DNA from: Candidatus Saccharimonadales bacterium
Lineage (GTDB): Bacteria > Patescibacteriota > Saccharimonadia > Saccharimonadales > JACDBH01
Length of the DNA stretch: 64,000 bases
NCBI GenBank assembly: GCA_041752595.1
Contig: JBGSWE010000007.1
Coordinates: 76,692 to 140,691, forward strand
Reading direction: 5' to 3'
Shown here: piece by piece, positions 1 through 64,000 of the stretch
Position numbering within the stretch: position 1 is the stretch's first letter
How the letters are laid out: each line of letters begins with the position of its first letter
Program-made: the position numbers and the translations under genes
The notes under the pieces: generated by a model
The model's database searches: none
What the model saw: the letters and a program-made list of their open reading frames with translations, nothing else
What the model was told of the DNA's origin: nothing

Positions 1-1
1 T

Positions 2-307
2 TTGTTAGAACAATCAACTTTAATTGCTAGTACTCTTAGAATTATTGGTGTAGTTGCCGGTTTGTTTGGTTTAATTTTTACAGCCTGGTTAATTTATAGG
101 TTTGCAGCAACTCAACCCGAACCTACAATGACAGACGAAGAAGCGAAACTGCTTCACGAAACAGCATCATCCAAAGGCTTACATGCGGCCCCACCAGAAC
201 ACTTCAAACAAATTAGTGAAGGTAATCTATATCCAACGCCACTTAGCGGCCGCCTGGCCGAAAGACCACCAACTTCTAAAAAAGATGAAGAGAAGCCACT
301 AGTATAG
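2..307 (+). CDS. C-terminal part of a hypothetical membrane protein (partial at window edge)
   Basis: ORF runs from window edge; hydrophobic N-terminal stretch; no recognisable motif. Confidence 0.3.
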   Translation: MLEQSTLIASTLRIIGVVAGLFGLIFTAWLIYRFAATQPEPTMTDEEAKLLHETASSKGLHAAPPEHFKQISEGNLYPTPLSGRLAERPPTSKKDEEKPLV

Positions 308-2167
308 TGCAGCGTCTTTGGGCATTTTAGAACCAGTCAAAATCGAAATTACTTCTTCTGCTTCTATTGTTTCTTTTTTTAGCAAAGCATCTTTGAGCTC
401 TTCGAGTTTGGTTAAGTTTGCTTTAATCACAATACGTGCCCTGTTAGCCGCTTCTGTAATTAGACTTTCAACTTCGTCATCAATAATCTTTGCTGTTTCA
501 TCAGAATAAACCTTGTCGTGCATCATACGATCCATCATCATACCTTCTTCAGTGTGAAATACTTGGTCGCGTAGTTTCTTGCCCATTCCTTGGTTTGTAA
601 TCATTTCTCTAGCTAGTTCTGCAGCTTTTTGTAAATCAGATCCCGCACCAGTAGTAACTCTATCAACCCCGTATTTTACTTCTTCAGCTATACGGCCACC
701 GAGCATTCTAGCAAGTACATCCTTGTATTCAATAATGCTGTGGTAGCTTTTGTCTTCTGGTGGAATAAACCAAGTTACACCGCCCGTACCGCCTCTTGGA
801 ATAATAGTAACCTTATGAACCATATCGCTATCTGGTAATACATGGCCGACAATTGCGTGGCCGGCTTCGTGATAGGCGGTTAGCTCTTTTTCTTTTTCTG
901 ACATAATTCTAGATTTTCGTTCAGGACCAATTGCTACTTTTTCGAATGCACTTGTCACGTCGTCTTGACTAATCTCTTTACGATTATTGCGTGCAGTTAG
1001 GATTGCTGCTTCGTTAGCTATGTTACCTAGGTCTGCTCCAGAACTTCCAGCAGATTTTGCTGCAAGCGAATCAAGATCAACACTTTTAGCTAGTGGTTTT
1101 TTGGCAAAATGAATTTTAAGAATTGCTGCGCGGTCTTTACGATCTGGCAAACCAATATTTACTCTTCTGTCAAAACGACCCGGACGGAGTAGTGCTGGAT
1201 CAAGCACATCAGCACGGTTAGTAGCAGCTAAGACAATAACATTGGCGCCTTGTTCAAAACCATCCATCTCAACCAAAATCTGGTTAAGAGTTTGTTCGCG
1301 CTCATCATGGCCTCCACCCATACCACTACCACGCTTGCGACCAACTGCATCAATTTCGTCAACAAATATAATACACGGGGCGTTCTTTTTGGCTTTTGCG
1401 AATAAATCACGAACCCTGGAGGCGCCAACACCAACAAACATCTCCACAAATTCAGAACCTGAAATACTAAAGAACGGGGTGTTAGCTTCGCCGGCAACAG
1501 CACGAGCTAACATAGTTTTACCAGTACCTGGAGGGCCCACTAGTAGTACACCCTTAGGAATTTTGGCACCGAGTTCTTCGAATTTTTTAGGAAATTTAAG
1601 AAACTCAACTACTTCGGCTAAATCTTGTTTGGCTTCTTCGGAACCAGCAATATCGCTAAACATAACTTTGTCTTTTTCGTTGCCATAAAGTTTTGCTTTG
1701 CTTTTACCAAAGCTCATAGCTTGGTTACCCTGCCCCTGGGCGCTCCTGAGCATAAAGAACAAAATGAAACCAATTAATATAACTGGTAGAAGCGATATAC
1801 CAAGCTGAGCCCAAATACCACCACCTTCAGATGGTTGCTCAAACTGTACGACAACCTTACTTGTATCTAGTCCGTCGTCAGCTAATGTTGCGTTGGGATC
1901 ACGCTGTGTTTTTAGAGTGGCATCATCTTTTTCGTTTTCAGTAATTTGTACATTAGATCCAGCAACCACCCATTTCTTGTGTTTGCCTTCATTTGCATCA
2001 GATATTGCTTGACTGTAAGGTATCTCGTCTAACTTACTTGGTTGGTTATAGGCCGCAAATATTACAGCCCCAATCAAGATTATCATTGCAACAAAGCCAA
2101 TATTCTTGAAGTTGTTACTTGGTTTCTTCCCCCCAGATTTTTTCGAACTAAACGGCTTTTTATCCAT
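299..2167 (-). CDS. ftsH: ATP-dependent zinc metalloprotease FtsH
   Basis: N-terminal TM segments; AAA+ Walker A GPPGTGKT; Zn-binding HEAGHA motif; 622 aa. Confidence 0.95.
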
Positions 2168-2223
2168 AAGACACTATTATACAGATGTCGTAGCTCTTCG
2201 GCTACAGCTTTAGTTTTTCTATG

Positions 2224-3141
2224 CTAAACAGTTTTAAATTCTGCCCTTGTTTTTGTAAAAGAAACTTTAGATTTTGAATCTAGTAAAAGTTCTGTGTTTG
2301 GTTGAGCGGTTCGAACAGCAATCGTTAATCTATCTACCAACCATCTGGATAACTGTCTTTTGCCGTTTTGGCGAAGCCATTCAGCAACTAATTCTGTGGC
2401 AACCTGGTATGGCAATACCGACACATCTAGCCGTCTGAGGCTTTGCCTACTTGGTTGAGTATGTAAAATCGTATCCAACGATTGGTCTATGGCGTTATTT
2501 AGGTCCCGCTGTCTTCTAATGAGTGCTACGAGTTTATTATAATCTCCAACAGATTTTGCTTTGGCCTTAGGTACTATCGTATGGCGGACATAATTACGTT
2601 TATAGTCTTGGTTGTCATTGGTGCTGTCTTCGTTCCAGACAAGACCATTTGATTCAGCATAAGCGCGTAGTTTTTGCTTTGGAATATGAGCAATAGGTCG
2701 AATTATTCCATCGCTCGATTTTAATGACGACATACCCTTGCGACCAGTTCCACGCATAATATTTAAAATCGCCGTTTCAATTACGTCATCCATATGGTGG
2801 GCGGTAATAACCCCCCTGGCACCACTGTGTTGTTGGACTTTTCTTAAAAACTTATATCGTGCTTCCCTGGACGTAGCTTCACTTGCCCCGGCACCTAGTT
2901 GGCCTTCTTCAAAAACAAATGGCAATTTATGTCGGTTTGCTTCTTCATGAACAAGCAACCTATCAATATGAGATATGTCACGAATTCCATGATCAAAATG
3001 CGCCACCGTAAATCGTACATCAGACTCTTTGTGTGGATATAATTTGACCAAGATGTCTAAGAGAGCCACCGAATCAACTCCACCACTAACTGCAACTACA
3101 TAATGACCTGGCTCTAGCTTGATAGTTTTAGTTATATCCAT
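2224..3141 (-). CDS. tilS: tRNA(Ile)-lysidine synthetase
   Basis: PP-loop SGGVDS motif near N-terminus; length and architecture of TilS. Confidence 0.85.
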   Translation of the reverse strand: MDITKTIKLEPGHYVVAVSGGVDSVALLDILVKLYPHKESDVRFTVAHFDHGIRDISHIDRLLVHEEANRHKLPFVFEEGQLGAGASEATSREARYKFLRKVQQHSGARGVITAHHMDDVIETAILNIMRGTGRKGMSSLKSSDGIIRPIAHIPKQKLRAYAESNGLVWNEDSTNDNQDYKRNYVRHTIVPKAKAKSVGDYNKLVALIRRQRDLNNAIDQSLDTILHTQPSRQSLRRLDVSVLPYQVATELVAEWLRQNGKRQLSRWLVDRLTIAVRTAQPNTELLLDSKSKVSFTKTRAEFKTV

Positions 3142-3183
3142 GCTAAATATAGTATAGTTTATGAACTGTAAAATGCTTATACT

Positions 3184-3630
3184 TTATGCTTCAGGAAAGT
3201 AAGCACACCCGGTTCGGTACGCTTCTATGTAGTTATTCATGCAAGCAAATAAATTAACTGGTAAATCGTCCATCGGATACCAGCCCCATGATTCTAGCTT
3301 ATCTGGTTCTGTTACTTCTGGCTCGCCTGATTCCCATTCTGCAACCATTCCTATATCTACATAATGCTTCGGCAAGTACTTGCGCAGATTCGTGATACAA
3401 AGAAATCGCAGGTCTTTAATCACTATTTCTTCGCCGGCTTCTTCTCTAAGCTCACGAATTATGCTGTCTTCAAAAGATTCGTCATATTCAAAATGACCAC
3501 CCGGTCCACCAAACTCTCCTGCCCCGTGTGAACTCTTACGCTGGCCCAACATGATAAGATCGTTTTTTACAATCAGTAAGCCAATACCTACCTGTGGTCG
3601 TCCAAATTCACTCATTGAGATAGTGTACAC
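3184..3630 (-). CDS. NUDIX hydrolase
   Basis: Nudix box GGHFEYDESFEDSIIRELREEAGEE (GX5EX7REUXEEXGU). Confidence 0.85.
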   Translation of the reverse strand: MYTISMSEFGRPQVGIGLLIVKNDLIMLGQRKSSHGAGEFGGPGGHFEYDESFEDSIIRELREEAGEEIVIKDLRFLCITNLRKYLPKHYVDIGMVAEWESGEPEVTEPDKLESWGWYPMDDLPVNLFACMNNYIEAYRTGCAYFPEA

Positions 3631-3676
3631 TCTTTAGAATATATTAAAAAACCCACACAAAGTGGGATTTTTAATA

Positions 3677-3753
3677 TGGTAGCGATGACTGGATTTGAAC
3701 CAGTGACCCCAGGCTTATGAGTCCTGTGCTCTAACCAACTGAGCTACATCGCC
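3677..3753 (-). tRNA. tRNA-Met (anticodon CAU), elongator type, CCA encoded
   Basis: Reverse complement folds as cloverleaf: 7-bp acceptor stem (G1-U72), D-arm GTAGCTCAGTTGGTTAGAGCA, anticodon loop CTCATAA, T-arm GGTTCAAATCC. Strongly resembles E. coli metT. C11:G24 elongator feature. Confidence 0.8.
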
Positions 3754-4046
3754 TCATCGTTTTGGAAAACCTAGCTTCCCTCTTTCTAGTCCGATCCGCT
3801 GAACGGCGAAATTTTTCAGATTCGCATAAGACAAAGTTCATTTTAACATGTTTTGTATCTGTTAGCTAGATTCTTGTTTTTGGTTTTTAATAATTTTTTA
3901 TCAACCAGTATGACAAAAAGACTTCAAAATGTTGCCTTAACACTTTATAATCAGTTACAGTACAATCAAAGCATCAAGGTGTTACAATATCAATATATTT
4001 GCAAGCAATGTATTATTCATACCTGCTAAGGGGACGAGTTTAGACT

Positions 4047-5138
4047 ATGGGACTATTCGATAAAATTAAAGACAACGCCAAGACTATTAGCATGAAAGCC
4101 TTTGAGACTATTGAAGAAGAAGGTGCTGTTGAAGGTGTTAATAATACCGTACAACCAACCAAGACAAATGCCAATACAGACTCAAAAACTAGTCCTGAGC
4201 CCGTTAAAGAAGTGGTAAACGACACTGAAACCGACAAAGTTGCTGTGGCTGAAATTTTAGCTGAAGTAGAGACCACGATCGAAACTGAGCCACAACCAGA
4301 AAATGAAGAAATAGTTACTGAGGTTGAAGACGCCGACATTTTTGAAGTAGCCAATGAAGCGCTAGAAGAACCGCCCACAACACCTGAGGTTGTTGAAAAA
4401 GTCGAACTACCCAAAGCAATAATTACAAAACCAGATAAGCCAGAAAAGTCAGTTAAAACTGCTGTAAAAGAACCGGTAAAACTAACCGTTAAACAGGCCC
4501 CTCAAAATACCACACCAGCTAACCAGGAAGAATATATTCCCTATTACAAAAAGGATATGGCCAAAACTTCTAACGGGAAACGCATAATTGATGTCGAAAA
4601 AGTGCTGGCGACTGGTACAAACCGAGACATTAAGCGGCAAAAAGTTGAGGACCCAGAAAAACGAGCGATCTTAAACCGTGAAAGAAACGCGATTATTGAA
4701 CTGTCTAACCAAAGACGCCTAGAAGGCAAAATCGCCCTCTACACTACATCACATCTTAATTTCAAAACTCGCGTATTTATTAACCGAATAGAGTATAGCG
4801 GTACTTTTGGTAAGAATGTTTTGCCTATCGAACAAGTAGCCTGGATTCGCTTACGCCACGGTGGAACTGGTGTAATGATAGAAACAACCGAAGGCAAAAA
4901 AGTCGTTATGGTAATTGGTCAAAAAGACCGCCTAGCCTTTGCCGACGCAGTCATGAAAATGCAATCGTTAATACCAAAAGTGCGCAAACTAAAAGATGAT
5001 AAAACTGTTCGTTTAGATCTTATGGATAAGCTCAGTGAAGACGTCGATGACATCGAACGAATTGCAAGTTTGTACAAACGAGGTCTAATAACAAAATCAG
5101 AGTTTGAACTTAAGAAAAAACAAATCTTAGATCTTTAA
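4047..5138 (+). CDS. hypothetical protein, acidic N-terminal region, bacterial PH-like middle, C-terminal SHOCT-like motif
   Basis: C-terminus LYKRGLITKSEFELKKKQIL resembles SHOCT; no catalytic motif. Confidence 0.5.
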   Translation: MGLFDKIKDNAKTISMKAFETIEEEGAVEGVNNTVQPTKTNANTDSKTSPEPVKEVVNDTETDKVAVAEILAEVETTIETEPQPENEEIVTEVEDADIFEVANEALEEPPTTPEVVEKVELPKAIITKPDKPEKSVKTAVKEPVKLTVKQAPQNTTPANQEEYIPYYKKDMAKTSNGKRIIDVEKVLATGTNRDIKRQKVEDPEKRAILNRERNAIIELSNQRRLEGKIALYTTSHLNFKTRVFINRIEYSGTFGKNVLPIEQVAWIRLRHGGTGVMIETTEGKKVVMVIGQKDRLAFADAVMKMQSLIPKVRKLKDDKTVRLDLMDKLSEDVDDIERIASLYKRGLITKSEFELKKKQILDL

Positions 5139-5530
5139 AACCTTTATAATTGCGCTATTTGTTCATCAATTGCTAGTATTGATGCGTCATTAGTTGGTAA
5201 AAGTTCGTAGTTAATTGTGTTAAACATTTTTTGGTCCTTTTTGTTTTTATTTTTGCCAATATTGATTTTTATGACAATAGCTACATTATAGCAAAAGTTT
5301 GTTAGTTTGTCAATATTGTTTATGTTTATTGTTATAATTAACTGATTAAACCTGTAAAATAAGTTGCTATATTAACGTAATAATGCTTTACTACCTTTGC
5401 AGGTTATATCTGTTCTTAACTAGCTAAACATGAATGTTCGCCTCGTTTAAACGCAGGAAGAGTTCGATAAAGTCCACTAGAATAAGTTCAGTAAGAAAGT
5501 TTGGTCGATCACTCTGCGTTTAAAAAATCG

Positions 5531-5557
5531 GATACTTACTTTTAAATAGTAAGTATC
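5531..5557 (+). promoter_or_regulatory. perfect 10-bp stem hairpin in 5' UTR immediately upstream of RBS of RRM gene
   Basis: gatacttact / agtaagtatc inverted repeat, followed by aaggaaat RBS and ATG at 5573. Confidence 0.4.
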
Positions 5558-5572
5558 AGTACAAGGAAATAG

Positions 5573-5878
5573 ATGTACAAATTATTTGTAGGCGGCTTGC
5601 CGTTTGCTACCACCGAAGATGAACTTCGCGACATGTTCGCAGTTCATGGTGCAGTAGCATCAGCAATTGTCGTCAAAGACCGCGATACCGGTCGTAGCAA
5701 GGGATTCGGCTTTGTCGAGTTCGAGAGCGACGACGAAGGTAAAGCTGCCGAAAAGGCCCTTAACGGGTCTGACATGGGCGGCCGTTCTATCACTGTTAAC
5801 GAGGCTCGTCCTCGTGAGGAGCGTCCTCGACGCGACTACAACGGTGGTGGTAATGGTGGTGGCAACCGAAGCTGGTAA
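5573..5878 (+). CDS. glycine-rich RNA-binding protein with RRM domain
   Basis: RNP-1 like KGFGFVEF, RNP-2 like LFVGGL, Gly-rich tail; locally elevated GC. Confidence 0.85.
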   Translation: MYKLFVGGLPFATTEDELRDMFAVHGAVASAIVVKDRDTGRSKGFGFVEFESDDEGKAAEKALNGSDMGGRSITVNEARPREERPRRDYNGGGNGGGNRSW

Positions 5879-5901
5879 ATTACTAGCTCTTGCACCCAAA
5901 T

Positions 5902-5933
5902 AAAATACCCCTCATTGAGGGGTATTTTATTTT
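5902..5933. terminator. Rho-independent terminator (bidirectional, between convergent genes)
   Basis: aaaatacccctc-attg-gaggggtatttt hairpin flanked by A and T runs. Confidence 0.8.
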
Positions 5934-5942
5934 ATAAAGCTA

Positions 5943-6629
5943 TTACTTTTTTCTTAATGTAAGCCCAATACCAGCTATGCCAAGTACGGCAGCAGCAATT
6001 GCAACGTAGAGTGCTTGATCGGCAGCTTTGTCGGCATCAGCCGCTGCGGTTTGTGCACGAGCAACCTCTATTTGAGCTTCAGTTTCTGTAACTACTTTGG
6101 TAACTGAAAACGGTCCAGATGTAGAAAAATCTGGAGAGCCATCCTCTTGCTTAGGTTGTTCAGCTTCGGTTTTATCCCAAGCTACTACAACACCGTCGGC
6201 GTAAGTTTGGTAGGCCTTCCACTGTAACTCTGTTGCACTATCAGGAACTTTTGCACTAAAGCTAAATTCATCTCTAAAGCCTTTAAGTATTAGTCCGTCA
6301 CTCCAGGTAATAGACGTTATTTTAGATTCACTATGCTCTTTATCAACTTCTTCACTTTTATCGCTTGGGGTTGTCTCGGTTGTTATAGTCCAACCGGCCT
6401 TTGTTGTTGGTGTTACGTACTGAAGTCCTTCAGGGATAGCCAACTTAATTTGAGTTGTTGCCACTTCTCTTTCATTTGGTGTACCAATAGAAAAAGTAGT
6501 AAAAGATGATGTCTTGACTTCACCCGGACGTACAACCACATGGGCAGCAGCCGAACCAGCCATTAACAGACTTAGGCTTAGGGCCATAATTCCAACACCA
6601 CTTACTTTTTTAATCAAACTAATCATCAA
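5943..6629 (-). CDS. YcnI-like (DUF1775) copper-binding cell-surface protein
   Basis: Signal peptide then mature N-terminal HVVVRP (His-first motif of YcnI/DUF1775), C-terminal TM anchor. Confidence 0.65.
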   Translation of the reverse strand: MMISLIKKVSGVGIMALSLSLLMAGSAAAHVVVRPGEVKTSSFTTFSIGTPNEREVATTQIKLAIPEGLQYVTPTTKAGWTITTETTPSDKSEEVDKEHSESKITSITWSDGLILKGFRDEFSFSAKVPDSATELQWKAYQTYADGVVVAWDKTEAEQPKQEDGSPDFSTSGPFSVTKVVTETEAQIEVARAQTAAADADKAADQALYVAIAAAVLGIAGIGLTLRKK

Positions 6630-6647
6630 AAAACTCCCTTTATATTC

Positions 6648-7196
6648 TTATTTAGTATATCTTATCATATCTTTGCGCCTATTAAACACAGCAACAATTA
6701 CAACTCCTAGGATGACGAACGCAAAAATAAATCCCACCTCCGCCCAAGCATACCTCGGCTCATCGAGAGCCGAAGCCGTAATACCCCTATTCACACTCTG
6801 AGAATAGCGAAAAATTACTGGTTTTTGCTCTAATCTGTTCGCATCATAAATCGGTGTTGCCCTTAATTCTAAAGTGTAGGTACCTTGGACTGGAAATACA
6901 TATAACGCGCTAACCGATTGGCTACCGATTGGGTTGGTTGAAGCCTGGGTTTGCATGTTTGACGCATCAATTATATATAGTCTGTAGTTGTGTGTTTCGG
7001 TGCTTAGTTTCGTATCCTTGATATCAAAATACATACTTGCAAGTTCACCAGCAACTGGGTCATCATCCGGTGTAAGGTGCATAATGACTCCGCTGGTTCC
7101 TGTCTCGTTTGTAAAGAAAACGTGCGCAGATGATTGCTTTGGAATAAGCAAACAAATCAGGAGTGTAGCTAAGAATAAAAGACTAAAGCGTTTCAT
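6648..7196 (-). CDS. CopC-like copper chaperone domain protein with C-terminal TM
   Basis: Signal peptide, mature N-terminus starts with His (AHVFF...), beta-rich region, C-terminal TM; position between ycnI-like and copD-like. Confidence 0.5.
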   Translation of the reverse strand: MKRFSLLFLATLLICLLIPKQSSAHVFFTNETGTSGVIMHLTPDDDPVAGELASMYFDIKDTKLSTETHNYRLYIIDASNMQTQASTNPIGSQSVSALYVFPVQGTYTLELRATPIYDANRLEQKPVIFRYSQSVNRGITASALDEPRYAWAEVGFIFAFVILGVVIVAVFNRRKDMIRYTK

Positions 7197-8027
7197 TTAA
7201 TGACCGCTCCCATTATTTATGTGATTTTCATGATTGCCATCTACTAATCGTGGTAGATAGGCAATAAATACGACTGACCATGCAAAAAATGTGATGAAGT
7301 ATGCAATTAAAGCTACCTGCCCCGCCCCTTTTAATTTCTTCTGCAAATTACGGGCGGCTCGATACGACTCCAACCCAGCCAGCACCACAAGAGCCAAAAA
7401 CAGTGACCAACGAACCCACGAATAACCTATGTGCGTACCAATCATCCAAACATGTAAAAAGACCAATATTGCTGCGACATAGCTTGTACGATGTAGCCAC
7501 TTCCATCTGGTATAGGTCATAAATCTAATCACGCTATCAAAAGATGTTGCAGCCATAATTAGCAAAAATATTAAAGTAATTCCGCCAAATATAACTGCTT
7601 GCTGAAAGCGCCAAGGCAAAAGTAGCAAATTACCGATTCCCCCTAATTGTCCAAAAACACCAAACAACATGTGTAGCAGTGCAAAATAGGCAGCAGACAC
7701 CCCAAAGGCTCTGCGTGCAAACAAATACTGTTTCATGAATCCGTCTTTGCCAAAAATACTACTTAGCGGCGAGGCAATCAGGGCTAAATACCAAAAGAAT
7801 AGTGCTGTAAAACCAAAAACCTGCTGAACACGAATTACATATAGCGTCGAGCTGATGATTTCTGTTCTTAGATATGTCACAACCATAATGCTAAACAGGG
7901 CGCTTATTAGCAAAATATAAAAGCGGCTGTTATTTATTAACAAACCAGGTCGTCTGGCAGATCTTGGCTTTTTTTCGCGTCTCATTACTAGCATAAGTAT
8001 ACTATGCATCTTAAATTGATAACTCAA
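7197..8027 (-). CDS. CopD-like / ferric-reductase-like polytopic membrane protein
   Basis: About 8 TM helices, conserved His pair spaced 13 residues (HRTSY...FLHVW); gene abuts copC-like. Confidence 0.45.
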   Translation of the reverse strand: MSYQFKMHSILMLVMRREKKPRSARRPGLLINNSRFYILLISALFSIMVVTYLRTEIISSTLYVIRVQQVFGFTALFFWYLALIASPLSSIFGKDGFMKQYLFARRAFGVSAAYFALLHMLFGVFGQLGGIGNLLLLPWRFQQAVIFGGITLIFLLIMAATSFDSVIRFMTYTRWKWLHRTSYVAAILVFLHVWMIGTHIGYSWVRWSLFLALVVLAGLESYRAARNLQKKLKGAGQVALIAYFITFFAWSVVFIAYLPRLVDGNHENHINNGSGH

Positions 8028-8107
8028 TAAGACTGTTAGTGTAAAAGAAAATATCCCAGGGTTTTATAAGCGTTTTTGAGGCGCTAACCTGGGACACGTT
8101 CCTGTTC

Positions 8108-8728
8108 TTAGAAGAGTTGATTGCCAAGAGCCATCAGCCCGTAGACTTGAGCTACAGTACCAATAACTACTAGCGGAATGACAATACGACGATGGAGCTC
8201 CAAGATGCCGGCAGCACACATCACAAAACCAGTGGCGTATAGCAGTACCAAAAGGTAAACCACTCCTCGAATTCCCCAGCGACTAAAACGACTTTTAAGA
8301 TGTTTGTTGTCACGATGATCAACTAAAGCTTCGAGGATTTTGCGTGGTTTCTTGAATGCCTTTTTGCTCTTTTTATTACCCTTCGTCGACAGTACCCATT
8401 CAGTGAAATACCGACCAAGATGGTACCAGATTGGGTCAGCAACCATTAACCTCAGACTCGCTATTATCAGCAGAGCCCAAAAATTAACATTATCCACAAC
8501 GATAGGAATCAAGTACGGATCAGGATTGAGCCCAACTACAAGTAGTGGTACATCCTCAATGAAAGGTATTAGCGCCCTGCCAGTCCACGACAAAACAGAG
8601 AGAAAAATCAGCGCAATTGGCGCAAAAACTGGAAAATCTGGCTTAACGTGAGCTGGTAATTCTTGCAAGAGATCTGGTTGGTTGGGTTCGGAAATCGGCA
8701 CATCCTCATCTGGAATGTCGATTGTCAT
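8108..8728 (-). CDS. hypothetical membrane protein
   Basis: Several TM segments, basic loop; no confident family assignment. Confidence 0.4.
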   Translation of the reverse strand: MTIDIPDEDVPISEPNQPDLLQELPAHVKPDFPVFAPIALIFLSVLSWTGRALIPFIEDVPLLVVGLNPDPYLIPIVVDNVNFWALLIIASLRLMVADPIWYHLGRYFTEWVLSTKGNKKSKKAFKKPRKILEALVDHRDNKHLKSRFSRWGIRGVVYLLVLLYATGFVMCAAGILELHRRIVIPLVVIGTVAQVYGLMALGNQLF

Positions 8729-8901
8729 TTCTCACCTCATTGTTAAAGAAAGGGAACGTTAGCATTATTATATCAAAAAAACATTTTTTAAAATATTATT
8801 AATGCAATATCAATAATATTAACGTCTCCATTGACATAATTAACTTCTTAGGATACTATAAAACCTGCTTTCGTTGCGTTTATAAGCACAACGTCAAATA
8901 G

Positions 8902-8976
8902 CGCGGGGTGGAGCAGTGGCAGCTCGCGTGGCTCATAACCACGAGGTCCTAGGTTCGAGTCCTAGCCCCGCTACCA
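8902..8976 (+). tRNA. initiator-type tRNA-fMet (anticodon CAU), CCA encoded
   Basis: CGCGGGGTGGAGCAG 5' end as in bacterial initiator, C1xU72 mismatch, A11:U24, anticodon loop CTCATAA. Confidence 0.8.
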
Positions 8977-8983
8977 AGAAAAG

Positions 8984-9012
8984 AGACCCTATCTTAAGAT
9001 GGGTCTTTTTTC
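8984..9012 (+). terminator. Rho-independent terminator after tRNA-fMet
   Basis: agaccctatctt/aagatgggtct long hairpin followed by tttttt. Confidence 0.8.
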
Positions 9013-9058
9013 TTGGTCATGCTTGCATTCCAGATATTAGTTATTAAAATAAGCTACA

Positions 9059-9304
9059 ATGTTTGAAAATATACACAATATACTTCCTATAGCGAGTGAT
9101 CAGAAAACTGACCCTGAACTTGATTGGGTGCAATACCGACAAAAAAGAGCTATCGCTGAAGCCATGCTGTCGCTTGCTGTAACTTTGGATGAAAAATTAG
9201 ATGCTTCTTGTGCAGTAATGGAGGCAGACATGCTAGGCTTACGTGCGATGGCTGCTTTAAATAGTCGCGACAGAGAGCTAGGCTATATTCGCTTCAGTAT
9301 CTAG
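9059..9304 (+). CDS. hypothetical protein
   Basis: ORF only. Confidence 0.3.
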   Translation: MFENIHNILPIASDQKTDPELDWVQYRQKRAIAEAMLSLAVTLDEKLDASCAVMEADMLGLRAMAALNSRDRELGYIRFSI

Positions 9305-9355
9305 ATAATATATTTCGCTTGTTTGTTTATATTCAATCCAATAAATAACAATAGC

Positions 9356-9700
9356 TTAAGATAACCAATTGTCTGGATTTTTATCGTCTTCAGCTTGAAT
9401 TAATCTTCTTTGCTCATCTAATCTTCTTGCAATACGGCGAGCAATAGCTTCATTTAAGTTTAGTTCGGCTAATGGTCGGGGGGATACCGGCTCTTTAGGT
9501 TTTGTACGACCACTAGCAGGAATAGTTACGTCTATTTCTCCACGTGCTATTTTGTTCAAAAAACCTAGTATTTTTGGGTCTGTCCTGCCTTCGCGAAATG
9601 CTGCAGCCCTCTCCGAGCTTTCGGTGTACTCAAAATCTAGCCCGCTCAAAATAGCTTCGCTTGGATCAACTGGCTCGTTTGGTTCTAAGATTTCACCCAT
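9356..9700 (-). CDS. hypothetical protein
   Basis: ORF, charged, no motif. Confidence 0.4.
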   Translation of the reverse strand: MGEILEPNEPVDPSEAILSGLDFEYTESSERAAAFREGRTDPKILGFLNKIARGEIDVTIPASGRTKPKEPVSPRPLAELNLNEAIARRIARRLDEQRRLIQAEDDKNPDNWLS

Positions 9701-9852
9701 GAATCTAGCTTACTCACGGTAAATATTTTTGCAAGCATAAACAGAATACTAAATTATTTGATTACGTGTAATTATAGTTATATAATATTATTAAGTTTCT
9801 ACAATAGAAATCCTGCCATAGCAGTCACTATGGATGTTCTTTGGAGGTAAAA

Positions 9853-10197
9853 GTGAAAAAACTCTTCGGAGTACTCTTCATACTTGCTGGTATCGCCCTC
9901 GGGTTATACGTAGGTGGATACTTGCTATTCATCGGCGGAATCATCGATTTTGTTGATGGAGTGAAGGCAGAGCCAGTTGATAGTGAGCTGGTTGCTTGGG
10001 GAGTCGGAAAGATTGTATTCGCTAGCCTGATTGGTTGGGGAATATTTTTGGCTTGTTCCGGCATTGGAGTAGCATTACTTCAATCCAACGACTACCCAAA
10101 GCGTAATAGGCCTGGTGGCAATCGTACGAGCAGGGATATTGAGCGCGAATGGGCAAGAATGTCGAGAGAAAACGCCGACCCCGATTACGACAACTAA
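9853..10197 (+). CDS. small membrane protein (2 TM), basic C-terminus
   Basis: GTG at 9853 is 5 nt after GGAGG; two hydrophobic helices. Confidence 0.45.
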   Translation: MKKLFGVLFILAGIALGLYVGGYLLFIGGIIDFVDGVKAEPVDSELVAWGVGKIVFASLIGWGIFLACSGIGVALLQSNDYPKRNRPGGNRTSRDIEREWARMSRENADPDYDN

Positions 10198-10357
10198 ATC
10201 AATAACTCCAAAGAAACCCCAAATAAGTTGCAGAGGATGTAACAGTCCGTCTTATTTGGGTACCAGCGGCCTAAACTATATTTTTATAATATCTACTTAG
10301 GCCGCTTTTTCATTTATATCCCGTGAATAAGGTATAGAATATAATTAGGAGTTATTT

Positions 10358-10612
10358 ATGAAAAAGTCATTTACTATAGATGAAGCAAAAAAAATCGGTG
10401 AAGAGATAGGCATAGATTTTAAGCAAATTGATTTAGAGCAGTTCAGACTCGGACTAAATGTTGAACTAGAGCACGGATCGCATTACGGAGAAGAAACCAA
10501 CGTCACTAATGATGATCCACATTTTACAGGTCGTATCGCCTGGGCTCACTTAAGAGAAATACCGGATTATTATACAAGGCTAGCAAAAATGGAAGCAGAA
10601 GCTGAAGGTTAA
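10358..10612 (+). CDS. hypothetical small protein (ELEHG motif, possibly DUF5661-like)
   Basis: RBS aggag upstream; family resemblance only by recollection. Confidence 0.45.
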   Translation: MKKSFTIDEAKKIGEEIGIDFKQIDLEQFRLGLNVELEHGSHYGEETNVTNDDPHFTGRIAWAHLREIPDYYTRLAKMEAEAEG

Positions 10613-10769
10613 AAAAGACACACCAGATTAGCAGTTATAGGCTGCTAGGAGTATAATAAGAAGTAATAAGATTCGGCAATGCCGTAGATTAATCAGTTTA
10701 AGGCAACACCATGGCAAGAGACAAAGGGCGCAAAGAAGTTAAAAAACCTAAGAAAGCTAAGGTCTAATT

Positions 10770-11018
10770 ATGCCGACTATCAAGAAAAAGGATTACCTAA
10801 ATAACACCGAAGAAAGTTTGGCAATTGAACAAACACTTAGGGACATGATGACTAGTACAACCTACCACACAGAATCTAGTTATAGTGCCGATGGCGAAAA
10901 TTACCCAGAAGGAATCATCCCATTTATAGACAAGCACATGAAATACCTGCGCTCTCACCCAACTACAGACCCACAACAGTATTTGTCCAACCTTAGACTT
11001 ATGACACGTATCCGTTAG
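10770..11018 (+). CDS. hypothetical protein
   Basis: ORF only. Confidence 0.3.
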   Translation: MPTIKKKDYLNNTEESLAIEQTLRDMMTSTTYHTESSYSADGENYPEGIIPFIDKHMKYLRSHPTTDPQQYLSNLRLMTRIR

Positions 11019-11200
11019 AAACTTAATCGAATACCACTGTTGACTTATTAAAATTTTTATGCTAATATAAGAGCATTGTTTAAATGGATCCTGGTTTAGT
11101 TAGTAGTATTACCGCGGTTTCATTCGGGCAATCTCTGTACAAATACAGACTGCACTAGAACTGCAAATACACTTAACTAAATATAAAAGGATCTATTTTT

Positions 11201-12409
11201 ATGTCTTACTCTTATAAAATGAGCCGTAGCTCTTCTGTTTCGAGTCGTTACGACCGCAACCGAGGCAGCCATCGCAAATCAAACGCACCAAAACGTCGTG
11301 GTCAATACATCGACCCAAGCCGTTTTGTTAAAACCGCAACTATCGGTACCGTAGAGGCCTATGTTCCTACACACACCTTCATGGATTTTGCACTTGATGC
11401 AAAGCTTCAAACTAACCTAGCTTCAAAAGGCTTTGTAACACCATCACCAATTCAGGACCAAACTATTCCATCTGCTTTAAGTGGACGTGACATTATTGGT
11501 ATTGCTAGCACCGGAACTGGTAAAACAGCAGCTTTTGCCCTACCAATGCTTCAAAAACTTATGAATGAACAGGGTAGCGCTGCATTAATTGTTGCCCCTA
11601 CTCGTGAGCTTGCACAGCAAATCGAAGCCGAGTGCAAACTACTTGGACGCGGCAGTGGATTGTTTGCAACTCTGTTAATTGGCGGTACTAGTATGACTAA
11701 TCAACTTCGAGATTTGAAACAAAATCCACGAGTAGTCATAGGTACACCTGGTCGTATCAAAGATCACATGCAACGCGGAACTCTTAACCTAAAGAATGTT
11801 AACGTCGTAGTGTTAGACGAAGTAGATCGAATGCTAGACATGGGCTTTATTCAGGATGTAACCGAAATACTTAGCCAAGCTAGCGCAGAACGTCAATCAA
11901 TGTTCTTTTCTGCAACCCTAGAACCTAAAGTTCGAAACCTAATTAACACATTCAGCACCGATCCAGTTGTTGTATCAATTGCCGCCAGTACTTCAAGTGA
12001 TAATGTTCACCAAGATGTAGTGCGTTACGCCGGCAATAACGAGCGATTAGAAAAACTTCATGATATTTTACTAAACGATAAAGTATCAAAAGTAATATTA
12101 TTTGACGAAACTCAAAGAAGCGTTGAACGCCTAAGCCAGGAGTTAATTGAGCGAGGCTTCAAAGCTGATGCAATACACGGCGGTAAAAGCCAAGGCCAAC
12201 GACAAAGAGCATTAGACAAATTCAAGCGAAACGATATCAAAATTCTAGTTGCAACTGACGTAGCTGCAAGAGGCATTGATGTTGCAGACATAAGCCACGT
12301 CATTAACTATTCTGTTCCTCAAATGTACGATGACTATATTCACCGTATTGGACGTGCTGGACGCGCCGGTCAAGTTGGTTACGCCCTAACCTTTGTTGCC
12401 CATTCTTAA
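11201..12409 (+). CDS. DEAD-box ATP-dependent RNA helicase
   Basis: Motif I ASTGTGKTAAF, Ia PTRELA, II DEVD, III SAT, VI HRIGRAGRAG; S/R-rich N-terminal extension. Confidence 0.9.
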   Translation: MSYSYKMSRSSSVSSRYDRNRGSHRKSNAPKRRGQYIDPSRFVKTATIGTVEAYVPTHTFMDFALDAKLQTNLASKGFVTPSPIQDQTIPSALSGRDIIGIASTGTGKTAAFALPMLQKLMNEQGSAALIVAPTRELAQQIEAECKLLGRGSGLFATLLIGGTSMTNQLRDLKQNPRVVIGTPGRIKDHMQRGTLNLKNVNVVVLDEVDRMLDMGFIQDVTEILSQASAERQSMFFSATLEPKVRNLINTFSTDPVVVSIAASTSSDNVHQDVVRYAGNNERLEKLHDILLNDKVSKVILFDETQRSVERLSQELIERGFKADAIHGGKSQGQRQRALDKFKRNDIKILVATDVAARGIDVADISHVINYSVPQMYDDYIHRIGRAGRAGQVGYALTFVAHS

Positions 12410-12481
12410 GTTTGATATCTTAAGACATTCTACAGAATCTATATTCTTCCTAATTAGCTAAATATTGCTATCATTAAAGGC

Positions 12482-13210
12482 ATGACACTGACTGAAGCCT
12501 TTTGGACTATACATAGTGAACTTCCACGCCAAGCACCTGGGTCTGATTCGGCTACAAGAAACCTGCTAAGACTTGCTGGTGGAGTAGAAAGCTTTAAACG
12601 CGTTCTAGTAATCGAACCTGGGGCAGGTTGTTCGGCGTTGGTTTTGGCTGAGTTAGGGCTTGAAGTAACGGCTATCATTATGTCGTCACAGATGAATGAA
12701 AAGGCAAAAAACTCTGCCACCTCAAAAAATTATAAAATAGATTTTAAAACTGATCTATTATCTATACCGCTAAATACCGAACCTTACGACCTCATATGGG
12801 CAGAGGGTTCTGTGTCTTTGCATGGCTTCGAAGCAAGCTTAAATGAATGGAAACATTTACTAAAAACTGAAGGGGTTCTAGTAATAACCGACTGTATTTG
12901 GACCACAAAATTACCCGACGAAGAGACAAAATTATTCTGGTCTAAAACATATCCAAATATGCTTGATGCCGATAGGGCTAGAATTGCTGCTAAGAATTCT
13001 GGTTTTGACGTACTCAGAACCTACGTATTATCCGATGCAAATTGGTGGGACGAATATTATATTCCACTCCAAAAGCGTCACGATGATTTAAGAAATGAAA
13101 CCGATCCAGCAATTTTACAAGCAATAGAAATTGGCAAGGCCCAGATTAATCTACGAGAAAAGCATTTTAAAGAGTATGATTACGTCGGTTTTGTCCTAAA
13201 AAAGGTGTAA
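12482..13210 (+). CDS. class I SAM-dependent methyltransferase
   Basis: Motif I VLVIEPGAGCS; size and fold-typical spacing. Confidence 0.65.
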   Translation: MTLTEAFWTIHSELPRQAPGSDSATRNLLRLAGGVESFKRVLVIEPGAGCSALVLAELGLEVTAIIMSSQMNEKAKNSATSKNYKIDFKTDLLSIPLNTEPYDLIWAEGSVSLHGFEASLNEWKHLLKTEGVLVITDCIWTTKLPDEETKLFWSKTYPNMLDADRARIAAKNSGFDVLRTYVLSDANWWDEYYIPLQKRHDDLRNETDPAILQAIEIGKAQINLREKHFKEYDYVGFVLKKV

Positions 13211-13222
13211 TATAACACTTAT

Positions 13223-14689
13223 ATGCAGTTTGACTTCCCTTCATTAGTTACCATTTGGTTCGGTTTTGAAATAATTATCAGGATTATGGCTCTATTTGTG
13301 GTGCCACGTAACCGTAAACCAACCTCTGCTGCAGCGTGGCTAATAATAATTATGCTTTTCCCATTGCTTGGACTATTACTATTTTTACTTATAGGCAGCC
13401 CAAGATTATCCAAACGTAGACAAGCAAAACAAAAATTCATGGATAAAGTTATCCAAAAAGCGGTAGGTAAAGCTGAGGGTTCTAAGGACTTAAAAAAATT
13501 TATTCACACAGATGTAGAAAGCGATATCCAGCCATTTGTATCGCTCAATAGTAACCTAAGCAAATTACCGGCCTTCAGTGGAAACTATGTAGAAATTCTA
13601 CATGAGTACGACGAAATAATTTCGCAGATTGCAAAAGATGTTAGAAATTCAAAGAATTTTGTTCATATAGAATTTTTCATAATGGTACTAGACGAAACTA
13701 CAGAAGTATTATTTGAGGCTATGGAATATGCCGTTCAGCAGGGAGTTAAGGTTAGGGTGTTGTTCGACTATTTTGGAGTTAGAAGATATCCCAACCTAAA
13801 ACAAATGAAGCAAAGAATGGACAAAGCCGGTATTGAATGGCGAGCAATGTTACCAATTCGGATGCCGGGCAAAAACTACAACCGACCAGATTTACGCAAT
13901 CACAGAAAAATAGTTGTTATAGACGGAGATATTGGATATACAGGTTCGTTAAACATTATTAAACGAAATTATCACCGCAAAGATAAACTCTACTATGACG
14001 AATTAATGGTTAAAATAAAGGGACCTGTCGTTACCCAGCTTCACGGGGTGTTTATATCTGACTGGTACGCAGAAACCAATGAACTACTAAGCCGTGAACT
14101 TAGGCCAGAAATAAAATATACTCCTAAAAAAGCCGGGGATGTATTATCGCAGGTGCTTCCGAGTGGACCTGGCTATGAATTCGAAAACAACTTAAAACTA
14201 TTTAATAGTCTGATTTATTCGGCTAAAAAACGTATCGTGATTACTAACCCCTATTTTGTTCCTGACGAATCATTACTTGCAGCAGTTATCACAGCAGCCC
14301 AAAGAAGTGTAGAAGTAATTATGCTTAATTCTGACATTATGGATCAAAAAATGGTTGGTCATGCACAGCGCTCATTTTACGAACAGTTACTTAGAGCAGG
14401 GGTCAAAATATACTGGTATCCTTGGCCAATACTACTTCATTCGAAACACCTAACAATTGATGACTCAATCTCTGTTATTGGCTCTAGCAATTTTGATATC
14501 CGCTCTTTTCAACTTGATTTAGAAGTATCTTTCATCGCATACGACCAGGCCCTTACCAAGCAATTACATAAAGTTGAAGATATATATATTTCTCGTAGCA
14601 AACTAATAACTCTAGAAAAATGGCAAAAACGATCATTCAAAAATAGACTACTCGATAATATAGCTCGACTTACTTCTGCACTGCAATAA
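13223..14689 (+). CDS. cls: cardiolipin synthase (PLD family)
   Basis: Two N-terminal TM helices; two HKD motifs (HRKIVVIDG..GSLN and HSKHLTIDD..GSSN). Confidence 0.85.
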   Translation: MQFDFPSLVTIWFGFEIIIRIMALFVVPRNRKPTSAAAWLIIIMLFPLLGLLLFLLIGSPRLSKRRQAKQKFMDKVIQKAVGKAEGSKDLKKFIHTDVESDIQPFVSLNSNLSKLPAFSGNYVEILHEYDEIISQIAKDVRNSKNFVHIEFFIMVLDETTEVLFEAMEYAVQQGVKVRVLFDYFGVRRYPNLKQMKQRMDKAGIEWRAMLPIRMPGKNYNRPDLRNHRKIVVIDGDIGYTGSLNIIKRNYHRKDKLYYDELMVKIKGPVVTQLHGVFISDWYAETNELLSRELRPEIKYTPKKAGDVLSQVLPSGPGYEFENNLKLFNSLIYSAKKRIVITNPYFVPDESLLAAVITAAQRSVEVIMLNSDIMDQKMVGHAQRSFYEQLLRAGVKIYWYPWPILLHSKHLTIDDSISVIGSSNFDIRSFQLDLEVSFIAYDQALTKQLHKVEDIYISRSKLITLEKWQKRSFKNRLLDNIARLTSALQ

Positions 14690-14691
14690 AT

Positions 14692-15216
14692 CTATTGATA
14701 TTCAGATCTAAATAACCAAAGGTATGACATTGACCAAAAGCTAACTATTGAAGCAATAAGATACTGGGCAATATTGAATGGCTCAATAAAGAAACATAGT
14801 AGACCTAGTACCAAATTTAAACCAAAAGCAAACCAATAAAATTTAGATGGTGCATCGACCAAACCATTAAACAAATAGCCAAATGCCATCACAACCAGCC
14901 AAAAGGCCCCTAGATAGCCAATTAGGCCGCTTAAGGAGTCTACTCGAAAGGCAAGCCCTGAAACTGTCATACCAATCAAAATTGGGAAAAACCAGGCCGC
15001 CAGAATAAGTTTCATCTTTGATTCTTTAAGCGGCATAACCCAAGCCATATAGCCAAGCCCAATCACTGAGAGTAACGCCCAAAAACCATTTATTTGCTTA
15101 GTTTGAATATAATGGGTTAGCACAAAACCAATAGTTACTAGCAGCATCCATAATAAATATACCCTAGCTCTTTTATCTGTTAAAAGATAATTAAAACTTG
15201 GTATTTTGTCGTTCAT
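14692..15216 (-). CDS. hypothetical polytopic membrane protein
   Basis: 4-5 TM helices. Confidence 0.45.
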   Translation of the reverse strand: MNDKIPSFNYLLTDKRARVYLLWMLLVTIGFVLTHYIQTKQINGFWALLSVIGLGYMAWVMPLKESKMKLILAAWFFPILIGMTVSGLAFRVDSLSGLIGYLGAFWLVVMAFGYLFNGLVDAPSKFYWFAFGLNLVLGLLCFFIEPFNIAQYLIASIVSFWSMSYLWLFRSEYQ

Positions 15217-15656
15217 TATTCAACTACAACAACTTTTGCTTTCATATATGGGTGAGGGGAGCAAATATAGTCATATGTGCCGACGGTATCAAAAGTATAG
15301 CTGTAGCTCTCACCTCTTGCTAGTAGCTCGCTTGCTTCAAAATTTTCAGAGGTCTCTACAGGCGTAACATCATGCTTTGCGCTATCTTGGTTTGTCCAGG
15401 TTACTTTAGAGCCTTTTTTGATTGTTATTGTTGCAGGGCTAAACGCAAAGTTCTTTATATCAACACTAACATCACCAACAGTTACCTCTGCCTGGTCGTT
15501 ATTGTTATTTAATTGTTCGCTAGAGTTAGTGCTAGAGTTTGTTTGGTTAGATTCTGACTGGCTTGGTTCTGAACTATTGCTACTTATTAGCACAAACGCC
15601 AAAGCAGATACGGACACAAGTCCAATCACAATTGCTACTACTGGTTTTTTCATCAA
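15216..15656 (-). CDS. cupredoxin (plastocyanin/azurin-like blue copper protein), membrane-anchored
   Basis: N-terminal TM; type-1 Cu ligands H...C-SPH-PYM (YDYICSPHPYMKAKVVV). Confidence 0.75.
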   Translation of the reverse strand: MMKKPVVAIVIGLVSVSALAFVLISSNSSEPSQSESNQTNSSTNSSEQLNNNNDQAEVTVGDVSVDIKNFAFSPATITIKKGSKVTWTNQDSAKHDVTPVETSENFEASELLARGESYSYTFDTVGTYDYICSPHPYMKAKVVVVE

Positions 15657-15722
15657 ACTCCCTCTTAAATTTGCTAGTTTACATAAGCATTCTACAGGGT
15701 ATATGGTTTTATATAAAGAGGG

Positions 15723-16172
15723 TTAACTTTCTTTATTAAATATAAATTTCATCCATGCATTAAAATTTCGTTCATACCAAGGGCCCTCATCCTGAATAGA
15801 TTGTGGCGCAACTTCTGGCTCTGAAGTTATTGGAACTGAATATTTCAAGGCGACACTTTCTGGCACAATCAAAAGCTTCTCACCTGCATTAGCTTTGTTA
15901 AATTGTTTGCGAGCAGCAAGTTCTAGATATTGGTCAGTTTCTAGGTATTTATTACTTAGTAAAAGGTTAGAGTTTTCTAGTTTTTGCAGATCATTTGTCT
16001 GCTGATAAACAGATATTTGCTTCTGAAGATCATAATTTGTCTGAACAACTCGTACACCGCTCCAGGTAACCAAAACAGCAATCACGCCAAACACAATAAG
16101 CCCCAGATTACGAACATCACTTAGTGCTGATATCCAGGAAGATTTTTGAAGTTTTTTTATTTTTTCGATCAT
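15723..16172 (-). CDS. FtsB/DivIC-like septum formation protein (coiled coil, single TM)
   Basis: N-terminal TM followed by coiled-coil heptads. Confidence 0.4.
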   Translation of the reverse strand: MIEKIKKLQKSSWISALSDVRNLGLIVFGVIAVLVTWSGVRVVQTNYDLQKQISVYQQTNDLQKLENSNLLLSNKYLETDQYLELAARKQFNKANAGEKLLIVPESVALKYSVPITSEPEVAPQSIQDEGPWYERNFNAWMKFIFNKES

Positions 16173-16287
16173 TTGTATTTATATTATATAGCTTCATGTA
16201 AAGAAATCTATTAGAATCATTTTTCTTATGCTTGCACCGAAGTAGTATTTAGTAATAACATTAGTTAAAAATAACGGAGTTTTCCTA

Positions 16288-16587
16288 ATGCCCCCTAAAA
16301 TAATTCAATTTCCAAATATTAATCCTGAAAGCGGGCAAGATTGGCAGGATTACGCTAATTGTTTGGGTCTTGACCCAGATCTATTCTTCCCAGAACGGGG
16401 AGAAATTACAGATGAAGCAAAGGAAGTGTGTAGAGGCTGTGATGTACAAAATGATTGTCTAGAGTTTGCGCTTCAAACAGGTGAAAAGTTTGGAATATGG
16501 GGAGGCATGTCTGAACGTGAACGGCGACGTATTCGCCGCCAACGCAGACTCAGTAGTAGTCTTGGCGATGTAGCTGTTGATTATTAA
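16288..16587 (+). CDS. WhiB-family transcriptional regulator (Fe-S)
   Basis: Four Cys (C-X22ish-CRGC-X5-C), GIWGG turn, basic C-terminus RRRIRRQRR. Confidence 0.85.
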   Translation: MPPKIIQFPNINPESGQDWQDYANCLGLDPDLFFPERGEITDEAKEVCRGCDVQNDCLEFALQTGEKFGIWGGMSERERRRIRRQRRLSSSLGDVAVDY

Positions 16588-16686
16588 TGTCAAATCAACC
16601 AAAATCTGCTATACTCTTATCTGTTAAAGTAGTTTAGTTAATGAGTAATTATTCTTGAAAACTTATAACAAAACTAGAAATTGCGC

Positions 16687-16762
16687 GGGGGTATAGCTCA
16701 GTGGTTAGAGCAGAGGACTCATAATCCTTTGGCCCTTGGTTCAAGTCCAAGTACCCCCACCA
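16687..16762 (+). tRNA. tRNA-Ile2 (anticodon CAU, lysidine-modified; ileX-like), CCA encoded
   Basis: Near-identity of D-arm, anticodon arm (G27-U43 wobble, CTCATAA loop) and T-arm to E. coli ileX; perfect 7-bp acceptor stem GGGGGTA/TACCCCC. Confidence 0.75.
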
Positions 16763-16767
16763 AATTA

Positions 16768-16792
16768 AGGACCTCCTATATGGAGGTTTTTA
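16768..16792 (+). terminator. Rho-independent terminator after tRNA-Ile2
   Basis: ggacctcc-tata-tggaggttttt. Confidence 0.75.
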
Positions 16793-16841
16793 ATTTGTCG
16801 AATATTGGACTATAAATTAATCAATAACCCCTGATACATTT

Positions 16842-17810
16842 TTATAAATATTCTAATAATTGATCTGCTGACTCGCTAGCCATTAACTTTTCTCTGAGTT
16901 CTTTGGCACCATCAAAATCTGATATATAAATTTTGCTAAATTTGTTTAAAGTATGAATTGGCCGTTCGTTATTAGTCCAAGTTTCAGCAAATAGCGTAGC
17001 GTGATGTCTAAGCATAGTTTTTCTATCTTCCTCCCCTACACTTCCCCAATTTGAACGTTTTGCGAACACAAAAGGATCATGAAATACACCTCGTCCTATC
17101 ATAATGCCGTCGATACCGTATTGTTTTGCAAGTTCTTCTCCATGTTTTCTATTTTCTACATCCCCGTTGCCCACTATCAACGTGCTTGGGGATACTTTAT
17201 CTCTAAGTTTGATAATTTCTGTAGCGTATTCCCAATGGGCTGGAACCTTGCTCATTTCTTTTCGCGTACGCCAATGCACCGTGAGCATATGCAGATCAAA
17301 TCCCAGCAAAAATTCGTGCCAAGTTAGATCAATTGCACTAAATCCGAGCCGAGTCTTTACGCTTACTGGTAAATCTCCTGCTCCTTTTTTTGTAGCTTCA
17401 ATAATTTCTTTTGCTAAAGGCCGATTATTTATAAGCGCCGAACATGTGCCGTTTTTAACCTCAGATTTAGCTGGACAGCCCATATTTAGATCTATACCGA
17501 CAAAGTTAACACCTTCAGGCAGTCCCAGCTCCTTTGCTACAGTTCCATCAGCTATTTCTCTTGCAGTTTTTTCAAAATTTTCAGGTTTCAGGCCCCAAAG
17601 CTGAGCTATCAGTGGACCCTCGTTTGTAACAAATCTTAACTTTTTCATAAGTTTTGGTCGTCCCGGGCTTTGCAAACCATCAACGTTCACAAACTCAGTA
17701 AAATATAGATCTGCTGGGGCGTTTTTGTGAACCACTTGCCTAAAAACGGTGTCAGTGACATCGTCCATTGGCGCAAGAACAAAAAATGGCTTGGGTAATT
17801 TATCAAACAT
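16842..17810 (-). CDS. dus: tRNA-dihydrouridine synthase
   Basis: FVLAPMDDVTD N-terminal motif, NMGCP active-site Cys motif, TIM barrel length. Confidence 0.85.
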   Translation of the reverse strand: MFDKLPKPFFVLAPMDDVTDTVFRQVVHKNAPADLYFTEFVNVDGLQSPGRPKLMKKLRFVTNEGPLIAQLWGLKPENFEKTAREIADGTVAKELGLPEGVNFVGIDLNMGCPAKSEVKNGTCSALINNRPLAKEIIEATKKGAGDLPVSVKTRLGFSAIDLTWHEFLLGFDLHMLTVHWRTRKEMSKVPAHWEYATEIIKLRDKVSPSTLIVGNGDVENRKHGEELAKQYGIDGIMIGRGVFHDPFVFAKRSNWGSVGEEDRKTMLRHHATLFAETWTNNERPIHTLNKFSKIYISDFDGAKELREKLMASESADQLLEYL

Positions 17811-17837
17811 ACTCTACGATTTTACCTTACTTAATAA

Positions 17838-18647
17838 CTAAGACCGCCCAGTAGAGTTTATCATTTCGTCTAGTGGCACCCTGTCCAATAAAACATCCAT
17901 ACTTAAGTCAATATTTGGAAAAGCTGCAACTAAAGTTTCGTGCCTCGATCGCCAAGCATCTATACGATAATCTTGTTCTTCTAATGCTGACTGCATAAGT
18001 ATGATTCCCGTATCTGTTCTAAGGGCATCGTGATTATCTGCTGCATATTTACCAAAAGCTATAGTTTGCTCACCTACACCTGGCGCAAAAACATCAATCG
18101 CTACAATAACCCTTTCGTCTGGTACTATCTTCTTTCTATTCTTATCCCAAATCGGCTCAAATGGTTGGTATAAACAATGTCCCATGTCCTCAATTGCTTC
18201 AGCGGCTTGGTATGCAACACTATCTTGTAATGTTTCATCTTTGATAGCTGCAGAAAGAGCCTGTTCTAGTACATCTTTGCGGCCTTGTGCTATCATCCAA
18301 AAAGTCGCTAAAGTGCTTTCAGTGTTTTCGGCAATATGAATTGGTTGCCTTTGACCTGCCGCAATCACCTTGTCTTTGTTAGCTATCATAGCTTTAACAG
18401 CCTCACGTCCAACCGCTTTAGCCCTAGGGCCACCAACATATCTTTTTGCTACAGCCTCAGTAACTGGATCAAATCGATAGCCTGCAAGAATATCGTCCAA
18501 AATTGGTTTTTTATAATCTACTTCACGCCAAGATTGAACAGCCAAAAGTCCATCAGTATTAACAATCGGCATATCTTTAGGAACTTCAAAACTTTGCCTT
18601 GTTTTACCCAGTGGGCCTTGGTTTGGATTATAGTTTCGACCCGACAT
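17838..18647 (-). CDS. hypothetical protein
   Basis: Start overlaps stop of upstream ORF by 1 nt (translational coupling); no known motif. Confidence 0.5.
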   Translation of the reverse strand: MSGRNYNPNQGPLGKTRQSFEVPKDMPIVNTDGLLAVQSWREVDYKKPILDDILAGYRFDPVTEAVAKRYVGGPRAKAVGREAVKAMIANKDKVIAAGQRQPIHIAENTESTLATFWMIAQGRKDVLEQALSAAIKDETLQDSVAYQAAEAIEDMGHCLYQPFEPIWDKNRKKIVPDERVIVAIDVFAPGVGEQTIAFGKYAADNHDALRTDTGIILMQSALEEQDYRIDAWRSRHETLVAAFPNIDLSMDVLLDRVPLDEMINSTGRS

Positions 18648-19057
18648 TACTTACCCCAACGGTCTTCTTTTGCTTTAGCCCTATGTCTAGCTTCGTTGGC
18701 GTTTTGCTGAGCAATAGTTAGACGGCGACCAGTTGCACTACGTCCTAAATTTGGAGCTATACGAAATAATTCACGATTATCTTCTGAGGCTGGTTCATTA
18801 GCCCACATTTCAGCATGCATTTGATCTAGGGTTGGTTTATCTGCTTCTGCAGTAGCAGCTTTTGCAGCCATCGCTAAAGCTCTACGTTGCGATTCGCCTA
18901 GATCTAGGCCTTCAGGTACATGCCCCACATAGACGTCGCCATCAAACCCAGGGTGTTCGTCATCAGCTGGACCAAAATCAGGAGCATTAACACCTTCATA
19001 TAGAGGCTTTGCTTCACCATCTGTTTCTATATGAAAATGTTCTGTCATAAGTAACAT
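18647..19057 (-). CDS. hypothetical acidic protein
   Basis: ORF coupled to downstream 269-aa ORF. Confidence 0.45.
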   Translation of the reverse strand: MLLMTEHFHIETDGEAKPLYEGVNAPDFGPADDEHPGFDGDVYVGHVPEGLDLGESQRRALAMAAKAATAEADKPTLDQMHAEMWANEPASEDNRELFRIAPNLGRSATGRRLTIAQQNANEARHRAKAKEDRWGK

Positions 19058-19121
19058 TATATCACACTTATGCTAATTTGTCTATATGCGTTGTTGACAT
19101 TTAGGCGTATAATCTAAAATC

Positions 19122-19871
19122 ATGTCATTTGAACTTGATTCTTTGGCTGTTAGGCCAATCACAATAGATTTAGCCAGAGAAGGTTTAGAATTAATGGATC
19201 AAAGGTACGGGCCTCAAGGTGCAAGCCCAAGACCATACCACAACCCTAATCATGTTATAGACGTAATTGAATCAGCATACAAATTAGCTAGAGCTAGTGG
19301 AGTTAGTCAGCATGGAATTGAACTCATTATAGTTGGGGCTGCTTTTCATGACGTGGAGCAAGATAAAGGCATTGGCGAAAACGAAGCCACAAGCGCAGAA
19401 GCAGCCACGAAAGCTATGAACAAACACAGTAAAGGACGCCCTGTCAGCAAGGGTTTTAGTTTAAGAGATCAAAGATTTGTAGATGATATTATCCATGGCA
19501 CGGTTTGGCATATGTATAGGGGTAGACTTGTACAACACGCCGTTAGCCCACTAGCTAAATTTGTAGCTGACGGGGATTTGTGTGGGCTAGGCAAAGATAT
19601 TAAACCAGCCTGGAACAATACTCTTAGACTAATGAATGAAATTATTGGTGAAGGTGCAACAATTGCTCAGAAACTTGGTTTTGTTGCAAATTCAACTGAA
19701 ATATTTAAAGGGCACAGTTACTTTACATCTGCAGCTGGTTTTGTTTATCCACACGCCCATAGAAGTATAGAATTTATGGAAAGAATTCTGGCTAGCGGTG
19801 AAATACCGCCACCTTTTGAAATTGAAGAAAATATTCATATTTCAGATGAGCAACAATCAGAAGTTGCCTAA
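19122..19871 (+). CDS. HD-domain phosphohydrolase-like protein
   Basis: H..H(N)..AAFHDVEQD HD motif arrangement. Confidence 0.45.
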   Translation: MSFELDSLAVRPITIDLAREGLELMDQRYGPQGASPRPYHNPNHVIDVIESAYKLARASGVSQHGIELIIVGAAFHDVEQDKGIGENEATSAEAATKAMNKHSKGRPVSKGFSLRDQRFVDDIIHGTVWHMYRGRLVQHAVSPLAKFVADGDLCGLGKDIKPAWNNTLRLMNEIIGEGATIAQKLGFVANSTEIFKGHSYFTSAAGFVYPHAHRSIEFMERILASGEIPPPFEIEENIHISDEQQSEVA

Positions 19872-20018
19872 CTAAGCTGTAATCAAACATACATTATTTA
19901 TAATCTACAATCCTAAATAAATAAATTAAGTTATTAATTTTAAGAGGGTGAGCAAGCGCCACGGGAGAGCCATAAGTTCCTCGTAAAGCGCCCTCTTTGA
20001 AACCAAGAACGAGCGAGT

Positions 20019-21137
20019 CTATTCCCAGCGAAAAACTTTGAAAGCAATAAGATAAATTACCACAATCCACGCAGACATTACTGCAATTTGTGGGGACAGA
20101 TCTATTAAGCTTGCGTTTTCGGTAATTATTAGACGAACTGAATCAATTATAGGTGTTAGTGGGATGAATTTGGTGATGCTTTGTAATAAATCTGGCATCA
20201 AAAATGTCGGGAAGAATACGCCTGACAGGAAAAGCATCGGCAAGGTAACTAACTGAGCTAAGGGAGCGGCCTGGTTTTCATTCTTAGCCCAACCACCCAG
20301 TGCTAGTCCGATACCAAAAAGCATAACAGTACCAATAATTACAATGATTGCTAGATTAAAATAACTTCCACGCATATCCAAATCAAAGAATATTAGTGCG
20401 ACAACAAACATGAGAGCAACAGCTAATATACCGATAAAGGCGTTACTAATGACATTTCCGGTAAAGTATTGCCAAACCCTGAGAGTTGTAGTGTGGTAGC
20501 GCCTAAGCACGCCTTTTGTTTTTAATCTAGGAAACACTGTTGTTGGACCAAAAATGCCAAGACTTAGTAGTGTAAATCCTAAAATACCTGAAAAAGTATA
20601 ATCAAACTGAGTAAGTCCCTTTGTAGCCGTAGATTCTGCAACTACAGTAAAAGGGACCGCAGTTGGAATTAATTCGTTATTTATTTCCTTAAATATACCG
20701 TTCATAACTGATGCTAGAGTTTGGCCACTAGATTCATTCGATTGGTCATAAAGAATTTTTGCCTGACCACTAGGGTAAGGATTTTCTGGTTGAATTTCTC
20801 CAAATCCTGCTGGCAAAATAATTGTTGCCTCTAGCTGGCCACGGTTCATCTTTTCCTTTGCGTTGTCTAGGTCAGTTATTTCATCGTCCACCTCAAATAC
20901 TTCGTTTTCTTTAATCTGTTTTGAAAAATCTTTAGAAAATTCTGAACTAGATTCATTTAGAAGTGCCACCCTAAAACTGGGGCTATTGTTTCCGTTGAAA
21001 ATTGATCCAAATATAATTAAGAAAATAAGCGGAAACAAAAATACAAAGAAGATTGCAACCTTATCTCGGAAAAGACGTTTAACGTCTATTTTGATAAAAG
21101 TCGTAATGGGTAATAATTGCTTTTTAAAGTTACTCAT
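20019..21137 (-). CDS. ABC-2 type transporter permease
   Basis: N-terminal TM, large extracytoplasmic loop, 5 C-terminal TMs; directly downstream of ABC ATPase. Confidence 0.75.
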   Translation of the reverse strand: MSNFKKQLLPITTFIKIDVKRLFRDKVAIFFVFLFPLIFLIIFGSIFNGNNSPSFRVALLNESSSEFSKDFSKQIKENEVFEVDDEITDLDNAKEKMNRGQLEATIILPAGFGEIQPENPYPSGQAKILYDQSNESSGQTLASVMNGIFKEINNELIPTAVPFTVVAESTATKGLTQFDYTFSGILGFTLLSLGIFGPTTVFPRLKTKGVLRRYHTTTLRVWQYFTGNVISNAFIGILAVALMFVVALIFFDLDMRGSYFNLAIIVIIGTVMLFGIGLALGGWAKNENQAAPLAQLVTLPMLFLSGVFFPTFLMPDLLQSITKFIPLTPIIDSVRLIITENASLIDLSPQIAVMSAWIVVIYLIAFKVFRWE

Positions 21138-21139
21138 AA

Positions 21140-21898
21140 TTAATCCCTTAAGGCCTTACCTGTTAAATCTATGAAAACGTCTTCTAGGTTAGCCTGTTGG
21201 ACTTGTTGTTCCTTTTTGAAACCTCTTTTAAGCAAACTTTTAATCAGGTTCTTGGGTGTATCTAGGGCGATAATTTTGCCGTTGTCCATTACGGCTACTC
21301 GATCACAAAGCAGCTCAGCCTCGTCCATATAGTGGGTGGTCATGATAACTGTTACACCGCGGTCTCTAACTTCTTTAATTAAGCCCCAGAGATTACGGCG
21401 CGCTTGAGGATCAAGTCCAGTTGTAGGCTCATCCAAAAAAAACACCTTTGGGTTGTGAACTAACGCTGCAGCGATACTAAACCGCTGCCTTTGGCCACCA
21501 GAAAGCTGCTCTGGGTAGTTTTTGGCTTTTTCTTCAAGTTGGACATCGCGAAGAAATTTCATAGCATCAACTTTTTCGCCGTATGCGGCAGAGAAAAATT
21601 CTATAAGTTCTGTCAGTTTAGTTTTTTCTTCGAAGCTGGGTGTTTGTGGCTGTACGCCAATAAGAGCCTTTATTTCATTATTATTTTCGCTAATTTCTAT
21701 ACCATCCAGCTTAGCACTACCACCATCTATCTTTCTTAGTGTTTCAAGCATTTCAAGTGTAGTTGTTTTACCAGCTCCGTTAGGCCCTAAAATACCGAAT
21801 ATTTCGCCCTGTTTAACACTAAAACTAATGGAGTCTACTACTTTTTTATTGTCATAAATTTTAGTAAGATTTTTAACCTCTAGAATATTTTTAACCAT
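21140..21898 (-). CDS. ABC transporter ATP-binding protein
   Basis: Walker A GPNGAGKTT, signature LSGGQRQR, Walker B FLDEPTTGLD. Confidence 0.9.
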   Translation of the reverse strand: MVKNILEVKNLTKIYDNKKVVDSISFSVKQGEIFGILGPNGAGKTTTLEMLETLRKIDGGSAKLDGIEISENNNEIKALIGVQPQTPSFEEKTKLTELIEFFSAAYGEKVDAMKFLRDVQLEEKAKNYPEQLSGGQRQRFSIAAALVHNPKVFFLDEPTTGLDPQARRNLWGLIKEVRDRGVTVIMTTHYMDEAELLCDRVAVMDNGKIIALDTPKNLIKSLLKRGFKKEQQVQQANLEDVFIDLTGKALRD

Positions 21899-21944
21899 CT
21901 TATCTATATTCTAAGGTGTTATAGCAAAATAATAAAGTATCAAA

Positions 21945-21980
21945 TACAAAAAAGACCCCTATTAACGGGGTCTTTTAAAG
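21945..21980 (-). terminator. Rho-independent terminator of 65-aa gene
   Basis: On minus strand aagacccc-gttaata-ggggtctt followed by tttttt. Confidence 0.75.
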
Positions 21981-21994
21981 TTAAATAATTAAGA

Positions 21995-22192
21995 CTATCT
22001 AATGCGCTTTACAGTCAAGAAACCGTTGCGTGGGTTCTCGTTGACTTCCATACCTGATGGAAGATCTGTTGCTTCTGGGCGCTCGTCTTTACTGAAGTAG
22101 TAAATTGTTTGCTCTTTACCACCGCGTAGTACTACAGCCTTTGAATTTAGGTAGTAAGTTACACCCTTTGAATTTGTGTGCTTGTATGCCAT
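21995..22192 (-). CDS. small hypothetical protein (65 aa)
   Basis: Own terminator and upstream AT-rich promoter region. Confidence 0.45.
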   Translation of the reverse strand: MAYKHTNSKGVTYYLNSKAVVLRGGKEQTIYYFSKDERPEATDLPSGMEVNENPRNGFLTVKRIR

Positions 22193-22432
22193 TTTCGTTA
22201 TGACTCCCTCTCTTTAGCATTACTGATTGTATCCATAACATACGCTGAGCCTAAATTGTTTGTCAATAGGTTTTTGCTCTGTTTTATTAATGTCTAATAG
22301 GTCTAACAGGGGTGAAAGAAGTTAAATAATAAATTGTAAAAAAGTAATAATAAACAAAAATTTTACGAAGATATTGCCAATGTGCTCATGTTTAGGGTAA
22401 TATAGGCTTTGTAGTCATTTAAATATATAAAG

Positions 22433-23008
22433 GTGGAAGGGGTATTTGGGTTTATGGAATTTATGAACCGTAGCGGTCAACAACAGGCCGCTCCAACCGC
22501 TGCACCAGTGCAGCGACCCGCGCAAACAAGCGGCAATAAACAACGTGGTAAGGCACTAAGAATCGTGTCGGCGTTCTTACTAATTTCAGTTGGATTACTT
22601 GTAGCAGCTTTGGCTGTTTTTGTAGCAACTGGTGGATCTAAGAATGAAAATGAATACTTAAAAGATGATAAATTCCAGGCAGTATTCTTAGATGGTGGTC
22701 AAGTTTACTTTGGTAAAATTCGTGAATTAAATGATAAATTTATTTCTCTCGATAACATCTATTACCTGCGTGTTAACGAGCAGACTCAAGTTGATCCAAA
22801 TGCCAACCAACAAGATGCACAACAAGACATTAGCCTTGCTAAGCTAGGTTGTGAGCTTCATGGCCCTGAAGACAACATGATAATTACTCGCCAACAAGTT
22901 ACTTTCTGGGAGAACTTAAAAGACGATGGTCAAGTGACCAAGGCAATTGCCGAGTTCGTCAAACAAAACCCAGAAGGACAGAAGTGTACAACACCTGCTG
23001 CTCAGTAA
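22433..23008 (+). CDS. membrane-anchored hypothetical protein
   Basis: Q/A-rich N-terminus, single TM, extracytoplasmic domain with 2 Cys. Confidence 0.5.
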   Translation: MEGVFGFMEFMNRSGQQQAAPTAAPVQRPAQTSGNKQRGKALRIVSAFLLISVGLLVAALAVFVATGGSKNENEYLKDDKFQAVFLDGGQVYFGKIRELNDKFISLDNIYYLRVNEQTQVDPNANQQDAQQDISLAKLGCELHGPEDNMIITRQQVTFWENLKDDGQVTKAIAEFVKQNPEGQKCTTPAAQ

Positions 23009-23035
23009 TTTTAGCTAGCTAAATTAAAAATGCCT

Positions 23036-23066
23036 CCTCTCGCGGAGGCATTTTTAATTACTTATT
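23036..23066. terminator. bidirectional Rho-independent terminator
   Basis: aaaaa-tgcctcc-tctcgc-ggaggca-ttttt. Confidence 0.8.
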
Positions 23067-23071
23067 TATTA

Positions 23072-23695
23072 TTAATGATTGTTTCTTTTTAGTGTTGTCT
23101 TGATAACCGTCTGACTAATGAGGAAGAAGCCAAAAATAATAAACGATATAATAGCTGCTAACAGACTAAACCCGGCCAAATCAGGTGACCAACTAGGTGA
23201 AACAAAATCAAATTTATATATGTCATCTGGTATGTTTACTTCTGTTGTTGTTATGCCCTTAGAATCAACATATTCTTCGATGCATTCAAGTCTGTTTCGT
23301 CCTGAAAAACCGGTTGAAATCTGTTGTTCGCAGAAATTTTGCGCATCCGTGTAAATAGACTCATTTCCAATGTTTTGACTTGCCTTTTCTTCTATGACAA
23401 GGCGTTCATAACGATATTTTAGTTGAATAGGTGGCCTTATAGCATTATCCCCAGAAGTAAGATTGGTATTCATATGTGAATACACATACTCCCTTAGATC
23501 GGTAAGTGCCTTTTCAACATCTCCATTTTGTTCATCGGCAACAAATACTGCTTGCTTTAGCTCTATCATCCGCTGATTATTAGCTCTAAGTGCAAAGACA
23601 GAAATAAATAAAAGTAAGACTCCTGCAATAAAAAATCCCCAGTAAGGAACCTTTTTGCTAAGTGCAAGAAAGTTATTTAGTTTACGTTTATCCAT
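23072..23695 (-). CDS. hypothetical protein with N- and C-terminal TM segments
   Basis: ORF, hydropathy. Confidence 0.45.
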   Translation of the reverse strand: MDKRKLNNFLALSKKVPYWGFFIAGVLLLFISVFALRANNQRMIELKQAVFVADEQNGDVEKALTDLREYVYSHMNTNLTSGDNAIRPPIQLKYRYERLVIEEKASQNIGNESIYTDAQNFCEQQISTGFSGRNRLECIEEYVDSKGITTTEVNIPDDIYKFDFVSPSWSPDLAGFSLLAAIISFIIFGFFLISQTVIKTTLKRNNH

Positions 23696-23780
23696 GTGTT
23701 AATAGTACAGAGTAGTTGAGCTAGAGTACAGGACTGCTGCAGCTATGTACTTAGTGCTTTGTAGTTTGTACTATATAAAC

Positions 23781-25088
23781 ATGCATATTTTCTTTTCTGG
23801 AATTGGGGGCACGGGAATAGGCCCACTTGCTATAATTGCAAAACAAGCAGGCTATGAAGTTTCTGGGTCAGACAAACAAAGTAGTCAGTATATTGACTAC
23901 TTGAAAAAACAAGGTATTAACGATATATATATTGGCCAAACGAAAGAAGCCATAGTAGCTGAACATCGCAAAAGCCCTATTGACTGGTATGTCTTTTCTT
24001 CAGCGATTGAAAAAGAAAACCCAAATCATCCTGAACTACAGTTTGTTATGGAAAATAATATCAAAAACAGCAAACGCGATGCCCTTCTAACTCACATTAT
24101 CAAGGATAAGCAATTGAAACTTCTGGCTATTGCTGGAACACATGGTAAAACTACCACAACCGCGATGACGATTTACCTCATGAAGGCTTTAGAACTACCA
24201 ATAAGTTATTCTGTTGGGGCGAAGATAAGTTTTGGTGATATGGGTAGATACGATCCGCTAAGTGAATACTTTGTACTGGAGTGTGATGAGTTTGATAATA
24301 ATTTTTTAAGTTTTACGCCTTATAACGCAATGATCTGTGGAATTGGTTATGATCACCACGAAATTTACCCGACAGAAGATTCGTATCAAAACGCTTTTCG
24401 TGAATTCATTAGCAGAGGTGCTTGGAAAACAATGTGGTCAGTTGATTTTAAAAAGTTAAGGCTTGAAACTGATGCTACTTACATAATTATGGATGAAAAT
24501 AATCCAGAAATTAACAAGTTAACATTGGTAGGTGAAGTTAATCGAAAAGATGCCTGGCTTGCAATTGCGTCTGTGCAACAAATTACCAAATTACCCACCG
24601 AACAGCTTATAGCTATTATGAACAAATTCCCTGGCGTATCTAGAAGAATGGAAAAAATTAAAGATAATATATATAGTGATTACGCCCATACACCTGAGAA
24701 AATTCAAGGTGCAATACAAATAGGCCTTGAGACAGCCAATAATATGGGTAAGAAGCTTGTGGTAGTTTATGAACCCTTAACAAACCGTCGGATGCACCAC
24801 ACAAAAGAGCTTCACAGAGATATTTTTAATGGAGTTAGTAAATTATACTGGGTCCCTAGTTATCTGGCCCGTGAGGACCCAGAACAGACCATATTGACGC
24901 CTACAGACCTAATAGGCTTCTTGAACCCTGATATGCAAGCTATCGCTGTGTCGGCAGAGCTAAATGGTGACTTAAAAAAAGTAATTAAATCTCATAACAA
25001 ACAGGGGGATTTAGTGTTATGTCTCAGCGGCGGTGGTGGAAACTCGTTAGATGAGTGGCTCAGAAAACAATCTTGGGGCTGGTTTTAG
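23781..25088 (+). CDS. Mur ligase family, UDP-N-acetylmuramate:L-alanine (MurC) or Mpl-type ligase
   Basis: N-terminal Rossmann GIGGTGIGPLA...SGSD, P-loop AGTHGKTTTTAM; start placed at internal ATG 23781. Confidence 0.75.
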   Translation: MHIFFSGIGGTGIGPLAIIAKQAGYEVSGSDKQSSQYIDYLKKQGINDIYIGQTKEAIVAEHRKSPIDWYVFSSAIEKENPNHPELQFVMENNIKNSKRDALLTHIIKDKQLKLLAIAGTHGKTTTTAMTIYLMKALELPISYSVGAKISFGDMGRYDPLSEYFVLECDEFDNNFLSFTPYNAMICGIGYDHHEIYPTEDSYQNAFREFISRGAWKTMWSVDFKKLRLETDATYIIMDENNPEINKLTLVGEVNRKDAWLAIASVQQITKLPTEQLIAIMNKFPGVSRRMEKIKDNIYSDYAHTPEKIQGAIQIGLETANNMGKKLVVVYEPLTNRRMHHTKELHRDIFNGVSKLYWVPSYLAREDPEQTILTPTDLIGFLNPDMQAIAVSAELNGDLKKVIKSHNKQGDLVLCLSGGGGNSLDEWLRKQSWGWF

Positions 25089-25090
25089 TA

Positions 25091-26584
25091 TTAAAAAACG
25101 CCCACTAAAAGTAAAAAGGCGAAAATTAAAAATGCAATCAGCCAAGTTAACGGATTCATAGTACGGCGCACTAGCTGTTGTTTTATATAGTTTGTATCGG
25201 ATAAAACCTTACGCAAAGAGGGTTTTTGTTTTTTATTTTTTTGATCTGTTTGTTTGTTTGATTGAGAAGTTGTCGTGTTAGTGCTTGCACCAAATAGCAC
25301 AGTTGATCCAACGGTTGATGCAATAGCTTGATCATGATTTTTTTTAAGTAATAACTCTTGCTTTTGTTCTTTCTTAAACTCTTCGCCGTAAGCAAGTTCG
25401 GGATCTTGTATTAACTTGCCTGTTTTTTTATCAACTTCATATCTATGCCATGCACTAGTTTCTACCCTACGATCATTCGGAGCATGGTATGTTTCACTTT
25501 CTATAGCCTCTGAAGCTGTAATTCTTTCATCAGGGGTTACTGCTTTTTCGGTCTTTTGTTTTGAAGTTTCATTAGTGTTGTTATTAGTCGGTTTTTCAAA
25601 TTTTGCCGTAGTGGCTTGATAGGTATCGCCTTTTAATATAGCTTGTCGTTCTGTAATTTTTTCGTCCTGCTGTGAAATAGCCTCCTCAAGGTGTTTTTGA
25701 GTGCGCTCAACGGCTTTTAGCCTGTCTTGGGTATATATCTGCTCTGTGCTCATATTTGCGATTTCTGCGTCTCTTTGTTTGATAGCTTGCTCTGATTTGA
25801 GCTCTGCTTTTCTTTTGCCTCTCCTGCCAATCCACCAGCCAAATAAAGCGCCAGCAGCAACACCATTGCTGTTACCGCGTTTTCGGCCTTTGTGATACGC
25901 ATCATCTAGATCACGCTCTGTAATTGGTTTTGAAGTTTCTTGTGGTGTAGGGCTAGTTACTTCGGGTGATACATCCCTTTGGTTAGGATTAATCTTTTTA
26001 TGATAATCGGGCTCTGGTAGAGGTTCAGAATCTTCTTCTGATGGGGTGAAGGATTCTGGAGTTGATACTTCAACGCTTTCAATATTGGGATTATTTGTCT
26101 CTGTGGGTTGAGTATCCTCAGCTTGGTCTATTACTTCTGGGGGGTGATTGTCATTACTTTCAAACAAGTTAATATCGTCTGGTTCATTTTCACCCAATTC
26201 ATCAGTAGCTTCAATTTGACCTTCGATTAGCTCTTTAGGGTCTGTTTGCAGTCTTTCGATAACTAATTCGCCTTCCCCTTCTATCTCACCCTCGGTTATT
26301 TCGTGGCTAAATGCAATATCTTCGCCCTTATGCTCCGTATCATTTGAATCATCTTTATCAACTAAATCTTCTTCATTATCATTTTTATTTAAAAATAAAC
26401 TTTCTAGGGTTATTGGGGCATCTTTTTTAACATCAGCACCATCAACAATATCTGTAACTTCTGTTTTTTTTATCGGCAATGGTATTCTAGTCGTCTTCTT
26501 CTTCTTTTTTTTAGATACTTCTTTATCTCCAGATGAATCTGGAGGTATAGATGATTCAAATGGAGTGCCAGGTAAATATTCCAT
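25091..26584 (-). CDS. acidic low-complexity protein with C-terminal TM anchor
   Basis: D/E/T-rich, C-terminal hydrophobic helix. Confidence 0.45.
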   Translation of the reverse strand: MEYLPGTPFESSIPPDSSGDKEVSKKKKKKTTRIPLPIKKTEVTDIVDGADVKKDAPITLESLFLNKNDNEEDLVDKDDSNDTEHKGEDIAFSHEITEGEIEGEGELVIERLQTDPKELIEGQIEATDELGENEPDDINLFESNDNHPPEVIDQAEDTQPTETNNPNIESVEVSTPESFTPSEEDSEPLPEPDYHKKINPNQRDVSPEVTSPTPQETSKPITERDLDDAYHKGRKRGNSNGVAAGALFGWWIGRRGKRKAELKSEQAIKQRDAEIANMSTEQIYTQDRLKAVERTQKHLEEAISQQDEKITERQAILKGDTYQATTAKFEKPTNNNTNETSKQKTEKAVTPDERITASEAIESETYHAPNDRRVETSAWHRYEVDKKTGKLIQDPELAYGEEFKKEQKQELLLKKNHDQAIASTVGSTVLFGASTNTTTSQSNKQTDQKNKKQKPSLRKVLSDTNYIKQQLVRRTMNPLTWLIAFLIFAFLLLVGVF

Positions 26585-26647
26585 AAATTTTAAATTTAAC
26601 TAAAATATTATATAACTTTTAGCACTAAAAGACAATTATTATATCCG

Positions 26648-26983
26648 TTAGGAGGAAAGCGCGAAGTATGCAGCTATGGCTAATACGATAACAGTCGCAA
26701 CAACAAGACCAATTAATAACAGGTGGCTATCTTTATGTGGTACATCTGCTTGGTTGGGAATACCAGCGACTGGCGCAGCCTCTTGCGGAGCGACTGGCTG
26801 TGTTGGGGCTTCGATGGGTTGAATGCTTGTAGCTGACTGTTCGGGTGATGACTCAACGGCAACTGTAGGTTCAGCTTCAACTTCTGTAGCAGATACGGGT
26901 TGTGGATTGGTAATCGGTGCAGCATTAGAATCTACCATACCATCATTGTTTACGTCTGGTGTTGAGTTGTTTGATTGGTCCAT
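26648..26983 (-). CDS. small Pro/Gln-rich membrane-anchored protein
   Basis: C-terminal TM. Confidence 0.4.
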   Translation of the reverse strand: MDQSNNSTPDVNNDGMVDSNAAPITNPQPVSATEVEAEPTVAVESSPEQSATSIQPIEAPTQPVAPQEAAPVAGIPNQADVPHKDSHLLLIGLVVATVIVLAIAAYFALSS

Positions 26984-27141
26984 GTAGTGTCCTTAATTTA
27001 GTAGCTTAGCTTGAATTAATTTTTTATTAATATTCTACTTATTGTACAGCATAACCATTTTTCTTTAAATTGAATAGAAATTGTGCTGACATATATATAA
27101 ATCGGGAGGGCTAGGATTATTTATGATAATCTAAATCTATA

Positions 27142-27981
27142 ATGCTGATACGACTTGCTCGCCTCTTAAAACGTATGTTCGTTCTGTTTATTGGTATTTT
27201 GGTCGTATACCTCGCAGTTTGGCAATTCTTTCCGTTTTTTGAAAATCGAGTTAATTGGGCGGCAGCTCTATTTGCAACATATATTTTTACGGCATACTTT
27301 TTTATTCCAATACTAGTTCGTATTTTTAGATTATTTTATACACCAAAGCACTTTCCAACTTATTGCGTCACGCCAGATGGTTTTGCTAGTGATCCAGTCA
27401 ACATTGGACTTATAGGTACGAGACTTCAAATAAAGAACGCTATGGCAGAAGCAGGCTGGCACTTATCGGATAACAAAAATTTTAAGAGTATGTTAAAAGT
27501 TGCAAGGTCTATGTTAACTCGACAGCAATATAACAACGCACCTTTTAGTAGTTTATATCTTTTTGGTCGTAAACAAGACATAGGGTTCCAGAAGCCATTT
27601 GGTGATAGCCCATCATTAAGGCATCATGTTCGTTTCTGGGCCTGTAACCTGGATGGACCAGAAGCATTTCATCACCACGTTGCTTTTTGGGAGCGTTTAC
27701 ACCTACCTAATTCAGATTACTCCAGTAGACAACTTTGGGTAGGGGCTGCTAGTAGAGACGTAGGTATTATGCCAATCCGTCATAACGGACAACTTACTCA
27801 CATGATTGACCCCAACACCAATATTGAGCGTGATCTTATCGTCGAAGACTTACGTCAAAATCATACAGTTTCTGAAGTTATAACTATAAAAGCGCATGAA
27901 GGCATAAACGTACGAAATCGTGCACTAGGTGGTTTTCTTCATGCTGATGGCAAAGTACGAATTTGTATTTTAAAAGATTAG
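27142..27981 (+). CDS. hypothetical membrane protein (2 N-terminal TMs + soluble domain)
   Basis: ORF; no confident family. Confidence 0.45.
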   Translation: MLIRLARLLKRMFVLFIGILVVYLAVWQFFPFFENRVNWAAALFATYIFTAYFFIPILVRIFRLFYTPKHFPTYCVTPDGFASDPVNIGLIGTRLQIKNAMAEAGWHLSDNKNFKSMLKVARSMLTRQQYNNAPFSSLYLFGRKQDIGFQKPFGDSPSLRHHVRFWACNLDGPEAFHHHVAFWERLHLPNSDYSSRQLWVGAASRDVGIMPIRHNGQLTHMIDPNTNIERDLIVEDLRQNHTVSEVITIKAHEGINVRNRALGGFLHADGKVRICILKD

Positions 27982-30089
27982 TAGTTGTTGTTTCGATCTG
28001 TGCCAAGACTATCGGCAACTGATATTATTTTACGCGCCTCACCACTGTCTGTATTAACAACATAATCAGCTGTTTCCTTGCTATCTTTGACTCTGAATAC
28101 AACTACGTTATCATCAAGCCAATATATTGGTGTTTTTAAACCAATAATATTTGCAAGTTCACGGTCTTTTCGTGCAACTTTATCGTATACAAGCAGTACA
28201 CCCTTGTCGTCTCTTTTATCTACCCATAGGCTGAAATTATTATTATAATTATCGTAATAAAATCTGTTTGTTTGAGAGCTTGGCTGCTGACTGGGTATCG
28301 CTTTACTGCCACCGTTTAACGAAAAACTATACCAGCTTGATCCAATATTAATGTCTACAGCCTCATACGATGTTCTTTGCAGCTGAAATGCCTCGTTGGG
28401 TTCAAGAATAGTTTGGCGATCTTCTGCTAGAACATTAACCGAATAAACTCCTGGTGAAGTATCTTGTATAAAAGCATTGGACGGAGCGTATATCACCCTA
28501 TCTCCGACTATTAAAATATCATTAAATGCATTTGCGCTGGCAAGTTGTTTTGTATCGGCTATATTCTGCGAATTAACGCTGACTATTCTATGCCGCTCTG
28601 GATCGGTACCGTCGACATCATTAGCAATCTTAACGTATATTAATCTTCCAGTTTTTGACCAACCAATTATATTTATTTTTTCTGACTGATCAACTTTAAT
28701 TAGACTACCGCTAGATGTGTCGACAATATATAGCGTACTTAGCAAATAACCACTTGGGCTTGTTGCTCTCTCCCTAGTTGATACCAGTGCGGCAGTAGAT
28801 GATTTTTGATTAGGAACATAGGCAATGTCATCACGCTCAAGTCCCGTACCTTGTACTATCTTTTGCTCGTTTTTGCCGTCAATATCAATTGAATAAACAT
28901 CGTATTTTCCTGAACGTTTTGATACAAACGAATGCTTACGAGCCGAAACCATCTCAACACTTTGTACTTCTTTATTTGCTACATTAACGGAAACTTTTTC
29001 ATCTCTATAATTTTCAGAACTAATTAATATTTCTACTTGAGCATCATCATTTAAGTTTGCTGTATCTAGAGTTATAATTAGTTTTCCGTCCTTATCTGAA
29101 ATTGCGTTACCGTCTCCGGACGATGCTTGAGCACCCTCGATTGGTTTACCGCTTAAAAAATCTTTAATTATAAACGTATATTGAGCTCCAATTGCTTTTA
29201 TAGGAAATTCTCCGATGGGGTTACTGCCCCAGCCAATAGTAATTGATTTTTCTACCGATGAAAAAGCTCGTTTTTCTATAATTAGTTTTGTATCTCCGAG
29301 CGGTAGGTCGGTGAGTCGTGCTATTCCTTCTGAATCTGTTTCTGCTACAGACGTGCCGGCGCTTACAGAAACGTTTTTTAGTGGCAATTGAGTTTCACTA
29401 TCGATAACCTTAAGTGACATGGTTGATCGCACGCCCGATGTGTTTAACAAATAATATCTAGTTTGTGGCGTAAATCCTATTCCTGCCGTAATAAGTAAAG
29501 TAAATACAAATAACCCCCACCTAAAACTAGAATGAGAAAATAATCTAGCAATAAATGATCTTTTCTTAGGTGATTTAGCTATTTCAGTTAACTCACGATC
29601 TTCGTCCTCTGCTTCTAGAACCAGGTCGGCTTCTTGGGCTACTATATCTTCTATTGCCTTAACAGTAACAGGATCGTCAGGTATTCCGTCTTCATTAATG
29701 CTTATGTTTTCAATTACTTCATCATTAGGTTCAACATCAACTATTACTTCTTCGGTTTCATCTACTTTAATGCTGCTAACTTCTTCTATTTCGGGCACCT
29801 CGTCAGACGCTTGATCTTTGACCTCTGTATCATCTAAATTTAATGGCTCTAACTCTGGTGCCGTTTCATTCGAACTATCTTTAATAACATCGATCTTTAT
29901 ACCTTCACTAAGCGACTCTAGTTCTCTGTTGGTGTCTTCTGTAGCTGTTTTTAGATCCCTAGTTTCAGAATCCTTAATAATTTTAATAGAGCTCTTGCCT
30001 GTAGGTAGAGCCGTATATAAATCAGCAAATTTACCAATTTTGGTATTTTTTGCTTTCTCTTTAGGAGGAATTTCAGGAGCGCTATCCAT
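27978..30089 (-). CDS. large surface/secreted protein with beta-propeller-like and carboxypeptidase-regulatory-like repeats
   Basis: Acidic N-terminus, single TM, TolB-like repeat signatures (YDVYSIDIDGKN). Confidence 0.5.
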   Translation of the reverse strand: MDSAPEIPPKEKAKNTKIGKFADLYTALPTGKSSIKIIKDSETRDLKTATEDTNRELESLSEGIKIDVIKDSSNETAPELEPLNLDDTEVKDQASDEVPEIEEVSSIKVDETEEVIVDVEPNDEVIENISINEDGIPDDPVTVKAIEDIVAQEADLVLEAEDEDRELTEIAKSPKKRSFIARLFSHSSFRWGLFVFTLLITAGIGFTPQTRYYLLNTSGVRSTMSLKVIDSETQLPLKNVSVSAGTSVAETDSEGIARLTDLPLGDTKLIIEKRAFSSVEKSITIGWGSNPIGEFPIKAIGAQYTFIIKDFLSGKPIEGAQASSGDGNAISDKDGKLIITLDTANLNDDAQVEILISSENYRDEKVSVNVANKEVQSVEMVSARKHSFVSKRSGKYDVYSIDIDGKNEQKIVQGTGLERDDIAYVPNQKSSTAALVSTRERATSPSGYLLSTLYIVDTSSGSLIKVDQSEKINIIGWSKTGRLIYVKIANDVDGTDPERHRIVSVNSQNIADTKQLASANAFNDILIVGDRVIYAPSNAFIQDTSPGVYSVNVLAEDRQTILEPNEAFQLQRTSYEAVDINIGSSWYSFSLNGGSKAIPSQQPSSQTNRFYYDNYNNNFSLWVDKRDDKGVLLVYDKVARKDRELANIIGLKTPIYWLDDNVVVFRVKDSKETADYVVNTDSGEARKIISVADSLGTDRNNNY

Positions 30090-30143
30090 TATTACAAATT
30101 ATAACAAAGCATAACCTTTTATACCCCATGCTTAGATCTAGGG

Positions 30144-30578
30144 CTATTTACGCTTTTTAGCTGAGCTTTTTTTACGTTTGTTTGGAGATGATTTCTTTTT
30201 GGCAGTAGATTTGCTAGCTGGTTTTGTGCTGGAACTTGATTTTTTAACTGTTGCCTTCGACGGCGCAACTTCTGGAGTTGATTCTTCAATTGTTTCCTTA
30301 AGTAGTTTATAGAAAACATATCCACCAATTACAACTATTAATATAATCCCTACGATCCAGCTTGTTGGAAGGCCTTCATTAACAACATTAGTGCTGCCGC
30401 CACTAATAGGCTCACCGGTGGTTTCTACTGTTAGGTTTTCGGTTGATTCATTTAGTGAATTTGGTGGGGCGGTTTCTTGAAAATCAGAAGATTCATTTCC
30501 GCGGGGAGTTGATGTGTCTTGTGGGTTATCGCTGCCTTGAGCATTTTGCGTGTTGCTTTGTGGGTTACTTGAGTCCAA
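30144..30578 (-). CDS. membrane-anchored protein with Lys-rich C-terminal tail
   Basis: single TM, KKRK-rich tail. Confidence 0.4.
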   Translation of the reverse strand: MDSSNPQSNTQNAQGSDNPQDTSTPRGNESSDFQETAPPNSLNESTENLTVETTGEPISGGSTNVVNEGLPTSWIVGIILIVVIGGYVFYKLLKETIEESTPEVAPSKATVKKSSSSTKPASKSTAKKKSSPNKRKKSSAKKRK

Positions 30579-30787
30579 GGTATATCCTTATTAACTATTT
30601 AATGTTTATGCTTAGTTACATCATAACAAATTTTTATAATCGAATAAATATCATTTACATTCATAAGGTGTAGATATTTTAAGAACATAATGATTGTCGT
30701 GAAATTACCGTGAAATGTAGATGGAGCATCTATGAATCTGTGGCAAGCTGGTAATTTTGAAATCTCTTGATAATCCTTAAGTGCTAA

Positions 30788-31348
30788 TTACCGTAAAGCA
30801 ATACGGGCATCATGATCACTGGCTAATTGAGTCAAGCGATTTTGATGTAACTCTGGCAGTGCTTCGGGTGTAATGCCGTACTGTCTGCCAGCCGCTTCTG
30901 CAGAAAAATGAATCAATACGGCAGCGTTCATAATAAAATCATATAAATCATCTTCATCGTCCACCATTGGCACTAAGAAGTCATCTAGATCCCCTCTTGC
31001 TTCTACAAGAGTTGTGTAGATTTTGGCTTTATTAACCGTTAAGATACCTGGTTTAAGCGCTTCAGCACCTGCATCAAGTTCGCGATCCTGCGCAAAAGAA
31101 ATATCAGCTAATTGGGTTCGGCATATGCAAAGGTCTGGAATTACTTCACCCAATACGACTGCGCGCATTTCTGGTTTTTCCCACCCATTGTTTGCCCAAT
31201 GAATTAGTTTACGACTTGTAATTTTGCCTAAACTAGTACCTATGAGTGCAACTTTTTGAGCTATTGGATCAAGTTCTGCATAGCCGCTTGATGGATCGAG
31301 GTATTTCTTGTCGAACAATCGTTGTTCATTTCTAAGGAGATTTGACAT
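30788..31348 (-). CDS. hypothetical protein
   Basis: ORF upstream of aspS, same strand. Confidence 0.45.
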   Translation of the reverse strand: MSNLLRNEQRLFDKKYLDPSSGYAELDPIAQKVALIGTSLGKITSRKLIHWANNGWEKPEMRAVVLGEVIPDLCICRTQLADISFAQDRELDAGAEALKPGILTVNKAKIYTTLVEARGDLDDFLVPMVDDEDDLYDFIMNAAVLIHFSAEAAGRQYGITPEALPELHQNRLTQLASDHDARIALR

Positions 31349-31389
31349 CTAAGTCCCTTCCCCACCCCTTAAATTTTACTAATTATACC

Positions 31390-33138
31390 TTACTTTAGTG
31401 ATTTTATGCCGAGTTCTTTAACGGCTTTGGGGTCTGCGCTGGACGGTGAGTTCATCATGACGTCTACACCGCTGCCGTTTTTGGGGAACGCTATAACTTC
31501 ACGGATGTTCTCTTCGTTTGTTAAGACCATAAATATACGGTCAAGGCCGAATGCACAGCCTGCATGAGGTGGTGCCCCGAACTTAAAGGCGCTTAGCATA
31601 GCCCCGAACTTAGACTCTACATACTCTTTATCGTAGCCAAGCACATCAAAAACACGGTACATTACCTCAGGATTATGGTTTCTGACTGCTCCAGAGCAAA
31701 TTTCATAACCATTGGCCACCATATCGTATTGGTCTGCAACTATGCCAAGTTTGTCATCACTTTCAAGCGCTTCTAGACCACCTTTAGGCATACTAAACGG
31801 GTTGTGCCCAAAATCTAGTTTATTGAGTTTTTCGTCAAATTCGTAAAATGGAAAATCTATAATCCAGGCTAGAGCAACGGTGTCCGGATCTTTTAAATCT
31901 AACTTATCGCCCAGGTAACTGCGTAAACTGCCGAGTACTTTGTTAACTTTTTCTAATTTGTCGGAACCAAAAATAATAGTATCGCCGTCATTAGCTTCAA
32001 GTTTGGTGACTATTTTGTTTAAATCTTCTGGACTAAAAAACTTAGCGATTGATGCCGTTGCTTGTCCGTTTTCTATAACCATATAAGGCATACCACCAGC
32101 ACCTTCGGCCTTGGCTTTTTCGGTCATTTCATCTATTTGAGATCTACTGAACTGTGATGATACCTTAATAGCTTTGACTGCCCCACCCTGAGAAATTGCA
32201 TTAGTAAATACACCAAATCCGCAATCTCTTAGTTCGTCGGTTAGGTCAGTTAGTTCCATGCCAAATCGCAGATCGGGTTTGTCGCTACCGTATTTATTCA
32301 TAGCGTCGGCATAAGTAATTCTGGGGATTGAATCGCTTAGTAATTTCTTGCCGCCAAACTCGGTCACCAGATTTTTGATGAGTGGCTCCATTGTTGAGCG
32401 AACTTCTTCGCCGTTATCAACAAAAGACATCTCAAGATCGAGTTGATAGAAATCACCATAAAGTCTATCGGCGCGTGGGTCTTCATCCCTAAAACAAGTT
32501 GCTATTTGGTAATAACGAGGCACACCGCCAACCATAAGCAACTGCTTGAACTGCTGTGGAGCCTGTGGCAATGCGTAGAACATACCTTGGTGAACCCTAG
32601 ATGGTACCAAAAAATCTCGAGCGCCTTCTGGGCTAGAGTTAGCAAGAATTGGAGTTGCAACCTCAGTAAAATCATTTGATTCCATGTATTTCCGAATATA
32701 GGTATAGTATTCTGCTCGCTTTTTTAAAGTATCCTGCATTTTTGGTCTACGTAAATCCAAATATCTATATCGCAGTCGATTATCTTCGTTTATGTACTGC
32801 GTTGAATTCACCTGTATAGGCAGTGCCTCTGATTTGTTTAAAATTATCAGAGACTCAACCAGCAACTCTACTGAACCAGTTCGGATTTTTGGATTTTTTA
32901 GATCTTCTGATCGCTCAGTAATTTTGCCTGTAGCTTCTATGACATATTCGTCTCTAAGCTCTTCGGCAGTACCAAACCCTTCACTTCCATCACCAATTGT
33001 TAATTGAATAATGCCAGTGTGATCCCTAAGATCAATGAATATAAGCCCGCCGTGATCTCTTCTGCTATGCACCCAACCCTGGACCTTAATTGTTTCGCTA
33101 ATATTGCCGAGCGTCTCAATAGCTAGTGTTCGTTTCAT
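31390..33138 (-). CDS. aspS: aspartyl-tRNA synthetase
   Basis: N-terminal OB fold, class II motifs (FRDED, GLDRIFMVL...AFP), 582 aa. Confidence 0.9.
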   Translation of the reverse strand: MKRTLAIETLGNISETIKVQGWVHSRRDHGGLIFIDLRDHTGIIQLTIGDGSEGFGTAEELRDEYVIEATGKITERSEDLKNPKIRTGSVELLVESLIILNKSEALPIQVNSTQYINEDNRLRYRYLDLRRPKMQDTLKKRAEYYTYIRKYMESNDFTEVATPILANSSPEGARDFLVPSRVHQGMFYALPQAPQQFKQLLMVGGVPRYYQIATCFRDEDPRADRLYGDFYQLDLEMSFVDNGEEVRSTMEPLIKNLVTEFGGKKLLSDSIPRITYADAMNKYGSDKPDLRFGMELTDLTDELRDCGFGVFTNAISQGGAVKAIKVSSQFSRSQIDEMTEKAKAEGAGGMPYMVIENGQATASIAKFFSPEDLNKIVTKLEANDGDTIIFGSDKLEKVNKVLGSLRSYLGDKLDLKDPDTVALAWIIDFPFYEFDEKLNKLDFGHNPFSMPKGGLEALESDDKLGIVADQYDMVANGYEICSGAVRNHNPEVMYRVFDVLGYDKEYVESKFGAMLSAFKFGAPPHAGCAFGLDRIFMVLTNEENIREVIAFPKNGSGVDVMMNSPSSADPKAVKELGIKSLK

Positions 33139-33262
33139 TATAATTCCTTGTAAGATTAACTATGATTCAGACTGAGTTTTGGGTCAATGACAAGTTAGCC
33201 GCTGAAGTGCTGCTTGCCGACCCATGGATTACTATTTAAGTTCAATCTTTGCATATCAGGGG

Positions 33263-34270
33263 TTATTCTACCATTTTAATCTGTTTTCGTATAATTTTTG
33301 CCTTAGCATCGGCAACATCACGCATACTGTCATATTTATCAAACTCATCAACTATCGGCTTACCCAGCACCTGCTCTACAACGTCCTCTATCGTTACTAG
33401 CCCTGTAACTTCTGCAAACTCGTTTACCACTAGAAACATGTGTTGTTTTGTACGGATAAAAGCTTGCAGAACATGGTCTAGCTCGCGGTTTTCGTTTACA
33501 TAACGAACAGGCTTATGCATTAGTTCACCAACAACCATATGTCTTTTTAGGTCATGGAGGTCTTTGGTATATAAAATTCCTGCTTTATGATCTGAATCAG
33601 TTGGCAGTACGGGAAACCTCGAATGACCGCTTTTATGTAATTCATCCAATAATACTGGACTTAGTACGTCATCCTCTTTTACAGAAACCACTACGCTTCT
33701 TGGTGTCATAATGTCATAAACCGTTTTTTCACCGAACTCTAAACTATGCTTTAGAATCCTTAGTTCATCTGAAGATAGGTCCGTATTAGACGGAGTAACA
33801 GTGTTTAGCATATTTGATAACTCACTGCGCGTGGTCATTACAGGCTGTTCTGAAATGTATTTATCCAATACCCGGCCCAAGGGTTTTGTAATAAAACTAA
33901 GAAGTTGGGAAAGGGCCAGCAACCAATTCGATGTTCTAAATAATATTTTTATGCCAACTGGCTTTAAATATAGCTCGCCCAGCACTACTGAAATAACAAA
34001 AATAATAGTTGCACCAATAAACCAAGATAATAAACCCCACAGCTGTGAACCTATCATCACCAGAGTACCGCTAAGTGTAAGTGCTCTAAAAATTTCAATA
34101 GTTAATAGTACTGACGATCCACTAGATTTAAGCGGATACAAAGCTTTTGATATTTCGTCACCCTTACGAGCCCAATAACGAAGCTGAGGCGTAGACAAAC
34201 TCCTAAAAGCAATCGACATTGCTGTTAACAAAACAGATAAGGCTAATCCAACTATAATTAATAAAAACAT
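33263..34270 (-). CDS. CNNM/DUF21 transmembrane + CBS-pair domain protein (CorC/HlyC family transporter-like)
   Basis: 4 N-terminal TMs then tandem CBS. Confidence 0.7.
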   Translation of the reverse strand: MFLLIIVGLALSVLLTAMSIAFRSLSTPQLRYWARKGDEISKALYPLKSSGSSVLLTIEIFRALTLSGTLVMIGSQLWGLLSWFIGATIIFVISVVLGELYLKPVGIKILFRTSNWLLALSQLLSFITKPLGRVLDKYISEQPVMTTRSELSNMLNTVTPSNTDLSSDELRILKHSLEFGEKTVYDIMTPRSVVVSVKEDDVLSPVLLDELHKSGHSRFPVLPTDSDHKAGILYTKDLHDLKRHMVVGELMHKPVRYVNENRELDHVLQAFIRTKQHMFLVVNEFAEVTGLVTIEDVVEQVLGKPIVDEFDKYDSMRDVADAKAKIIRKQIKMVE

Positions 34271-34363
34271 TATAGGAATATTGTAGCACTCCTTATGGTT
34301 TAAACATTTAATACCAGCTAATTTTCAGGTATGATGTATAGTATCTGAAACAAGGGGTAATTT

Positions 34364-35062
34364 ATGAATAAAAAAACTATAGGAATAATTATTGGTGCGA
34401 TATTGCTAGTAGCAGGATTTTTTTACTTTACTAAGCCTGCAGAAAAAGGCAGTGCCGAACCTACCAACCATACTTTTGGTACAAGTAGTAGCGGTGTAAC
34501 ACTAACTGAATATGCCGATTTTCAATGTCCTGCCTGCGCTGCATATCATCCAATTTTGAAACAACTAAAAGTAGATTATGACGGTTACGTAGTATTCCAG
34601 TTCCGTCATTTCCCACTAGAAGCACTACACAAAAACGCTCGTGCAGCTGGCAGAGCCGCCGAAGCCGCAAGCAACCAAGGTAAATTCTGGGAAATGCATG
34701 ATTATTTGTTTGAGAATCAACAACAATGGCAAGATACTAGCGACCCTCTGAGTCTTTTCGAGAGTTACGCAGAACAAGTTGGTGTTACCGATTTAGCCAA
34801 ATTCACTACAGATTATCGTAGTAGTACTGTAAACGACCTAATTAATGCCGACCTAGATGCTGGGCGAGCTCTAGGCGTTGAGTCTACACCTACATTCTTG
34901 ATAGATGGTAAGGTTCTCGACGAAAACCCATCTGGATCTATAGAATCATTCGCCGTACTTTTAGACGAAGCAATCAAAGCCAAGGGCGGCACCCCTCCAG
35001 CCTTTAGAACCGAACAACCAGCCACATCAGAAACACCTGTTACCCCTGCGCCACAACAGTAA
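34364..35062 (+). CDS. DsbA-like thiol:disulfide oxidoreductase (thioredoxin fold)
   Basis: N-terminal TM, CPAC active site (DFQCPACAAYHP). Confidence 0.8.
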   Translation: MNKKTIGIIIGAILLVAGFFYFTKPAEKGSAEPTNHTFGTSSSGVTLTEYADFQCPACAAYHPILKQLKVDYDGYVVFQFRHFPLEALHKNARAAGRAAEAASNQGKFWEMHDYLFENQQQWQDTSDPLSLFESYAEQVGVTDLAKFTTDYRSSTVNDLINADLDAGRALGVESTPTFLIDGKVLDENPSGSIESFAVLLDEAIKAKGGTPPAFRTEQPATSETPVTPAPQQ

Positions 35063-35433
35063 ATAAAAAATCCACCTAAACTAACTCCATATATGGAACT
35101 AATTGGGTGGATTTTTAGTAGTTAATAAACTGTTGCCATGGAGCTCTTTTGATACGTACTTCTACGCTAGCAGGGCGACTAGTTACAACTTTTACCTTTA
35201 TTGGCATAGCTCTCTCTTCTCTGTTCTAACTACAACACATATGCCTTATCAGGCTTGGTTTGTAATTATGATGTTATTTTTTGTTTTCCATAATGCAGCT
35301 CGCATCTGCTATTTGGGATAAGTTGATAATACTTGTGTTTATTGATTCAGTCAAGCTTAATTTATAATTCCATTGAACATTCTTCGGCACTAATTTTAAT
35401 AAGCCATAAAACATTTATTTACGAATGGCAAAA

Positions 35434-35850
35434 CTATTTTTTTCGTTTGTGATGAGCGGCTTCTAGTTTGGCGTGAAACTTTTTGATTGCTGGATGGCCC
35501 GTTTGTTCATGTACGCGCCTAAACTCTTCGGTAACGTGACCAAGCTCTTCATCACTTAAGTCTTCTATATCCATAAAACTATCTCTTGCATGAGTTGCAC
35601 GTATTAGTTCATCTAATTTTAACTGCATCGCTTTAGCATCACGATTTTGTGTATTTTGAATCAAAAATACCATTAAGAACGTAACTACGGTTGTGCAGGT
35701 ATTTATGACAAGTTGCCAAGTGTTACTGTAATCAAACAACGATCCAGTTAATGCCCAAACAACAACTATACTTACAGCTATGCCGAAAGCCCATGGACTA
35801 CCAACACCCTTAGATATTGCATGTGCAGTTTTTCTGAAAGATTCCTTCAT
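35434..35850 (-). CDS. low-affinity iron permease-like small membrane protein (PF04120-like)
   Basis: SPWAF..TW..VINT..T..TF..VFLIQNTQNRD...KLDELI signature; start moved to internal Met to avoid overlap with divergent gene. Confidence 0.65.
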   Translation of the reverse strand: MKESFRKTAHAISKGVGSPWAFGIAVSIVVVWALTGSLFDYSNTWQLVINTCTTVVTFLMVFLIQNTQNRDAKAMQLKLDELIRATHARDSFMDIEDLSDEELGHVTEEFRRVHEQTGHPAIKKFHAKLEAAHHKRKK

Positions 35851-35885
35851 ATCTGCTAGAATACCACGAGGGGAATAATAAAAAC

Positions 35886-37592
35886 ATGGATTCAATTTTT
35901 ATAGAACTTAGCGTAGTTATTGCTGTAGCTGTAAGCATGAGCCTCTTTATGCGCATTATTAGACAGCCGCTTATTATTGGACACATTCTAACGGGCCTTC
36001 TAGTTGGGCCTACTGTATTTAACCTTGTTAAATCGACAGAAACTATTGATGTATTCTCAGAGTTTGGTATTGCCTTGCTGTTATTTATCGTTGGACTTGG
36101 CCTGAATCCTCGAATTATAAAAGAAGTGGGTAAAGTTGCTGGTGCTATAGCATTTGTAAAAATAGCTGTAGTAACAAGCCTGGGCTTTTTAATTTGTAGT
36201 GCTTTAGGATTTGGTACAACCGAATCATTGCTTTTAGGTATAGGGCTTTCATTTAGTAGTACTATCATCATTCTTAAACTATTAGCTGACAAAAAAGAGC
36301 TTTCTAGGTTATACGGTAAAATTTCTATTGGTTTCTTACTCGTAGAAGATATTGTTGCAACTTTCTTGCTCGTCATTGTAGCTGCATACGCTTCAAGCGG
36401 CGGAATAAATCCTGGTGAGCTTGGGTTACTTGTTGCTAAGTTTGCCGGGCTGATTACTTTCTTAGTTCTTGTTCGAATTATATTCATAAACCATATGACC
36501 AACCTGATTGCAAAAAGTCAGGACTTTTTATTTCTTTTTGCAATTGGTTGGGCGCTAGGTATTGCTGCACTATTTCAGTACGTTGGATTTAGCCTAGAGA
36601 TTGGAGCACTTGTGGGGGGTGTTGTGTTAGCTAGCCTTCCTTATGCTCAGGAAATATCGTCACGCTTAAAGATACTAAGAGATTTCTTTATTGTCTTATT
36701 CTTTATAGGCCTTGGGTCTCACTTAAAGCTTGATAACATTACCAATGTACTACCCCAAGCAGTATTATTATCTATGTTAGTTCTTATAATAAATCCTCTT
36801 ATTGTTATGAGTGTTATGGGGCTCGGTGGTTATACCAAAAAGACAAGCTTTAAAACTGGCATGACCGGTTCACAGGTTTCTGAGTTCTCACTTATTTTGC
36901 TACTCTTAGCCGAAAAATCAGGTCTAATAGGAATACGTTCAGTATCGTTATTGACCATGGTGGCCTTAATAACAATTGCCGTTTCCACTTATATGATCCT
37001 TTACTCAGACAATTTATATAGTTTCTTTGAGCGTTACTTAAGATTTTTCGAACGTAAGAAGGTAAAGGAACACAAAGAAAAGCGCGAACATTACGAGTTA
37101 GTACTCATCGGCTACCACAAAGGCGGTCATGAATTCTTGAAAGTATTTAAGTCACTAAAAAAGAAATACATAATCGTAGATTATGATCCACAGGTTATTG
37201 ATGTTCTTGATAATCGTGGTGAGCCGTTCTTATATGGTGACGTTACAGATCTGGAACTGTTGGAGGAGCTTAACCTAAGCCATGCACACTTAATAGTTTC
37301 AACTATTACAGACTTGCCAACAAATTTACTGATTGCAAAATGGCTTGAAAAAAATAATCCACATGCTGTTTATATTGCAACCGCAGACGCAGCAGAAGAA
37401 GCTGCAGAGCTATACGAAGAAGGTGCGTCTTATGTTGTACTACCTCACTATATTGGCTCAGAAAAGATTAGCTCGTTTCTAAAGAAAAATGGTCTAAATA
37501 AAACAGAGTTCCGTCATTACCGCGAAAAACATTTAGCCTATTTACAGAGTCATCACGAACTTTTTGCAAGCGTATCTGGCAAAGATATATAA
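35886..37592 (+). CDS. CPA2 cation:proton antiporter with C-terminal TrkA-N (RCK) domain (Kef-type)
   Basis: About 12 TMs then Rossmann VLIGYHKGG. Confidence 0.8.
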   Translation: MDSIFIELSVVIAVAVSMSLFMRIIRQPLIIGHILTGLLVGPTVFNLVKSTETIDVFSEFGIALLLFIVGLGLNPRIIKEVGKVAGAIAFVKIAVVTSLGFLICSALGFGTTESLLLGIGLSFSSTIIILKLLADKKELSRLYGKISIGFLLVEDIVATFLLVIVAAYASSGGINPGELGLLVAKFAGLITFLVLVRIIFINHMTNLIAKSQDFLFLFAIGWALGIAALFQYVGFSLEIGALVGGVVLASLPYAQEISSRLKILRDFFIVLFFIGLGSHLKLDNITNVLPQAVLLSMLVLIINPLIVMSVMGLGGYTKKTSFKTGMTGSQVSEFSLILLLLAEKSGLIGIRSVSLLTMVALITIAVSTYMILYSDNLYSFFERYLRFFERKKVKEHKEKREHYELVLIGYHKGGHEFLKVFKSLKKKYIIVDYDPQVIDVLDNRGEPFLYGDVTDLELLEELNLSHAHLIVSTITDLPTNLLIAKWLEKNNPHAVYIATADAAEEAAELYEEGASYVVLPHYIGSEKISSFLKKNGLNKTEFRHYREKHLAYLQSHHELFASVSGKDI

Positions 37593-38212
37593 AGCCAGTG
37601 TTCGTTAATATACTGCCTTATACTCTCTAGAGATTCGGGAGCATTATGGCCTTTTTGTAAGGCATTCCTAATTGTTTGTGATGACGCGGCTGGCCTATTG
37701 GTTTCTATGGCAATTCCGTGAGGTTGAATTGTTGATAATATCTGTTTTGCTCGTTCAAGCTCGTGGCCAGACCTAACGCCAGTTATTAATCTAACTGTAG
37801 ATAACAAACGCTCACTATTTGGCCAATGCCCATCACGCAGACTCTCTAGAACGTCACTACCTAGCAACAAGTGTAGTTCGTCGTGCACAAACAAACGCTG
37901 AAGCTTAGGCAGGGTGCGTGCAATAGTAAACTGCTTATCGGATAGTTCTACTACTCTAAGTGATTGATGAGGGATTAATGCTAATTTCAGCATAGCTACT
38001 CGGTGTCCATAATGTGTTACACCGGTTTTATGATACGGCAAAACATCGGGTAAAAAATAGATAAAATCAAGCGACGCAGCCTTTGCAGCAGCTAGCGCAA
38101 ACCCAATATGGCCCTTATGAACAGGATCAAAGGTACCAGAATAAATACCAATTTTCCTGGGTTTTTGTCCCACTAACTGGTTAAGGCCTTTGCTTTTTAT
38201 GATTTTAGTCAT
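37553..38212 (-). CDS. nadD: nicotinate-nucleotide adenylyltransferase
   Basis: GIYSGTFDPVHKGHI nucleotidyltransferase (H/T)xGH motif. Confidence 0.85.
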   Translation of the reverse strand: MTKIIKSKGLNQLVGQKPRKIGIYSGTFDPVHKGHIGFALAAAKAASLDFIYFLPDVLPYHKTGVTHYGHRVAMLKLALIPHQSLRVVELSDKQFTIARTLPKLQRLFVHDELHLLLGSDVLESLRDGHWPNSERLLSTVRLITGVRSGHELERAKQILSTIQPHGIAIETNRPAASSQTIRNALQKGHNAPESLESIRQYINEHWLYISLPDTLAKSS

Positions 38213-38221
38213 TAACCTATT

Positions 38222-38425
38222 CTACCTCGAAACTGTTACATCACAAGAAGGACAAGTAATTGTTGTTGGTGTAAGTACAGCGTCAACCAACTTTTTACAA
38301 AAAGGACATGTCACACAAGGCATCAAATTTGGGTTAGTATTACTAATTCGATCGTGGTCAATTTCGCAAAGTCCGTCGCAGTTTGCGGCTTGATGTTCGT
38401 ATAGTTCAGGGGTTAGTTTAGTCAT
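38222..38425 (-). CDS. small zinc-ribbon protein (67 aa)
   Basis: Four CxxC-type pairs (CDGLC, CVTCPFC, CPSC); start at internal Met just after upstream stop. Confidence 0.5.
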   Translation of the reverse strand: MTKLTPELYEHQAANCDGLCEIDHDRISNTNPNLMPCVTCPFCKKLVDAVLTPTTITCPSCDVTVSR

Positions 38426-39653
38426 TGGCTTGCCTTTTAATTTTTGTCTCTTTTTTATTACTAAATACCACAGTGATGCTTTCTTTCTGTATTTTACTAA
38501 CGCCCCTATAAAGTTTTGCAGGGTCTCTACCTTTATCAAACCAATTTTGGCAATTGCGACAAACACTACACTGAGCCACCTTTGTCTTTCCGGGTCGAGT
38601 TGGGCAATTATCAACACGGCAAATGCCTTCTTTCCAGATTAACTTATCTTTGCCGTCTCCAGATTTGTCCGCTTGGTTGCCATAACCTAAATCACTCATC
38701 TGAGATTCGGCGCCAACACTAAACTGATCGCCCACACTTTTGCCGCAACCACTAAACACTTCACCTCTCGCCTGTGCAAAGTTTCCTGCTCGATACATTT
38801 CATCAATAGCCATAGAATATGCCACCAATCCAGCATCAACTTTCTCAATTCTGGCTTCTACTTTGCCCACATAACGATCTTTCATTGCTGCTGCTAATGC
38901 GTAATCACGAAAACCGCCTGTAAATCCTGTAGTGGTTGCGAAATATGCAGATAATAAATCTTTTTGGTTACAAACAAATTCATAAGTATCATTTGTGTTC
39001 TCGTTTAATCTACCGGCATACCATTCACCGCTAAATTGAGCCTTCATGGAACGATCGTAAACATACCTTAACTGACTAATCATAAATTCCTTAGACATAT
39101 CATCTAATTCTACAAACTTACGTTGTCCTAACAGTTCGCCAGGTGCGACAGGTTCACCCAGATATTCGTACATCGCCTCAAGTGCGCGGCGGTTGCTGCC
39201 ATCTAGCGATTGGCTATACATTTTGAGCTTGCCACTTTCAGTCTTAGAAATAACTCGTAGCATTGTTTGTTTACGACTTACATTGTATCCACCCACGTCT
39301 TCTGTAGCATTCATAAGTTCTGGCGGAAAATCAGATACAACTACCATAGTGTTTGGTTTGTCTCCGGTCATCATTGCCAGCATATCTAAATACTCTTGTT
39401 TTTCTAGCTTTCGACGGCGCAACTCATAACTAGGCAGATCCTTTGCTTGTTCAATTGAATCATCAAATATCTTGCCCATAGCACTACCATCAGAGGCATA
39501 TAATTCACCTTCATGATACGTATATTCGAACGGCGTTCGCATGCTACCTGGCATGACCTCAGCTAGCCAGGTAACAGTATCGTAATATCGGCGTGTTTCG
39601 TGATCATAGCTTTTATTTTCAATATTTTGTTGTTCGACTAAATAATTCATCAA
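38418..39653 (-). CDS. hypothetical protein (411 aa) with C-terminal Cys cluster
   Basis: Long ORF, C-terminal CRVDNC...CSVCRNC; no family recognised. Confidence 0.6.
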   Translation of the reverse strand: MMNYLVEQQNIENKSYDHETRRYYDTVTWLAEVMPGSMRTPFEYTYHEGELYASDGSAMGKIFDDSIEQAKDLPSYELRRRKLEKQEYLDMLAMMTGDKPNTMVVVSDFPPELMNATEDVGGYNVSRKQTMLRVISKTESGKLKMYSQSLDGSNRRALEAMYEYLGEPVAPGELLGQRKFVELDDMSKEFMISQLRYVYDRSMKAQFSGEWYAGRLNENTNDTYEFVCNQKDLLSAYFATTTGFTGGFRDYALAAAMKDRYVGKVEARIEKVDAGLVAYSMAIDEMYRAGNFAQARGEVFSGCGKSVGDQFSVGAESQMSDLGYGNQADKSGDGKDKLIWKEGICRVDNCPTRPGKTKVAQCSVCRNCQNWFDKGRDPAKLYRGVSKIQKESITVVFSNKKETKIKRQAND

Positions 39654-39800
39654 AAAACCCTTGCTACGCGAGCAAGGGTTAATCTATACCAACCTTACGA
39701 GTCGTCAGTATATTATGCTCCTGCTCGGGAGACTTTATTGCTAGATCGGACTTTAACCGTTGCGGCACAGCGAGGGAATTTCACCCTACTTCCAGCGTTT
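39654..39800 (-). promoter_or_regulatory. structured 5' leader ending in terminator/RBS-sequestering hairpin (candidate riboswitch or attenuator)
   Basis: Minus-strand RNA ...cccuugcucgcguagcaaggguuuuuugAUG: stem includes the only purine-rich RBS-like element; about 120 nt of upstream leader with further pairing potential. Confidence 0.35.
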
Positions 39801-39937
39801 TTGTAATTTGTATAAGGAACTTATAATACAGTGTAACCCAATTAGACTACGCTAGATATAGTATTTTTTGCTTCATTTATACCACTAAAAACTTAGTAAT
39901 CTAGGTCTGAATAAGATAGAACTTAGTTTAAAATATA

Positions 39938-39966
39938 TTGACATAATAGCAATAATATGCTAATAT
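39938..39966 (+). promoter_or_regulatory. sigma70-like promoter (TTGACA-17-TAATAT) for small-ORF cassette
   Basis: Perfect -35, 17-nt spacer, near-consensus -10. Confidence 0.5.
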
Positions 39967-40059
39967 GTGTACTGTGACATGGTATATCTATGGCACGTTA
40001 TTTAAAAAGCTTTCTTTCACTATCTTCTTTCGGATATTTTAGTGTTTACCTTATTAGTT

Positions 40060-40111
40060 AGTGGTTGGAAATAAGCTCGTTTATATATAAGCTGGTTTAT
40101 TCCCAACCACC
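40060..40111 (+). promoter_or_regulatory. long inverted repeat in leader of 40127 ORF
   Basis: gtggttggaa ... ttcccaaccac arms enclosing aagctcg/aagctgg repeats, immediately before RBS aaggaaacc. Confidence 0.35.
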
Positions 40112-40126
40112 AACAAGGAAACCATC

Positions 40127-40360
40127 ATGTCCGACAATCTAGCTGAAGACTTTCAAGATAGGCCTCGGCCAATCTGGATGGAATACCTAGACGAAGCACC
40201 TCGTGTTACGACTACTTCGGATTCAGACATCACAGAATTGGACAGATTTCGCATCGATCGAGAGATTGAAATTGAAGCGTGCTACAGCCTCCTGTGCAAG
40301 TTTCCGTTCTGTTATGAGCTACGTACGGAGTGCACCAAGCATTTCGTTAAGAAATCTTGA
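40127..40360 (+). CDS. small Cys-containing protein (77 aa), unknown function
   Basis: RBS acaaggaaacc-N3-ATG; C-terminal CX4CX4CX6C. Confidence 0.45.
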   Translation: MSDNLAEDFQDRPRPIWMEYLDEAPRVTTTSDSDITELDRFRIDREIEIEACYSLLCKFPFCYELRTECTKHFVKKS

Positions 40361-40396
40361 ACTACCATTCGCACCAACCACCAGACAAGGAAACCT

Positions 40397-40609
40397 ATGA
40401 CCACCACGTTCAACGAAATCCCGTTCCTCGGCACCCACCGCCCCGAAGCCCGTCGCCCGCGACCCCCGCTTCCGGCAATCCCGCCACAAGATGACCCCAT
40501 GCCCGAACACGACGTCGATGACACCAAGTTCGGTGACATCTGCTTCCTGGGCGACGGTCTCTCGGTCTTCCGGTCTCCCTGTGGAGCCGTGCACGTACAA
40601 ATGATGTAG
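40397..40609 (+). CDS. small Pro-rich protein (70 aa) encoded in GC-rich patch
   Basis: Same RBS motif acaaggaaacc-N1-ATG as preceding ORF; high-GC third positions; ORFs on other frames are GC artefacts. Confidence 0.4.
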   Translation: MTTTFNEIPFLGTHRPEARRPRPPLPAIPPQDDPMPEHDVDDTKFGDICFLGDGLSVFRSPCGAVHVQMM

Positions 40610-40694
40610 TGAAAGAAGGCTTCACAAGAGGGGGAAAAGTATAAAATTAACTGAGCAATTGCTCTTTTAACCTAGTACTATCACCTCCTCTTGT

Positions 40695-40745
40695 AAGCCC
40701 CAGAGCAGACAAATTATTGTCTTCTGTGGGGCTTTTATTTTGCTT
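40695..40745 (+). terminator. Rho-independent terminator of small-ORF cassette
   Basis: gccccagagcagac-loop-gtcttctgtggggc followed by ttttatttt. Confidence 0.7.
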
Positions 40746-41394
40746 TAAAACTTTGTAATATTTGGCGCAAAATACTGTTATCGGGACGAATATTAGCGTC
40801 AGTATAGTAAAAGAAGAATTTATTACGTCCAACTTGAGCCGCAATGCCGTCGATTGCTGTTGCTGTACCGATTGTTTGATTAGCAGATATGGGGTCGCAC
40901 ATAAAACTGACGTTTTCCCACTTTGCTAAGAACGGTGCGTTACTTTGCGGCGAGGTACTACCCGAGAAGTTTATACATTCATCAGAAATGTTACCAAGAA
41001 TTAGTTTTTTGTCGTCTACTGTTATTGGTTGTAGCCTTACTAGCTTGTACTCTCTTGGCATAGTGTTTATATGAAGAGTTAGCCTGCGGTCATCCCCACC
41101 TTTTTTAGTTGATATCCAAGAGTAATAATTGGCATAATCTTCTGTTTTACGTTCTTGTAGCTTCCAATCACTTGGTAAGTCTAGGGAAAACAGAGTTTCA
41201 TCTATTTTTTGTACTTCCTCGTCGCTTCCTACCTCTGACAAAATAGGAACAGTTGTTTTGGGGTCTGTTGAACTGGCGATATCCTGGCGTATTATTAGCC
41301 ACGACAATAGCACTATTACTCCGGCAAGAACAATAGTGCCAAAAAATATTGCTATGTTGAGGGGACGTCTAGTGCGTCTTCCGTGTTGATACAT
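40735..41394 (-). CDS. membrane-anchored hypothetical protein
   Basis: N-terminal TM then soluble domain. Confidence 0.5.
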   Translation of the reverse strand: MYQHGRRTRRPLNIAIFFGTIVLAGVIVLLSWLIIRQDIASSTDPKTTVPILSEVGSDEEVQKIDETLFSLDLPSDWKLQERKTEDYANYYSWISTKKGGDDRRLTLHINTMPREYKLVRLQPITVDDKKLILGNISDECINFSGSTSPQSNAPFLAKWENVSFMCDPISANQTIGTATAIDGIAAQVGRNKFFFYYTDANIRPDNSILRQILQSFKAK

Positions 41395-41407
41395 GCTTAT
41401 GTCTATT

Positions 41408-42214
41408 TTAGCCTAAAACACCAAAAGCCACCAAGACTAGAAGCAAAAATCCAAAAAATATTCGATAATAGGCAAATATCTTAAAATCATGGCGCGATAC
41501 ATATGATAGCAACCATTTAATTACTATTAACGCGGTTATAAACGATACAAAAACCCCGACAATCAACGCCGGTGCACCACCCTCAACTGTTGTTAAGTCG
41601 CCAGTAATAAGCTTGTAAGTGCCGGCCATTAGTAATATTGGTATTCCTAAATAAAATGAAAAAGCTGTGGCAGTAACACGGTCTAATCCAGATAATAATC
41701 CACCCATAATTGTTGCCCCAGACCTTGATACGCCTGGAATCAAAGCAATAACTTGGTAACATCCTATAAGAAGTGCTTGTTTGATTGTGATTTTGTCCAA
41801 ATTTGCTTCTTTAGAGGGCTTTGCTCGGTGGTAAGTCTCGATAAACCAAATAACAATACCACCAACTATTGATGCTATCGCAACTGTGGTGGTGATAGCA
41901 TATGCCTCAAGTTTTGCGTCAAAAAATAGTCCGGCAATACCGGCTGGAATAGTAGCAAGTATCCAGACAACCCAAAATGCCCTAGCCAGTTTATCCCCAT
42001 TAAATAGTCCCTTAACAAGATTGATTAAATTTAGCCTATAAAACCAAATAACGGCCGAAATTGCGCCCATCTGTATGACAACCGTAAAGATCTTGCTGGT
42101 GTCATAATAACCAATCGCATCTTGGGCAACAATCAAGTGACCAGTGCTCGAAATAGGTAAGAACTCTGTCAAACCCTCTACTATGCCCAAGATAATTGCT
42201 TGAAAAATTTCCAT
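41408..42214 (-). CDS. uppP: undecaprenyl-diphosphatase
   Basis: N-terminal GLTEFLPISSTGHL motif, 8 TMs, 268 aa. Confidence 0.9.
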   Translation of the reverse strand: MEIFQAIILGIVEGLTEFLPISSTGHLIVAQDAIGYYDTSKIFTVVIQMGAISAVIWFYRLNLINLVKGLFNGDKLARAFWVVWILATIPAGIAGLFFDAKLEAYAITTTVAIASIVGGIVIWFIETYHRAKPSKEANLDKITIKQALLIGCYQVIALIPGVSRSGATIMGGLLSGLDRVTATAFSFYLGIPILLMAGTYKLITGDLTTVEGGAPALIVGVFVSFITALIVIKWLLSYVSRHDFKIFAYYRIFFGFLLLVLVAFGVLG

Positions 42215-42248
42215 ATTCTAAAGTCTATTATAGGCTACAATAGAAGTA

Positions 42249-42650
42249 ATGAGTTATTTTTTAGTAAAAGCCGATCCAGATTCTGATTATGGAATCGAGG
42301 ACCTAAAAAAAGACGGCGAAACTAGTTGGGACGGGGTACATAATAACGCTGCAATTTTGCACATCCGGGCTATGAAACCTGGAGACATTGTCTATGTTTA
42401 TCATTCTCAAAAGCAAAAGTCTATTGTAGGCATGGCAGAAGTAACTAGTGAACCATACGAAAATACCGACGACCCTAGGCGCTCCTGGGCTGTAAAACTA
42501 AAATATTTGAGCACACTAGCAAAACCAATCACTCTAGCAGAACTAAAGACTCAGCCAGATTTAAGTGATTTTGCACTAATTAGAATAGGCAGACTAAGTG
42601 TTATGCCAGTATCAGAAAAGCACAATAACATCATAGAAAGCTTAAAATAA
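42249..42650 (+). CDS. EVE (PUA-like) domain protein
   Basis: YFLVKADPD...WDGV..N..A...M.PGD..Y.YHS signature. Confidence 0.75.
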   Translation: MSYFLVKADPDSDYGIEDLKKDGETSWDGVHNNAAILHIRAMKPGDIVYVYHSQKQKSIVGMAEVTSEPYENTDDPRRSWAVKLKYLSTLAKPITLAELKTQPDLSDFALIRIGRLSVMPVSEKHNNIIESLK

Positions 42651-42651
42651 A

Positions 42652-43083
42652 GTGATTGGTACTCGTACAAATAAACACATAAAAAATTACAGAAAACAGA
42701 TCAAAGAGCTTAAGCCTGGAATTTGCCAGTTTTGTGAGATTAAAGAAGGTGATTCAAGTTATATTAAAGGAACGAAATCATTCAAAATCATTACTAATAT
42801 TTTTCCATATAGCACCTGGGATTTACAAAACGTTAGCGACCACTTAATGATAGTGCCTATAAAACATACAGATACGTTAAATGACTTTACTGCAAATGAA
42901 GCGATAGAGTACGTTGATTTACTTGGATCATATGAAAGCCGTGGCTATAATGTGTACTCTCGAGCTCCTGGTGCAGGTATGAAATCTGTAGTCCATCAGC
43001 ACACACATTTAATTAAGACTACTGGTCAAATAAAACGAATAATACTTTATACTCGCAGGTCACTACTTCGGATTATTGTATAA
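42652..43083 (+). CDS. HIT-family hydrolase
   Basis: Histidine triad HQHTHLI near C-terminus. Confidence 0.7.
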   Translation: MIGTRTNKHIKNYRKQIKELKPGICQFCEIKEGDSSYIKGTKSFKIITNIFPYSTWDLQNVSDHLMIVPIKHTDTLNDFTANEAIEYVDLLGSYESRGYNVYSRAPGAGMKSVVHQHTHLIKTTGQIKRIILYTRRSLLRIIV

Positions 43084-43262
43084 TATGATCATTTTGCGCA
43101 AACAATAACTAGGATGTTGGCTTCTGGGGTTAACTCACTTTTTGGTATATTGTCAAGTGTTCCTACTTATGATTCTGAGCTAGTACTAGCTTGTTGTTTA
43201 TGTATTTAAATATAATCAGCCAACCCTCTATTAGAAAGCGATGATCGTTAGCCGTAAATAAT

Positions 43263-46124
43263 TTAACTATACAGACGTCTTGAGTAAAAGCCACGGAGTG
43301 CGATAACTGCTAGGCTTAGCGGTACAACCAACAGTCCCCATGCAGGACTAACTAACCACCAAACAAGTGCGACTACAGCGAATGTTGCCACAAACCATAT
43401 AAAGAACTGTGTCTTAGATATAGTGAGTCTCAAATATTCAGCGCCTAGGTAGTAGTATGGGAACACGGTTACAACTAGTAGTGTGCTAGAAAGCAGACCA
43501 AATATCAGCACTACAGACAAGCCTTCCCAGAATGGGCTAGTAAGTGCTAATGGGATTAAGGCAACTACAGCAGTCATTGATGTTGCAAACAATGGGCGGA
43601 ATCTCTCCCTTAGGGCCTCGATTGCAGCGTCAACCGCACCCATGCCATCGCGGCGGGCTTGGTTTGCGTAATCCGTCACTAGAATAGTGTTTTTGACACT
43701 AAGTCCAAGAAGAGCAAAGAAACCAAGCAGAGCAAAGAAGCTAAATGCATTATTACTAATATTAAGTCCTAATGCTATACCAAATAGACTGAATGGTATC
43801 GCCATAAATATGAGAAGCGGCTGTAGCAAACTCTTAAACTGAACTGCTAAGAGTACAAACATAACAACTAACAATATCGGGAAAGCAATTAATAGTGTCT
43901 TAAAAGATTCTTGGTTTTCGGCTTCTTGGCCAAGCTCAAAAATTATTGCATCCTCTTTAAGGCCGAAGCTTGCCAGCTTTTCGTTTGTAAACTCGTCGTT
44001 AATAGCTGCTTGTCCAATAGTAACAAGTGTGGACGTATCATCACTATCAAAGCCAGCTGATACTGTAACAATTGGTTTACCGTCGGTGCGAATAAACTGA
44101 TCTGGACTAGAGACTGCGACACTAACAAATTTTGCCGTCGTACCATTTGGCCTTTCTAAACTTGTTGTTTCCATGAACGTTTTCACATCCTCTGCCACAA
44201 TCAGGGCTGCATCACGGTTTTCTGCCTTTATTTGAACTACGAAGTTAGCAGATGGCGGACCGACTCCGGTTTGACCTACGGAAACCTGTGCACCCTTAAA
44301 CTCTGTATTAAATTTTTCCTGTAAATTATTAACTAGTTCCGGCGCCTTAATGTCTCGCTTGGTATAGCTAATTATTTCTATTTGTTGAGAAGCGCTTTGG
44401 GCTGAGCCGCTATTAAAATATGATCCTTGGACAAAATCTTCGCCGATTATATCGGCTGCAAATTTATCGGCTTCGGCAGCGACTTCTTCGGCTTGTTCAA
44501 TTGAAAGTCCTGGAGGAAAATTAATACTTAATACTAATCCGTTTACATCTTTGTCGGCTGGAAAAATATTAAAAGGCACGCTGCGTGCAATTAATGCACC
44601 GGCCAGTATAAAGCCAAGTCCAATAAATACAGCTATAGATCCTACTGCAAAAAGTTTGCGCCTAGAGTGTCTAGCCCAAACCATTGGCCAAGTTACAAAC
44701 TTAGCAATCGCAGCCTCAAAGCCGGCTGCAACTTCTGTAACTCCCTTTTTGCCCATTTGCTTGTCGCCAAGTAATAAGTAGCGCGCAAAAAACGGAATAA
44801 ATACTAAAGCTACTATAAGACTAATACTTAGTGAGGCTATAATCGTAACTGGAATAGCACGGATGAACTCACCCAATATTCCACCGACAAAAAGTAGTGG
44901 TGCAAAACTAAGTGCCGCTGTTGCTGTTGCCGCAACCATAGCCCTGCTTACCTTACGGGTTGCCTCTTGTACTGCTTTACGCTTGTCTTTATGCTTATGC
45001 CTTGCTGCATCAATCGCCTCAACCATAATGATGGTATCGTCAACAATTAAAGCAAGAGCCAAAATTAGTGCAAAAAGTGTTATTACATTTAATGTATAGC
45101 CGATTGCGAACAATAGACCAAGAGTTGCTAGTACAACTGTAATCATTGATATGACAGTAATTATCGAGGCGCGAATAGCAATAACTATTGAGCCCACGAC
45201 AAGGACTGCAATTAAGCCCTCTAGAAGTGCTTTTTGTAGCTCTGAAATATTGTCTTTAATTCCGGGAGCATAACTTGCACTTACTTCGGCTTTATAGGAA
45301 GAGAATTGATCTTGTTTTTGTAGCTCTGAAAGTGCACTATTTACTTCTTTATCAAGTTTTATAACGTCAACGTTGTCAACCGCCGAAAATGCAACTATTA
45401 CTGAGCGGCTATAGTTTGTTGATCCTTCTTCACGTAAACCGAATCTATCAAAATTTCGCTGTACTGAAACTGTTTTACCATTTGATGGATCAACTGTTTC
45501 TGTAAATGGATCTAGAATATAAACATCTGCAACACCAGAAATATTTTTAGATTTTAGCCACTCTGCAGCTTCTTTGGCTTTAGTAGTTAATTCTTGTTTG
45601 CTTGCATTGTCTTGCTTATTAAAGAATGAAGCTGCAAGATCTAACTTTTCTACACCTCCACCAGTTGCACCAAAATATATAGTATTAAATTGAATTGCTG
45701 CATCTTTGGGCAAAACACCAGAGTCTTTAACGGAGTTTTCTAGCTGATTCGTAGCAGTTTTTGAATCAATGCCGTCCTCAAAAGTAACTTGTACAGAAAA
45801 AAAGTTTCCTTGGCTTTGAGATCCAACCGAGACAACCCCTTCTTGCTTAAGGGCGATATCGGATATTGGACCTGTAACATCTGCGTCAACTTTACTTGCG
45901 TCATTTACAAAATATGTTCCGCCAACAATTGCCAAGGGTACATTAACGGTTGGGAAGCCTTCGCGTCTTAATAGGGTGGTGTAGCTGAGTATTCCAAAGA
46001 CTGTAAGTATTATCCAAAATGCGGCAGTTAAGAATGGCTTGTCGAAGAAAAAAGTTGTTATCTTAGAAAGTAGCTTATCCTTAGGTACCTTTACTACTGC
46101 CTTTTTATTAGGTTTTTTGGCCAT
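43263..46124 (-). CDS. MMPL/RND-superfamily transporter
   Basis: 953 aa, 2x(1 TM + large loop + 5 TM) topology. Confidence 0.8.
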   Translation of the reverse strand: MAKKPNKKAVVKVPKDKLLSKITTFFFDKPFLTAAFWIILTVFGILSYTTLLRREGFPTVNVPLAIVGGTYFVNDASKVDADVTGPISDIALKQEGVVSVGSQSQGNFFSVQVTFEDGIDSKTATNQLENSVKDSGVLPKDAAIQFNTIYFGATGGGVEKLDLAASFFNKQDNASKQELTTKAKEAAEWLKSKNISGVADVYILDPFTETVDPSNGKTVSVQRNFDRFGLREEGSTNYSRSVIVAFSAVDNVDVIKLDKEVNSALSELQKQDQFSSYKAEVSASYAPGIKDNISELQKALLEGLIAVLVVGSIVIAIRASIITVISMITVVLATLGLLFAIGYTLNVITLFALILALALIVDDTIIMVEAIDAARHKHKDKRKAVQEATRKVSRAMVAATATAALSFAPLLFVGGILGEFIRAIPVTIIASLSISLIVALVFIPFFARYLLLGDKQMGKKGVTEVAAGFEAAIAKFVTWPMVWARHSRRKLFAVGSIAVFIGLGFILAGALIARSVPFNIFPADKDVNGLVLSINFPPGLSIEQAEEVAAEADKFAADIIGEDFVQGSYFNSGSAQSASQQIEIISYTKRDIKAPELVNNLQEKFNTEFKGAQVSVGQTGVGPPSANFVVQIKAENRDAALIVAEDVKTFMETTSLERPNGTTAKFVSVAVSSPDQFIRTDGKPIVTVSAGFDSDDTSTLVTIGQAAINDEFTNEKLASFGLKEDAIIFELGQEAENQESFKTLLIAFPILLVVMFVLLAVQFKSLLQPLLIFMAIPFSLFGIALGLNISNNAFSFFALLGFFALLGLSVKNTILVTDYANQARRDGMGAVDAAIEALRERFRPLFATSMTAVVALIPLALTSPFWEGLSVVLIFGLLSSTLLVVTVFPYYYLGAEYLRLTISKTQFFIWFVATFAVVALVWWLVSPAWGLLVVPLSLAVIALRGFYSRRLYS

Positions 46125-46240
46125 GATGTCTCCCTTTATATATCAATAGTATCAGAATAAGCAGTTGTCAACTAGTGGTAACCTGTTGTGGCTTTTGTCT
46201 GTGATTATTTTTTTGGATGATAGAACAATTCCAGAAAACG

Positions 46241-46423
46241 TTATTGTTCTTCTTTTATTTCAGCCCCGAAACTATCTGGAACAGTTTCAAGATTAGTCTT
46301 AGTTTCTTTATTCATATTAGCAACTATGCCCCAGGCAATGAATACCCCAAGCACAAGGGCCACTGCAAACAGAGCTACAAAGAAAGAAAAACCCTGCTCA
46401 TTTGATTGTTTGATAGTTTTCAT
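46241..46423 (-). CDS. small membrane protein (60 aa)
   Basis: single TM; upstream of MMPL gene same strand. Confidence 0.4.
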   Translation of the reverse strand: MKTIKQSNEQGFSFFVALFAVALVLGVFIAWGIVANMNKETKTNLETVPDSFGAEIKEEQ

Positions 46424-46484
46424 AATTCTAATGCTTTATATAAACAATATCACGACTTTTACAAAGCTCGTTATATTACTTTTA

Positions 46485-47078
46485 CTATTCTGTTTTGCTT
46501 TCGAGCCGGCCTGCCCGTAGTACCTTGGCCATCCATATTAATTCAGAGTAAGCTTTTGTAACAGCTTCTTTATAAAATTCTTCTTGGAGTTCGCCGTTTT
46601 CATTAAATACATTATGCACATTTGCAAAATATACATCTGTAAAACATGCAACAAGCCCCATTTCCCGAACGGCATTTACGAGTGATTCAACCGCACGTAC
46701 TCCACCCATCCGCCCTGAACTAGCACCAGCAAATGCAACCGGCTTATGGATATAATTTTCGAGCTCGCTATCGAGCATGCGTTTTAAAGTACCCGGGAAA
46801 CTATGGTTATATTCTGGTGTAACAATAAAAAAACCGTCAGCCCAAGCTGTAATTTCACCATATCTACTGTCCTTACCTTCAGGGTCGTTACCATCACCAG
46901 GAAAATAAAAATCACTAGGATCAGCGAAACGAATTTCGACATTATCTTGTTGCTTACCAATATCTGCTACAAATCTAGCGGCATGAATAGATTTGCGCTG
47001 TACACGTGTTGTCCCAGCTAAAACAACTATTTTTATTGATTCATTATTCATAAGCTTTATGATACCAGTATTCCCCAT
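46485..47078 (-). CDS. NAD(P)H-dependent FMN reductase family flavoprotein
   Basis: TPEYNHSFPGTLK motif, flavodoxin-like fold length. Confidence 0.8.
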   Translation of the reverse strand: MGNTGIIKLMNNESIKIVVLAGTTRVQRKSIHAARFVADIGKQQDNVEIRFADPSDFYFPGDGNDPEGKDSRYGEITAWADGFFIVTPEYNHSFPGTLKRMLDSELENYIHKPVAFAGASSGRMGGVRAVESLVNAVREMGLVACFTDVYFANVHNVFNENGELQEEFYKEAVTKAYSELIWMAKVLRAGRLESKTE

Positions 47079-47143
47079 TTTTCTTATATGAACTTTATTG
47101 AACCCTCTATTGATTTAATAATTAACAGGACTATTATGAAGTT

Positions 47144-48733
47144 ATGAAGAAGTGGACACTTGTATTAGTGCTTGGTTTAACTCAGTTTATTATGATCCTT
47201 GATAGTAGTGTAATGAACGTATCAATTTCTACTATTGTAGAGGATTTAGGCACTTCAGTTACAAGTCTTCAGGCAGCAATAACTTTTTATACATTAATTA
47301 TGGCAGCTTTTATGCTTACCGGTGGCAAATTGGGTGATATATATGGACGACTAAAAGCGTTTAGAATTGGTGCAGTGATTTATGGCACCGGATCGTTGAT
47401 AACGGCATTCAGCTCATCTATCGGAATGCTTTTTGTCGGCTGGTCAGTCATAGAAGGCCTTGGAGCAGTATTAGTAATCCCAGCTACTATCGCTCTAATT
47501 GCAATGAACTACAAAGGTAAAGATCGCGTAATCGGTTATACAGCGATTGGTGCTGCAAGCGGTATTGCAGTTGCTTTGGGGCCGCTAATTGGCGGGTATG
47601 TCACAACTTACTTCTCATGGCGCTATGTATTTGTAGCAGAAACAATAGTAATGGCTACGGTACTCATATACTCGTTTACGTTGCATGAAAAGAAGGTTAT
47701 ATCAAAACTTAAACTTGATATTCCTAGCGTACTACTTTCTGCCGGAGGAATGATCCTATTTGTGTTTGGTATATTACAAAGCAAAACATGGGGCTGGATT
47801 ACACCAAAAGCAGTACCGGAAATTTCTGGCCAAGAGATAGCTCCTCTAGGTATATCTATAGTTGCATACCTAATAGTGGTTGGTGTCTTGGTGCTTAGAT
47901 TGTTTTATAAAAGACAAATATTACTTGAGGGCCAAAAAAGGAATCCATTACTCAGGGTATCGATGTTGGATATCAAAGCGCTACGTTCAGGACTTGCAGT
48001 ACTAAGTGGTCAGTACTTCATAACGGCTTCAATATTTTTTGTAATACCTATTTATTTACAGATGGTTCTTGGATATAACGCACTTGATACTGGTAAAAAA
48101 ATATTTCCACTTTCTGTTGGTCTAGTTTTATTCTCTGCAATCGGGTCAAGGCTAATTACAAAATATAGTCCTAAGCAAATAGTTAGAGTTGGCCAAATCT
48201 GTCTAGTTTTTGGAACGCTTGCATTAACCGGTGCAATCAACCCAGAAATGAGAGGATTTCTTTTTGGGTTATCACTCTTTGCAGTTGGTGCTGGTCTCGG
48301 ACTTTTAGTTTCTCAAATAGGAAACGTTACTATTTCTGCAGTGGATGAATCAAAATCAAGTGAAGTAGGTGGTTTACAAGGTACTTTTCAAAACATAGGC
48401 TCTGCATTAGGTACGGCTATTATTGGATCTGTTCTAGTTTCTTCTCTTACTACAGGTTTTGTAACTAGTATTAGTTACAACCCAAACATTTCAAGCTCAA
48501 CGACTGAGCAAATACAAGAACAATCCGTTTCTGGTATACCAATTGCTTCGGCTGAACAAGTTGAGAATTATGCTCTCGATTCGGGATTATCAGAATCAGA
48601 AGCACAATCACTCGGCGAGGAGTACAAATCTTCTCAAATTGAGAGTCTTAGATCAACTATGTTCTTCCTTACTATTATCGCAATATTAGCCTTGGCTTTG
48701 TCGCGCGACATTCCAAACAAAAAGCTTATTTAG
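47144..48733 (+). CDS. MFS transporter, DHA2 (14-TMS drug:H+ antiporter) type
   Basis: 14 predicted TMs, G..GD..GR motif (GGKLGDIYGR). Confidence 0.85.
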   Translation: MKKWTLVLVLGLTQFIMILDSSVMNVSISTIVEDLGTSVTSLQAAITFYTLIMAAFMLTGGKLGDIYGRLKAFRIGAVIYGTGSLITAFSSSIGMLFVGWSVIEGLGAVLVIPATIALIAMNYKGKDRVIGYTAIGAASGIAVALGPLIGGYVTTYFSWRYVFVAETIVMATVLIYSFTLHEKKVISKLKLDIPSVLLSAGGMILFVFGILQSKTWGWITPKAVPEISGQEIAPLGISIVAYLIVVGVLVLRLFYKRQILLEGQKRNPLLRVSMLDIKALRSGLAVLSGQYFITASIFFVIPIYLQMVLGYNALDTGKKIFPLSVGLVLFSAIGSRLITKYSPKQIVRVGQICLVFGTLALTGAINPEMRGFLFGLSLFAVGAGLGLLVSQIGNVTISAVDESKSSEVGGLQGTFQNIGSALGTAIIGSVLVSSLTTGFVTSISYNPNISSSTTEQIQEQSVSGIPIASAEQVENYALDSGLSESEAQSLGEEYKSSQIESLRSTMFFLTIIAILALALSRDIPNKKLI

Positions 48734-48765
48734 AATTATTTTTTTAAGCTAAAAAATATTATCTA

Positions 48766-49539
48766 TTGGTGGACTTTAACTTCGGCTATAGAATAAGTAT
48801 TAAGCATATGCGTATTCTAAGTCTAAATAATCGTAAGTTCATCAAAGATTTCAAGTTACCACTGATAGCAACTGCAGTTTTTGGAGTAATGTTATTTGGT
48901 ATGGTTCTTTCTAGAACACTAGAAAGAGTGGCGCTTGCAAATGTGTTAGATAATAATTCGAGTATAGGAGGAGACTACGCAACTCTTCTTAGTAATGATA
49001 AAGTTGATGAATTAAAAAAAGGCGAAGTCGAAAACCAAGTTAATACAAGTAGTCAAAATAACTCTACAAGCGAGCCTAACTCAACACAAAATTCCCCTTC
49101 AACGGAAACTTCCTTCACTGTAAGCCCCGATCCTGAACCTACTCCAACACCTGAAACACCTGCAACTCCTGCGCCAGGGCCTGCTCCAGTTTTTTCTGCA
49201 ACAATTGATAGTATGGTTTTTAAAGGAGCTAGGTTGGAGTGCACTTCAGGAACCCAATCACCTACTAGTTGTACCAAATTTTACTCTTTCGAAGCAAAGG
49301 TTGTTTCACAAAACGGACCAGGAAAAATTGATTATTCTTGGACAATCAATCCTTCATCAGGTGCAAATAACGGAACAATAAATGTTGGAACAGGACAAAC
49401 TTCATCAATTATTGAAAAGAGTTTTGGTATTCCGTGTTCAGTAACAACTATTAATTTCGTATACGTTCAACTTAGATTAATTAGTCCTAATTTAGTAGGT
49501 TCTGCCCCCATTCAACAACCACATAAATGCTTTAACTAA
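48766..49539 (+). CDS. secreted/membrane-anchored hypothetical protein with Pro/Thr-rich linker
   Basis: N-terminal TM, PTPTPETPATPAPGPAP linker. Confidence 0.45.
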   Translation: MVDFNFGYRISIKHMRILSLNNRKFIKDFKLPLIATAVFGVMLFGMVLSRTLERVALANVLDNNSSIGGDYATLLSNDKVDELKKGEVENQVNTSSQNNSTSEPNSTQNSPSTETSFTVSPDPEPTPTPETPATPAPGPAPVFSATIDSMVFKGARLECTSGTQSPTSCTKFYSFEAKVVSQNGPGKIDYSWTINPSSGANNGTINVGTGQTSSIIEKSFGIPCSVTTINFVYVQLRLISPNLVGSAPIQQPHKCFN

Positions 49540-49556
49540 ACTGATGTAAGCTAATT

Positions 49557-51503
49557 ATGCGCAAACTTTCATTAAAAAATTTTAAACTATCATTACGAAC
49601 AAATAATATACAGCAGCGTTTTGTGCTGAGAGTATTGGTGCCACCGTTTGTTATTTTATTAGTATTAGGGATATTGATATTTTGGCAATTAGATAATTTT
49701 GTACGACAGCAAGCTATCGATGAACTAAAACGCGACTCATCAACAACTGCAGTCAGGCTGGAGCGTGAGTTTACAATCCGTAAAACAATACTGAGTAGAA
49801 CCGGTGAGGAATTATTCTTTATTAAGAGTAGCTATCTTTCTTCTATAGATGCCCTAGGAAAACAACGTACTGAGTGTTCAGCACATGTTAAATCAAAAAG
49901 AACTTTTGTAAATGCGCCAAATAACTCCTGCGAACCGTTCTTAGCCGAGTTTGCAGTAAAAGGATCATCATCCCTACAGGCAGTTGAGGATGGATATATA
50001 AGAGTTGGAGAAGAATTAATCCAAACACAAAATCAAGCCATTAATGATAGGCTCTCAGCTTACAAGCAGTTTTTTCCTGAAACCGTAGCATTACTAGTAA
50101 TTAATGATTCAAAAGAAATAGTAAGTTCTGCTCAGTCAGAGTTATTGGTTAGTTCAATTGATGCCCTGACCGAGATTGCTGGAAATGCAATTAGTGAACC
50201 TGTCGAGGGTAAATTAGTTTCATTAAATGATATAAATCTAAGTACCTTTGCATACCCAATTACTGGAGGGAGTGTACTGGCAGCATATGATACTAGCAGC
50301 GAAAGCTTTATTCGCGAATCTTGGCAGAGTACTCCAATAGATAAAAACGAATCGATAGCTTTAATTCTTGATAGTAATGGCAGCCCCGTCTATCCGGTAT
50401 TACCATTCAGTAACAATATAAAAGATGTTCAGGATGAGCTGCGTAATCAAAAATCTGTAAACATTAATCTTAAGGATATTGACAACTTGGCTGTCGCTAG
50501 CGAAGTTGGTAGTTCTAAATGGCTAGTAGTTGTTTCTTCACCGTCTGTTGCTGTACTTGCACCGCTTAAGAATGCACAAGTAATAGCGGTGCTTATTATC
50601 GGAACACTGTTGGTTGGATTCTTGTGGGTTGGAGCATTCTTTATAAAACGAACCGTTGATAGCATTCTTGGACTTGTTAGTGGGGCTTTGGTTTTTTCTG
50701 GTGGCAAATTGGATTACAAAATACAGCTAAAAAATTCAGATGAAGAGTTCGTGGCGCTAGCCAACACTATGAATAATATGGCTGATAGAATAGCAAAAAT
50801 CGAGAAAGAAGTAGATGAGAAAAACAAAGAATTTATATCAATTGCTACTCACGAGTTGCGCACACCACTAACAGCAATTATTGGTAATCTATCAATGATA
50901 ACTGAAGATTTTGGAAGCAGATTAGACGAAACCATCAAACCTCTTGTTGGCCAGGTTTTCGAAAGCTCCGTTAGATTAAAAGAACTTGTAAACGATATGC
51001 TTGATGTAGCCAGGTTGGAAGGCGGCAGAGTAGAGTTTAGTCCTGTAAATATAGATATTAAGCTTACAAGTAAAGCGGTTATAGATAATTTACAAATAAC
51101 CGCAAAAGAAAACGGAATAAGTCTAACCTATAGTGAAGCTGGTGCATTAGAGGTGTTTGCAGATGAAGCTCGCCTTCGCATAATTTTAAACAATTTTGTT
51201 TCTAATGCTATCAAATACAACCGCCCCAACGGCTCTGTAACGGTTTCACATTCAATGAAGGATGGAAAATTAGTTACTTCGATTGCAGATACAGGGCTAG
51301 GTATTCCTGAGGAACAAAAAGCCCATATGTTTGAGAAGTTTTTCCGAGTTAAAAACGATGATAGAAAAAATGTCGTAGGAACTGGACTAGGAATGTACAT
51401 TACGCGCGAATATATTTTGTCAATGAACGGCGAGCTTTGGTTTGAATCTATACATGGCCAGGGCACAACTTTTTATTTCACCTTGCCACTACCAAGTAAT
51501 TAA
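49557..51503 (+). CDS. sensor histidine kinase (large extracytoplasmic sensor, HAMP, HisKA, HATPase)
   Basis: H-box ATHELRTPL, N-box, G2 GTGLGMYI; two TMs flanking about 300-aa sensor. Confidence 0.85.
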   Translation: MRKLSLKNFKLSLRTNNIQQRFVLRVLVPPFVILLVLGILIFWQLDNFVRQQAIDELKRDSSTTAVRLEREFTIRKTILSRTGEELFFIKSSYLSSIDALGKQRTECSAHVKSKRTFVNAPNNSCEPFLAEFAVKGSSSLQAVEDGYIRVGEELIQTQNQAINDRLSAYKQFFPETVALLVINDSKEIVSSAQSELLVSSIDALTEIAGNAISEPVEGKLVSLNDINLSTFAYPITGGSVLAAYDTSSESFIRESWQSTPIDKNESIALILDSNGSPVYPVLPFSNNIKDVQDELRNQKSVNINLKDIDNLAVASEVGSSKWLVVVSSPSVAVLAPLKNAQVIAVLIIGTLLVGFLWVGAFFIKRTVDSILGLVSGALVFSGGKLDYKIQLKNSDEEFVALANTMNNMADRIAKIEKEVDEKNKEFISIATHELRTPLTAIIGNLSMITEDFGSRLDETIKPLVGQVFESSVRLKELVNDMLDVARLEGGRVEFSPVNIDIKLTSKAVIDNLQITAKENGISLTYSEAGALEVFADEARLRIILNNFVSNAIKYNRPNGSVTVSHSMKDGKLVTSIADTGLGIPEEQKAHMFEKFFRVKNDDRKNVVGTGLGMYITREYILSMNGELWFESIHGQGTTFYFTLPLPSN

Positions 51504-51543
51504 GAATAATAACCTAGCCTTTAACCTATTAATTAATGATATT

Positions 51544-52791
51544 ATGTTTTTAATGAGACAAGATAATAAAAGACAAGATAATCTGATTTACATAACTGTT
51601 TCTGGTTTATTGGGATTAATAATTGGCCTAATATATTTAACATTTGAGTGGTTAGTAAACCGCGGAACAAACTGGCTCTGGAATGATGTTTTAGATACTA
51701 ATACATATCGTTGGAGGGTTATGCCGTTAGCACTTGTTATGAGCATCCTACTGACGATAGTAATTAAAGTATTTAACCAAAAACGCGTTTTAAAGCCGCC
51801 TGCAAATCTTCTTGATGAGATAGAAGACATCAAAAAAACGACCATAGTAAAAATAATAACTATTCTCGTCATTGGCTTACTAAGCTTGCTAGCAGGTGCG
51901 TCTCTTGGACCCGAGGCAGCTCTAGTTGCTGCTTCAATTGGCTTAGCTACTTGGTTAAGTCAAATATTGAACGTACTAAAAAAGCCAATTTCTTTTGTAT
52001 TTATAATAAGTAGTTTAGGCGCATTATTGGCTGCGTTCTTTCATTCTGTTTTACCTATTTTTATTCCAATACTAATTTTAAAAAAGAAAAACCAGCTTAA
52101 TGCATTAAATTTATCTGTAACTATAGTGTCAGGATTAGCTTCTTGGTTTACTATAAATATAATTAAGAATGAAGCATATCTAGAAATTCCAGTTTCTGGA
52201 AGCTTTAGTTTTACTAATCTTGCGCTTGCTAGTATGCTTGGTTTATTAAGTGTTTTACTTGCGATTGCTTTAAAATGGGCTATTCATTTCGCTTTTCCTA
52301 TTGTTAAGAAAATTAATAAAGAATTACCGTGGATAATTAGTGCGATCTTTTTTGGACTGGTACTTGGTATACTTTATTATATCGGTGGACAAACCGTTCA
52401 ATTTAGCGGGTCAGAGGGCATTAATCTACTAGCTCAGAATCCAGCTCAGTATGGCGTAATAGCATTAGTTGGATTAATTATAGTTAAGATATTTGCTACG
52501 TCTTGGTCTACGGTTACGGGTTACCGTGGCGGGCTTGTTTTTCCATCTATATATTCTGGTGTAGTCCTTAGTCTTATTGTTAGTACTGTTTTCAACTTGT
52601 CAGGACAAACTGAAGCCGGTACTGTAATCGGTGCCATAACTGGAATGCTCATGGCAATGACTAACCCAATAATTGGAATTATTCTAGCTTTATCTATGTT
52701 CCCAATTAGCCAAATATCATTAGTGGTGGGTGCGGTAATTGGTGGATTTATCGGTCTGAAACTTACAGCTAAATTAGTGCCGAAAGAATGA
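51544..52791 (+). CDS. polytopic membrane protein, possibly ClC-type anion channel family
   Basis: 10+ TMs; GxxxGPE and GGLVFPS motifs reminiscent of ClC; weak. Confidence 0.4.
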   Translation: MFLMRQDNKRQDNLIYITVSGLLGLIIGLIYLTFEWLVNRGTNWLWNDVLDTNTYRWRVMPLALVMSILLTIVIKVFNQKRVLKPPANLLDEIEDIKKTTIVKIITILVIGLLSLLAGASLGPEAALVAASIGLATWLSQILNVLKKPISFVFIISSLGALLAAFFHSVLPIFIPILILKKKNQLNALNLSVTIVSGLASWFTINIIKNEAYLEIPVSGSFSFTNLALASMLGLLSVLLAIALKWAIHFAFPIVKKINKELPWIISAIFFGLVLGILYYIGGQTVQFSGSEGINLLAQNPAQYGVIALVGLIIVKIFATSWSTVTGYRGGLVFPSIYSGVVLSLIVSTVFNLSGQTEAGTVIGAITGMLMAMTNPIIGIILALSMFPISQISLVVGAVIGGFIGLKLTAKLVPKE

Positions 52792-53846
52792 TGAAAAATA
52801 CAAAGCCAAAAGTAACTAAAAAACGGAAATCGATTTTAAAAAAACGAATATTTTCTGTTTTAACCTACTTTATACCGTTGCTATTTATGTACTGGTTTTT
52901 CTTTGTTTTATTGCCCTCGGAGATCGACTTAGAATCACTAAAGGCAACGTTGCAAGGTCTTTCAATAACCGAACATATAGTTTTACTATTTGCTGGAATA
53001 TTAAGCATTTTTGCCGTAGGCTGGACTGCTGCTACTGTTTTACCAGGTATAAAAATAACCAAGGCAACTCAAGCTTCAGTAGTAAGCCAACTTACGGCAG
53101 TAATATTACCCCCTCCTGCGGATATGGCTATACGATTTGGAATGTATAAGACATACAATTTTCCTGTTGATCGTTCTGCTGTTGCAGTAATATTATCTGG
53201 AATTGCGCGCTATTTTACAGTCGTAGCTATTCCTATTTTGGGTTTAGTTGCACTAATTATTTCAGGAGATAGAAGCAGTAGTGCTGCTCTTTGGTTAATA
53301 ATTGCTTGTGCAGTCCTTTTGGGTGCGTTATGGTTAATGAAAAGCATAATAACTAACAAAAATTCAGCACGTAAAATTGGTAAACTCACCCAAAGATTAC
53401 TAAATAAAATACGTAAAATTCTTCATAAAAAACCAGTAACTGATTTAGAAAATAGTGTTGTAGATTTTGGTGAGAATTCTAAAGATGTAGTGCTCAATCA
53501 TTTTTGGCAGATTACAATATCAAATATCGCATGGGGTTTATCTTGCTATTTGATTTTGCTTTTAGCAACCAGATTTTGCGGTATAGACTCCAGTATCATG
53601 AGTGATGCATACCTCTTATTTATTACTGGTTTGATGTTACTGCTAAATAGTTTGCCTATCCCTGGAAGTGGCGCAGGCATAACAGAAACAATTCTTCTTA
53701 CAAATATGTATTTCCCTAACGAACAAGTTCAAACGGCTTTCACGGCAGCCTTGCTATTATACCGACTTTATACTTGGGTTTTACCATTCCCTATAGGCAG
53801 TGTTGCTTACTTTACATGGCGCTATCAAATTCGTAATAGATACTAG
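52788..53846 (+). CDS. UPF0104 / lysylphosphatidylglycerol-synthase-TM-like (MprF flippase-like) membrane protein
   Basis: 8 TMs, LPIPGSGAGITETI motif shared with C-terminal domain of 56878..59247 product. Confidence 0.55.
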   Translation: MMKNTKPKVTKKRKSILKKRIFSVLTYFIPLLFMYWFFFVLLPSEIDLESLKATLQGLSITEHIVLLFAGILSIFAVGWTAATVLPGIKITKATQASVVSQLTAVILPPPADMAIRFGMYKTYNFPVDRSAVAVILSGIARYFTVVAIPILGLVALIISGDRSSSAALWLIIACAVLLGALWLMKSIITNKNSARKIGKLTQRLLNKIRKILHKKPVTDLENSVVDFGENSKDVVLNHFWQITISNIAWGLSCYLILLLATRFCGIDSSIMSDAYLLFITGLMLLLNSLPIPGSGAGITETILLTNMYFPNEQVQTAFTAALLLYRLYTWVLPFPIGSVAYFTWRYQIRNRY

Positions 53847-53902
53847 TAAATTACTTTGATGCTATTTTGTAATCTCATAAATTTTTATATAGTAATAGTG
53901 TC

Positions 53903-54166
53903 ATGACTACAAAAGAAATATCTGAAGGGGTTGCGCATAAACTTCCAGACGATCTAAATCAAGCTTTATTGTCTGATGAATCTGCGCTGGAACGTTGGGA
54001 AGATCTAACACCACTTGCGCGAAATGAATGGATTTGTTGGACGGTTACAACAAAGATGACAGAAACAAGAAAAAATCATATTGAACGTACACTTACAGAA
54101 TTACTTGCCGGCAAGCGTAGACCTTGTTGTTGGGCTGGATGTAATCATCGAACTAAGAATAGTTAG
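53903..54166 (+). CDS. YdeI/OmpD-associated family protein
   Basis: LTPLARNEWICWTV...ETR..HIERTL.EL signature. Confidence 0.6.
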   Translation: MTTKEISEGVAHKLPDDLNQALLSDESALERWEDLTPLARNEWICWTVTTKMTETRKNHIERTLTELLAGKRRPCCWAGCNHRTKNS

Positions 54167-54485
54167 TTTTCTTAGTTCTCGGAAAATATACCTTGCCGAC
54201 TACACTTTCGGTTGATATCCATCCATATGTTCTACTGTCAGTACTTTTGTTTGAATTATCTCCCAGTAGATATAGTTTGTCTTCTTTAATTTCATTGATA
54301 CGCTTTATTTTTTCTAAATCGTTATGCCTAAATATTACTACATCTGAGGGCTTTAGTTTTTTTGAAGATATTACCAACACTATTTGCCCGTGTTTTAGAC
54401 ATGGCAACATGCTGTCGCCCTCAACACGCCTTAACGAAATCATTTTAATGCGTATGGTCTGATGGCTTGTTGCTAGCCTCGGCAA
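54153..54485 (-). CDS. sodX: S26-type signal-peptidase-like Ni-SOD maturation protease
   Basis: GDSMLP Ser-nucleophile motif, immediately downstream of sodN with overlapping reading frames. Confidence 0.7.
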   Translation of the reverse strand: MPRLATSHQTIRIKMISLRRVEGDSMLPCLKHGQIVLVISSKKLKPSDVVIFRHNDLEKIKRINEIKEDKLYLLGDNSNKSTDSRTYGWISTESVVGKVYFPRTKKTNYS

Positions 54486-54867
54486 ACATATGACCGATTT
54501 CGTGAACTAAATCAACTAGCTTCTGTGCTTCGTCTTTTGATACTGTTTGCTTAACCTTACCGCACTGTTTGGCAGCCATCCAAAAATCATTGTGCAGGTT
54601 TGGAAATTTTTCTAAGTGTTCAGGTTTAAAGAAATCACTCCACAAAACATATAGTTGATCCTTACATAGTTGGGAATGTTTTTCTTTAGTAGTTACCATT
54701 CTAGTAAAATTATTGTGCTTATCGACACTGTCTAATTCACCTAACTCTTCTATTTTTTCAACCATTTTTAGTGCGGTTGCAGCAGCATGTGTCATAGTAT
54801 TAGTTTCGTATATGCCACATGGAACATCGCAATGCGCGTAAACTGATTTAAGTTTGAATATTTTCAT
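54445..54867 (-). CDS. sodN: nickel superoxide dismutase precursor
   Basis: Propeptide then Ni-hook HCDVPCGIY; VLWSDFFKP motif. Confidence 0.9.
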   Translation of the reverse strand: MKIFKLKSVYAHCDVPCGIYETNTMTHAAATALKMVEKIEELGELDSVDKHNNFTRMVTTKEKHSQLCKDQLYVLWSDFFKPEHLEKFPNLHNDFWMAAKQCGKVKQTVSKDEAQKLVDLVHEIGHMFAEASNKPSDHTH

Positions 54868-54982
54868 ATATTTGGCTCCTTAGTTTCTATAACGAAGTAT
54901 AACTCATTAATGCGTAGAAGGTCGTAATATTAATTACTATTTGCAATTCGCTATCATTGATTGTATGAGTTAAAATAATAAT

Positions 54983-55852
54983 ATGAATAGTTATTCTTTG
55001 AAAGAGTTAAAAGTAATATTAAAATCACTCGGTGTTAGTGGTCTTGGAATGCGCACCCCGGAGGTTAAAGAATTAGCAAACATATTAAGACCTAACGAGC
55101 ATCTTGGTGGAGTACTTTATGGTAGACATGCTTCGGGCTTTGCCTGGTTGGTTGCAACCGATAGTAGAATCATATTCCTAAACAAAAAACCTTTTTATAC
55201 AAAAACTGACGAAATAACTTATGAAGTTGTATCAGGGATTAACAGCACCCAAGCCGGATTATTTACTACAGTTGTATTACATACACGGATAGAAGATTAC
55301 GTTATGCGCTATGTGAAAACGAAATGTGCGGAAATATTTGTAAAATACATAGAAACTCGACAACTAGTTACATATGGCGGTGAAACAATAAGCCATACTG
55401 ACAATAATCAAATAGAGTCTGAAACAAAAGTTCATAATTTTACCGATGAAGCAATAAATTACTTAAAGAATCATGATATGGCTGTTATATCTACAGTTGA
55501 TAGAACTGGTAATGTTTTTGGTGCGGTCGTATATTATACGGTTGATCAAAACAATAATATTTATATACTTACTAAATCTCGCTCAAGCAAAGACCGAAAC
55601 ATTTACGCCCACAGCCAAGTTGCATTAACTGTTTACGAAGCCGGTACAGAAGAAACGGTTCAACTACAAGGAATGGCCGAAACCGAAACTAATCAAAAGA
55701 TTAGGCAGAGTGTTTTTGATTTAATGATCAAGCCAAGACAATACAATAAGGTTAAGGAGTTGCCACCAGTTACTAAACTACACGACGGTTCATTTACTAT
55801 AATTAGAATTACCCCTACAACCATCAACTACACCGATTACTCAAAAATATAA
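54983..55852 (+). CDS. two-domain protein: bacterial PH-like N-terminus + pyridoxamine-5'-phosphate-oxidase-like split barrel
   Basis: Loose motif resemblance only. Confidence 0.45.
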   Translation: MNSYSLKELKVILKSLGVSGLGMRTPEVKELANILRPNEHLGGVLYGRHASGFAWLVATDSRIIFLNKKPFYTKTDEITYEVVSGINSTQAGLFTTVVLHTRIEDYVMRYVKTKCAEIFVKYIETRQLVTYGGETISHTDNNQIESETKVHNFTDEAINYLKNHDMAVISTVDRTGNVFGAVVYYTVDQNNNIYILTKSRSSKDRNIYAHSQVALTVYEAGTEETVQLQGMAETETNQKIRQSVFDLMIKPRQYNKVKELPPVTKLHDGSFTIIRITPTTINYTDYSKI

Positions 55853-55869
55853 TATTTATTTTCGAAATT

Positions 55870-55900
55870 TAAAAGAGGCACACGGACGTGCCTCTTTTAT
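55870..55900. terminator. bidirectional Rho-independent terminator
   Basis: aaa-agaggcac-acggac-gtgcctct-tttt. Confidence 0.8.
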
Positions 55901-56070
55901 TGAACACTGCGGAAGATTTGCACCCACAGATGTAGCCTACGAACTAAATAACTTGACTCGAACTATCGAACTTGTTTGGCTACATATACTAATGTGCTGT
56001 ATCACTTGATCTTCCGATTAATAATTTATCAAACCTTAAATCAATCGTCAATACTAAATTAAAATTAATT

Positions 56071-56838
56071 TTAACCGGCTAAAGTACCGGCAAATATTTG
56101 CCAGGCTAGTAATGATTTAGCTACTAGACTAAGGATAATATAGGTTTTCTCACCACGTAAGTAATTACCCCATTTACCTTTTGCTCTGTATTGCTTGTAC
56201 TGCACTATCGCAAAGCAGTTGAAGAACACAAATAGAGATACTACTATTCCGTAGACAAACCCAGGAGGAGCAGCATCTGGCGGACCACCGGGTGAAAGTA
56301 GCTGGATAACAATAATAATCCAAGGGATTATTCCAGCAATACAGCCAAAGATGAATGGCAGCCATTGTCCGTCACCAGGATTTGCGAACTGTTCCTGGAG
56401 CCAACCAAACAAAATCATAGAAACGTTTACACCAAATATCGCTAATAGGGCAGCATAATCACTTATGCCATTTAACTGTGCAATCACAAATATCATCACC
56501 GAAGAACTAAGTGAATATTCAACCCATCTAAAAATATTGCGGTTTTGCTTTAGGCCTTCAGAATATTTAGGGAAAAACTTGTTTGATGCAACTAGGAAAT
56601 GGAAGAACGCCGATAAGCCCAGGAATAGAGCTATTAAATAACTAGTATTTGTATTAAACAGCGTAATAGGGTCTGCAAAAGTAGTTCCGGGAGGACCGGT
56701 CAAGTATGTGGCAGTTACTGGTAGTGAAAAATCGTTAGAAAGCACCACAACTGCAATTAGTGAAACAAGATGCAACAGGCCGGCTGCGATGTTCCATTTT
56801 CGTAATGGCTTAATTTGTTTATCTGTAAGTTTATTCAT
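56071..56838 (-). CDS. heliorhodopsin (7-TM retinal protein, inverted topology family)
   Basis: 255 aa, 7 TMs. Motifs matching heliorhodopsins: NIFRWVEYSLSSSVMI (counterion Glu), ILFGWLQE, KGKWGNYLRGE, TM7 Lys in LSLVAKSLLAWQIF; His in TM1 and TM2. Confidence 0.8.
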   Translation of the reverse strand: MNKLTDKQIKPLRKWNIAAGLLHLVSLIAVVVLSNDFSLPVTATYLTGPPGTTFADPITLFNTNTSYLIALFLGLSAFFHFLVASNKFFPKYSEGLKQNRNIFRWVEYSLSSSVMIFVIAQLNGISDYAALLAIFGVNVSMILFGWLQEQFANPGDGQWLPFIFGCIAGIIPWIIIVIQLLSPGGPPDAAPPGFVYGIVVSLFVFFNCFAIVQYKQYRAKGKWGNYLRGEKTYIILSLVAKSLLAWQIFAGTLAG

Positions 56839-56877
56839 AATTAAATGATAACACGCTTATTATTTAATATTGATAAA

Positions 56878-59247
56878 TTAAATATATTCTTTTTTAACAG
56901 AATATTGGAACCCAATAAAGCCTGGCAAGATTGGAAGCCAATAGGTAATAAACCTATACAGCAGTGCTATAGATATTGCTAGTTCTGTAGTCATACCAGT
57001 TCCGCTAAGTGCCGCAGCTAGCCCTGCCTCTGCACCACCAATTCCGCCAGGTGTTGGCGTGACTGATGCTGCTGCTACACCAACCGTAAACACAACTATA
57101 ACTTGTATTAATGACAAGCTAGCTCCAAGTGCCAATGCACTCATATATAGCGCACCAGCGTAACTGAGTGTTAATAAAACAGAGGCAATATAGCTACCAA
57201 CCAGTCTAGTGGGGTGTTTTCTGTAATCAACAAATGTATCTTTAGCTGAGATAGTAGTTTTAGTTATTTTTTTGCGTAATCGAGGCATAAAATTAAGTGT
57301 TGTTACTGCAAACACGAAGAACCCTCCTCCAACTAACCAAGCCCATAAAGGAATAGTAATTCTAAAATTAAAAGCTTCAGAAACAGATGTGCTTCCAAAC
57401 AAAATTAGCACTAATAAGATACTGATATGACCCACAAATCCCATAATATTATTGATAGCCGCTATTGAACCAGCCTGAACTAGATTGTGATGATATTTGG
57501 TTAAAAACCTTGCATTGACAGCCAAACCACCAGCACCAGCTGGAGCTAACTTATTAGCAAAGCTACTAGAAAGCTGTATAAGTAACATTCTAAGATATGG
57601 AATTGGGTAAAAAGATAATGATTTATATGCAAAAGACGCCATGACATATGTTAGTAGCGAAAAAAGTATTCCGTAAAATACATAGATTGGATTGGCGTTA
57701 AATATTGCACTTATAGAATCGCGTAATGCTCCTTGGCTATTAATAAAAAAGGTGCCTGCAAAAAATATCACCAAAACTATTAATATACTCTTTATACTAA
57801 ATCTTTGAATTCTTACCTGTTTTTGTTTTTTGAATCCACAGAGTTTTTGTAAAGTACTTTGTAAATCCTCGAGCATGCCCTTGTTTTGTTTTAAGTACTT
57901 TGTTGTTGCGCCAGATAGCGAAGCATAGTGCAAGTAACGACTAGCAGATTTGAGTTGGTCTTTCGACAACACTTTCATTGCGGCTTTTACTGATCTTTCA
58001 ACGCCGACTATTGACGCAGAAGAAGCTAACAACTCAACGATATCCCTATTTTTCGAATCATCGGATAGTCCAACTTCTGAAAATCCAAAATCAATCAGCC
58101 AAGGATTCCCAGATTTATCCAAAAACACATTGGCACAACGTAAATCCCTGTGAACAATATTGTACTTATGAAGTTCTTTTACTAGTTTCCAGATCTCTAC
58201 CATTGTTTTATCTGTTACTAAATTCGGATCAACTTTGTCTAATGATTTACCGTCAATCATTACTTGCGCATGCGCCCATCTATCGGGCAGTGTTTGGAAT
58301 ATGCCCAAAGCCCGCGGAGTACGGATTCCTGATAATAACGCGAGGTTAGAAATATATGCTTCGTGCTCTAGTTGACGTTTTGGATTGAAGAATGGTGTTT
58401 CATCTTCCAGTCTTCGGTAAATGACTTTTCGCCATAGTTTAAATAACCAGTCGGCAACATTATTTTCTTTGCCAACAACTTTAACAAATAATTTTGTACC
58501 ATCAGTAAGCTCAACAAAATAAGGTGTTGAACCCCTTGCATCTACATTTGCAACCTTAACAGTTTTAGCCGTAACGGCTAACTGCTTAATTTTCTCTTTT
58601 ATAACTTCCGGTGGAACAATACTAAACCGCCTTGAGCCTAATGCAAATTCAACTACTGATGCAAAAAATAGTCCAACCAAAAATCCGCCCAATAAATCCA
58701 TAGGAAAATGAACGCCCATATATAACCTAGAAACGCCAACTAGTATTGCAAATATTGTAATTGGTTTATGCCATTTTTTAGGTAAATATTGATAAGCAGT
58801 AAATGCAAGTACAGTTGCAACTGCTGCATGACCAGAGGGAAATCCTAATGATTCAGCAGATAATTCTCTAACGTTTGCGGTTTCGATTAATGCACCTGGA
58901 CGAGCCCTAATATCTAGAAGCTTCAATTGATATGCCGCAAAGTATGCAGAAAAACCAGCAATTAGTATTTTAATAGCGGCAGTATATCGTTTTGTAAAAG
59001 CAACAATTATTGCAACTATCACTACCATCCCTATTGCACCAAACAAATCTATAATGCCAAAAATAGTATAGAAATTATCGTTAAGTGAATTTACTGCAGT
59101 AAATAATGCAGTTTCAACTGGTCCTGCACCACCACTCGCTATTGCAGCAGCCATAATGAATAAAGGTATAGATATTAACGAATACGCCAAATGAACCGGG
59201 CTTCTGTAAGCTCCTAGCCTGTTTTTTATACCTTCTTTTATATTCAA
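56878..59247 (-). CDS. three-domain membrane protein: PAP2 phosphatase + protein-kinase-like (Kdo/WaaP/ePK-like) + UPF0104 (MprF-flippase-like) TM domain
   Basis: PAP2 motifs KX6RP, PSGH, SRX5HX3D; catalytic loop HRDLRCAN and DFG; C-terminal 8-TM region with TPTPGGIGGAEAG. Confidence 0.75.
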   Translation of the reverse strand: MNIKEGIKNRLGAYRSPVHLAYSLISIPLFIMAAAIASGGAGPVETALFTAVNSLNDNFYTIFGIIDLFGAIGMVVIVAIIVAFTKRYTAAIKILIAGFSAYFAAYQLKLLDIRARPGALIETANVRELSAESLGFPSGHAAVATVLAFTAYQYLPKKWHKPITIFAILVGVSRLYMGVHFPMDLLGGFLVGLFFASVVEFALGSRRFSIVPPEVIKEKIKQLAVTAKTVKVANVDARGSTPYFVELTDGTKLFVKVVGKENNVADWLFKLWRKVIYRRLEDETPFFNPKRQLEHEAYISNLALLSGIRTPRALGIFQTLPDRWAHAQVMIDGKSLDKVDPNLVTDKTMVEIWKLVKELHKYNIVHRDLRCANVFLDKSGNPWLIDFGFSEVGLSDDSKNRDIVELLASSASIVGVERSVKAAMKVLSKDQLKSASRYLHYASLSGATTKYLKQNKGMLEDLQSTLQKLCGFKKQKQVRIQRFSIKSILIVLVIFFAGTFFINSQGALRDSISAIFNANPIYVFYGILFSLLTYVMASFAYKSLSFYPIPYLRMLLIQLSSSFANKLAPAGAGGLAVNARFLTKYHHNLVQAGSIAAINNIMGFVGHISILLVLILFGSTSVSEAFNFRITIPLWAWLVGGGFFVFAVTTLNFMPRLRKKITKTTISAKDTFVDYRKHPTRLVGSYIASVLLTLSYAGALYMSALALGASLSLIQVIVVFTVGVAAASVTPTPGGIGGAEAGLAAALSGTGMTTELAISIALLYRFITYWLPILPGFIGFQYSVKKEYI

Positions 59248-59353
59248 TTTAACTCCGATTTTGCATAATTATACCATATTTTTTGTATATTTTTATCCGC
59301 GGTCATAAATTTTTATTTGCGTTAAAAATTATTATAACTAGTACAATTAGTAA

Positions 59354-59806
59354 GTGAATGATCGTATAAAATCTTGGCTATTTGTTGTAGTGCAGGCTGC
59401 TTTGCTTATATTGTTAGTGTTTTTTACGGATACAACTACTAAGCCTCCAGATTCGGTTGTGTTTATTGGTTCAATTCTAAAAGTTATTGGTGGCCTAATT
59501 TTACTAATTAGTTTATATGATTTAAGAAAATCTTTAACCGCTCTGCCACTTCCAGTAAAAAATGGAGTGCTTCAAATACACGGTTTGTACTATTTTGTGC
59601 GCCACCCAATGTATGTAGGTGTACTTACCCTATCTTTAGGCATTGCTGTTTCTGGTGGATCAATTCAAAAATATTTGTTAGTGCTCGGTCTGTTTGTCTT
59701 ATTTCATTACAAAGCAAAGTACGAAGAAAGCTTACTGTTAGTAAAATACCCTAGATACAAAAAGTATATCCAAACAACTCGTCGCTTTATCCCAATCAAA
59801 AAATAA
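59354..59806 (+). CDS. isoprenylcysteine carboxyl methyltransferase (ICMT/PEMT) family membrane methyltransferase
   Basis: VRHPMYVG motif, 4 TMs. Confidence 0.75.
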   Translation: MNDRIKSWLFVVVQAALLILLVFFTDTTTKPPDSVVFIGSILKVIGGLILLISLYDLRKSLTALPLPVKNGVLQIHGLYYFVRHPMYVGVLTLSLGIAVSGGSIQKYLLVLGLFVLFHYKAKYEESLLLVKYPRYKKYIQTTRRFIPIKK

Positions 59807-59808
59807 AT

Positions 59809-60069
59809 CTATTCGCCGTATTTAGACTGAACATGATGTTTGTTAATGCCGTTTATTAGGTTTGTGAAGCCTTTTTCTTTCAAAATGTTTATTGACACAT
59901 TAGATCTACTACCAGAAACGCAATAAAGTACTAGCTCTGTGTCTTTTGGTATGCCACTGAGTTTTTTGGCTCCTGCCATAAGTTCTGAAGGTGGGATATT
60001 AATAGCACCATCTACGTGTCCTGTAGCAAACTCCGAAGGCTCCCTAACGTCTATAATCATTCGTTTCAT
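59809..60069 (-). CDS. single-domain rhodanese-like sulfurtransferase
   Basis: IIDVREPSEF...GH..GAINIP, active-site CVSGSRS; N-terminal extension in ORF track is an antisense artefact of the Gly-codon run. Confidence 0.75.
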   Translation of the reverse strand: MKRMIIDVREPSEFATGHVDGAINIPPSELMAGAKKLSGIPKDTELVLYCVSGSRSNVSINILKEKGFTNLINGINKHHVQSKYGE

Positions 60070-60088
60070 ATAGTTCCTAAATATATTA

Positions 60089-61840
60089 CTACCAGCCACC
60101 GCCACCACCACCGCCACCACCGCCTCCCGAACCACCGCCACCACCAGAGCCACCAGATGAAGAAGATGCGGCGCCTGACGAATTAATAGATGCTGTCATG
60201 TTTGACATAGCACTTGAAAAACTAGCAGCACTAAAGATCGCTAAATTATTGCCTACATACCAGTTCGGTTGCGCATCGGTAGATTCGTAATACATACCCA
60301 GTTGCTTATTCCATTCTTTTTCTTGGCCAAACAATATAGCATATGGCAGAACTCTTTCGTACAACTTCACTAATTGTTTTTGGTCAGCACCATCTACCCC
60401 AACTTTTGCAGCCCCTTCTGGGCTCTGCAACATTTTAATACGATCAACTTCAGCGACTTTAATATAAAGTTTAAGACCCTCTAAGTACCTTGCAAGTGCC
60501 AGACCCTTTTCTGTTAGCGGATACAAGGTAAAGGACAACGCAAAAGCCGTTATTGAGGCAATAATTAGCGGCATATTAAGAGATAAAATACTTATAACAA
60601 GTAGCCAAAAGCTAAGTTTCTTGAACCAAGCAGATTTAGCTGGATCTTTTGCTCTAATTTCATAACCCTTTCTAATAAGTTCTTCTAATTTCTTTGGGTT
60701 ATCTACAAAACGCGCAGTCATGGCGTAGTCTTTTTTAAAATCTTTTGTGTTAAATTTCATTCCAACCACAGGAATGGCGCCAAAAATATCGATTAATATT
60801 TCTTGCTCTTCTGGGGCTAGATCGGTTATAGGTTTTATAACTTCTATTTCGTACTCGGCAGAAGAAAAAAACTTCTTTTCCTTAACTTCATAGATTTTTA
60901 TGTAGTGTCGAACTGCAAAATCTAGTATTTGGGCGGCAAAAGCGGTACTTGATTTTACTACCGCAGCCGATACTTGTACGCTTGTTGATTCTGGAGGCAA
61001 ATACTCTGGAATGATGGTACCGATTTCGTGCTTACGATCTGACCATTTGTAATAACGAACTATTAATAGAATTATGAGACTGATAGCCGCAAATAGTCCC
61101 ATGATTTGAGAGATTGTCCAAACAGTTAAAACTTTTTCCCAAAGAGTCTGTTTATATTCCGCGAATGTTCCTACCTGAAAACCAATGGCTAGTGTAATGT
61201 TATCGCCGCTAGATAGCTCCGATGCACTAGTCTCGTACCTGTTGCCTAATTTATCAACTTCACATTGTTTATATGATCCATATTGACCAAAATAGCAAAC
61301 ATTTTTACCTGTTAGGCTAGACTCCAGCGAATCATCAATTTCTAAGGATACAGACAGAGCAGATATTGGTACCCTCCATTCAGTGCCGTTTGTGTCCCAA
61401 TAAAACTCCTCACTGTTAGTATCGGTAAAATATCTCGTCACATCACGCTGCGTATATTCAATTTCGTAAGCTTGTTGTCCTCGTACATAAGTATCAGCAT
61501 CGCCAATGCGCAGCACTGTGTAGTCACCACTACTATAGGTTGTAAAATTCCATGATTCACCTGACTCATTTTTTACAGAAACAATATTAATACTTGTCGG
61601 ATGACCATCGTATTCTTTTGGAATATACCGCTCTATGCCACGATTTTGATCAAAGCTCGGAAATTCGGCAACAATTGTTTCTTTGGTTGTGAGTATTGAT
61701 CTTTGCTCATCATCGCGACTTAACGTAAGCGTAATGTTATAGTTAGATATTGTGAAATTATTAACGTCTGCACTTGCAGTACTAGATACGCCAAACGACA
61801 ATAATAACGTAAATAGTAATACAAAAATTAACTTTTTCAT
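60089..61840 (-). CDS. DUF2207-like membrane protein with extracellular N-domain and C-terminal poly-Gly tail
   Basis: Signal peptide, large N-terminal domain, TMs, terminal SGGSGGGGGSGGGGGGGGGGGW. Confidence 0.6.
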   Translation of the reverse strand: MKKLIFVLLFTLLLSFGVSSTASADVNNFTISNYNITLTLSRDDEQRSILTTKETIVAEFPSFDQNRGIERYIPKEYDGHPTSINIVSVKNESGESWNFTTYSSGDYTVLRIGDADTYVRGQQAYEIEYTQRDVTRYFTDTNSEEFYWDTNGTEWRVPISALSVSLEIDDSLESSLTGKNVCYFGQYGSYKQCEVDKLGNRYETSASELSSGDNITLAIGFQVGTFAEYKQTLWEKVLTVWTISQIMGLFAAISLIILLIVRYYKWSDRKHEIGTIIPEYLPPESTSVQVSAAVVKSSTAFAAQILDFAVRHYIKIYEVKEKKFFSSAEYEIEVIKPITDLAPEEQEILIDIFGAIPVVGMKFNTKDFKKDYAMTARFVDNPKKLEELIRKGYEIRAKDPAKSAWFKKLSFWLLVISILSLNMPLIIASITAFALSFTLYPLTEKGLALARYLEGLKLYIKVAEVDRIKMLQSPEGAAKVGVDGADQKQLVKLYERVLPYAILFGQEKEWNKQLGMYYESTDAQPNWYVGNNLAIFSAASFSSAMSNMTASINSSGAASSSSGGSGGGGGSGGGGGGGGGGGW

Positions 61841-62141
61841 CTAATAGAATTGTAGCACTTTTGACAAAAACTTACTGGAAGCATAGTAAGTAACTCTCAT
61901 CATTTAACGGATAATTATAGGCACATAAAGACTAAAATAGTGCTAAAGTTAACTACAAAAAAGGTTGTCATCGATAACAACCTTATTCACTTAAATTAAC
62001 AGATGTATTTACTTATAAAAATTCTCCCTCTTTTATATATACATATAGGTAGAAATAATAAGCAATGCTCATGACCAAACATGATCAATAACTACACAAC
62101 CTATGAAATACCAAATACCATCATCGCTTCAAATAGAGCTA

Positions 62142-62201
62142 CTTCACATGTTTACGTGAAAAATAGTATATATATGCATAATTTCACGTAAACATGTGAA
62201 G
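62142..62201. promoter_or_regulatory. 60-bp palindrome (20-bp perfect arms, 20-bp AT spacer), probable operator in divergent promoter region
   Basis: cttcacatgtttacgtgaaa-N20-tttcacgtaaacatgtgaag. Confidence 0.4.
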
Positions 62202-62282
62202 AACAAGTTTTAAGGAACGGGTAAGGTTTTAGGTGCTTGCTCCTTATGGTATTGGAGGAGCTGATTTATAGCAGTGAAATGA

Positions 62283-62335
62283 AAGAACGTGGTTACTGTG
62301 TCTACCAAATGATCGAACAAAGTGGTAGGTAAAAC
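62283..62335 (-). pseudogene. degenerate remnant of msrA 3' end
   Basis: About 80% identity over ~53 nt to 63061..63113; minus-strand translation GYSGGFTYHFVRSFG vs MsrA C-terminus GGYTCHYVRSFG. Confidence 0.5.
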
Positions 62336-62424
62336 CGCCAGAGTATCCTGTTAACGAACACTTGAAAATTGTAAACCATCTGCTATACTAGTAAATATTA
62401 TTAACTAGTAAGTTTTATATACCA

Positions 62425-62730
62425 ATGAGAACTATATATAGCCAAGAGCAAGTTGTTAAAACCATGAGTATAGCTAGGATTATTGGAGACACTAGCAATA
62501 TATTAATTCTTTACGAACTAATGAACTTTGGCGAGAAATCTTTTAATGAGCTTAAAAGAATGACCGATATTAACGCTGTTACTCTTTCCAAAAAACTAAC
62601 AATTCTTAAAACCGAAGGATTAGTAGACAGTCGCAAGCACGGCATTGAAAATCATTATTTTGTTACGGAAAAATCAGAAGAATTTCGACCGTTGATTAAA
62701 GATATAGAAAGTTTAGTAATTAATAAGTAA
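62425..62730 (+). CDS. HxlR/MarR-like winged-helix transcriptional regulator
   Basis: wHTH pattern IL..L..G...F.EL......I....LS..L..L...GLV.R. Confidence 0.65.
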   Translation: MRTIYSQEQVVKTMSIARIIGDTSNILILYELMNFGEKSFNELKRMTDINAVTLSKKLTILKTEGLVDSRKHGIENHYFVTEKSEEFRPLIKDIESLVINK

Positions 62731-62739
62731 GGAGCATGT

Positions 62740-62961
62740 ATGGGATTGTTTCAATCATTACAAGATTTAATTGGTGGAGCAGCTGGTGACGTACTCGGAG
62801 GACTACCTGAAATTCCAGGAGTTCAAGAAGTACAAGACTTAGCGGGTGGCGCCACTGAAACAGTTACTTCGGTTACTGATGGCGCAACCGAAGCTGTAAC
62901 TTCAGTAACTGAACAAGGTCAAACCGCAGTAGAAGATATTACTAGCAAATTGGGTTTGTAA
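62740..62961 (+). CDS. small repetitive hypothetical protein
   Basis: RBS aaggag 7 nt upstream; internal tandem ATE(T/A)VTSVT repeat. Confidence 0.4.
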   Translation: MGLFQSLQDLIGGAAGDVLGGLPEIPGVQEVQDLAGGATETVTSVTDGATEAVTSVTEQGQTAVEDITSKLGL

Positions 62962-63047
62962 GACTGGGACAGGTCTATTGATACTTACTCTGCTTGGTTC
63001 GGCTTATCAACACGATTTGAGTCAAGCGTATTTACCGCCTAACTTTT

Positions 63048-63539
63048 CTACTCTAAATAACTACCAAATGATCGAACATAGTGACAGGTATAGCCGCCAG
63101 GGTTATCCTGTAGGTAGTCTTGGTGATTAGCTTCGGCTGGCCAGAATTTTGTGAATGACTCCAATGTTGTCACAACCGGGCTATCCCAGTTCCCTGAATC
63201 ATTTACAAGCCTAATCATTTCCTTAGCATCGGCAAGTTCTTGTTCATCTTGGTAAAATATGGCTGATCTATAAGACGCACCGACGTCGTTACCTTGACGG
63301 TCTAATGTTGTAGGATCATGAACTCTAAAGAAATAATCGAGAATCTTTTTATACGACGTTTTGGTATCGTCATAGCTTATTTCGAGTCCCTCAGCGTGTC
63401 CAGGGTGATTATGGTAGTTTGGGTTGTCGTTTGAACCCCCTGTGTAGCCAACTTCAGTATCTACTATACCCGTTTGTTCTCTAACTAAGTGCTCTAAACC
63501 CCAAAAACATCCACCTGCAAGGTAAGCCTTCTTAATCAT
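63048..63539 (-). CDS. msrA: peptide methionine sulfoxide reductase MsrA
   Basis: GGCFWG active site motif. Confidence 0.9.
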   Translation of the reverse strand: MIKKAYLAGGCFWGLEHLVREQTGIVDTEVGYTGGSNDNPNYHNHPGHAEGLEISYDDTKTSYKKILDYFFRVHDPTTLDRQGNDVGASYRSAIFYQDEQELADAKEMIRLVNDSGNWDSPVVTTLESFTKFWPAEANHQDYLQDNPGGYTCHYVRSFGSYLE

Positions 63540-63940
63540 TACTTGTCTTCCCCTTTCTTATCAAAATCGAGTGACAGCGAGTTAATACAGTAGCGCATGC
63601 CAGTTGTATCTTCTGGCCCGTCATTGAATATATGGCCCAAGTGACCACCACAATTTGCGCAAACCGCTTCTGTTCGTACCATGCCGTGTGACTCGTCGCT
63701 GATTTGCTTTACAGCACCAGACAAGGCATCATCAAAACTGGGCCAACCAGATCCTGAATCAAATTTAGTATCAGAAGAGAATAATTGCGCATTACAGCTT
63801 GCGCATTTGTACATACCGGCTTCTTTGTTCTCTAAATATTTACCCGTAAAAGGTGCTTCTGTAGCTTTGTCGAATAAGACTGCCCTTTGTTCTTTTGTTA
63901 AATGATCATCATTCATTATCTGTTCCTTTCGATAAATCAA
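63539..63940 (-). CDS. msrB: peptide methionine sulfoxide reductase MsrB
   Basis: Zn CxxC pairs ([16 protein letters not shown]) and catalytic RYCINS; stop/start overlap with msrA. Confidence 0.9.
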
Positions 63941-64000
63941 CTGTAGTATTCAAGATACTAACTTTATATAAAATAATGTATAGTTGACTATACATAGTAT

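Follow-up and report, generated by a model that had tools for sequence, protein, structure and literature searches.

The leader on the minus strand upstream of a gene for a 410-aa protein is very probably a cobalamin (B12) riboswitch of the short AdoCbl-II, or 'AdoCbl-variant', type, acting as an OFF switch on an operon that encodes the 410-aa protein, a 67-aa protein and a NadD-like protein. The window, the whole 64-kb stretch of DNA that was analysed, contains a single copy of the element. Judged by its sequence and predicted fold, the RNA is an ordinary member of the known cobalamin riboswitch family. It departs from that family in having no P1, in the reuse of P13 as a predicted antiterminator and in being tied to one protein family, since the riboswitch preceded the 410-aa family in every Saccharibacteria locus examined that had upstream sequence. 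A literature search found no paper on a native cobalamin riboswitch in Saccharibacteria or Patescibacteria, and searches for work on Saccharibacteria and B12, riboswitches or RNR turned up nothing relevant.

The aptamer and its conservation

A search of the whole window with Rfam at the gathering threshold gave three tRNAs and a single further match, RF01689 AdoCbl-II (cobalamin clan CL00101), at 39734-39810 on the minus strand. With 42.5 bits (E = 8e-7 for the whole window), it lies 6 bits above the gathering score of 36.5, while a purpose-built covariance model, designated R1, scored 98 bits over 39716-39809. The earlier note on this DNA had proposed a riboswitch leader with a terminator-like, SD-sequestering platform directly before a start codon, and the RF01689 match and the hairpin described below bear this out. 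It had not matched the leader to a known class by eye, but the Rfam scan that it recommended put the cobalamin clan above the gathering score, both here and in orthologous leaders. Its extent of 39654-39800 did cover leader sequence, but the element runs on to about 39810, the end of the Rfam match. At a relaxed threshold (E<=10, 39500-40200) no NAD-I/II riboswitch and no T-box were detected. Other RNA families were ruled out for the leader, as only spurious matches far below threshold were obtained (miRNA; L10 leader, 15.7 bits vs 44; FMN, 14.6 bits vs 66.2). The T-box or attenuator alternative raised in the note likewise fell with this search, which returned no T-box and no leader family above such spurious scores.

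The four-way-junction core, delineated by covariation, occupies 39740-39796 on the minus strand. It consists of a closing stem, GCUGG/CUAGC (39796-39792 with 39744-39740), P4, GUAGGG-UGAAAUU-CCCUC (39789-39772), P5/L5, UG-UGCCG-CA (39769-39761), and P6, CGG-UUAAAGU-CCG (39759-39747), which bears the B12-box-like AAGUCCGAUCUAGC, all of them likewise defined by covariation. The complementary segments noticed upstream of the terminal hairpin in the earlier note do exist, though some had been paired wrongly; gggugaaauuccc forms the P4 T-loop hairpin and aagucucccgagcagg includes the P13 hairpin, while 'ccgcaacgg' is not a hairpin and covers L5, the 3' side of P5 and the 5' side of P6. The outermost helix of the aptamer was the closing stem of 4-5 bp. 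No support was obtained for the outer P1 helix that the Rfam model includes, with three of its six pairs non-canonical in cmscan and, in 39 leaders, a duplex energy between the 5' flank and the linker that was no better than that of shuffles. A P1-like pairing of the conserved upstream block (ACUAYAU) with the linker (AAAGU) was rejected because the linker varies (AGU, AGC, AUC, GAC) and the block is invariant.

The 3' side of the aptamer is joined by the 8-nt J1/13 linker, AAUAAAGU (39732-39739, minus strand), to the P13 regulatory hairpin, CUCC-CGAGCA-GGAG (39718-39731, minus strand), in which all four stem pairs covary. The linker was 6-13 nt long (median 9) in 38 of 39 leaders and 17 nt in the remaining one. 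In env8, J1/13 is 7 nt and regulation is lost at 0-4 nt (Polaski et al. 2016, PMC5028336). The regulatory unit of the class is the P13 stem-loop on a short J1/13 tether, and its loop kisses L5, forming a helix that always has an unpaired nucleotide (Polaski et al., PMC5028336). In the window, L13 (39727-39722), CG(A)GCA, could form 5 bp with L5 (39767-39763), UGCCG, leaving one A bulged. Both loops were invariant and showed no covariation, and we infer the L5-L13 kissing loop from their complementarity. The loop of the terminator was also considered as the partner of L5; it was rejected in favour of L13, as the terminator loops are variable and have no consistent complementarity.

The orthologue sample comprised 49 species-representative loci, all from Saccharibacteria MAGs, 47 of which were scanned with Rfam. 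A cobalamin-clan aptamer reached the Rfam gathering score in 25 of the 47, on the strand of the gene and 60-250 nt upstream; the RF01689 scores were 36.7-57.2 bits and the RF00174 scores 33.5-41.9 bits. Model R1, built from 16 minimal leaders (alignment A3), detected the element in each of the 52 sources for which upstream sequence was available, without exception directly before the gene and on its strand, which is the conservation ahead of orthologous genes that the earlier note had expected of a functional leader. The two loci missed by R1 (L045, L047) are cut off by the contig start. The most distant detectable members of the protein family (L055-L058) have the riboswitch too.

In the MAFFT alignment A3, 95.7% of the cells were paired and 11 of the 19 pairs had changed on both sides. 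When 53 distinct sequences were aligned to the model, a fit that biases the alignment towards structure, 94.5% were paired and double changes were found in 14 of 19 pairs, including all four pairs of P13. None of 500 shuffles matched the covariation score, and controls with slid partners were 25-53% paired, the values for alignment A3 being 27-52%. Covariation in homologous leaders, the second check advised in the note, was strong (about 95% paired). The predicted aptamer fold, that is, the closing stem, P4, P5 and P6, is conserved and covaries across the family together with the P13 hairpin.

The same orthologous leader exists in a minimal form, which scores as RF01689, and with large insertions in P6 (L009, L012, L015, L019, L026, L042) or P4 (L011, L032, L038, L048), some of which score as RF00174. 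The feature that divides RF01689 from RF00174 must thus have arisen or disappeared several times within the leader of a single gene. The ligand selectivity of the orthologous riboswitches might differ between species.

AdoCbl-II/AdoCbl-variant RNAs are represented in PMC5028336 by env8HyCbl (Johnson et al. 2012, as cited there). The window leader shares with RF01689 a short aptamer that lacks the peripheral extension of P6. Further shared elements are the P4 T-loop GUGAAAUUC, P5/L5, P6 with the B12-box-like AAGUCCGA, a J1/13 of about 7-9 nt, the P13 stem-loop and an L13 complementary to L5 with an unpaired purine. Unlike RF01689/env8, the window leader has no outer P1 and its functional SD is not in P13, where L13 and the 3' arm instead constitute a predicted antiterminator or anti-sequestor; a second, look-alike hairpin carries the SD and the U-tract. 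Moreover, the host belongs to the Saccharibacteria rather than to marine bacteria and the gene downstream is uncharacterised. The classical cobalamin riboswitch, RF00174, exemplified by the E. coli btuB and Thermoanaerobacter AdoCbl riboswitches, is of the same clan and has the same junction core, and some of the orthologous leaders with P6 or P4 insertions score as RF00174 and not as RF01689. The window copy differs from it in lacking the P6 extension and the long P1/P2 region.

The expression platform

The 3' end of the minus-strand leader reads ...AACCCUUGCU-CGCGU-AGCAAGGGUU-UUUUG-AUG. The terminator/SD-sequestor hairpin, AACCCUUGCU-CGCGU-AGCAAGGGUU (39656-39680), was identified by folding energy and by a terminator scan. 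The perfect 8-bp GC-rich stem described in the earlier note, CCCUUGCU/AGCAAGGG, proved exact and is the core of a stem that reaches 10 bp (39680-39671 with 39665-39656). The note was also correct in locating the only SD-like element of the leader in the 3' arm of this hairpin, ahead of a U-run and the AUG; the element is AAGGG (39662-39658), 7 nt from the ATG at 39650. The hairpin is followed by a U6 tract (39652-39657, minus strand), a terminator-like tail that doubles as the spacer between the SD and the start codon, and the single G between this tract and the ATG is the only nucleotide that separates them. The open reading frame list opens the 410-aa gene at an in-frame TTG (39653), but the ATG at 39650 is favoured as the start because of the N-termini of homologues and the SD spacing.

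The terminal hairpin has a folding energy of -15.1 kcal/mol compared with -7.1 +/- 2.5 kcal/mol for dinucleotide shuffles (z = -3.2), 2 of 200 shuffles being equally good. The terminator scan called it independently and, as far as sequence can tell, it has the makings of an intrinsic terminator, with a 10-bp stem, 5 GC pairs, a 5-nt loop and the U6 tract. The comparison with shuffled controls suggested in the note thus favoured the terminal hairpin but not the 186-nt leader as a whole, which did not fold significantly better than shuffles (z = -1.23), and the evidence of function therefore rests on homology and covariation. No co-directional gene ends upstream of the leader; the neighbouring open reading frame at 40127 diverges on the plus strand.

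In the orthologous leaders, a hairpin of -10 kcal/mol or lower touched the start codon in 36 of 44, and an SD-like motif was present in the hairpin 3' arm in 36 of 44. A U-run of at least four was found in 29 of the 44, compared with 3 of 14 other genes in the window, and the U fraction of the SD-to-start spacer was 0.60 in the orthologous leaders versus 0.46 in the other window genes. Predicted SD sequestration is the common denominator of these leaders. The terminator feature is found in about two-thirds of them, the window's included, and the predicted termination is hence not universal.

A candidate antiterminator is provided by strand B, CGAGCAGG (39720-39727, minus strand), which comprises L13 and the 3' arm of P13 and is complementary to strand C, CUUGCUCG (39676-39669, minus strand), the 5' arm of the terminal hairpin. 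The free energy of the B:C duplex in the window was -13.2 kcal/mol, and the mean over 44 leaders was -12.6 kcal/mol, compared with -7.3 +/- 0.35 kcal/mol when B was shuffled. None of 500 cross-species permutations reached the observed value. Compensated changes were seen in L031, where CUAGCA occurs with UGCUAG, and in L027 and L049, where GAGCUAG occurs with CUAGCUC; comparison across species shows that B and C are complementary and covary. When the platform was cut before the 3' arm of the terminator, as in a nascent transcript, the minimum free energy (MFE) structure contained B:C in 40 of 40 leaders. In the full platform, the MFE structure contained the terminator/sequestor pairing C:D in 29 of 40 leaders and retained the antiterminator in the other 11. 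For the window, the corresponding energies were -19.7 kcal/mol with B:C and -27.0 kcal/mol with P13, spacer hairpin 2 and the terminator.

Spacer hairpin 2, UAUACUGAC-GACUCGUAAG-GUUGGUAUA (39685-39712, minus strand), appeared in the MFE folds. Among close relatives (L002-L011) its loop, ACUCGUAAG, was conserved and its stems differed and covaried, and the hairpin was missing in distant relatives. The CUCG of this hairpin is complementary to the CGAG of L13. It is conceivable that spacer hairpin 2 makes a second loop-loop contact or serves as a decoy.

These elements predict a B12-dependent OFF switch on both transcription and translation. In the absence of B12, P13 would not be held in place and strand B would capture strand C as it emerges during transcription, blocking the terminal hairpin; the resulting read-through and free SD would be the ON state. 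When B12 occupies the four-way junction, the L5-L13 kissing loop would lock P13 so that strand B is withheld. Strand C would then pair with D, transcription would terminate at the U-tract and the SD would be buried in any full-length transcript, giving the OFF state. Several observations count against a B12 OFF switch, 1) P1 is absent, 2) 11 of 40 MFE structures keep the antiterminator, 3) about one-third of the leaders have no U-run, 4) the Rfam margin is only 6 bits, 5) the z-score of the leader is -1.23, 6) the kissing loop is without covariation and 7) the controlled genes are not among the known B12 genes.

Alternatively, a cobalamin riboswitch could act purely on translation, the hairpin hiding the SD and the U-run being merely an A/U-rich spacer. 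This is unlikely, although it deserves more weight than any other alternative. In its favour, 15 of the 44 orthologous leaders have the hairpin and the SD yet no U-run of four or more, SD sequestration is common to the leaders, the SD-to-start spacers of this genome are already 46% U, and the classical relatives such as env8 act on translation (PMC5028336). However, the window hairpin, with 10 bp and -15 kcal/mol followed by six U residues, passes the terminator scan, and U-runs of at least four are found in 29 of 44 leaders versus 3 of 14 control genes. Moreover, the antiterminator forms first on the nascent chain in 40 of 40 leaders, a hallmark of transcriptional control, although the same pairing could also serve as an anti-sequestor. 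Terminator/antiterminator platforms similar to that of the window are common among Firmicutes cobalamin riboswitches. Dual terminator/SD-sequestor platforms have the same arrangement of an SD in the 3' arm, a U-tract as spacer and an immediate start codon. The mechanism is thus not new when set beside such dual-acting platforms, but the arrangement in the window is very compact and is conserved across the phylum.

The controlled genes and the ligand

The operon outlined in the earlier note, an unknown protein, a Zn-ribbon protein and a NadD-like protein, was upheld by the gene spacing, with an overlap of 8 nt and a gap of 9 nt, and by a terminator scan that found no minus-strand terminator between the three genes. 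Gene 1 (38418-39650, minus strand) encodes the 410-aa protein. Its N-terminal alpha/beta domain is conserved, and it also carries an FSGCG motif, with a zinc-ribbon at the C terminus. The protein belongs to no family in Pfam, NCBIfam, PHROG or PADLOC and has no PDB match, and its AF2 model (pLDDT 84) gave no fold match. It has at least 461 homologues, every one of them unnamed or 'hypothetical', and the few with a taxon name are from Saccharibacteria/Saccharimonadales; the family forms at least 428 clusters at 50% identity.

Gene 2 (38222-38425, minus strand) encodes a 67-aa Cys-rich zinc-ribbon protein and overlaps gene 1 by 8 nt, including the stop codon of gene 1. It directly follows gene 1 in 10 close relatives (L002-L006, L009-L012, L015) with 54-79% identity and, because of this conservation, is by sequence a real small gene restricted to that subclade. 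Gene 3 (37553-38212, minus strand) starts 9 nt after gene 2 and encodes a nucleotidyltransferase of 219 aa. Its match to PF01467 (1.4e-15) places it in the superfamily. Its score with TIGR00482, 102.3 bits, is under the equivalog cutoff of 112.45 and it is therefore named only NadD-like; a role as nicotinate-nucleotide adenylyltransferase is plausible, not secure. Gene 3 was downstream on the same strand in 35 of 44 loci, and some loci without it still have the riboswitch. B12 probably also affects the expression of the NadD-like gene in this genome.

A metagenome scan for the L5...P13 pattern, which lends independent support to the P13 architecture, returned 80 loci, 55 of which are true cobalamin riboswitches. 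In many of these the GGAG 3' arm of an identical P13 hairpin is the SD, as is classical for P13, and the start codon follows 5-8 nt on. The same riboswitch subtype elsewhere precedes genes for PduO adenosyltransferase, DUF6580/ECF-S-like, TonB-receptor-like and small exported proteins, and the sister riboswitches with the same L5/P13 control the PduO adenosyltransferase and a DUF6580 protein. One metagenomic locus (L061) has two cobalamin riboswitches (267-365 and 1468-1559, plus strand) within 1.2 kb, the first before a DUF6580/ECF-S-like membrane protein.

Several Pfam-less proteins encoded behind cobalamin riboswitches share a C-terminal module in which a helix and a Gly/Cys motif (SGCG, GGCG, GCPGG) are joined by a linker to a zinc-ribbon. 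The set with this Cys/ribbon module comprises L069, L136, L124, L103, L125, L118, L102 and L063, together with the ribbon-bearing L071, L110 and L059. In the latter three the ribbon is nearly identical to that of the window protein (WKKGxCRVxxCPTRPGxTEVGPCSVCxxCQ) and the N-terminal domain is different. The ribbon of the L110 type was aligned with the window protein by hhalign with a probability of 94%, and when the 410-aa family was compared in this way with the other riboswitch-controlled Cys/ribbon proteins, only the ribbon was clearly common to them.

The 410-aa family may be a new cobalamin-related family of Saccharibacteria/CPR, a tentative reading in which our confidence falls a little short of even. 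Its members would be either a B12-independent substitute for a B12-dependent enzyme or a cytoplasmic enzyme of corrinoid processing or trafficking that uses the conserved Cys and the zinc-ribbon, and B12 would also gate the NadD-like protein and NAD synthesis. If this is true, the occurrence of the Cys/zinc-ribbon module behind B12 riboswitches in proteins with other N-terminal domains would mark a wider, undescribed B12-linked module, and this recurrence is the most interesting loose end. The riboswitch is a signpost and the protein family is the lead worth following. Linkage to a riboswitch is a strong and cheap clue to function, and expression of the 410-aa protein is predicted to be responsive to B12. 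Ultrasmall and dependent on hosts, the Saccharibacteria have many genes whose function is unknown, and the leader offers a testable entry into the vitamin dependence of their life as epibionts. Native leaders that respond to a ligand could also become genetic tools in Patescibacteria, for which the need for such tools has been stated (PMC11665869).

A cobalamin-type fold could instead serve epibionts that do not produce B12 as a sensor of host proximity or environment, the controlled protein being unrelated to corrinoids. Consistent with this, none of the controlled proteins resembles the product of a B12 gene, no B12-dependent enzyme was present among the ten largest open reading frames of the 64-kb window, and Saccharibacteria depend on a host (PMC11665869). 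We consider it improbable, as the same subtype of riboswitch governs classical B12 genes elsewhere and the absence of B12 enzymes was judged on 64 kb of the genome only. The ligand suggested in the earlier note, an NAD-pathway metabolite (NAD+, NMN or nicotinamide), has the downstream NadD-like gene and nothing else to recommend it. It is most improbable, given that NAD-I/II, T-box and other riboswitch or attenuator families gave no match even at E<=10 in 39500-40200, that the sequence and the covarying structure belong to the cobalamin clan, and that family members without a downstream NadD-like gene retain the riboswitch. Equally implausible is the idea that the cobalamin-like sequence arose by chance or has decayed and regulates nothing, the hairpin being ordinary or the terminator of another transcript; the modest Rfam margin (6 bits), the missing P1 and the non-significant folding z-score of the leader would fit it, but all 52 sources had the element, every helix showed compensatory changes, P13 and the platform covary, and the upstream neighbour (40127) is divergent, on the plus strand.

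Promoter region and flanking sequence

Upstream of the aptamer is a conserved block, CAAAAAAUACUAUAUCUAGCGU (39849-39870, minus strand), a putative promoter or operator specific to gene 1. An exact regular-expression match to the block was found in 21 of 47 orthologous leaders, and the block was also visible in the MAFFT alignment. This 22-nt sequence, CAAAAAATACTATATCTAGCGT, was conserved across leaders whose proteins share only about 45% identity and did not recur as a motif in the window. A -10-like box, TACACT (39830-39835, minus strand; consensus TAnACT, often preceded by TGn in orthologues), lies about 15 nt downstream of the block at a conserved position. A scan for the sigma-70 consensus did not call this box. 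The promoter is likely to be within 39830-39870, with transcription presumably starting a few nucleotides downstream of the -10-like box, near 39823, and the 22-nt block could be an operator of this gene alone or a promoter element of an unusual kind. The block was also considered as a genome-wide promoter motif, and a scan of the window allowing two mismatches gave 14 matches where 7 were expected; this reading was rejected because the full block with a TAnACT box occurs only at the 39849-39870 site.

Within a 703-aa open reading frame, at 28700-28735 on the minus strand, ATCTAGCGGTAGTCTAATT is almost a copy of ATCTAGCG-TAGTCTAATT from the promoter region of the riboswitch (39841-39858), probably by chance. 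A long near-perfect hairpin, UUAGUGGUUGGAAAUAAGCUCGUUUAUAUAUAAGCUGGUUUAUUCCCAACCACCAA, on the plus strand at 40046-40123 ends at the RBS of the divergent 77-aa open reading frame (40127-40360). This open reading frame belongs to no family, and the hairpin before it was the source of the spurious Rfam miRNA matches.

Follow-up and report, generated by a model that had tools for sequence, protein, structure and literature searches.

A structured transcription unit carrying GC-rich orphan reading frames in a soil Saccharibacterium

The genomes of Saccharibacteria, which live as obligate epibionts, are tiny, and there is, to our knowledge, hardly any information on post-transcriptional control in these bacteria or on genes specific to individual strains. 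A 64-kb stretch of DNA from a soil Saccharibacterium (hereafter, the window) contained a self-contained transcription unit that consisted of a strong promoter, a leader, two small ORFs, and a terminator. This cassette was located within a conserved syntenic arrangement of BacA, a 219-aa gene, a gap, a riboswitch, and a 410-aa gene. It was flanked by the 219-aa gene of unknown function, BacA, and EVE on one side and by a B12-riboswitch operon on the other. Identifiable neighbors included BacA, EVE, HIT-like, and CTP-transferase-like genes and a Na/H exchanger, and the other neighbors matched no family. The gap measured 240-330 bp in seven loci and was occupied by other genes elsewhere. The closest sampled relatives (L021 and L023) were cassette-free; a check for its absence in sister strains had been proposed earlier. 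Judged from the sequences compared, the locus is a hot spot of gene gain and loss. The gap in L021 contained a gene for a 61-aa membrane protein that we read as a pseudogene, of which the window may retain only about 20 nt (a weak resemblance). In L003, L006, and L011 the slot is occupied by a response-regulator gene; the possibility that the cassette is what remains of that gene was rejected, as tblastn detected no similarity. No integrase, tRNA edge, or flanking direct repeat was seen, the sole direct repeat being internal to the cassette, and the tRNA genes of the window (at 3.7, 8.9, and 16.7 kb) were all at least 20 kb away.

Transcription is predicted to start from a sigma-70-type promoter, TTGACA-17-TAATAT (39938..39966, plus strand), which matched the consensus at 10 of 12 positions and included a TG-extended -10 element, as well as a palindrome (TAGCA-N6-TGCTA) inside the spacer. 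The first-pass annotation, which had been made from the letters alone, placed a near-consensus promoter at exactly this position. A 36-nt promoter pattern, TATTGACATNNTAGCAATNATATGCTANTATGTGTA, had exact matches in L024, L025, and L026, and the promoter region showed 88% identity over 42 nt in the cross-locus comparison. The inferred transcription start gives a leader of approximately 154 nt and a predicted RNA of approximately 770 nt (a 773-nt transcript was folded). The unit ended in an intrinsic terminator (40695..40745, plus strand) whose 18-bp arms (40695-40712 and 40717-40734) precede TTTTATTTTG; a simple terminator scan overlooked it, and repeat scan and folding identified it. Within it, TGTAAGCCCCAGAGCAG occurred with the same letters in L024 and L025, and the 219-aa gene (40735-41394, minus strand) is convergent with the unit, its final codons being overlapped by the U-run. 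The coordinates therefore bear out both the terminator and the autonomous promoter-leader-two-ORF-terminator organization that had been proposed for this region.

ORF1 (40127..40360, plus strand) encodes an acidic 77-aa protein (pI 4.7, GRAVY -0.64; GC 0.46) with a C-terminal C-x4-C-x4-C-x6-C motif, and ORF2 (40397..40609, plus strand) encodes a Pro-rich 70-aa protein that contains 11 Pro and two Cys residues (pI 5.0, GRAVY -0.41). Both reading frames and the Cys motif had been described earlier at these positions and were recovered in the ORF list and translations; several additional ORFs in other frames, dismissed at the time as artefacts, were indeed multiple overlapping shadow ORFs. Inspection of both translations by eye revealed no signal peptide or membrane segment. 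AF2 models were of low confidence (pLDDT of 58 for ORF1 and 63 for ORF2, pTM < 0.3) and thus unfit for a fold search. In the public copy of this contig, gene calling had placed no gene in the region.

Each ORF was preceded by a CA-rich element joined to a Shine-Dalgarno (SD) sequence, namely CCAACCACCA-ACAAGGAAACC in the initiation region of ORF1 (40103..40123, plus strand) and CCAACCACCAGACAAGGAAACC in that of ORF2 (40374..40395, plus strand), which together form a repeat of 21/22 nt, CCAACCACCA(G)ACAAGGAAACC, found by repeat scan. The identical ribosome-binding context ahead of both ATGs, ACAAGGAAACC, had previously been interpreted as a sign of duplication or modular assembly. This interpretation held in part. 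The SD core, ACAAGGAAA, also serves as the ribosome-binding site of the host gene for an RRM protein and was used nowhere else, so this portion represents a strong SD of the organism itself. On the other hand, the repeat is more than an SD because the 10 nt of CCAACCACCA, which had no further occurrence within the 64-kb window, precede it.

The composition of the coding region was atypical. The 200-nt GC peak of 0.645 was the maximum of the window, 5.4 sd above its mean (0.387, sd 0.048), so that the sliding-window calculation placed the patch well outside the variance of the window. ORF2 itself constituted the patch, with a GC content of 0.62 and GC1/2/3 of 0.66/0.47/0.74, as compared with a host GC3 of about 0.305-0.32 (0.305 +/- 0.038 for ORFs of >=200 aa, maximum 0.42). 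The impression that its coding composition is alien to an AT-rich host was thereby confirmed. C occupied 53% of its third codon positions, and its period-3 GC pattern was significant (permutation p = 0.0035). ORF1 was also atypical for the host (GC3 0.49), and its period-3 signal was not significant (p = 0.37); ORF1 may be untranslated. Both ORFs scored below all 175 host in-frame windows in host-codon log-likelihood. Because the CCG, CCC, GCC, and CGC codons are scarce in the host, the C-ending codons agree only partly with translational selection, and we know of no established force by which one gene alone would keep a GC3 of 0.74-0.93. The patch had no second copy anywhere in the 64-kb window, and a diversity-generating retroelement or other repeat partner was therefore rejected. 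The remaining GC peaks of the window were ordinary and corresponded to the RRM-protein gene and to a poly-Gly tail.

ORF1 and ORF2 share one frame and are separated by a TGA and 12 codons, with 36 nt between them and no overlap. TGA is a genuine but rare stop in this organism, terminating 2 of the 39 long ORFs of the window. Selenocysteine insertion or programmed read-through at this TGA found no support, as the fold contained no SECIS-like hairpin, the 40 nt 3' of the UGA were CA-rich, and the UGA context (KKS-UGA-TTI) lacked a Cys partner for a redox motif. The in-frame TGA could be a sign of a broken gene, in which case ORF1-TGA-ORF2 would be the decaying remnant of a single gene of approximately 160 codons that has acquired a stop and is being lost from a slot in which gene loss is frequent. 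Such a history would agree with the shared frame and single stop, with the absence of a called gene in the public assembly, with the missing periodicity of ORF1, and with decay of other occupants of the slot, such as the L021 gene by our own reading. However, two ORFs share a frame by chance in one of three cases, ORF2 has a complete and properly spaced SD and ATG of its own and retains its period-3 bias in an AT-rich genome, and every element of the surrounding non-coding frame described below is intact and thermodynamically strong. We therefore regard decay as unlikely.

The predicted transcript was highly organized at both ends; the RNA structures described here are predictions combined with sequence comparison. 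A 5'-terminal hairpin, H1 (39974..39996, plus strand), begins 0-3 nt from the inferred transcription start in the fold. Downstream, the 16-nt segment AAGCUUUCUUUCACUA in the 5' UTR (40007..40022, plus strand) is 94% complementary to UAGUGAAAGAAGGCUU (40607..40622, plus strand), which begins at the ORF2 stop codon, and the lone mismatch becomes a G.U pair in RNA. This closing helix, detected by inverted-repeat scan and folding, was present in the MFE structure of the 773-nt transcript with pair probabilities of 0.76-1.0 and would enclose the whole coding part as a loop. Farther downstream, a long leader hairpin (40030..40135, plus strand, core 40057-40114) was supported by fold and repeat scan. 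An inverted repeat had already been noted in the leader and is present, but its arms, 29 nt each at 40057-40085 and 40086-40114, exceed the 10 bp first given. At the base of this hairpin, a conserved CCUU pairs with the SD of ORF1 and the AUG is covered as well, with predicted pairing of 0.98 for SD1 and 0.97 for AUG1, whereas the ORF2 initiation region is predicted to be about half accessible. A 3' domain (40624..40694, plus strand), which consists of an 11-bp stem formed by ACAAGAGGGGG and CCUCCUCUUGU around an inner hairpin, lies between the closing helix and the terminator and was likewise identified by fold and repeat scan. Relative to shuffled sequences, the UTR folds of the window reached z = -5.4 (leader) and -5.9 and those of L024 z = -4.4 and -6.7, while the RNA of ORF2 was no more structured than usual (z = -1.3).

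The same frame, comprising promoter, terminal hairpin, leader hairpin that masks the ribosome-binding site, closing helix, 3' stem-loop, and terminator, recurred in L024, a distant Saccharibacterium, with an overall UTR identity of 55-60%. Across five helices together, base pairs differed by nine compensatory and three one-sided changes, in what amounts to a single pairwise comparison because L024, L025, and L026 were identical and the known carriers of the frame therefore represent two independent lineages. H1 and the 3' stem each showed two compensatory changes and the leader hairpin three. The closing helix of L024 spans 11 bp at aligned positions, differs by two compensatory changes and one wobble change, and was found in the MFE structure with probabilities near 1. 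Masking of the first initiation region is predicted in both lineages, and in each of them a strong SD and start lie exactly at the border between frame and cargo. The non-coding frame is AT-rich and native-looking. The ORF inside the L024 frame is an unrelated orphan of 239 aa with GC1/2/3 of 0.61/0.41/0.93, as compared with a GC3 of 0.55-0.63 (about 0.57) in the L024 host genes, whose GC1 and GC2 resemble those of the cargo. C accounted for 53-63% of cargo third positions in the two lineages. A homologous relationship of the cargoes in the window and in L024 was rejected, as Smith-Waterman scores were at or below those of shuffled sequences; from sequence, the cargoes appear either to have diverged beyond recognition or to have been swapped.

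An architecture in which a closing helix, terminal hairpins, and conserved stems surround the transcript resembles the P1-closed organization of many ncRNAs. Together with the masked first initiation region and an interior that is C-rich, G-poor, and unstructured, this raises the question of whether the transcript acts as an RNA, either large and structured or sponge-like with a closed terminal helix, and carries its ORFs only incidentally. Nevertheless, no Rfam family matched 39900-40760 at the gathering score or at E up to 10, apart from noise-level miRNA hits, and none matched the L024 cassette. The interior is not conserved between lineages and has codon periodicity, which is extreme in L024 (GC3 0.93 vs. 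GC2 0.41), and the strong SD and start coincide with the frame/cargo border in both lineages. A functional RNA of this kind is thus very unlikely. A non-coding RNA gene as the source of the GC peak itself was rejected on similar grounds, namely the lack of an Rfam match, a structure no stronger than that of shuffles, and the presence of codon periodicity. At the DNA level, the closing-helix arms (40007-40022 and 40607-40622) are 16-bp inverted repeats that bracket exactly the leader, SD, and coding region, the flanks are conserved while the cargo differs across lineages, and the slot is variable, as would be expected of recombination sites bounding an invertible or exchangeable segment. Yet the repeat is imperfect as DNA and its mismatch is a G.U pair as RNA, its sequence and length vary between lineages, which is unexpected for recombinase sites, the neighboring genes examined included no recombinase, and inversion exposes no plausible SD-led ORF. 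These features render a DNA module barely credible.

Recent import of the GC-rich patch from an actinobacterial or other high-GC donor, which the first-pass annotation favored, was examined through searches for relatives. ORF2 had no relatives among 5.8 billion word-indexed protein sequences, neither ORF had any among 1.84 billion representatives in an exhaustive HMMER phmmer search, and none were found for either in plasmid, phage, or viral contig DNA, although missing database relatives constitute weak evidence for small ORFs, and gene callers skipped ORF1 and ORF2 themselves. The lone match of the exhaustive search (P0126, E = 6.6e-4) was discarded as a tandem-repeat artefact in which the repeat aligned to one ORF1 segment five times. 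The L024 cargo was likewise an orphan with no relatives detected. A promoter-pattern scan of metagenome contigs yielded 90 unrelated promoters and no cassettes, pattern scans of viral contigs for the cassette were empty, loci retrieved through further homologues of the neighboring genes were cassette-free, and profile searches of all fetched loci found the cassette only in the window and in L024-L026. A donor, which could be the actinobacterial host, a phage, or a plasmid, would have contributed ORF2, and perhaps ORF1, to a native expression site without subsequent amelioration. The composition agrees with this: ORF2 lies 5.4 sd above the mean GC of the window with GC1 and GC2 raised too, its preference for CCG, CCC, GCC, CGC, and NNC codons in general is of a kind usual in high-GC genomes and scarce in the host, and no host coding window scores as low as either ORF. 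The slot, a hot spot of gene gain and loss, is without the cassette in the nearest relatives, and the 22-nt repeat ahead of each ORF resembles a recombination junction. On the other side, no donor-side homologue emerged from the protein libraries, plasmids, phages, or viral contigs, the L024 cargo is equally orphan, integrase, tRNA-edge, and direct-repeat signatures of an island are absent, and a second lineage carries a GC3-rich ORF with host-like GC1 and GC2 in the same frame. Because two separate recent imports into one frame are improbable, GC-richness appears to belong to the cassette family as such; the host-like GC1 and GC2 of the L024 cargo point to a synonymous-site effect and not a foreign amino-acid composition. 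Recent import is consequently unsupported as the explanation put forward, although as an account of the window cargo it retains some plausibility and we consider it possible but doubtful.

The two small adjacent ORFs, the Cys motif of ORF1, the palindrome in the promoter spacer, and a 5'-3' pairing and masked initiation region reminiscent of hok-type mRNAs invite comparison with a RiPP or bacteriocin precursor pair or a toxin-antitoxin pair. These roles, as well as that of a signalling peptide, had been suggested for the locus and were not supported. Neither ORF had a meaningful match in Pfam (E up to 10), PADLOC, or PHROG, no type II toxin-antitoxin family partner was identified by the same means, and hydrophobic or secretion segments were lacking (GRAVY -0.64 and -0.41). 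Neither ORF corresponds to a small hydrophobic membrane toxin (under about 60 aa), and the L024 cargo, at 239 aa, is incompatible with a small toxin. The statement that no modification enzyme is adjacent was correct, and nearby export, transport, and immunity genes were absent as well; furthermore, the ORFs lie 36 nt apart and do not overlap. We disfavor such a precursor or toxin-antitoxin pair, which is hardly probable.

The explanation that we prefer, and to which we assign an even chance, is that the cassette specifies a native, stability-optimized, and probably translationally gated mRNA built on a conserved structured frame that carries fast-evolving or exchangeable orphan cargo. The near-consensus promoter would start an RNA of approximately 770 nt whose first nucleotides form a hairpin, and the 5' UTR at 40007-40022 would pair with the 3' UTR at 40607-40622 to loop out the coding part. 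By analogy with B. subtilis hbs, the terminal hairpin and the 5'/3' helix may block 5'-end-dependent and endonucleolytic decay and thus yield a long-lived mRNA. The leader structure would gate translation of the first cistron, ORF2 would initiate from its own, more accessible copy of the initiation region, and the second stem-loop and the intrinsic terminator would end the RNA. The products would be small, acidic proteins of the cytoplasm that contain Cys and either evolve at a very high rate or pass from strain to strain by exchange, and their GC-richness would be maintained at synonymous sites within the cassette family rather than mark a recent import. As a guess, the proteins may act in the epibiotic lifestyle as a factor for interaction or regulation that is specific to the strain.

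A bolder proposal, which we regard as a long shot, is that the frame is a platform for a nuclease-resistant, masked message in high-GC codon usage aimed at the actinobacterial host, where it would be translated or from which it would be repeatedly captured, the cargo being a fast-evolving host-interaction effector. In a weaker form, the cassette may be a plug-in expression frame in which strains swap unrelated cargo ORFs through recombination in the conserved UTRs. The locus offers a compact RNA architecture (terminal hairpin, closing helix, masked ribosome-binding site, and 3' domain) supported by covariation between distant lineages, and it also poses the puzzle of why orphan ORFs in two genomes of very different GC lie 0.35-0.45 above the GC3 of their hosts. 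If the bias is selected, it would suggest that mRNA or translation in these organisms is under a constraint not recognized so far, and if it reflects origin, foreign ORFs would have been captured repeatedly into one expression frame. The genes of such cassettes are wholly missed by standard gene callers.

Several known systems share features with the cassette. It resembles RiPP and class II bacteriocin loci in having adjacent small ORFs, one of which bears a Cys cluster, behind a strong promoter, but lacks a leader motif, a family match, and an adjacent modification enzyme, transporter, or immunity gene. Messages of the hok/sok type carry two reading frames on a stable full-length mRNA whose 3' end folds back to pair with its 5' end and whose initiation region is kept inaccessible. 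The cassette similarly has a predicted fold-back pairing of its ends, a masked initiation region, and two ORFs, but ORF1 and ORF2 are hydrophilic, acidic, free of membrane segments, and non-overlapping, and no gene for an antisense RNA came to light. Another comparison is with phage morons and small genomic islets, autonomous promoter-gene-terminator units of deviating composition that are inserted between conserved genes. The cassette is equally self-contained, differs in composition from its neighbors, and occupies a variable slot between conserved genes; in contrast, its flanks are chromosomal housekeeping genes and not a prophage, no viral or phage match was detected, and its non-coding frame is conserved across lineages, which is not a moron feature. 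In the hbs mRNA of B. subtilis, a 14-bp helix that joins the 5' UTR to the 3' UTR limits RNase access (Braun, Durand and Condon, 2017; PMC5737220). The cassette, described here from sequence and prediction, is not related to hbs in sequence. The hbs SD is occupied by ribosomes and hbs encodes a conserved abundant protein, whereas the first SD of the cassette is predicted to be masked and its cargo is orphan and GC-biased. What the cassette shares with hbs is a predicted long-range helix between the 5' UTR and the 3' UTR, of 16 bp in the window and 11 bp in L024.

The window derives from a Saccharibacterium (Saccharimonadales), and all homologues found for the neighbouring proteins belong to metagenome-assembled genomes of Saccharibacteria and Patescibacteria. 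Window 35852-44555 is identical to L001, a public Logan contig. Every sequence feature that the first-pass annotation had described in the cassette was present. The TTGACA-17-TAATAT promoter (39938-39966) showed 10 of 12 matches plus a TG extension, and the hairpin at 40695-40734, with its U-run, is a real terminator that a simple terminator scan overlooked. ORF1 (40127-40360, 77 aa), which carries the C-x4-C-x4-C-x6-C motif at its C-terminal end, and ORF2 (40397-40609, 70 aa) lie in one frame, with one TGA and 12 codons between them. The same ribosome-binding context, ACAAGGAAACC, was found upstream of both start codons, and the repeat is longer than had been noted, matching at 21 of 22 nt (CCAACCACCA(G)ACAAGGAAACC) before each ORF; CCAACCACCA does not occur elsewhere in the window. 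This 22-nt repeat suggests that, in the window lineage, units of an ORF plus its initiation region became linked one after the other. Gene calling on the public contig had predicted nothing at ORF1 or ORF2, and the exact proteins were not found in a 15-billion-protein collection.

No other patch in the window is as GC-rich (0.645 over 200 nt, against a window mean of 0.387 ± 0.048). The GC contents at codon positions 1, 2, and 3 (GC1/2/3) of ORF2 were 0.66/0.47/0.74, compared with a GC3 of 0.305 ± 0.038 (maximum 0.42) in host ORFs, and its three-base periodicity was significant (p = 0.0035). ORF1 was also atypical, with a GC3 of 0.49 and a host-codon score under those of all 175 host windows; an RRM gene as GC3-rich as ORF1 scored like a normal host gene, in contrast to both ORF1 and ORF2. 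ORF1 had no periodicity signal of its own and may be non-coding. Compared with shuffles, the GC-rich segment showed no better folding (z = -1.3), and its composition is C-rich and G-poor (C = 0.40 overall, 0.53 at third positions); its GC-richness is therefore of a coding type rather than structural. A non-coding RNA gene was rejected as the cause of the GC peak; no Rfam family matched the cassette, whether at the gathering score or with E allowed up to 10.

The other two GC peaks in the window are trivial. The second (5300-5930, +) contains the gene for an RRM-type RNA-binding protein (5573-5878, 101 aa, Gly-rich tail; GC 0.54, GC3 0.49), with a leader of ~230 nt, a strong terminator, and the Shine-Dalgarno (SD) sequence ACAAGGAAA that is common to it and the cassette. 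The third (~60080-60200) is a compositional effect: it falls on the poly-Gly/Ser tail at the C terminus of a 583-aa membrane protein (60089-61840, -). TGA is a rare stop codon in the window: of the 39 ORFs of at least 200 aa, it terminates 2, whereas TAA terminates 27 and TAG 10. Three tRNA genes, all with anticodon CAT, are found within 13 kb (3677-3753, -; 8902-8976, +; 16687-16762, +), and presumably represent the initiator, elongator Met, and lysidine-modified Ile tRNAs.

The patch had been attributed to recent import from a high-GC actinobacterial donor, for which the searches returned zero positive evidence. ORF2 had no relatives in a 5.8-billion-protein index, and an exhaustive phmmer search of ORF1-X-ORF2 against 1.84 billion representatives gave a single match, which was discarded as a tandem-repeat artefact. 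No match to the cassette was detected in viral contigs, or in plasmids and phages at the DNA and protein levels. Protein databases under-represent small ORFs. The suggested small-peptide functions were likewise left without support, as ORF1 and ORF2 had no matches in Pfam, PHROG, or PADLOC; AlphaFold models made without an alignment were of low confidence.

The cassette is located beside a divergently transcribed gene (38418-39653, -) that is preceded by an AdoCbl-II riboswitch and encodes a conserved protein of 410 aa. Alignment of homologues of this protein yielded 18 Saccharibacteria loci, and exact look-ups provided further ones. The gene order was conserved (BacA, a 219-aa gene, a gap, the riboswitch, the 410-aa gene, a 67-aa gene, and a CTP-transferase-like gene), and the gap was highly variable. 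It measured 240-330 bp with the riboswitch alone in seven loci, and elsewhere contained a response regulator, a 61-62-aa membrane protein, a SIMPL-like protein, a flavodoxin-like protein, or others, none of which resembled ORF1 or ORF2. L021 and L023, the nearest relatives, whose 410-aa proteins are 69 and 66% identical, respectively, do not carry the cassette. Across the compared loci (L003-L026 and L117-L124), the slot (39654-40735) is a hot spot of gene gain and loss in Saccharibacteria. The response regulator has a Pro/Asp/Ala-rich tail, another occupant is a 333-346-aa protein, the membrane-protein gene in L021 is a pseudogene according to our reading of the gap sequence, and several contigs end exactly at the slot.

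The riboswitch (39734-39810, 42.5 bits) and its attenuator hairpin (39680-39656) head a unit (38222-39810, -) encoding the 410-aa protein and, overlapping it, a Cys-rich protein of 67 aa, and the riboswitch occupies the same position at at least eight other loci. The 410-aa protein, with a conserved C-terminal CRxDNCPTRPGKTKVAQCSVCxxCQ, was found only in Saccharibacteria/Patescibacteria-type metagenome-assembled genomes; its 461 homologues are all annotated as hypothetical, and it has no Pfam domain or solved relative, making it a candidate for a new B12-regulated gene family. The leader (window 39654-39877 vs. L023 4284-4511) was 92.5% identical over 228 nt, whereas the downstream protein was merely 66% identical; in this comparison, the leader is conserved unusually strongly as a whole, beyond the aptamer.

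The same non-coding frame encloses a different gene in one more distant lineage, represented by identical cassettes from three samples (L024, L025, and L026), with a 410-aa homologue that is 61% identical and a genome GC of 0.53. The promoters are 88% identical over 42 nt and match exactly in a 36-nt pattern containing a TAGCA-N6-TGCTA palindrome. The RNA 5'-end hairpin, the long leader hairpin, the CA-rich and SD region, the 3' stem-loop, and the terminator (identical at TGTAAGCCCCAGAGCAG) are also homologous. Overall UTR identity is just 55-60%; therefore, the frame is conserved in islands. The L024 cargo is a 239-aa ORF (GC 0.65; GC1/2/3 = 0.61/0.41/0.93), 94% of whose third positions are G or C; neighbouring host genes resemble it in GC1 and GC2 but have a GC3 of 0.55-0.63. 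It is unrelated to ORF1 and ORF2, an orphan in homologue searches, and without family matches in Pfam, PHROG, or PADLOC. A promoter-pattern scan also detected a recurrent, near-identical promoter-like sequence, TTGACATAGTAGCA-N6-TGCTACTAT(C/T)ATGCGCGAAAG, unrelated to the cassette, in many high-GC metagenome contigs (including L028, L029, L033, L035, L040, L059, L064, L087, L095, L100, and L106).

With the transcription start inferred and all cassette RNA structures predicted, leaders and trailers of both lineages fold far better than shuffles (z from -4.4 to -6.7). A 16-nt inverted repeat links the 5' UTR (40007-40022) with the 3' UTR (40607-40622), its 3' arm starting at the ORF2 stop codon and its one mismatch being a G.U pair in RNA. 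This closing helix is in the predicted minimum-energy structure of both full transcripts (773 nt in the window, 1026 nt in L024), with pair probabilities near 1. In this one two-lineage comparison, the five homologous helices (5' hairpin, closing helix, leader hairpin, 3' stem, and terminator) showed nine compensatory double changes, three one-sided wobble changes, and a few conserved internal mismatches. We interpret the frame as native to Saccharibacteria and constrained at the RNA level. In the predicted folds, the SD and AUG of ORF1 are nearly completely paired (0.98 and 0.97), the SD with a conserved CCUU, and those of ORF2 are roughly half unpaired (0.50 and 0.35); the L024 SD is predicted to pair with its own start-codon region. 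This modelled masking of the first initiation region points to gated translation.

Either strains exchange the cargo or it evolves too fast for recognition, and both readings fit the two known lineages. We consider the raised GC3 to be a maintained property of the cassette rather than the mark of one recent import, because it recurs in both lineages against very different genome backgrounds and is synonymous-only in L024. Selection on mRNA or translation, or a locus-specific process, are possible causes. The locus unites a conserved structured mRNA frame, GC3-rich orphan cargo, and a hyper-variable chromosomal slot, with two independent members known. 5'-terminal stem-loops are associated with long-lived messages. 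Known themes are combined here, a stable mRNA closed through its UTRs and an orphan gene of the accessory genome, the GC3-rich cargo being the puzzling feature. The hbs mRNA of B. subtilis has a 14-bp helix between its 5' and 3' UTRs (PMC5737220), and the window cassette likewise has a predicted 16-nt 5'/3'-UTR pairing; by analogy with this helix and with 5'-terminal stem-loops, the frame should make the cassette message long-lived.
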